Assembly: GCA_964016885.1 (NCBI GenBank)
Contig: OZ024752.1
Coordinates: 35,402,001 to 35,466,000 of the forward strand
Length of the DNA stretch: 64,000 nucleotides
Direction: 5' to 3'
Origin: Eledone cirrhosa
Lineage: Eukaryota
Shown: piece by piece, positions 1-64,000 of the stretch
How positions within the stretch are numbered: position 1 is the first letter of the stretch
Layout: every line of letters starts with the position of its first letter
Translations under genes and position numbers: made by a program
The notes under the pieces: generated by a model
Seen by the model: only the letters and a program-made list of their open reading frames with translations
Databases searched by the model: none
What the model was told of the DNA's origin: nothing

Positions 1-15721: not shown

Positions 15722-16540
15722 TTTGTGTTACTAATGTAATGATTATTATTTGTGTTACTAATGTAATGATTATTATTTGTGTTACTAATGTAATGATTAT
15801 TATTTGTGTTACTAATGTAATTATTATTTGTGTTACTAATGTAATGATTATTTGTGTTACTAATGTAATGATTATTTGTGTTACTAATGTAATGATTATT
15901 ATTTGTGTTACTAATGTAATGATTATTTGTGTTACTAATGTAATGATTATTATTTGTGTTACTAATGTAATGATTATTATTTGTGTTACTAATGTAATGA
16001 TTATTATTTGTGTTACTAATGTAATTATTATTATTTGTGTTACTAATGTAATGATTATTTGTGTTACTAATGTAATGATTATTATTTGTGTTACTAATGT
16101 AATGATTATTATTTGTGTTACTAATGTAATGATTATTATTTGTGTTACTAATGTAATGATTATTATTTGTGTTACTAATGTAATTATTATTTGTGTTACT
16201 AATGTAATGATTATTATTTGTGTTACTAATGTAATGATTATTATTTGTGTTACAAATGTAATGATTATTATTTGTGTTACTAATGTAATGATTATTATTT
16301 GTGTTACTAATGTAATGATTATTTGTGTTACTAATGTAATGATTATTATTTGTGTTACAAATGTAATGATTATTATTTGTGTTACTAATGTAATTATTAT
16401 TATTTGTGTTACTAATGTAATGATTATTTGTGTTACTAATGTAATGATTATTATTTGTGTTACTAATGTAATGATTATTATTTGTGTTACTAATGTAATG
16501 ATTATTATTTGTGTTACTAATATAATGATTATTATTTTTG
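15722..16540. repeat. 27/24-bp minisatellite TGTGTTACTAATGTAATG(ATT)2-3, about 31 units
   Basis: Seen directly. Unit lengths are multiples of 3, which explains the overlapping ORFs on both strands. Confidence 0.97.
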
Positions 16541-17157
16541 TGGCCAAATCCATAGAAGTGAAGCTGAGACAATTTGGGATTCCCTTAATTTGTCCCTTGG
16601 ACAAAGTTTTGGTCATTTTAAATGTGGAGTTGAATGAGATAATAAAAAAACTCTCAAGAAAGTTGGACAGCAGAGAAGGTCTTCAGATAAGAAACTCATC
16701 TCAAGCATGTGTTTCGGTCCTTAACTTCTTTTATTGTTAATTGATCGAAATATTCCCAAAATTAAGAGACATAGAACACTCTTCTTGTATTAATAGAGAA
16801 ATGGTAGAAACGAATCTAACTTTATTTTATTTTTTACCGTTACAGCAACTAAGCTATTCTAATTCTGCCTACTCTAAATGCAGATAGAACCAATATCAAC
16901 AGTGAAATGATTTTTATCTTTATGATTGCTGATCTCAGCTGTTCGAAAGCTTTATATTTTATTGAAGTTTCTTTTTCTTTCATCTAGTTCATGGTACACT
17001 ATGTTATCTCTTATCAATGGTATATTTCTTTAACATTCGCTGCTTTTTTTTTGCGTACCGTAAATACAAAAACGAAGTAGCTATGTTGAGAGTTAATTTG
17101 ATGTTGTAAAAAGAAAATGGATTAAATTGTTTTAAGTTAATGTAATTCCAATATAAT

Positions 17158-17480
17158 GTCGGTGAAGTGGCAGGGATGCTAGAATGTCAGATAGAATGCT
17201 TTGTGGCATTCGTTCCGACTCTCTACTCTATGAGTTCAAATCCCGCCGAGGTCAACTTTGCCTTTCATCCTTTCGAGGTCGATAAAAAACTACCAGTCTA
17301 GTACTGGGGGTCGATGCTTCTTTTATATCTCTTTCTCATTTCTATTCTTTCTCACTCTCTATCCTTCTCTGGAAGAAATCTGCTGTATTCAGACCTGGAG
17401 GGGAGATGGGCTCCGCCAGGTCTTTAAAAATGCCCTAGAGATGTATGTCAAAATAGCACTCTGCGACAACCGCAGAAGTT
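17158..17480 (+). mobile_element. SINE, dominant family, with extended tail
   Basis: Matches 10422-10740, including GGAAGAAATCTG..GTATTCAGACCTGGAG. Confidence 0.8.
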
Positions 17481-18719
17481 ACGAGAACGATCGACCGTCC
17501 CTTCGTTCGTTCATTCATTCATTCATTCATTCATTCATTCATTCATTCATACAATTCCAATATTATAGCTTTCTATCTCAATTAAACTAATAATAAAGTA
17601 GTATATCCGAATGGAAAAGAGTTAACAAAGGTTATAAAGAGATTGGGGAATGTCATAAAATATGCCATGAAAACAAATAAAAAGAATTCCTGCCAATCTT
17701 TGTCATATTGTATAGAAGAATCCTACGTTCGTTTTAACAATTAGTTTGTTTGATCAACTGAATGTCTAAAATGACTGAGTATCCCACTGTACCCCTAATG
17801 TAATTCCCAAGCCGAATCATTGTGACGCAATATTTCACAAGATTAGACCTTAGCATTTCAGAGACAGTCCACCCGACGGGCTTCTGCGCAGTTTCAGTCT
17901 ACCAAATTTTCCTCACAAAAGCTTTATCTAAACTGCAGCTATGATAAAAGACATTTACAGAATTTGTCGTGCTATGAGATCAAGTAAGAGATGATCTAAT
18001 TCTGCAATGTCTTCACATACATTCGCCCAATTTGGCATTTAGTATAACGAACCGATATATTATTCATTGCAAACAAAAATCCAGAAAAGAATTTTCAAAA
18101 GCGAAAAATTAAAGTTATATTCTTTGATTAATCTCATATATGACATTTTCACCCTTTCAGAATTAAATAAATGAAAATAAAAATTACATCATTTTGAAGT
18201 TGATTGTAGAATGGAATGAAGCAAGTTGAACCAATAATCAATAATCTGAGATGTTTACATATTCAGGACAGACCGGGATGAAGGGATGAACTGTCTTATG
18301 AGAGTAAAGTATATATGTAGAGGGGCTTGGGAGAGAAGGAGGAAGAAGATCCAATGTAATTATCGTCTACCTAATTTCCCTCACATGGCTTGGGTTGAGC
18401 CGAGATTATAGTAAAGACATTTCTTTAAGATGTTACACATTGAAATTGAAAAAAGATGGATCATGATTGTGAGACGAACTTGTTAAACACTCGGTCATGA
18501 CATGGCTTGAGTTGAGCCGAGATTATAGTAAAGATACTTGTTTAATTTTGATGTATTGATTCCTGTTGTGACAACCCATGAATTGTGATCTCTTCCTCTC
18601 TTTTCTCATCAGCAATTTTTGAGGGCCCCGAAAAGAGCGTAACCCTTATTTTTCTTTGAGTAAGCCTTAACCCCTTCCCACAGAAGAAAACTCGTTTTTT
18701 TCAGACAGTGTAATTAAAA

Positions 18720-19125
18720 CTGCATTATCCAATATATCTGTCCTTTGGCTGTTAAATCTAGCTGGTCAAGCGATCCCTATAGAGAATATTTCGTTGGCTG
18801 ACCTGCCGTAGAATTGCATATATACACGAATGGATGCCAGAGATCGAATGGATGTCATAGATCGAATGGATGCCAGAGAGATGTAACCCCACAAGTTGCA
18901 AGCCAACGAAGAGACATCTACGTAGACACTCTACCTAATAGAAATAGCAGCCAAGTCTCCCTTCAAACCCAAACCACACCCTACTGTCTCATATCAAAGA
19001 AGGACACTTTGGATAATGTAGCTCCGAATGTATTGATGTCTGAAAAGAAAAACAAGATAGTATGGAACGCTTTTGATGAAAGGTTTGTTCATTCAAGGCT
19101 GACCGGGGGCTAAACACCAACAATA
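18720..19125 (+). mobile_element. Interspersed repeat (SINE-like 3' body ending GGCTGACC..GGCTAAACA(A)C)
   Basis: Related copies at 42440-42860, 48290-48450 and 20040-20110 (-). Confidence 0.6.
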
Positions 19126-20278
19126 TGTGTAGGCTTTGTATTCAGAATATACATGTAAGATTTATAGTCTGTCTTTCGACATGTTTTGAACATTGCTGGG
19201 GATTTTTTCTTCTCGAAAATAGCATTTTCCTTATCAGAATGTGTACAATATGACTGTATCATTAAATATGGACGATAAGATAATGAACTGTATTACTTCA
19301 TTGTGTTTCTTTTCCTGACAATTTTCTTTAATTTATATACAGCTTTTGATTGAAGAGATTTATTCTGCATACTTATTGACAAAAAAACCATGTCTTAAAT
19401 TCAATAGATTTCTTAAATAATAAGTACTGCTTAAGGCGAATCTAGATTTCATGTGATATTCCTTTGTAATAAACTCAGATTCCGCCATTGCTTCTATATT
19501 TTTCTAAATCTAGTTCAGGTTAGATAAAATCACACTTCGAATATTCACGTCGAAATTTTACAAGTGTGCAATCATGTGATTATGCAATTGAGATCTTTAA
19601 ATGTAATCAGTAAGAGATTACTGCTGTGGGGGTCTCTACGGCAATTCTTCATTTCAAATTCTCATTAGATTAAATATAAACATTATTCCTTAATAAACTT
19701 CGTTTGCTCTTTTAGCAGTTGTATTTTGTGTCATTAACAAAAGAAACAGCATCAAGTCAGGTGCCGGCAGCTATCAAAGATGATAATCAATGAATATATA
19801 CACATATCAAATATTGGCATAGCTTATTAACTTCCAACTTTCATCTGTCCAAACTATACAATTCCTTCATTTCGATGCATATTACAGCAATTATTAAGTG
19901 GAGTATGTTCTTCTATCTCATCAAGTAGCACATTCACAATTAAACATAAAAACAAATAATATATTCAAGTGTTCATTGCATCACATACATTTAATTTGCC
20001 AGTGAAACCTAAGTGCTAATATTTACTACGAAAATGTTTGAAAAGCTGTCGTTGTTGATTAGAGCCGGGCCAGCCAGATCGAACAACCTTATAATCAATT
20101 GGACATCATCTGAAAATGAGACTGAATCTAACTATAAAAATAGTTCATGATTTAAATGTTTATTGAATGAATTATAAACATTTGTATTCATATGCAAAAT
20201 ATTTCTCATGCTTATTTAAAAAAAAAAAAATTATTTTTGTCATTCATAAGTCTAAGTAAAACATATATTTATACTCAC

Positions 20279-20347
20279 GATTTCGGCGATAGCTCAGAGT
20301 ATTATTTTTGGTGAATTCAGTAAGGGTTGCTTGGAGCTGTATTCCAC
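20279..20347 (-). CDS. Candidate internal 69-bp phase-1/phase-1 exon, (G)GIQLQATLTEFTKNNTLSYRRN
   Basis: Acceptor TTATTTACCAG, consensus donor GTGAGT, open frame, non-repetitive sequence, and higher GC than the flanks. Confidence 0.45.
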
Positions 20348-20460
20348 CTGGTAAATAATTTAGTTTTATATAGCGATAGATCTTATGAGAAACTTTATCT
20401 GTTTATATATTTAATAATTACAAAACCGAGCTGGTGGTTTGAATAAAAATAAATCATAGT

Positions 20461-21055
20461 AAATAATTGTTTCTACTTTTGGCACAAGGCCATCAATTAC
20501 CCAGTACATTACTGGTACTTTATTTTATCGACCCCGGAAGGATGAAAGGCAAAGTTAATAGTAAATAATTGTTTCTACTTTTGGCACAAGGCCAGCAATT
20601 GTCCCAGTACATTACTGGTACTTTATTTTATCCACCCTGGAAGAATGAAAGGCAAAGTTAATAGTAAATAATTGTTTCTACTTTTGGCACAAGGCCAGCA
20701 ATTACCCAGTACATTACTGGTACTTTATTTTATCGACCCTGTAAGGATGAAAGGCAAAGTTAACCTCGGCGGGATTTGAACTCAGATCGTAAAGGGACGT
20801 AGCTACGCTGGAAAGCATGTCTGACCCTCTACCAATACTGCCAATTCACCGCTCTAGTTAATAGTAAATAAGTTAATAGTAAATAATTGTTTCTACTTTA
20901 GGCACAAGGCCAGCAATTACCCAGTGCATTACTGGTACTTTATTTTATCGACCCTGTAAGGCAAAGTTAACCTCGGCGGGATTTGAACTCAGACCGTAAA
21001 GGGACGTAATTCTTGCTGCAAAACATGGCGTCCAACCCTCTACCGATACTGCCAA
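20461..21055 (-). mobile_element. SINE cluster: tandem triplication of the 3' 102 bp or so, plus complete copies
   Basis: AATAGTAAATAATTGTTTCTACTTT..GGCACAAGGCC recurs at about 20455, 20558, 20660 and 20875. Confidence 0.85.
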
Positions 21056-21130
21056 TAATGATTTTCTATAAGTACCATGAATCTCAAAATAAAGTTCTTT
21101 ACGTTTCTATGTCTATGTTTGATATCAATG

Positions 21131-21265
<135 letters not shown>

Positions 21266-21449
21266 TAAACGGAAACAACAAAGCAGACGACGCAATAGAA
21301 TGAAAATATATATTAGTTTAATGCTTGATATAGTAATAGGAAAAGGGTATTTATATATATATATATTACATACATATTATATATATATGTAAGGTATAAA
21401 TCGAAGTTATAGCTGCAATAGGGCAGATACCACACACACACACACACAC

Positions 21450-21505
<56 letters not shown>

Positions 21506-21629
21506 GTAGGAGGTGAGTTTTATTGTAGCACAATAAAGCAATGCAAATATCAGATAAGTAGCACTCTACAGTTTGTAGGACTGGAGTATAAATAATATAA
21601 GATCAAAAGAAGGTTAAAAGAGTTCCAAG

Positions 21630-21700
21630 TATTTTATTATGCGCATTTCAAAAACAAATATCAGCATGGGATGATATCTGCGTTTTCATCAGATAAAATA
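21630..21700 (-). ncRNA. Minimal type-I hammerhead ribozyme (Penelope-type)
   Basis: Reverse complement: TATTTTAT-CTGATGA-14-bp helix II-GAAA-T-GCGC-A-TA-ATAAAATA. Confidence 0.8.
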
Positions 21701-21818
21701 GGGATACGTGGTATGAAGCTTAAAAAACACTTGTGAATAGTGAAGTTTTAAATCAACATAAGTTGATTTAAAACTTCACTATTCAAAAGTGTTTTTTAAG
21801 CTTCATATCATGTATCCC

Positions 21819-21889
21819 TATTTTATCTGATGAAAACGCAGATATCATCCCATGATGATATTTGTTTTTGAAATGCGCATAATAAAATA
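21819..21889 (+). ncRNA. Minimal type-I hammerhead ribozyme (Penelope-type)
   Basis: Helix I TATTTTAT/ATAAAATA, core CTGATGA (21827) and GAAA (21870), long helix II, palindromic GCGC loop III, AUA cleavage triplet. Confidence 0.8.
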
Positions 21890-21971
21890 CTTGAAACTCT
21901 TTTAACCATCTTTTGATCTTATATTATATATATATGTGTGTGTATGTATGTATGTATGTATGTATATATTC

Positions 21972-22094
21972 TATCTTCTGATGAATGACTAGTGTCCGAA
22001 ACATAAATACCCTTTTCCTATTACTATATCAAGCATTAAACTAATATATATTTTCATTCTATTGCGTCGTCTGCTTTGTTGTTTCCGTTTACTT
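21972..22094 (+). mobile_element. Penelope-like pLTR remnant with a partly decayed hammerhead
   Basis: TCTT-CTGATGA-ATGACTAGTGTCC-GAAA-CATA. The downstream 92 bp has an inverted copy at 21263-21354. Confidence 0.6.
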
Positions 22095-22224
22095 TTTGCA
22101 CACACACACACACATACACACACATACACACACATACACACACATACACACACATACACACACATACACACATATATATATATATGGAGAGAGAGAGAGA
22201 GAAAGAATGAAAGAAAGGAAGGAG

Positions 22225-22420
22225 AGAGATTTATTTATTCTTGTTTTATACTTTTACTGGTTTCAGTCATTTGACTGCGACCTTGGTGGGGCATCGCCAA
22301 GATTTATTCAATCATATCGACCCCACTACTTATATTGTTAAGTCTGGTACATATTTTATCGATCTCATTCTTTTACCGAAACGCAATGTTACAGGACTTA
22401 AACAGAAATACAGACAAAAA
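22225..22420. mobile_element. Second SINE-like family fragment (TTACTGGTTTCAGTCATTTGACTGCG...)
   Basis: A related inverted fragment lies at about 57960-58050. Confidence 0.55.
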
Positions 22421-22497
22421 CGTAAACACAAACACAGATGGGGACACACACATATATAGGTAACATATTACTTTATAGGTATGTACACACAAACATG

Positions 22498-22548
<51 letters not shown>

Positions 22549-22663
22549 CACATATATCTGTAGAGTCATAGATGAGGCATTGCAACCTATCATACACAGT
22601 TTATACACAAATCTGTTCAACCTTCTTGATATTACTTTTGCCTGAATGTATATATAGATACAT

Positions 22664-23091
22664 ATGGTGGCTGACAACTCGTTTTCGAGTACGGCCAGTA
22701 CTTTATATCCATGTAGGAGAACCCCTACCGATGCGCTGAACGAGTGTGTTTTAGTCCAGACAGCGACTTGAAAACTCTGGTACAAACACTACACTTGTGA
22801 CAATTACTGCTGGGCCCATGGAGATCTCCACATATAAAGCAATCTCCAGATATAAAGCAATGCCTGTGCCGTGAAATCTCCAGATATAAAGCAATGCCTG
22901 TGCCGTGAAGCTTTTATAGTGAGCAAAGGCACTGCACAAAGCCAGTCCCACTCTCTTAACCAAGATGATATTTACCAAAAAGAAGAACAAGTCAACATCA
23001 TTGGATACCATCAGGGTTGCAGGTGTTATATCAGAGTTTTCCTTCTCCTAGAATTCTGCCTTGACAAAGGCTCAGGGGTCATCTCTCCCGG
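22664..23091 (-). mobile_element. RTE-like non-autonomous retroposon, copy 3 (5'-truncated, internal duplication)
   Basis: Reverse complement of copy 2, with ATCTCCAGATATAAAGCAATGCCTGTGCCGTGAA duplicated in tandem. Confidence 0.75.
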
Positions 23092-23271
23092 ATAGATACA
23101 TATACGTACGTACATACATACATACAAACACATCTATATATATATATATATATATATTTATTAAAATAACAGTTATTTTAATAAATATTTGCTCTAGGGC
23201 TCTTATATATTTGATATGTATTTATCCTTATCGAGCCCTCTTTCGATTTTAGTCTTCAAATTTATTATTAT

Positions 23272-23304
<33 letters not shown>

Positions 23305-23309
<5 letters not shown>

Positions 23310-23622
23310 AGTAAGTATGTTTTGAAACAGTTTTGAGCAGGTTTGAAATTAGAAAATATATAGCTTTCACCGTATTTTTGACTAAAGGAATTTTAGCCTG
23401 ATAATGGAATTTAGAACCCTCAGATAAATGGAAAAGAGTATTGTGCTACCACTGTGCTACCATTACACCAATGGTGTAATGGTAGCACAGTGGTCGCGAT
23501 AACCAAAGATGTGGGTTCGACTCCCATGTACGTCAATTCTCATCTTTTTTTCCATTTATCTGAGGGTTCTAAACCCCATTATCAAGCTAAAATCCCTTTA
23601 GTCAAAAATACGGTGAAAGCTA
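23305..23622. mobile_element. Fold-back element with a tRNA-like head at its centre
   Basis: Outer arms 23361-23435 / 23547-23622. Inner palindrome centred at 23471. A-box TGGTGTAATGG (23472) and B-box GGTTCGACTCC (23514). Confidence 0.65.
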
Positions 23623-23652
23623 TGTATGTATGTATGTATGTATGTATGTATG

Positions 23653-23680
<28 letters not shown>

Positions 23681-23683
<3 letters not shown>

Positions 23684-24265
23684 CATATATCCCAGTACAA
23701 CCTGTCTCATGGTCGGGTCGTTGGCGACTAAACTGGCAACCCCACCAAGGTTTCTTGGTGAGGAGGGTGACTTTGGACATCCTGCAGGACTAAAAACAAA
23801 ACCTGTCAAAGAGTAAAGGAGCTCTTAAGAGTCAATGGCCATCCAAATTCACCGGAAGAGATGACCCCTTAGCCTTTGTCAAGGCAGAATTCTAGGAGAA
23901 GGAAAACTCTGATATAACACCTGCAACTCTGATTGTATCCAATGATGTTGACTTGTTCTTCTTTTTGGTAAATATCATCTTCGTTAAGAGAGTGGGACTG
24001 GCTTTGTGCAGTGCCTTTGCTCACTATAAAAGCTTCACGGCACAGGCATTGCTTTGTATCTGGAGATCTCTCTGCACTTGTCGTCACATGGTACCATGGG
24101 CCTAGCACTATGTGTCAATAATTGTCACAAGTGTAGTGTTTGTACCAGAGTTTTCAAGTCGCTGGCTGCACTAAAAAGTCACACTCGTTCAGCGCATCGG
24201 TAGGAGTTTTCCTACATGAATATTAAAGTAGTGGCCGTACTCGAAAACGAGTTGGCAGCCACCAT
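23681..24265 (+). mobile_element. RTE-like non-autonomous retroposon, copy 4
   Basis: Nearly full length, with (TATG)n on both sides. Confidence 0.8.
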
Positions 24266-24622
24266 GTATGTATGTATGTATGTATGTATGTATGTATGTA
24301 TGTATGTATGTATGTATGTATGTATGTATGTATGTATGTATGTATGTGTGTGTGTGTGCGAGTGAAAAGTAACACGAATCAGCTATACATTATATATATA
24401 TATATATATATATATAAATTACTTGTACAGAGCTAGAACTGTTTCATTTGTATGAAATCATCGGGATTGTCCTATATTCTACCAACTTATTGAGTACCTA
24501 CTTTAACTGTGGTTACTGCCCGGCACCACTCGAGAACCTACATGTTATATATATATATAGTAGTGTGTGTCTGTGTGTGAGTCTGTGTGTGAGTCTCTGT
24601 GTGTGTGTGTTATATATATATA

Positions 24623-24773
24623 CATTGAAATTCCGTTATAACGAAATTCGTTGTAATGAAAAATTCTTTATAATGAGATCGACCTAACACATCGAGCATA
24701 TGGCCGGGGATTTAAAAAAATGTCGTTATACTGAAAAAATCGTTACAATGGTATTCGTTATAACGGAATTTTA

Positions 24774-24776
<3 letters not shown>
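24623..24776. mobile_element. Tc1/mariner (pogo/Tigger-like) MITE
   Basis: TIRs CATTGAAATTCCGTTATAACGAA / TTCGTTATAACGGAATTTTACCT, TA flanks, and sub-terminal CGTTATA/CGTTACA repeats. Confidence 0.75.
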
Positions 24777-24815
<39 letters not shown>

Positions 24816-24915
24816 TATGCATATATATGTAAAAGGCAAACAGAAATAACAACACAATCGGTACAGTATATGGAAGCAATATATTAGGTTAGCGCTTGAA
24901 ATAGCAGGAAGAGAG

Positions 24916-24951
24916 TCTTAACGTTTCGGACGCTAGTCCTTCATCAGAAGA
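24916..24951 (-). ncRNA. Minimal hammerhead ribozyme (GAAACGTT type) in a pLTR remnant spanning about 24830-25010
   Basis: Reverse complement: TCTT-CTGATGA-A-GGA-CTAGCG-TCC-GAAA-CG-TT-AAGA. Confidence 0.75.
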
Positions 24952-25546
24952 AAGAATGTGAAATAAGATAGATTGAAGGGACGGGCGGCGGGGTGGAATT
25001 GGAAAATATATATACAGAAAGAGAGAGAGAGAAAGATAAGATATAGACATACACACATGTTTATTTATACACATGAAAGCGTGTGTATGCGTATGTATGT
25101 GTATATAATTCGATTAGTATAAGTAACTAGTGTGCTGATTCATTGGAATTCTTACACGATATTGACATTAAAACGACGTTTTAAAACAAATGATGTTTTT
25201 TTCTTCGACAAAGTCTCCACAGTAAGTTGTCACAACTAATAGATTGTTTCCAACTTTTTGTTTGTCATGTCTTAATTGTTCAAAAATATAAAGACTTAAT
25301 ATAAAAACCAAACGAGAAGGAAACTAAATTTCCAACAACGTTGTTAAAATTTATTAAAAAGCAATATATCATCTTAATAAAATAGATCACATTCTATTGA
25401 ATCAAATAAGTTAATGATTCCGTATAAAACAATATATTTTGCTATTTTGTCTGTCTATTTCATTGAAAATCGAATGCTTATAAAACAAAATTAAATATCT
25501 CTGCTTCAATAAAGATACTAAGAGGATAGTTGTTTAGTTGTTACTT

Positions 25547-25589
25547 GTCAAAGCTCTTTCGTCACGCAATCTATGACCTCTTCAGTGAC
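25547..25589 (-). ncRNA. Minimal hammerhead ribozyme
   Basis: Reverse complement: GTCA-CTGAAGA-G-GTCA-TAGATTGCG-TGAC-GAAA-G-AG-C-TT-TGAC. Confidence 0.65.
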
Positions 25590-25764
25590 TACTGTTGTTA
25601 TTTTGTGTCTCCTCTTTGTTCTGTTTTACACTACCTTTCCTATAGAGATGTTAAGTTTAACTTTTAAAGAATTCATATGGAACAAGTACTCTAATCCTCT
25701 GTGTATTTCATATTTTAGTAACAAATGTTTTGTTTTAAAACGACATTAATAATCCAATCCAATT

Positions 25765-28700
25765 CTTCTCACTCCTGCTGGAGTAAAACCTTCCTGGTTG
25801 ACCTCCATCCAATCCATTCCAGCGCCTTCTCACTCCTGTTGGAGTAAAACCTTCCTGGTTGACCTCCATCCAATCCATTCCAGAGCCTTCTCACTCCTGC
25901 TGGAGTAAAACCTTCCTGGTTGACCTCCATCCAATCCATTCCAGAGCCTTCTCACTCCTGTTGGAGGAAAACCTTCCTGGTTGACTTCCATCCAATCCAT
26001 TCCAGAGCCTTCTCACTCCTGTTGGAGTAAAACCTTCCTGGTTGACTTCCATCCAATCCATTCCAGAGCCTTCTCACTCCTGTTGGAGTAAAACCTTCCT
26101 GGTTGACCTCCATCCAATCCATTCCAGAGCCTTCTCACTCCTGTTGGAGTAAAACCTTCCTGGTTGACCTCCATCCAATCCATTCCAGAGCCTTCTCACT
26201 CCTGCTGGAGTAAAACCTTCCTGGTTGACCTCCATCCAATCCATTCCAGAGCCTTCTCACTCCTGCTGGAGTAAAACCTTCCTGGTTGACCTCCATCCAA
26301 TCCATTCCAGAGCCTTCTCACTCCTGTTGGAGTAAAACCTTCCTGGTTGACCTCCATCCAATCCATTCCAGAGCCTTCTCACTCCTGCTGGAGTAAAACC
26401 TTCCTGGTTGACCTCCATCCAATCCATTCCAGAGCCTTCTCACTCCTGCTGGAGTAAAACCTTCCTGGTTGACCTCCATCCAATCCATTCCAGAGCCTTC
26501 TCACTCCTGCTGGAGTAAAACCTTCCTGGTTGACCTCCATCCAATCCATTCCAGAGCCTTCTCACTCCTGTTGGAGTAAAACCTTCCTGGTTGACCTCCA
26601 TCCAATCCATTCCAGAGCCTTCTCACTCCTGCTGGAGTAAAACCTTCCTGGTTGACCTCCATCCAATCCATTCCAGAGCCTTCTCACTCCTGCTGGAGTA
26701 AAACCTTCCTGGTTGACCTCCATCCAATCCATTCCAGAGCCTTCTCACTCCTGCTGGAGTAAAACCTTCCTGGTTGACCTCCATCCAATCCATTCCAGAG
26801 CCTTCTCACTCCTGTTGGAGTAAAACCTTCCTGGTTGACCTCCATCCAATCCATTCCAGAGCCTTCTCACTCCTGTTGGAGTAAAACCTTCCTGGTTGAC
26901 CTCCATCCAATCCATTCCAGAGCCTTCTCACTCCTGCTGGAGTAAAACCTTCCTGGTTGACCTCCATCCAATCCATTCCAGAGCCTTCTCACTCCTGCTG
27001 GAGTAAAACCTTCCTGGTTGACCTCCATCCAATCCATTCCAGAGCCTTCTCACTCCTGCTGGAGTAAAACCTTCCTGGTTGACCTCCATCCAATCCATTC
27101 CAGAGCCTTCTCATTCCTGTTGGAGTAAAACCTTCCTGGTTGACCTCCATCCAATCCATTCCAGAGCCTTCTCACTCCTGCTGGAGTAAAACCTTCCTGG
27201 TTGACCTCCATCCAATCCATTCCAGAGCCTTCTCACTCCTGCTGGAGTAAAACCTTCCTGGTTGACTTCCATCCAATCCATTCCAGAGCCTTCTCACTCC
27301 TGCTGGAGTAAAACCTTCCTGGTTGACTTCCATCCAATCCATTCCAGAGCCTTCTCACTCCTGTTGGAGTAAAACCTTCCTGGTTGACCTCCATCCAATC
27401 CATTCCAGAGCCTTCTCACTCCTGCTGGAGTAAAACCTTCCTGGTTGACCTCCATCCAATCCATTCCAGAGCCTTCTCACTCCTGTTGGAGTAAAACCTT
27501 CCTGGTTGACCTCCATCCAATCCATTCCAGAGCCTTCTCACTCCTGTTGGAGTAAAACCTTCCTGGTTGACCTCCATCCAATCCATTCCAGAGCCTTCTC
27601 ACTCCTGCTGGAGTAAAACCTTCCTGGTTGACCTCCATCCAATCCATTCCAGAGCCTTCTCACTCCTGTTGGAGTAAAACCTTCCTGGTTGACCTCCATC
27701 CAATCCATTCCAGAGCCTTCTCACTCCTGCTGGAGTAAAACCTTCCTGGTTGACCTCCATCCAATCCATTCCAGAGCCTTCTCACTCCTGTTGGAGTAAA
27801 ACCTTCCTGGTTGACCTCCATCCAATCCATTCCAGAGCCTTCTCACTCCTGTTGGAGTAAAACCTTCCTGGTTGACTTCCATCCAATCCATTCCAGAGCC
27901 TTCTCACTCCTGCTGGAGTAAAACCTTCCTGGTTGACTTCCATCCAATCCATTCCAGAGCCTTCTCACTCCTGCTGGAGTAAAACCTTCCTGGTTGACTT
28001 CCATCCAATCCATTCCAGAGCCTTCTCACTCCTGCTGGAGTAAAACCTTCCTGGTTGACCTCCATCCAATCCATTCCAGAGCCTTCTCACTCCTGTTGGA
28101 GTAAAACCTTCCTGGTTGACCTCCATCCAATCCATTCCAGAGCCTTCTCACTCCTGCTGGAGTAAAACCTTCCTGGTTGACCTCCATCCAATCCATTCCA
28201 GAGCCTTCTCACTCCTGTTGGAGTAAAACCTTCCTGGTTGACCTCCATCCAATCCATTCCAGAGCCTTCTCACTCCTGCTGGAGTAAAACCTTCCTGGTT
28301 GACCTCCATCCAATCCATTCCAGAGCCTTCTCACTCCTGTTGGAGTAAAACCTTCCTGGTTGACCTCCATCCAATCCATTCCAGAGCCTTCTCACTCCTG
28401 CTGGAGTAAAACCTTCCTGGTTGACCTCCATCCAATCCATTCCAGAGCCTTCTCACTCCTGTTGGAGTAAAACCTTCCTGGTTGACTTCCATCCAATCCA
28501 TTCCAGAGCCTTCTCACTCCTGCTGGAGTAAAACCTTCCTGGTTGACTTCCATCCAATCCATTCCAGAGCCTTCTCACTCCTGCTGGAGTAAAACCTTCC
28601 TGGTTGACTTCCATCCAATCCATTCCAGAGCCTTCTCACTCCTGCTGGAGTAAAACCTTCCTGGTTGACTTCCATCCAATCCATTCCAGAGCCTTCTCAC

Positions 28701-40707: not shown

Positions 40708-41140
40708 ATACCTGTATAAATCTAGTTTAGACAGGTTTGTCAATTAATTTGATATAAGCATATTACATACCATCTTAGACTAAAGACATGTTTCAGAACT
40801 ATTAAGAATACCTTTCTAAATCTAGTTTAGACAGGTATGGCATTTAATTTTATATAAGCATATTACATACCCTCTTAGACTAAATACATGTTTCAGAACT
40901 ATTAAGAATACCTGTCTAAATCTAGTTTAGACAGGTACCGCAATTAATTTGCTATAAGCATATTACATACCATCTTAGACTAAATACAAATGTTTGAGAA
41001 CCATTAAGATACAAATATTTGAGAACCATTAAGAATACCTGTTTAAATCTAGTTTAGGCAGGTATGGCAATTAATTTGATATAAGCATATTACATACCTT
41101 TTTAGACTAAAGACAAATATTTGAGAACTATTAAGAATAC
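40708..41140. repeat. 100-bp tandem repeat x4, each unit starting with the hairpin ATACCTGTCTAAA-TCTAG-TTTAGACAGGTAT
   Basis: Units start at 40708, 40808, 40908 and 41035. Confidence 0.9.
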
Positions 41141-41459
41141 ACACCCGATATAGAAATAATTTCAAGAAGATTATTGCAGATATTAATTTTTATTTTTAAG
41201 TAGACAGTCACTAAAAACTAAAAAACCTGAAGAAGAATTTCTTTGTGATATAATTTGAGAGTTTGGCGCATTTTTCTGTCCCTCAAAATACACTGGATCG
41301 AGTATAAAATTCGTCAGATCCTTAATAGGATAATTATCAAAATATTACATAAGGTGTTAATTGGCTGTGGTAATTATTGTGTGTTTTACCAAGTTGAAGA
41401 ATTTTTAGCGATGTCTCCAAACAGAAAAGCAAAAGAAAAAGAAAATAAAGAAAATTCTC

Positions 41460-41896
41460 CTGTTAAAGGAATTGGAAATTTTGATCGAGTTTCTTCTACA
41501 GTAGCACGGATTATAATAAAATGTGAAAAGGCGGGAGAATTTAACGCAGTACTGTGTATATGAACCTGCAATTATACTTCGATGACAGGTGGTGGCGGTG
41601 GTGTGGTGGGTGGTGGTGGTGTCGGCGGTGATGTAGGCGATGATGGTGGTGGTGGTGTCGGCGGTGATGTAGGCGATGGTGGTGGTGGTGGTGGTGTCGG
41701 CGGTGATGTAGGCGATGGTGGTGGTGGTGGTGGTGGTGGTGTCGGCGGTGATGTAGGCGATGGTGGTGGTGGTGGTGGTGGTGTCGGTTTGAGCTTATTT
41801 TCAAATCCCATTGCGGTTGGCTATGCTGTTAAAATAAGCATCAGTAAATACACTAGGGTAATCGGAATCAACGATGCCCCTATGTCTGAGCTCAGT
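41460..41896 (-). pseudogene. Candidate exon for a secreted proline-rich protein, with in-frame lesions
   Basis: Acceptor TTTCATCTATCTAG. One frame reads (ATA)GASLIPITLVYLLMLILTA*PTAMGFENKLK-(PTPPPPPSPTSP)n-VIEV*LQVHIHSTALNSPAFSHFIIIRATVEETRSKFPIPLTG. Confidence 0.5.
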
Positions 41897-42687
41897 CTAG
41901 ATAGATGAAATAAATGAAAATAATTTCTAATTTTGCTTCTAATAATTAATTCTATGCGAATTTCCTTTCAGTACTATCTATGTATTATAATGATATTCCA
42001 AAAAAGATTTCAGGAAACGGTGATAAATTTTTAAGCATATAAAATTATAAGAACGTTCCTAGTTATATATATTCTAAGCCAACTATTATCTGAAACAATA
42101 TAATGGGTTTAATGTTAACATTTTGTTTTATGAAACTTAAATCGTTTGATAAATCCTTTAAGTTGATATGAGCTAGGCGGTTGAAGAAAAACTGACAAAT
42201 GATGGTTCCGACGAAAATAAAAAAATAAATTAAAATATTGATAAAATTGAAGAAGTTTTAAAATTTGGTCTGAAATTAGACCAAGGCAAACTGTTTTACG
42301 TTTAAAATATACTGTTGAAAATTCAGTATCAATAAATAAATATATATATATTTATATTGATCAAACGACTAGAGAGTGTGTGAAAGAAAAATAAACTAGG
42401 AAGAACAAGGAAAAGTGTACTTCCATATACTGCTACATACACAACGAGCCAATGAAAGAGTCTGTACGTGGTCGCTTAACCTGCTAGAAATACCAGCTAA
42501 ATCTCCTTCAAATCTTGCTCATACCGTCTTAGAAAAGAAGGACACATTGAACAAAGTGATCCAATGTATATCGTGTGACTACTGAAAAAAGAAACGGATC
42601 GGTCATGGCTGGTATGCTTTTGACTATAGGTCTAGGTGTGCTCGATCAGGGCTGACCTAGGGCTAAACAACCACAAAATCAACAACA

Positions 42688-42725
<38 letters not shown>

Positions 42726-43198
42726 AAATGTGTATATAAACTGTGTGACTAGTTTTTAAAAAGAACGGATTAGTCACGGACAGAATGTTTTTGAGTATAG
42801 GTCTAGGTCTGCTCGATCAAGTTTGACCTAGGGCTAAACAACCACAAAAACAACTACTACTATTACTACTACTACTATTACTACTACTACTACTATTACT
42901 ACTGTGAATCTGTAATATGCAGTGTGCGTAATATCATTATCTATGCAAATCCGCACACAATTTTTTTTTTTCAACGAATAAAATATTTAGCTAACATATT
43001 TGTACAGGAATAAATCTATTCGTTCTTTGAATTAACTCTCTTCTTATATAGCAGAAGTGTATCAATAGAATATATTTCTGCAATAAATAAATGATTGATT
43101 AATATAAGAACTACGGTTTAATTTCCGCACAAGTCCATAATTTATAGTAAGATAACTTTTTATTTATTTATTTCATATAATACATATAATATCTACAT

Positions 43199-43244
<46 letters not shown>

Positions 43245-43251
<7 letters not shown>

Positions 43252-43260
43252 TCTCTCTCT

Positions 43261-43311
<51 letters not shown>

Positions 43312-43415
43312 TATATATATATATATATCTCATATATATATATATATATATCTCATATATATATATATATATCTCATATATATATATATATATCTCATAT
43401 ATATATATATATATA

Positions 43416-43453
<38 letters not shown>

Positions 43454-43617
43454 TATATATATATATATATATCTCATATATATATATATATCTCATATAT
43501 ATATATATATATATATCTCATATATATATATATATATATATATATCTCATATATATATATATATATATCTCATATATATATATATATATATATCTCATAT
43601 ATATATATATATATATA

Positions 43618-43652
<35 letters not shown>

Positions 43653-43817
43653 ATATATATATATATATATATATCTCATATATATATATATCTCATATAT
43701 ATATATATATATATATCTCATATATATATATATCTCATATATATACATCTCATATATATATATACATCTCATATATATATATCTCATATATATATATATC
43801 TCATATATATATATATA

Positions 43818-43858
<41 letters not shown>

Positions 43859-43940
43859 ATATATATATATCTTATATATATATATCTCATATATATATCT
43901 CATATATATCATATATATATATATCATATATATATATATA
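43245..43940. repeat. (AT)nCTC minisatellite
   Basis: Seen directly. Confidence 0.95.
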
Positions 43941-44131
43941 TAGGAAAATGTATGACCACGACGGCAGAGCTCAAATCGTTTCGACGGCTATTTCAGTCCA
44001 GAAATAGCCGTCGAAACGGCTTGAGCTCTGCCGTCGGGGTCATACATGTTCCTATTACCCACTCTATTTCCCTAAGTATTGAGTACTCTGGTGCGTTATG
44101 GTCCATCTGGTTCCTTACCACAATTCCTTTG

Positions 44132-44133
<2 letters not shown>
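43941..44133 (+). mobile_element. Fold-back family B copy (most complete hairpin)
   Basis: Arms 43941-43994 / 44001-44054, loop AGTCCA, tail CCCACTCTA...GTATTGAGTACTCTGGTGCG. Confidence 0.85.
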
Positions 44134-44175
<42 letters not shown>

Positions 44176-44191
44176 CCACCTTTCCCTCTTG

Positions 44192-44237
<46 letters not shown>

Positions 44238-44377
44238 GAGACAGAGAGAAGGAGATATGTATGCGTGTATATATATATATATATATATATAGTTCGGAAT
44301 AACAGAAAACAAAAAACAGACAAATGCAGGAATAAATGTTACAAATATTATTAGTTTCACGCTTTGTGAGAGTGGGG

Positions 44378-44438
<61 letters not shown>

Positions 44439-44480
44439 TAAAATACAAATATTCATAAAATAGATGTTCTTTTTATCAAT

Positions 44481-44539
44481 TACATTTTATTATACATATT
44501 TCGGATGTACAACAGTACGTCCTCATCAGACAAAATATA
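44481..44539 (-). ncRNA. Minimal hammerhead ribozyme
   Basis: Reverse complement: TATATTTTGT-CTGATGA-GGACGTAC-TGTT-GTACATCC-GAAA-T-ATGT-A-TA-ATAAAATGTA. Confidence 0.75.
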
Positions 44540-45399
44540 ATGATACATGACATACCCTGAGATGTTTAAATGGTTAAGATTTAATCAAGGTAATAAAACT
44601 CATTCTTTGACATACTCATTGAATATTGTTTAACTCTTTATTCCAAAGCCGAAATACGATTCTCGCTAATTTATATTTATATATATAGCTCTATATTTCT
44701 GTAGACAAATACAAATACATGTTTGTATGTCTCTTCAAATATATGAACCGTAACAGAATCGTTAATGACAGTTGGCAATGCACTTTTCTATTGTGAATTC
44801 TTACTGATAACGTATGTAAGTACGTCTGACAGTACTCTCAGACCTGTATATATTTTACAAGACATAATACATAAAATATTTACAACTCTACTTAAAATCT
44901 ACAGGGCTCTATTATTATAAATATTTCATTGCTCTTTTAATCACAATATGAATTCATTAAAACGGATAGAAATATTTATGTATAAATCTATACACACATT
45001 TATGTATATGCATATACACACATTTATATATAAAACTATACACATACGTTTATGTATAAATCTAAACACACACTCATTTATCCATAAACAGACAGATACG
45101 CACACACACATAGACTCACTAACGAACACTCGTTTATTCATAACCAGACAAATTTACACACACATTTATATGTAAACCTATACACACACACACATTTATA
45201 TGTAAACCTATACACACACACACTCACATTTATATGTAAACCTATACACATACACATTTATATATGAACCAATACACGCACATTTATATATGAACCTATA
45301 CACGCATATCTATAAAACAGACAGACGACCATACATTTATCCATAAACAGACACACACACACACACAAACGCTCGCTCACACGCACGCACTGAGAGAGA

Positions 45400-45461
<62 letters not shown>

Positions 45462-45953
45462 TAAATATATTCTCATTGAAAGATCACTCGCTTAATTTCT
45501 TGGCGTTCTATGTTGACAGGAAAAAATAATATTCAAAAATTCACACATCTGACGTTCTTTGAGAAATCTGGGAATATTAATAAGCTTTCTTCAACAACAA
45601 CACAAAATTTTCAACGGAGAAATAAAATGACAAATTAATCATTAAAAATACATTATGTATATTGATAATAAAACAAGCTTTGAATTACCGGCTAATTTTA
45701 TTGTTTTCAAGCAAATTAACAATCTGCCTTTGAGAACGACTTTGACTTGAGAGAAATGGCGGATTAAAGTAGTTTTTCTCAGAATGAGAAAAACTTATTC
45801 CTACACATACATACGCGCGCACATACATACATAGACAGACACACACACGCACACACGTACAAATACGTATGTATATATATATATATATATATATATAGTA
45901 ATAATAAATTAAGGGTGAAAGCAGCGATTCTTTGTTTAAACTTTAATCTGTTC

Positions 45954-46006
<53 letters not shown>

Positions 46007-46055
46007 ATAATAATAAATTTGAAGACTATATAATTGTATATGTACACACACACAT

Positions 46056-46111
<56 letters not shown>

Positions 46112-46336
46112 GAAAAGACGATGAAGTTCCGTTTACATACTATATACACTCTGCCTGTGCATAGAGTGCTTGATTTGGTACCAACACCAATATTTCACCG
46201 TACTACCTACGCACACTATATATATATATATATGCGCATATGCATCCACAAACATACAAACATACATACATTTTAATATGCGATTGATAATTTGATAACT
46301 AAACTTAAGTCTGCATGTAATACAAGGTAGCATATA

Positions 46337-46686
46337 CACAACTTAATGTTGACATAACTTTTGGAGCTGCACAATCAATATGGAGTGTGTAGTGGTAAGA
46401 CACACCCAAGGGTGCTGGACAGCAGAAGGACTTTAGAGAAGAATCCTCCACCTCTCTCAAGCAAGTGTTTCGGTCCTTAATAGTACAGGGTACTTTATCT
46501 AGAACTTAGTGCTGATTTAATATAACTTAGGTCATAAACTACTCCATATGGAGAGTGTAAATTGCTCATAGTGAGGGTGATGTCCGAAGTAGTTGTTGCC
46601 CAGTGTTATGTCATCATTAACTTGCACATATTGAGGGTGTAGTACAAGGTAAGCTTATGCCCAGAGTTATGTCAATATTAAGTGGT
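46337..46686. mobile_element. Possible MITE
   Basis: Terminal inverted repeats ACTTAATGTTGACATAACT / AGTTATGTCAATATTAAGT. Confidence 0.45.
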
Positions 46687-46764
46687 ATATATATGAAGGA
46701 GCTTACCGTCTAAATCAAAGCTGACCGAATGTGTATCACTGAAAATTAAAACTACATTCATGTT

Positions 46765-46799
<35 letters not shown>

Positions 46800-46802
46800 A
46801 TG

Positions 46803-46837
<35 letters not shown>

Positions 46838-47466
46838 ATATGTGTATGTGTGTGTGTGTGTGTGTATATATATATGTGTGTGTGTGTTTGTGCGTGTGTA
46901 TATGTGTATGTGTGTGTGTGTGTATATATATGTGTGTGTGTGTTTGTGCGTGTGTATATATGTGTATGTGTGTGTGTGTGTGTGTATATATGTGTGTGTG
47001 TTTGTGCGTGCGTGTGTATATATATGTGTGTGCGTGTGTATGTGTGTGTATATGTATGTGTGTGTGTGTGTGTGTATATGTATATATGTGTGTGGGTGAG
47101 GTGGGGGGTGTATGTGTGTGTGTGTGTGTGTATATATGTGTGTGTACTACAAATAGTTTAAGACATGATTGCATTTTTATTTAGAGTTATGGAAATTTTG
47201 GGAAGTATTTGCCGACAAAATTGGTGTATTCTATAATTCAGGCTCTTAATAAGACTGTACCAGTAACGTACTGGGGTCGATTTAATCGACTTTCTCCTCC
47301 CACCAAAATTTGTTGGCCTTGTGCCTAAATCATAAGCCAATATTATTTTTATTAGCTTAACGTCTGCATGAAATTTGTGTAGGTGACAATAATGTTGAAT
47401 TACAAAGTTATTCTCTCACTCTCTCTCTTCGAGGTAATAACATGTTCTGTTCCTTTTATTTATTAC

Positions 47467-47568
47467 CTGCAACTGTCGTACAACAACAACATCAGCAACA
47501 ACAACAGCAAACCAAACAAAAGGTCGACAGAACGATAAACGGTAACAGAAGAAGACATGATCACTGAA
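47467..47568 (-). other. Candidate first exon (Inr-like TCAGT, ATG at 47558, donor CAG|GTAATA)
   Basis: Reads MSSSVTVYRSVDLLFGLLLLLLMLLLYDSC and ends in phase 2, compatible with the acceptor at 41897. The Leu run derives from a TTG repeat. Confidence 0.3.
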
Positions 47569-47905
47569 TTGAATTGTTTGACATCACGTGAAAAAAATAA
47601 ACTATATATATAAATAAACTATATATATATATATATAAATAATCTCTTTCTCTCTATCTCACTTTGTATGCATGTATGTGTATATATATATATATATATA
47701 TACAGTATATATATATATATATATATACAGTATATATATATATATATATATATATAATCTCTTTCTCTCTATCTCACTTTGTATGCATGTATGTGTGTAT
47801 ATATATATATATACAGTATATATATATATATATATATATAATCTCTTTCTCTCTATCTCACTTTGTATGCATGTATGTGTGTATATATATATATTTATAT
47901 ATACA

Positions 47906-47941
<36 letters not shown>

Positions 47942-47977
47942 TGTCAATCTAAATATACGCTACAACCTCTCTCTCAC

Positions 47978-48019
<42 letters not shown>

Positions 48020-48071
48020 CGTGTGCGTGTGCGTGTGTGTGCGTGTGTGTGTGCTGCTAGAAACAACAGCT

Positions 48072-48109
<38 letters not shown>

Positions 48110-48656
48110 CACTCTTCCTTCTCTGCTTTCTCTTTCCTCTCCCCTATCTCCACCTCTTAAGCTCTCTCCTACCCTCTCTCCCTTCCACCCCACCCCCCGG
48201 CCCGCCTCTCCGTCTTTCTCTCAAATCCCCTCCCTACCCTTAAAAAAGGGGGAAGAAGTATCCACTATCGTCCTAGAAACACACTAATAATTCTTGAAAA
48301 TCCCTGCCGTCTCTAAAAATGGAAAAAAAAGGGAAACAGCATACATTTTAGTGCTTGAAAATTCAATGCGGTGGTCATAGTTGGCTGTCCTTGTCACTAG
48401 ATCTGCTTGATCAAGATTGACCCTAGAACTAACCAACAACAACAGTAACAAAATTTTGAATAAAAGTATTAATTCTAGATATTAATATAACTACTTAAAT
48501 AAAATTTAAAAAAAGCACAAACTAATATCAAATATATTGTTTTAATAAATGGTAACTTTTATATCAAACTCCACTGATCATTAACTTAATAAGAATTCTG
48601 TCAACAAAAATATAGACATTTATGTAGAATTATATCTATAATCTTGTTACAAGATC

Positions 48657-49148
48657 CAGGGTCATCCTGCTGAAGCCCTAAACTATTTGAAATTTGAGGC
48701 CCTTCTTTTAAAATATTCGGGTAAAAGTATTTTAGAATAATTGTACATTATCATTATTTTTAATATTAATGTTAATGATATAAATGTAATATATATATAT
48801 ATATCATTAACTTTAATATAAAAAATAATAATAATGTATATATATATATATATGTGTGTGTGCATGTATGTATATATATATATAATTTTAAATGTAATAT
48901 ATATATATAGATATGTATGTATATATACATATAATTTTAAATGCTATATATATATATATAATATATATATATATAATCTCAAACATGACATATATAATTT
49001 TAAATGTAATATATATAATTTCTGATGATTTAGTGTTAAACAATAAAAAACTAATGACAATTAAACTATATATTTTTTCTAATGAAGCACCTGAGGGGCT
49101 GTGACCCTAACCTATAGTTTATTTAGCTCATAGGTAGGTCCAGCCCTG
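48657..49148. mobile_element. Possible non-autonomous hAT element
   Basis: Ends CAGGGGTCATCC..GAAGCCCTAA..GAGGCCC and GGTAGGTCCAGCCCTG. No clean 8-bp TSD was seen. Confidence 0.35.
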
Positions 49149-49357
49149 AAGAGAACTCGCATTTGATAAGTCATGGTTTAATAAACACTTGCAGACTCCT
49201 CCATAACTTTTAATGTCGATATCTTACCAAATTCTTCGCATCTGATATCCTTAGCAACAACAGAAAATTAGAATATCTAGCACAGCTATTGAATTTGTCT
49301 CCCATTTCTTAAAATCACTCTTTCAAATATATTATGATATAAACGCCAATTGTATTA

Positions 49358-49683
49358 CCCGCCGAGGTTAACTTTGCCTTTCATCCTTACGGGGCCGATA
49401 AATAAAGTACCAGTAATGTACTTGGTAATTACTGGCCTTGTGTCAAAAGTAGAAACAATTATTATTAAAAACAACTATTACCCCAGCGTTTACCCCTGGT
49501 ACTTTATTTTATCGACGCCGTAAGGATGAAAGGCAAAGTTAACCTCGACGAGTTCAAATCCCGTCGAGGTTAACTTTTGCCTTTCATCCTTACGGGAGTC
49601 GATAAAATAAAGTACCAGTCATACACTGGAATATAATTGCTGGCCTTGAGCCAAAAGTAGAAACAATTATTATTAAAAACAAC
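49358..49683. mobile_element. SINE fragments in +/-/+ arrangement forming a 55-bp hairpin
   Basis: Arms 49496-49550 / 49562-49618. Confidence 0.85.
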
Positions 49684-49909
49684 CAATATTTTCCTTCCGT
49701 TTGTATATATTTCGTAATAATATCTATTTCATTCTAAGATGTTTAAGATATTGGTGTCAAAAAGATGAGAATAAAATAAATATAAAGAACGCAAACTTAA
49801 GGCGTGACAGTAACAACAATAACAGTGTTGCACATTTCGGGGGTATGTGTTATCCACATGAACTGTCTCCCCCTATTGGGGAAAATCGACTAATTTTTTA
49901 AATTGCATT

Positions 49910-50341
49910 TGTGATAACATGTTACACGTTTTTATTGTATGTAAACTTCCCCCTTTGTATTTGTCCCCTTCTTTTGTGCCCCTGTGGCTAATAAAGAAAC
50001 ATATCTATCTATCTATCTATCTGTGATAATATTTTACACGTTTTTATTGTATGTAAACTTCCTCCTTTGTATTTGTCCCCTTCTTTTGTGCCCCTGTGGC
50101 TAATAAAGAAACATATCTATCTATCTATCTGTGATAACATTTTACACGTTTTTATTGTATGTAAACTTCCCCCTTTGTATTTGTCCCCTTCTTTTGTGCC
50201 CCTGTGGCTAATAAAGAAACATATCTATCTATCTATCTATCTATCTATCTGTGATAATATTTTACACGTTTTTATTGTATGTAAACTTCCTCCTTTGTAT
50301 TTGTCCCTTTCTTTTGTGCCCCTGTGGCTAATAAAGAAACA
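49910..50341 (+). repeat. Tandem x4 of a unit of about 110 bp ending AATAAAGAAAC(ATCT)n
   Basis: Units start at about 49911, 50023, 50131 and 50251. They resemble a retroelement 3' end. Confidence 0.9.
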
Positions 50342-50819
50342 ACAAAAAAAATAAATAAATAAATAAAAACAATAACAGTTGTGATAATGTCAGGAGGGCA
50401 ATAGTAATGGATGACATTAAGATACTATACTATAGATTTTATGTATTCATACATACACACTAACACACTCACACACTAACACACTCACACACTAACACAC
50501 TCACGCACTCTTACGCATGAAGTTGCACGAACTAACACATACACTCTCACACACAGGCACACAGATACAAATACACACGAATACATATTTATGTACATAC
50601 ATGTATACAAACATATATGTATATGTATGTATGTATGTGTATGTATGTATATATATATATATATGTATACATACATGCATACAAACGTGTATATATATAT
50701 ATGTATATATATATATACACATATATATACACATATGTATACATACATGCATACAAACGTGTATATATATATATGTATATATACACATATGTATACATAC
50801 ATGCATACAAACGTGTATA

Positions 50820-50862
<43 letters not shown>

Positions 50863-50896
50863 GTATACATACATGCATACAAACGTGTATATATAT

Positions 50897-50948
<52 letters not shown>

Positions 50949-51164
50949 GAAAATACATATATATATACATACAGACATACACACACATATTCATGCACAC
51001 ATAATGCATATAATCACACACACATACACATACAAACATACATACATAAGTACATACACACGTATACGTGTACACACGATACAAACATACATACATACAA
51101 ATAGTCGAACACACACACACACACACACACACACATTCACATACACACGCACACACATACATAC

Positions 51165-51348
51165 ATATTAACGTGCAAGTGGCTGAGTATTCCACAAACA
51201 CATATACAAATATATTGGAGTTCTCAGGGATAAGACACACTTTCAATTCCAAACGTTTGGCTATTAACTGGGATAATGGGAATTTCTGGGAATCGAACTC
51301 ATAACCTTGCAATGTGGATCGAACACTTTAACCACTAAACCACGCACT
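51165..51348 (-). mobile_element. tRNA-derived SINE
   Basis: Reverse complement: GTGCGTGGTTTAGTGGTTAAAG...GAGTTCGATTCCC. Confidence 0.65.
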
Positions 51349-51970
51349 GTGTATATATGTGTATATATGTGTATGTATATATATATATATATATATACAT
51401 ATATACACATACACTTACATGCATGCATACATACATACATACAAACATACATACATACATACATACATACATAGATAAATACATAAATTCATATATACAT
51501 ACATAACATTCATACATACACGCACACGCACATATATATATATACACATATACGTACATACATACATACATACATACATAGATATATACATACAAATACA
51601 CACACACACACACATATATATATACACATATACGTACATACATACATACATACTTACATACATACATACTTACATACATACACATACATACACAGATAGA
51701 TACATACAAATACACACGCACACACACACATATATATGTACATATACATATACATACGTACATACATAGCTACACAGATATATATACACATACATATTTT
51801 CATATATACACAGATTCATACATACAAACATCACATACACACACAGATGCATACACAGATACATACATACATACATACACACACACATACACACACATAT
51901 ATACATGCACACATACACACATACATACACACATACACACACATATATATATACACACATACATACATTA

Positions 51971-52009
<39 letters not shown>

Positions 52010-52010
<1 letters not shown>

Positions 52011-52588
52011 TGGTGGCTGCAAACTCGTTTTCGAGTACGGCCACTACTTTATATCCATGTAGGAGAACCCCCTACCGATGCGCTGAACGAGTGTGACTTT
52101 TTAGTCCAGCCAGCGACTTGAAAACTCTGGTACAAACACTACACTTGTGACAATTATTGACACATAGTGTTGGGCCCATGGTACCATGTGATGACAAGTG
52201 CAGAGAGATCTCCAGATATAAAGCAATGCCTGTGCCGTGAAGCTTTTATAATGAGCAAAAGCACTGCACAAAGCCAGTCCCACTCTCTTAACCAAGATGA
52301 TATTTACCAAAAAGAAGAACAAGTCAACATCATTGGATACCATCAGGGTTGCAGGTGTTATATCAGAGTTTTCCTTCTACTAGAATTCTGCCTTGACAAA
52401 GGCTACGGGGTCATCTCTCCCGGTGATTTGGGATGGCCATTGACTCTTAAGAGCTCCTTTGCTCTTTGACAGGTTTTGTTTTTAGTCCTGCAGGACTAAA
52501 AACAAAACACCCTCCTTGCCAAGAAACCTTGGTGGGGTTGCCAGTTTAGTCGCCAACGACCCGACCATGGGACAGGTTGTACAGGTTG

Positions 52589-52590
<2 letters not shown>
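52010..52590 (-). mobile_element. RTE-like non-autonomous retroposon, copy 5
   Basis: Reverse complement of copy 4, lying in a (CA)/(CATA)n tract. Confidence 0.8.
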
Positions 52591-52619
<29 letters not shown>

Positions 52620-52861
52620 GTACATACATACATACATACATACATACATACATACACACACGTACACAAATACATACATACATACACACACTCACACGTA
52701 CACACATACACGTACATACATACATACACACACGTACACACATACATACATACACACACACACGTACACACATACATACATACATACACACACACACGTA
52801 CACACATACATACATACATACATACATACACACACACACGTACACACGCACACACACGTAC

Positions 52862-52895
<34 letters not shown>

Positions 52896-52933
52896 GTACA
52901 CACATACCTACACACACACACACGTACACACAT

Positions 52934-52965
<32 letters not shown>

Positions 52966-52973
52966 GTACACAC

Positions 52974-53011
<38 letters not shown>

Positions 53012-53111
53012 GTACACACATTCATACACACACACACACGTACACACATACATACATACACACACACACACGTACACACATACATACATACACACACGTA
53101 CACACGTACAT

Positions 53112-53147
<36 letters not shown>

Positions 53148-53298
53148 GTACACACACACATACACACATACATGTGTATTGCCAATGTGATATTTACATG
53201 TAGAACTGAAGCTGAATCACGTTTCAACACAGATATTAACTGTGACTTTCCTGGTTACGTGCTATATACACTGGTGTGTATAATACAATACCTGCTTT

Positions 53299-53352
<54 letters not shown>

Positions 53353-53358
53353 CATACA

Positions 53359-53406
<48 letters not shown>

Positions 53407-53465
53407 TATACATACATACTTACGTACATGCATGCATACATACATGCTTTGAAATATACTTGCAC

Positions 53466-53512
<47 letters not shown>

Positions 53513-54144
53513 CATGCATACACATTGATACATAGAATCATACATACATATACATAAGTATTTAAATGTGTACACACACATATATATACGTATATATAAA
53601 CATGTATATATACATGTGTATATATATATATATACATGAATATATACATGTGTATATATATATATATATTCATGTATATATACATGTGTATATATATATA
53701 TATACATGTATATATTCATGTGTATGTATATATATATAAACATGTATATATACATGTGTATATATATATATATACATGAATATATACATGTGTATATATA
53801 TATATATATATATACATGTATATATACATGTGTATATATATATATATACATGTATATATACATGTGTATGTATATATATATATACATGTATATATACATG
53901 TGTATGTATATATATATACACATGTATATATACATGTGTATATATATATATATATATACACATGTATATATACATGTGTATATATATATATATATATACA
54001 CATGTATATATACATGTATATATATATATACATGTATATATACATGTATATATATATATACACATGTATATATGCATGTGTATATATATATATATAATAG
54101 AGAGAGAGTATGAAATACATTTTTTTAAATCTTTTATAACGAAA

Positions 54145-54176
54145 GTAGTAGTAATAACAGCAGCAGCAGCAGCAAC

Positions 54177-54235
<59 letters not shown>

Positions 54236-54238
54236 CAA

Positions 54239-54296
<58 letters not shown>
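54145..54296. repeat. (GTA)n microsatellite
   Basis: Seen directly. Confidence 0.97.
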
Positions 54297-56230
54297 TTGT
54301 AATTTCTAACATAGCCACAAGGCCACAAATTTGGAGAAGGCGAGAGAGGGTAATTAATAGTCGATTAAATCGATCAGTGTACTTGAACGATACTCTGTTA
54401 TATCGATTAGGGAAGGATGAAAGGCGAAGTTGACCCCCAGCCGGATTTGAACTCAGAACGTAAAGAGTTTAACTAAACATTGCAGATTATTATGTCTGGC
54501 GTCCTAACGATTCTCCCAATCCAATAATCATTGTTTTCAAAAAAAATTGGCACAAGGCCAGCAATTACCCCCAGTGCATTACTGGTACTTTATTTTATCG
54601 ACCCCCCGAAAGGATGAAAGGCAACGTTAACCTCGGCGGGACTTGAACTCGGACCGTAAAGGGCCGAAACTCCATGCTGCAAAGCATGGCGTCCGACCCT
54701 CTACCGATACTGCCAATCCACCATCCAATAATAAAGGTTTTCTAACACAGGCAAAAGGCCAGCAATTACCCCAGTGCATTACTGGTGCTTTATTTTATCG
54801 ACCCCCCCGTAAGGATGAAAGGCAACGTTAACCTCGGCGGGACTTGAACTTGGACCGTAAAGGGCCGAAACTCCATGCTGCAAAGCATGGCGTCCGACCC
54901 TCTACCGATACTGCCAATCCACCGTACCTCAATGTGGTATAAATATGGTTTTCTGATTTAGGCACAAGGCCAAATCAATAATTTGGGGAGAGGGGAAAGT
55001 CGATTAAATCGACATCAGTGCATTACTGGTACTTTATTTTACCGACCCCGTAAGGATGAAATGCAAAGTTAACCTCGGCGGGATTTGAACTCAGACCGTA
55101 AAGAGTCGTAACTCTATGCTGCAAAGCATGGCGTCCAACCCTCTACCGATACTGCCAATCCACCATCCAATAATAAAGGTTTTCTAACGTAGGCAAAAGG
55201 CCAGCAATTTTGTAGGGTGGAGGGTGGTGATGTGGGGTCGGGGTGGAGTCGAAGATAAAATCAATTAAATCGATTAAATAGATTCTACTGATCCATTAAT
55301 ATAAGGTTTTATCGATCCCTGAGAAAGATAAAAGGAAAAGTTGACCTCGGCGTGATTTGAACTTATAAAGTAAACCGTTAGCGACTTTACCAATCCACCG
55401 CCCTCTAATTTAGACACAAGGCAACTGTTTGGAGATAAGGTAGGGGTGTGGGGGGGGGGGTAATCGATTACATTGATCTCAGTGCATGAGTGGTACGTTG
55501 TTTCATTGATCCCCGGAAGAATTAACGGCACAGTTGACCAGGGCGGAATTTGAACTAAGAAAGTTGAGAAACAGAGAGCCATAAGGAATACTTACTATAG
55601 ACTCTACCTATCCATAACCCTCTAATTTAGACACCAGGCAATTATTTAAGGGGTCAGTGTGTGGCGGAGAGGGGGGGGCTGTTCGAGTATATCGATCCCA
55701 GTGTATGACTGGTATTTTATTTTCTCTATCCTGGAGGGATATGAAAGACAAATTTGACCTCAACGGGAATTAAACTGAGAACGTAATGAGTCGTAATTAA
55801 ACGTTGCAAGACATTTTGACTTGCACCTTAATGACTCTGCCAAACCAATTATAATGCTTCTATTTTCGGCACAAGGCCAGCAATTATCCCAGTGTATTAC
55901 TGGTACTTTATTTTATCGACCCCGTAAGGATGAAAGGCAAAGATAATCTCGGCGGGATTTAATAATAATTGTTTCTACTTTAGGCACAAGGCCAGCAATA
56001 ACCCAGTGTATTACTGGTACTTTATTTTATCGACCCCGTAAGGATGAAAGGCAAAGATAATCTCGGCGGGATCTAATAATAATAATGGTTTCTTATATAG
56101 ACACAAGTCAATCAATTTTGGGGGAGGGAAAAGTCGATGAAATCGACCCCAGTGCGTGATTGGTACTTTATTTTATTGATCCCGTAAGGATGAAAAGCAA
56201 ACGTAATCTCGGCGGGATTTAAACTCAATA
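54297..56230 (-). mobile_element. Head-to-tail array of about ten SINE copies of the dominant family
   Basis: CACAAGGCCAGCAATT / ATCGACCCC / GGATTTGAACTC motifs recur every 110-200 bp, all on the same strand. Confidence 0.9.
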
Positions 56231-56354
56231 ATAATAATAATAATATTAATAATAATAACAATAACAACACCAACAATGATAAGCGCTAGGTGTCGGGAAA
56301 GTACCCGGCAAGAAATGGAAACAAAACTGAGGAAAAACACAAATAATAACAATA

Positions 56355-56365
56355 AAGATGATGGC

Positions 56366-56398
<33 letters not shown>

Positions 56399-56695
56399 GG
56401 TGGTGGTGGTGGTGGTGATGATGATAATTGTGGTGGTGGTGATGATGATGATAATGATGGTGGTGGTGGTGGCGACGACGACGATGATGATGATAATGGT
56501 AAAAATGATGGTGGTGGTGGTGATGGTGGTGGTGGCGATGATGGTTGATGATGCTAGTGGTAAAAATGATGGTGATGATGTTGATGATGAGTATGATAAG
56601 GATAGTGATGATGATAAATGATGATGATAAATGATGATGATAATGATGATGATAATGATGATGATAATGATGATGATGATGATGAAAATAATGGA
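56355..56695. repeat. (GAT)n/(GGT)n trinucleotide field
   Basis: Seen directly. Confidence 0.95.
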
Positions 56696-57105
56696 TGAAA
56701 ATGATATCTTTTATTGTCCGGAAGGGTTCGAGACTTTGGCCAGCGGACAGCGGACAGGAAGGAGTTTAGCATAAAAGCAAAACACAAGCAAAGAAACACA
56801 AAACTCCTTATAGAGAGAGGGAAGGGATAAAGAATGCGGTGGGAGGGGGGGGGGAGCTATATCGAGTAAAGAACAACGACGAAATCACTAAGAAGAATAA
56901 ATACATATAAAAATTACAACAACAAAATAAAAACAAAGCTCAATTAAGCTACTGTATATGTAAAATACGTTTTAGCGTAAACCAAGTAACTCAGGAATAA
57001 AGCTGAATATTTTGAGTGTAAAACATTCTTCAAAGTGAAAACAAAAGTGAAAGTACACAAGCTTATTTAGATCAAGGGGAAAATATGATTTAGAATCCTA
57101 TATAT

Positions 57106-57326
57106 AGGCGCAGGCAGGCATGGCTGTGTGGCTGTGTGGTTAAGGAGTTCGCTACATAACCAATGTAGTTCGAGGTTTAGTTTTAGTCATGTTACCACTA
57201 CACCTTGGGCAAGTGTCTTTTTTAAAGCTTCCGTGCTTCTGTTTGGTCAATTCCTAATGCCTTGTGTCTTGTCAGTGGAATATGGCGAACGGAAACTGTA
57301 GAAGCTCGTCGCGCGTATATACACAC

Positions 57327-57364
<38 letters not shown>

Positions 57365-57790
57365 CTCAAACAACTCGAATAGTTATATATATATATATAA
57401 CTCGAATAGTTACATACATTTATATATATATATATAATATATATAAATATATATAACTATATATATACATACATTTATATATATATATATATAATATATA
57501 TAAATATATAACACTATATATATACATACATTTATATATATATAAATATATATCACTATATATATATATTTACATACATATATATATATATATATACTTA
57601 CACATATATATATATATATATATATATCTTTATACATGTGTGCGCGTCTGTGTGATGTATGTGTATATATATATGGTGTGGTGTGTGGTGTGTGTGTACG
57701 TGTTTTAACGTTTGTGTCTGTATTTGTGTTTATGTTCCGTCACTTAAGGAGTTCAACAAAAAATAGATCGATAAATTAAGTACTAGTCTT
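57106..57790 (+). mobile_element. tRNA-derived SINE with an expanded internal microsatellite
   Basis: GGCGCAGGC..ATGGCTGTGTGGTTAAG...CACCTTGGGCAAGTGTCTT...ACGGAAACTGTAGAAGC; 3' end GATCGATAAATTAAGTACTAG. Confidence 0.6.
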
Positions 57791-58559
57791 TAAAATAATA
57801 ATTGTTTCTACTTTAGGCACAAGGCCAGCAATTATCCAGTGCATTACTGGTACTTTATTTTATCGACCCCGTAAGGATGAAAGGCAAAGTCAACCTCATA
57901 AAATAATAATAATAAGAAGAAAAATAATAATAATAATGATTTCTTTATTTTTTAATCATAATAATAACAACTACTGTGGTCGATGTGATTGACTAAATCA
58001 AAGGGGTTGCTCCAGCAAAGCCGAGCTGTCTGGTGATTGAAAACCAGTAAAAGAATAAAAAGAAAGAAAAAATATATCTTTGCCAACATAAAAAAAAAAA
58101 TCAAAAAATAAAAAGAAAGATGCATACTTTTCATATACAGATGTGATTATCGAATCAGATATAGATGTGATTGAATTGAATCATCTATACGTGTGATCGA
58201 ATCATCGATATACTGGACTAAATTTCTATTTCGGAATAGAGTGTCTTTAATTTGTGAAACTTCATTTTGTGACTAACATCCACCCACGCGTAATGAAAGT
58301 ACTTCATTTTGGGTAGTGTTTTCTAAAGTTCATATATGTGTTACACATGAAATAACGTTTCTACTACCTACCTATGTAATACTAGTAATAGTCAAAGTAC
58401 TCACGGACACACTTGATCACACATAAACACACACATACTTACATACACGTACATACACACACATATATACAAATAAAGGCAGTCGAGGTAAAGTTCATTG
58501 AAGAGTCGTTTAAGAAAATATTTAATCCTAATGTTTGTTCATGTATACGAAAATATATG

Positions 58560-61300
<2,741 letters not shown>

Positions 61301-62168
61301 CGGTTATGGAGCGCTTGACTGTTCACTTGTAATGTTCGAGGTGAAGAAGAAAAAAACCTAATATTTAATAGTGTCTTCGTGATATGAGTCTTATCTGCAG
61401 TTAAAGAAATATGCATTATTGCGAGGAATGCAGCACAATTAAATCCCAAGACTCGATCTTCGGCCATGCTACATAGATTTTTATCACACACACATACACA
61501 CACACAAGCAGTCTCACACACACACACATACGAACAAAGACACATATATGTAATATAATATAATAATAGTAATAAGCGCGCGTGTTCTTGCGTGTGTGTG
61601 TGTGTGTGTGTGTTCGTGTATATGTGTGGGTATGTGCGCGCGCCTGTGTGTGTATGTGTGTATGCGTATGTATACGTGTACGTGTGTGTGTGTGCGTGCG
61701 TGCGTGTGTGTGTATAAATAGATAGAATGGAAAATTGACAGACATACAGACATGGACAGATAGATAGATATATAGAGAGTGATTAACAAATACTGATATC
61801 CTTATATACAGATAGGTGGATACATATAAATATATATTTGTATATAAGCCGTGTATGTCTTACAAGAATTATACACGTAATATATAATATAATCTTTAAA
61901 AATCTGGCCTTATTTTAAAAACTCTGGCCTTATATAATTCATATGTTATATATATATTTTCCCTCGCCTCATCTAAATCTAATGAATATAATTCAAACAA
62001 AATATATATTTAACACCATATCTAGTATTCGTAGAAGTACATTATGTAATTTTCTTCATTTTTTTGTCGCTTTTTTTTTAAATTTAAATTTAATATTTTC
62101 TCTTCAAACCCATTATAGCATTTTAATAATTAATAACTAATTGCTTAATAATTCATTGATTAACTTAC

Positions 62169-62250
62169 CGAAACTATTTGTGATAAATCCAAAAAAATGT
62201 AGTAGCAAAACAGATCTAATAAACGGTGGTAATTCCTGTCCATGGAGCAT
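62169..62250 (-). CDS. Candidate first coding exon with a signal-peptide-like sequence, MLHGQELPPFIRSVLLLHFFGFITNSF(G)
   Basis: ATG at 62250, 27 codons plus 1 nt, consensus donor G|GTAAGT (phase 1), unique sequence. Confidence 0.4.
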
Positions 62251-62839
62251 CTCAATATTTAGCAGCCGTTGTTATTTTCAGATTGAAATCTACGATATCA
62301 ACACAATTTTAATAATGTAGCTTCTCCACTACATATGTTCCGATATGAATAGCATTTCTTTTGCACATTAATAGAACTATGTGTGATGTAAACAAATACA
62401 TGTATTATTATTTCGTCAGTGTTGTCTTAAATTACTAAATAAATAACATATAGATTGTGTACCACGGAAAGTAACAATAGAACTAACGAAGAAAGCAGCC
62501 ATCCAAGCAACTATGAGTGAGAACGTTCGAATGAATGATATTACGGTGCGTGTAGTTGACCATGAGACTGAATGATTGGCTGGTCTATCTAAACAGTTGG
62601 ATATGAAGACAAATGGATAGCATCTTATTGATGTTATTATGTTTGGAATGGCTGTTGTCGGCGTTAATTGTATCGTTAATATAAGACGTCTTTAGAAAAT
62701 GAACATAGTTCATTTAACGTGTCTGCTATGATACTATTACTTTTTCTTTTTCTTCTTCTTTATTATCCTGCATTTCCCTACCAAACGAGAGGAGGACTGT
62801 AGTATAAGCACAGTCGTCATTAAAATAAGCAGGCATGTT

Positions 62840-62884
<45 letters not shown>

Positions 62885-63334
62885 TGTTAACCTGTCAAAT
62901 TTATAAAATAGGAAAAATAATTTTAAGAAAAAGAAAAAGGAAAAAAAAAAAAAAATCAACCCCTTAAACCGTAGACTTAAACTCAACTGGATTATAACAT
63001 TCTAAGAATATAGAAAGAGTTCTATAAAAAATAGTTTAAAGTAAGATCAATGTTATTGAAACTAAGGAAACGGTATTTCTGTATAGATTCTTCATTTTAC
63101 AAAACAAATGAAAGAGGAAATAAGAGAGATTAGAATGAGTATGTTAGGTTTAATCTGAAGTTCTCAATTAGTGTGTGTATTATAATATATGATATAGTAA
63201 AGAAGAACTGGAGATTTGGAGTACTGTAGGAGTTATAACGATATGATATGACCAGTTATAATAATATACAAACTGATGTATAGAATATATCATGTATTAT
63301 ATATATATATATATTGTGTGTGTGCGTGTGTGTG

Positions 63335-63385
<51 letters not shown>

Positions 63386-63424
63386 ATATATCCATATATA
63401 CAAATATATATGTAATATATAGAT

Positions 63425-63462
<38 letters not shown>

Positions 63463-63557
63463 AATATTTATTTATATATATATATATAGATATATCCATA
63501 TATACAAATATATATGTAATATATAGATAAAATAAAATATATATATATATACACAAA

Positions 63558-63597
<40 letters not shown>

Positions 63598-63735
63598 CAA
63601 ATTTAATATAAATAATATGTATATATATATATGAATATATATATTAATATAATATAATATATATAAATATATATATGTATATTAAGATATAAATATAATA
63701 TATATACAAATATATATATATAATGTATAGATATA

Positions 63736-63842
<107 letters not shown>

Positions 63843-64000
63843 TGTGTGTGTAGTGTGTGTGTAGTGTGTGTGTGTTATGGAGCGAAATATTTTTCGAAAA
63901 TAATGTAAATCGTCATTTAACAAAATTAAGAGGAAGATAACGAAGACAAGGATGATATTGCTGCTGCTGCTGATAAGGAGGGGGAAGGGGGAAGATGACA

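Follow-up and report, generated by a model that had tools for sequence, protein, structure and literature searches.

The 64-kb window analysed here, i.e. the whole 64,000-nt stretch of the Eledone cirrhosa genome, contains a short hairpin at 43941-44133 that is embedded in a TA microsatellite, with (TA)n on either side. An inverted arm faces a forward arm, and the two are identical at 50 of 54 bases. The inverted copy reported in the original prediction is thus real, and the reading of the right arm as a hammerhead 3′ half is correct, since the 3′ strand of helix II, GAAA, helix III, GUC and the 3′ strand of helix I can all be located (Table 1). The ribozyme is of type I, and its 5′ half is absent from this copy. 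Throughout, position 0 is the first G after GUC (44036), i.e. the predicted cleavage site, and Y and Z denote the outer ends of the arms.

Table 1. The 43941-44133 hairpin and its relatives in the 64-kb window. Signed numbers are relative to the predicted cleavage site.
Feature	Position	Strand	Remarks
Left flank, TA-rich microsatellite target	43500..43940	.	read from 43500
Inverted (short-end) arm	43941..43994	-	runs from Y (+19, where the helix I 3′ strand stops) to an inner end at -35
Forward (long-end) arm	43995..44133	+	A at -41, then hammerhead 3′ half, 80-nt tail, point Z
Position -41, wall of arm ends, putative capped RNA start	43995..43995	+	initiator-like TCAGTC/TTAGTC
Hammerhead helix II 3′ strand, -34 to -24	44002..44012	+	from alignment with read-through copies
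GAAA (44013-44016), helix III with palindromic loop, GUC (44033-44035)	44013..44035	+	predicted cleavage after 44035
Helix I 3′ strand, terminating at Y	44036..44054	+	Y is +19
One-sided tail, Y to Z	44055..44133	+	small bulged hairpin at its start
Right flank, (TA)n target	44134..44171	.	
Diverged relative with different helix II	38330..38510	+	forward arm starts at -41 (38376)
Same-family copy	39165..39330	+	turn at -19/-25, short of the wall
Same-family copy, CTGG subfamily	40326..40501	+	arm ends at -38 and -40; internal deletion in forward arm
Lone Y-ended arm	60115..60180	+	start near -44; no tail, no inverted partner

Relatives of the hairpin are found in the window at 3762, 31778, 38330, 39165, 40326 and 60115. 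Those at 38330, 39165, 40326 and 60115 had been described as turning in or next to helix II. All four exist, but only 39165 turns in helix II/GAAA, and 60115 is a lone arm with a short end, for which the inverted match is no longer than about 6 bases. The turn of the 43941 copy had likewise been placed in helix II; its forward arm in fact starts at -41, inside loop II, as does that of the diverged 38330 copy. What had been taken for the 5′ strand of helix II is the inverted arm and not a strand of the element's own, and the word GGAACCAGTAAG, thought to be private to the 40326 copy, marks a subfamily with 7,065 exact short-end matches.

Several other repeats are present in the window. Further fold-back families in (TA)n, at 21504-21924 and 39695-40085, carry a complete CTGATGA hammerhead-like motif in both arms, and the fold-backs at 38541-38730, 39408-39611 and 31169-31498 have the whole motif in the long arm and none in the short arm. 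A fold-back of ~300 bp at 6683-7017 has no CTGANGA on either strand. Another repeat occurs in TA-rich DNA in three copies (4055-4645, 5041-5480 and 22547-23134), of which two form a tandem and the third is in reverse orientation; by eye, one end of the repeat holds a short reading frame of C2H2-like type.

A 32-nt word from the tail has 35,401 exact matches in the genome (3 Gb, large contigs), and its reversed control has none. Copies that read through the turn lead to a long 3′ region and a single ORF. Where copies carry the ORF, their tail continues through a twin hairpin to the ORF start, giving the partial tandems known as pLTRs. The ORF encodes a predicted PLE-type reverse transcriptase (RT) with a C-terminal GIY-YIG-like endonuclease, and its motifs, read in loci L178, L182 and L172, include RWR, SDKTGN, YRDD, FLDV, a CxCx5C linker (CNCPDRSSC), and CxxC and CxH (CNLC, CKH) around the endonuclease E and N. 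Of 7,992 entries scored, 791 are homologues of the protein at E<=0.001, with ~40-53% identity for the best; a Pfam search of two ORF fragments returned no match. In the available text of PMC8557442, Hydra-clade elements are characterised by RWK, DKT, the CxCx5C linker, CxxC and CxH flanking E and N, and insertion into (TA)n, and an inverted 5′-truncated copy with a one-sided tail is given as standard for Penelope-like elements (PLEs). Both the (TA)n insertion and this architecture are seen here. Judged by sequence, the 43941 hairpin represents a Penelope-like retroelement of the Hydra clade (RT plus C-terminal endonuclease) in the form of a short insertion, and the element would be a new family of a known clade, its architecture of inverted arm, one-sided tail and tandems being already known for PLEs. 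Short back-to-back insertions of this Penelope-type element number tens of thousands.

Other identities were considered and rejected. Hydra-1_Obim, as far as its available description goes, is listed with a ribozyme of CUGAAGA core and other stems, and its protein is clearly diverged as compared by eye. A non-LTR retrozyme would consist of tandem units with a whole hammerhead; the short copies here are single head-to-head pairs with half a ribozyme. A MITE would have fixed terminal inverted repeats and identical interiors, and here the ends are asymmetric, the junctions vary from copy to copy and the sequence is continuous with an RT ORF. The expectation that these copies are no MITE but the end of a hammerhead-bearing retroelement is therefore upheld.

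To characterise the missing half of the ribozyme, read-through copies were collected with a 21-place pattern (1,500 matches, of which the first 100 were counted by hand). Their 5′ core is TTGANAA in 68, CTGAGAA in 25, CTGANGA in 1 and other in 6, and position 7 of the 68 TTGANAA copies is A in 33, T in 19, C in 13 and G in 3. The original prediction was right that the 5′ half is absent from the short copies; the core it named, CUGAUGA, was wrong, since the element mostly has UUGANAA. Taken literally, its refuting test, the absence of any CTGANGA 5′ half, would nearly count against it, for the wrong reason. Most of the read-through copies thus possess a hammerhead core by way of a U3-A8 variant, the 43941 copy lacks the 5′ half, and only in read-through copies is the element's own helix II 5′ strand visible. 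Such a core is described for Schistosoma PLEs in the accessible part of PMC4209133. Helix pairing is kept in 94% of cells, with no compensatory change among 10 close sequences. Some copies fold by energy into a hammerhead junction, and in the predicted folds loop II contains a distal stem whose 3′ strand is -44 to -37; an Rfam scan of the 64-kb window returned no match. In 26 of 28 listed copies C3 of the core is accompanied by G at position 7, and U3 copies vary at that position, which perhaps reflects a shifted C-G pair.

The outer ends of the arms are fixed: with few exceptions among inverted copies, Y (+19) terminates the inverted arm and Z (+99) the forward arm, whether the insertion is short or kilobases long. 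An insertion has one arm of each kind: a script count over 30 Y-ended arms gives a Z partner for 26 and a Y partner within 1.5 kb for none, and Z-Z pairs are rare (L020, L087 and L271). A twin bulged hairpin lies 4-6 nt past each outer end (two of three copies fold in this way). As described in the available text of PMC11167929, the protein of an anole PLE (PAc) nicks and extends both target strands, and two RNA start sites bound the tail.

The inner ends were determined in a young subfamily (89 copies) and in a general sample (97 copies, taken in genome order); these samples omit ten of the first 100 places in the 5,560-tail subfamily list and about six in the 35,401-match list. In the young subfamily, 99 of 145 arm ends lie at -45 to -35 (23 at -41 and 17 at -40), none lies at -46 to -100, 14 lie in the helix II 3′ strand (-34 to -24), and 7 are at 0, one of them a miscall. 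In the general sample, 53 forward arms stop at -48 to -35, three stop in the helix II strand and 11 read through; of 58 arms, 49 stop at their first pass of this wall. It should be noted that the script's end calls overlook internal deletions (e.g. L189, L273 and L293), and that about half of the 20 general-set rows scored as having no left arm do have an inverted one, a tolerant count being 77 of 97. That turning points cluster tightly had been anticipated. Since they cluster at -45 to -35, with few in helix II, synthesis appears to pass helices I, III and II and to end in loop II.

Positions -41 and -45 are both an A within an initiator-like word; no downstream promoter element was seen by eye. 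A splice site at -40/-35 (TTTAG, CCAG) was rejected as the cause of the wall because no common upstream exon is joined there. Two loci, L185 (= L068) and L213, would be consistent with the enzyme jumping templates at the end of the RNA: immediately upstream of the tail word, their arms extend to -41 or -40 and pass from there into remote parts of the element (3′ region, ORF).

An untemplated base is found at the wall. All ten references have T or C as the templated base at -42. Where arms start at -41 beside (TA)n, a G directly precedes them in 17 of 100 cases (first 100 of 749), as compared with 2-3 of 100 control arms starting at -38 (first 100 of 222; both hand counts, Fisher p=0.0015); G-bearing arms are thus a minority of those at -41, many of which are templated or ambiguous. 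In hairpins with both arms reaching -41 (first 50 of 2,013, counted by hand), the base read inward past -41 is A in 65 (templated), C in 21, G in 11 and T in 3, an excess of untemplated C over T with p=0.0003, and 6 of the 21 extra C are single-base inserts common to the partner arm. The extra C occurs on both arms in 6 of the 50 hairpins, one of which has nothing between its arms. In the available text of PMC11702581, an extra G is the mark of capped full-length L1 5′ ends. A stop at a lariat branch, also considered, would leave the extra G unexplained.

A second wall coincides with the cleavage site. Among hairpins that turn near it (first 50 of 183), almost all stop exactly at 0 and only 4 of 100 arms pass -3. 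The base added there is A in 26, T in 11 and C in 7, which differs from the C added at -41 (p=0.002). Such hairpins make up about 3% of the subfamily (5,560 tails). Because this sharp wall falls exactly at the GUC cleavage site, cleaved RNA has probably also been copied into the genome. We had predicted that the CTCG subfamily, whose intact copies have the mismatched core CTGAGAA (C3 opposite A8), would lose this wall; the prediction failed, as the wall is present in 102 of its hairpins. Cleavage in this subfamily would need a register shift (the shifted C3-G pair), cleavage in trans, or another cause.

How the two arms arise can be judged from their junctions. The original prediction, which is close to the proposal of Arkhipova et al. 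2013, was that a single cDNA, having terminated at the stem of the ribozyme, snaps back on itself and is copied by self-priming. Self-priming is indeed put forward in the available text of that paper (PMC3846280), turns do cluster beside helix II, palindromic junctions exist, and the arms are almost always of one subfamily, their variable block being identical in 87 of 105 hairpins. Folding back predicts this last feature, and a shared subfamily also fits one RNA or one source in general, so that it does not separate a self-primed cDNA from two cDNAs. Against self-priming, the ends lie past the stem rather than at its base, with only 14/145 and 3/97 in the helix II 3′ strand. Moreover, it requires that all of the inverted arm be present in the tail arm. 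Of 65 young-subfamily hairpins, 25 have the longer arm on the inverted side and 25 the shorter, and of 66 in the general set 35 and 22, respectively (some miscalls), a pattern that cannot result from copying of the first cDNA. In L254, L266, L277 and L287 the tail arm is devoid of ribozyme and the inverted arms extend to between -36 and -45, two of them bearing an extra C of their own: in L266 and L277 the Y arm extends to -41 with this cap-like base, opposite a Z arm without any ribozyme. Single hairpins could have become lopsided by deletions after insertion. Junctions with no loop are common, 35 of 65 being blunt or with a 1-base overlap. Nor does self-priming account for a fixed stop at Y, which has a twin hairpin of its own, and a few hairpins have arms with marks of different subfamilies (L271, L122 and L100), implying two RNAs or later conversion. 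We consider a self-primed origin, already largely refuted by these features, to be very unlikely. The many arm mismatches seen at a CATG site in the first sample were an ascertainment effect of the query and faded in unbiased sets. At some junctions (L275, L244, L257, L273 and L281) the inserts are repeated copies of nearby arm sequence, which resemble products of polymerase-theta-type end joining.

Two other explanations were considered. The short hairpins might come from an element that is non-autonomous but is transcribed and copied again in its own right (SINE- or MITE-like), or they might be long palindromes that deletions later shortened. Some junctions do recur (about one in four of 50 hairpins is centred on AAATTT), and internal deletions at a GCCGTCG repeat occur. 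Yet one near-identical subfamily contains dozens of distinct junctions, which bears out the earlier claim that the inversion forms anew in each insertion; the ends are asymmetric, the copies are continuous with ORF-bearing ones, and random deletion would not give two sharp walls. Recopying or trimming is thus extremely improbable. The remaining alternative accepts two cDNAs from Y and Z, and attributes the wall to a stall that is encountered only just after initiation; loop II in its folded state, a bound protein or an RNA end that resists decay would cause it, and the extra base would come from the enzyme itself. The position of the wall in the distal stem of the predicted loop II folds would agree with a stall, as would the spread of ends across -45 to -35. 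In addition, ORF-bearing copies pass the site: of those reaching the upstream repeat, drawn from 30 loci chosen by likeness to one subfamily, 13 of 14 keep the whole ribozyme and read through -41, and only L182 starts at the wall (-45). On the other side, the added base is C at -41 and mostly A at the cleavage-site wall, no ends lie just beyond -45, and the identical -41 A is the start in the relative whose helix II differs. We regard a stall as unlikely.

Taken together, these data make it likely, in our judgement, that the arms are two separate cDNAs from one capped RNA. Both cut (TA)n target ends would prime on the RNA at fixed sites, one at Y and one at Z; each cDNA would run off the capped 5′ end of the RNA at -41 to -45, and the two would then be end-joined head to head. 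The wall would correspond to a transcription start inside hammerhead loop II, with the consequence that the RNA 5′ end carries only half a ribozyme, and the extra G would be the copied cap. Shorter inner ends (-40 to -35 and below) may result from trimming during end-joining, and the ~3% of copies ending at 0 may have been copied from self-cleaved RNA. An observation against this origin of the arms is that 13/14 ORF-bearing copies pass -41, as opposed to the 49/58 arms that stop at first pass. A single capped linear RNA cannot give both, so the long copies must derive from a second, read-through or circular, RNA; they are seamless and would arise by priming at the downstream repeat of such an RNA. 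The available portion of PMC4209133 proposes a circle model for tandems. Loss of the ribozyme, which had been proposed to be an inactivation on integration, would be a by-product of this process, the 5′ half having probably never been in the template RNA; the ribozyme is not generally lost by folding back, since CUGAUGA ribozymes remain complete, in one arm or in both, in other fold-back families of the window.

We hold a more detailed version of double priming as a possibility somewhat short of probable. Priming would occur from two hairpin-marked sites on one RNA with a capped start in loop II; the 5′ copy would be a substrate half-ribozyme and the downstream copy would be able to cleave. 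The -41 hairpins would then derive from capped RNA and those at position 0 from cleaved RNA, with religated circles as the source of the seamless partial tandems. If this is true, the genome records all three RNA forms of the cycle, including the in vivo activity of a U3-A8 ribozyme.

PLEs are the closest retroelement relatives of telomerase. The present results bear on how they make the inverted arm, the tail and the tandems, and on the role of the hammerhead; the published reading of the inverted arm is self-priming. The tens of thousands of copies yield base-precise predictions against that reading, i.e. an RNA start at -41/-45, cleavage at 0, and priming at +19 and +99. In the literature searched, mostly papers open without subscription, we found none that ties PLE inverted arms to two cDNAs or to a cap mark.

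Several known systems share parts of this organisation, and they are compared here as far as the available texts describe them. The Hydra clade of C-terminal EN+ PLEs (Craig et al. 2021, PMC8557442) has RWK-like, DKT and CxCx5C motifs, (TA)n targeting, a pLTR hammerhead, partial tandems, an inverted 5′-truncated copy and a one-sided tail. The tail is 30-40 nt there and 80 nt here, and the core here is U3-A8. The Schistosoma Cercyon PLE hammerheads (Cervera and de la Pena 2014, PMC4209133) have the U3-A8 core, a long helix II, a palindromic loop III, ribozyme pairs on opposite strands and the circle model in common with our element, which differs in its helix III of 4-5 bp, its loop II of about 40 nt and the presence of the 3′ half only in most copies. 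In Penelope of Drosophila virilis (Schostak et al. 2008, PMC2377424) transcription also starts inside the pLTR. That start lies upstream of the ribozyme, as it precedes by 46 nt an intron that ends in helix I, whereas the start proposed here would lie inside loop II.

Priming on both target ends has its closest parallel in the PAc Poseidon element of Anolis, studied in vitro (Frangieh et al. 2024, PMC11167929), in which both target strands are nicked and extended and two internal starts bound the tail. The accessible text of that study does not tie the two starts to an inverted arm and reports that no reads ended at the cleavage site, whereas genomic copies here end exactly at it. In L1 twin priming (PMC11702581), too, the second target end primes on the RNA and an extra G marks the capped 5′ end; the L1 cDNAs cover different stretches of the RNA, whereas those proposed here overlap fully and have a fixed second start. 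Finally, the inverted Penelope pLTRs of Adineta vaga (Arkhipova et al. 2013, PMC3846280) resemble the present copies in their head-to-head arrangement, optional tail, junction palindromes and an initiator-like motif in the pLTR. They are read in the available text as self-priming, perhaps on an antisense template, whereas the junctions described here favour two cDNAs from a capped sense RNA.
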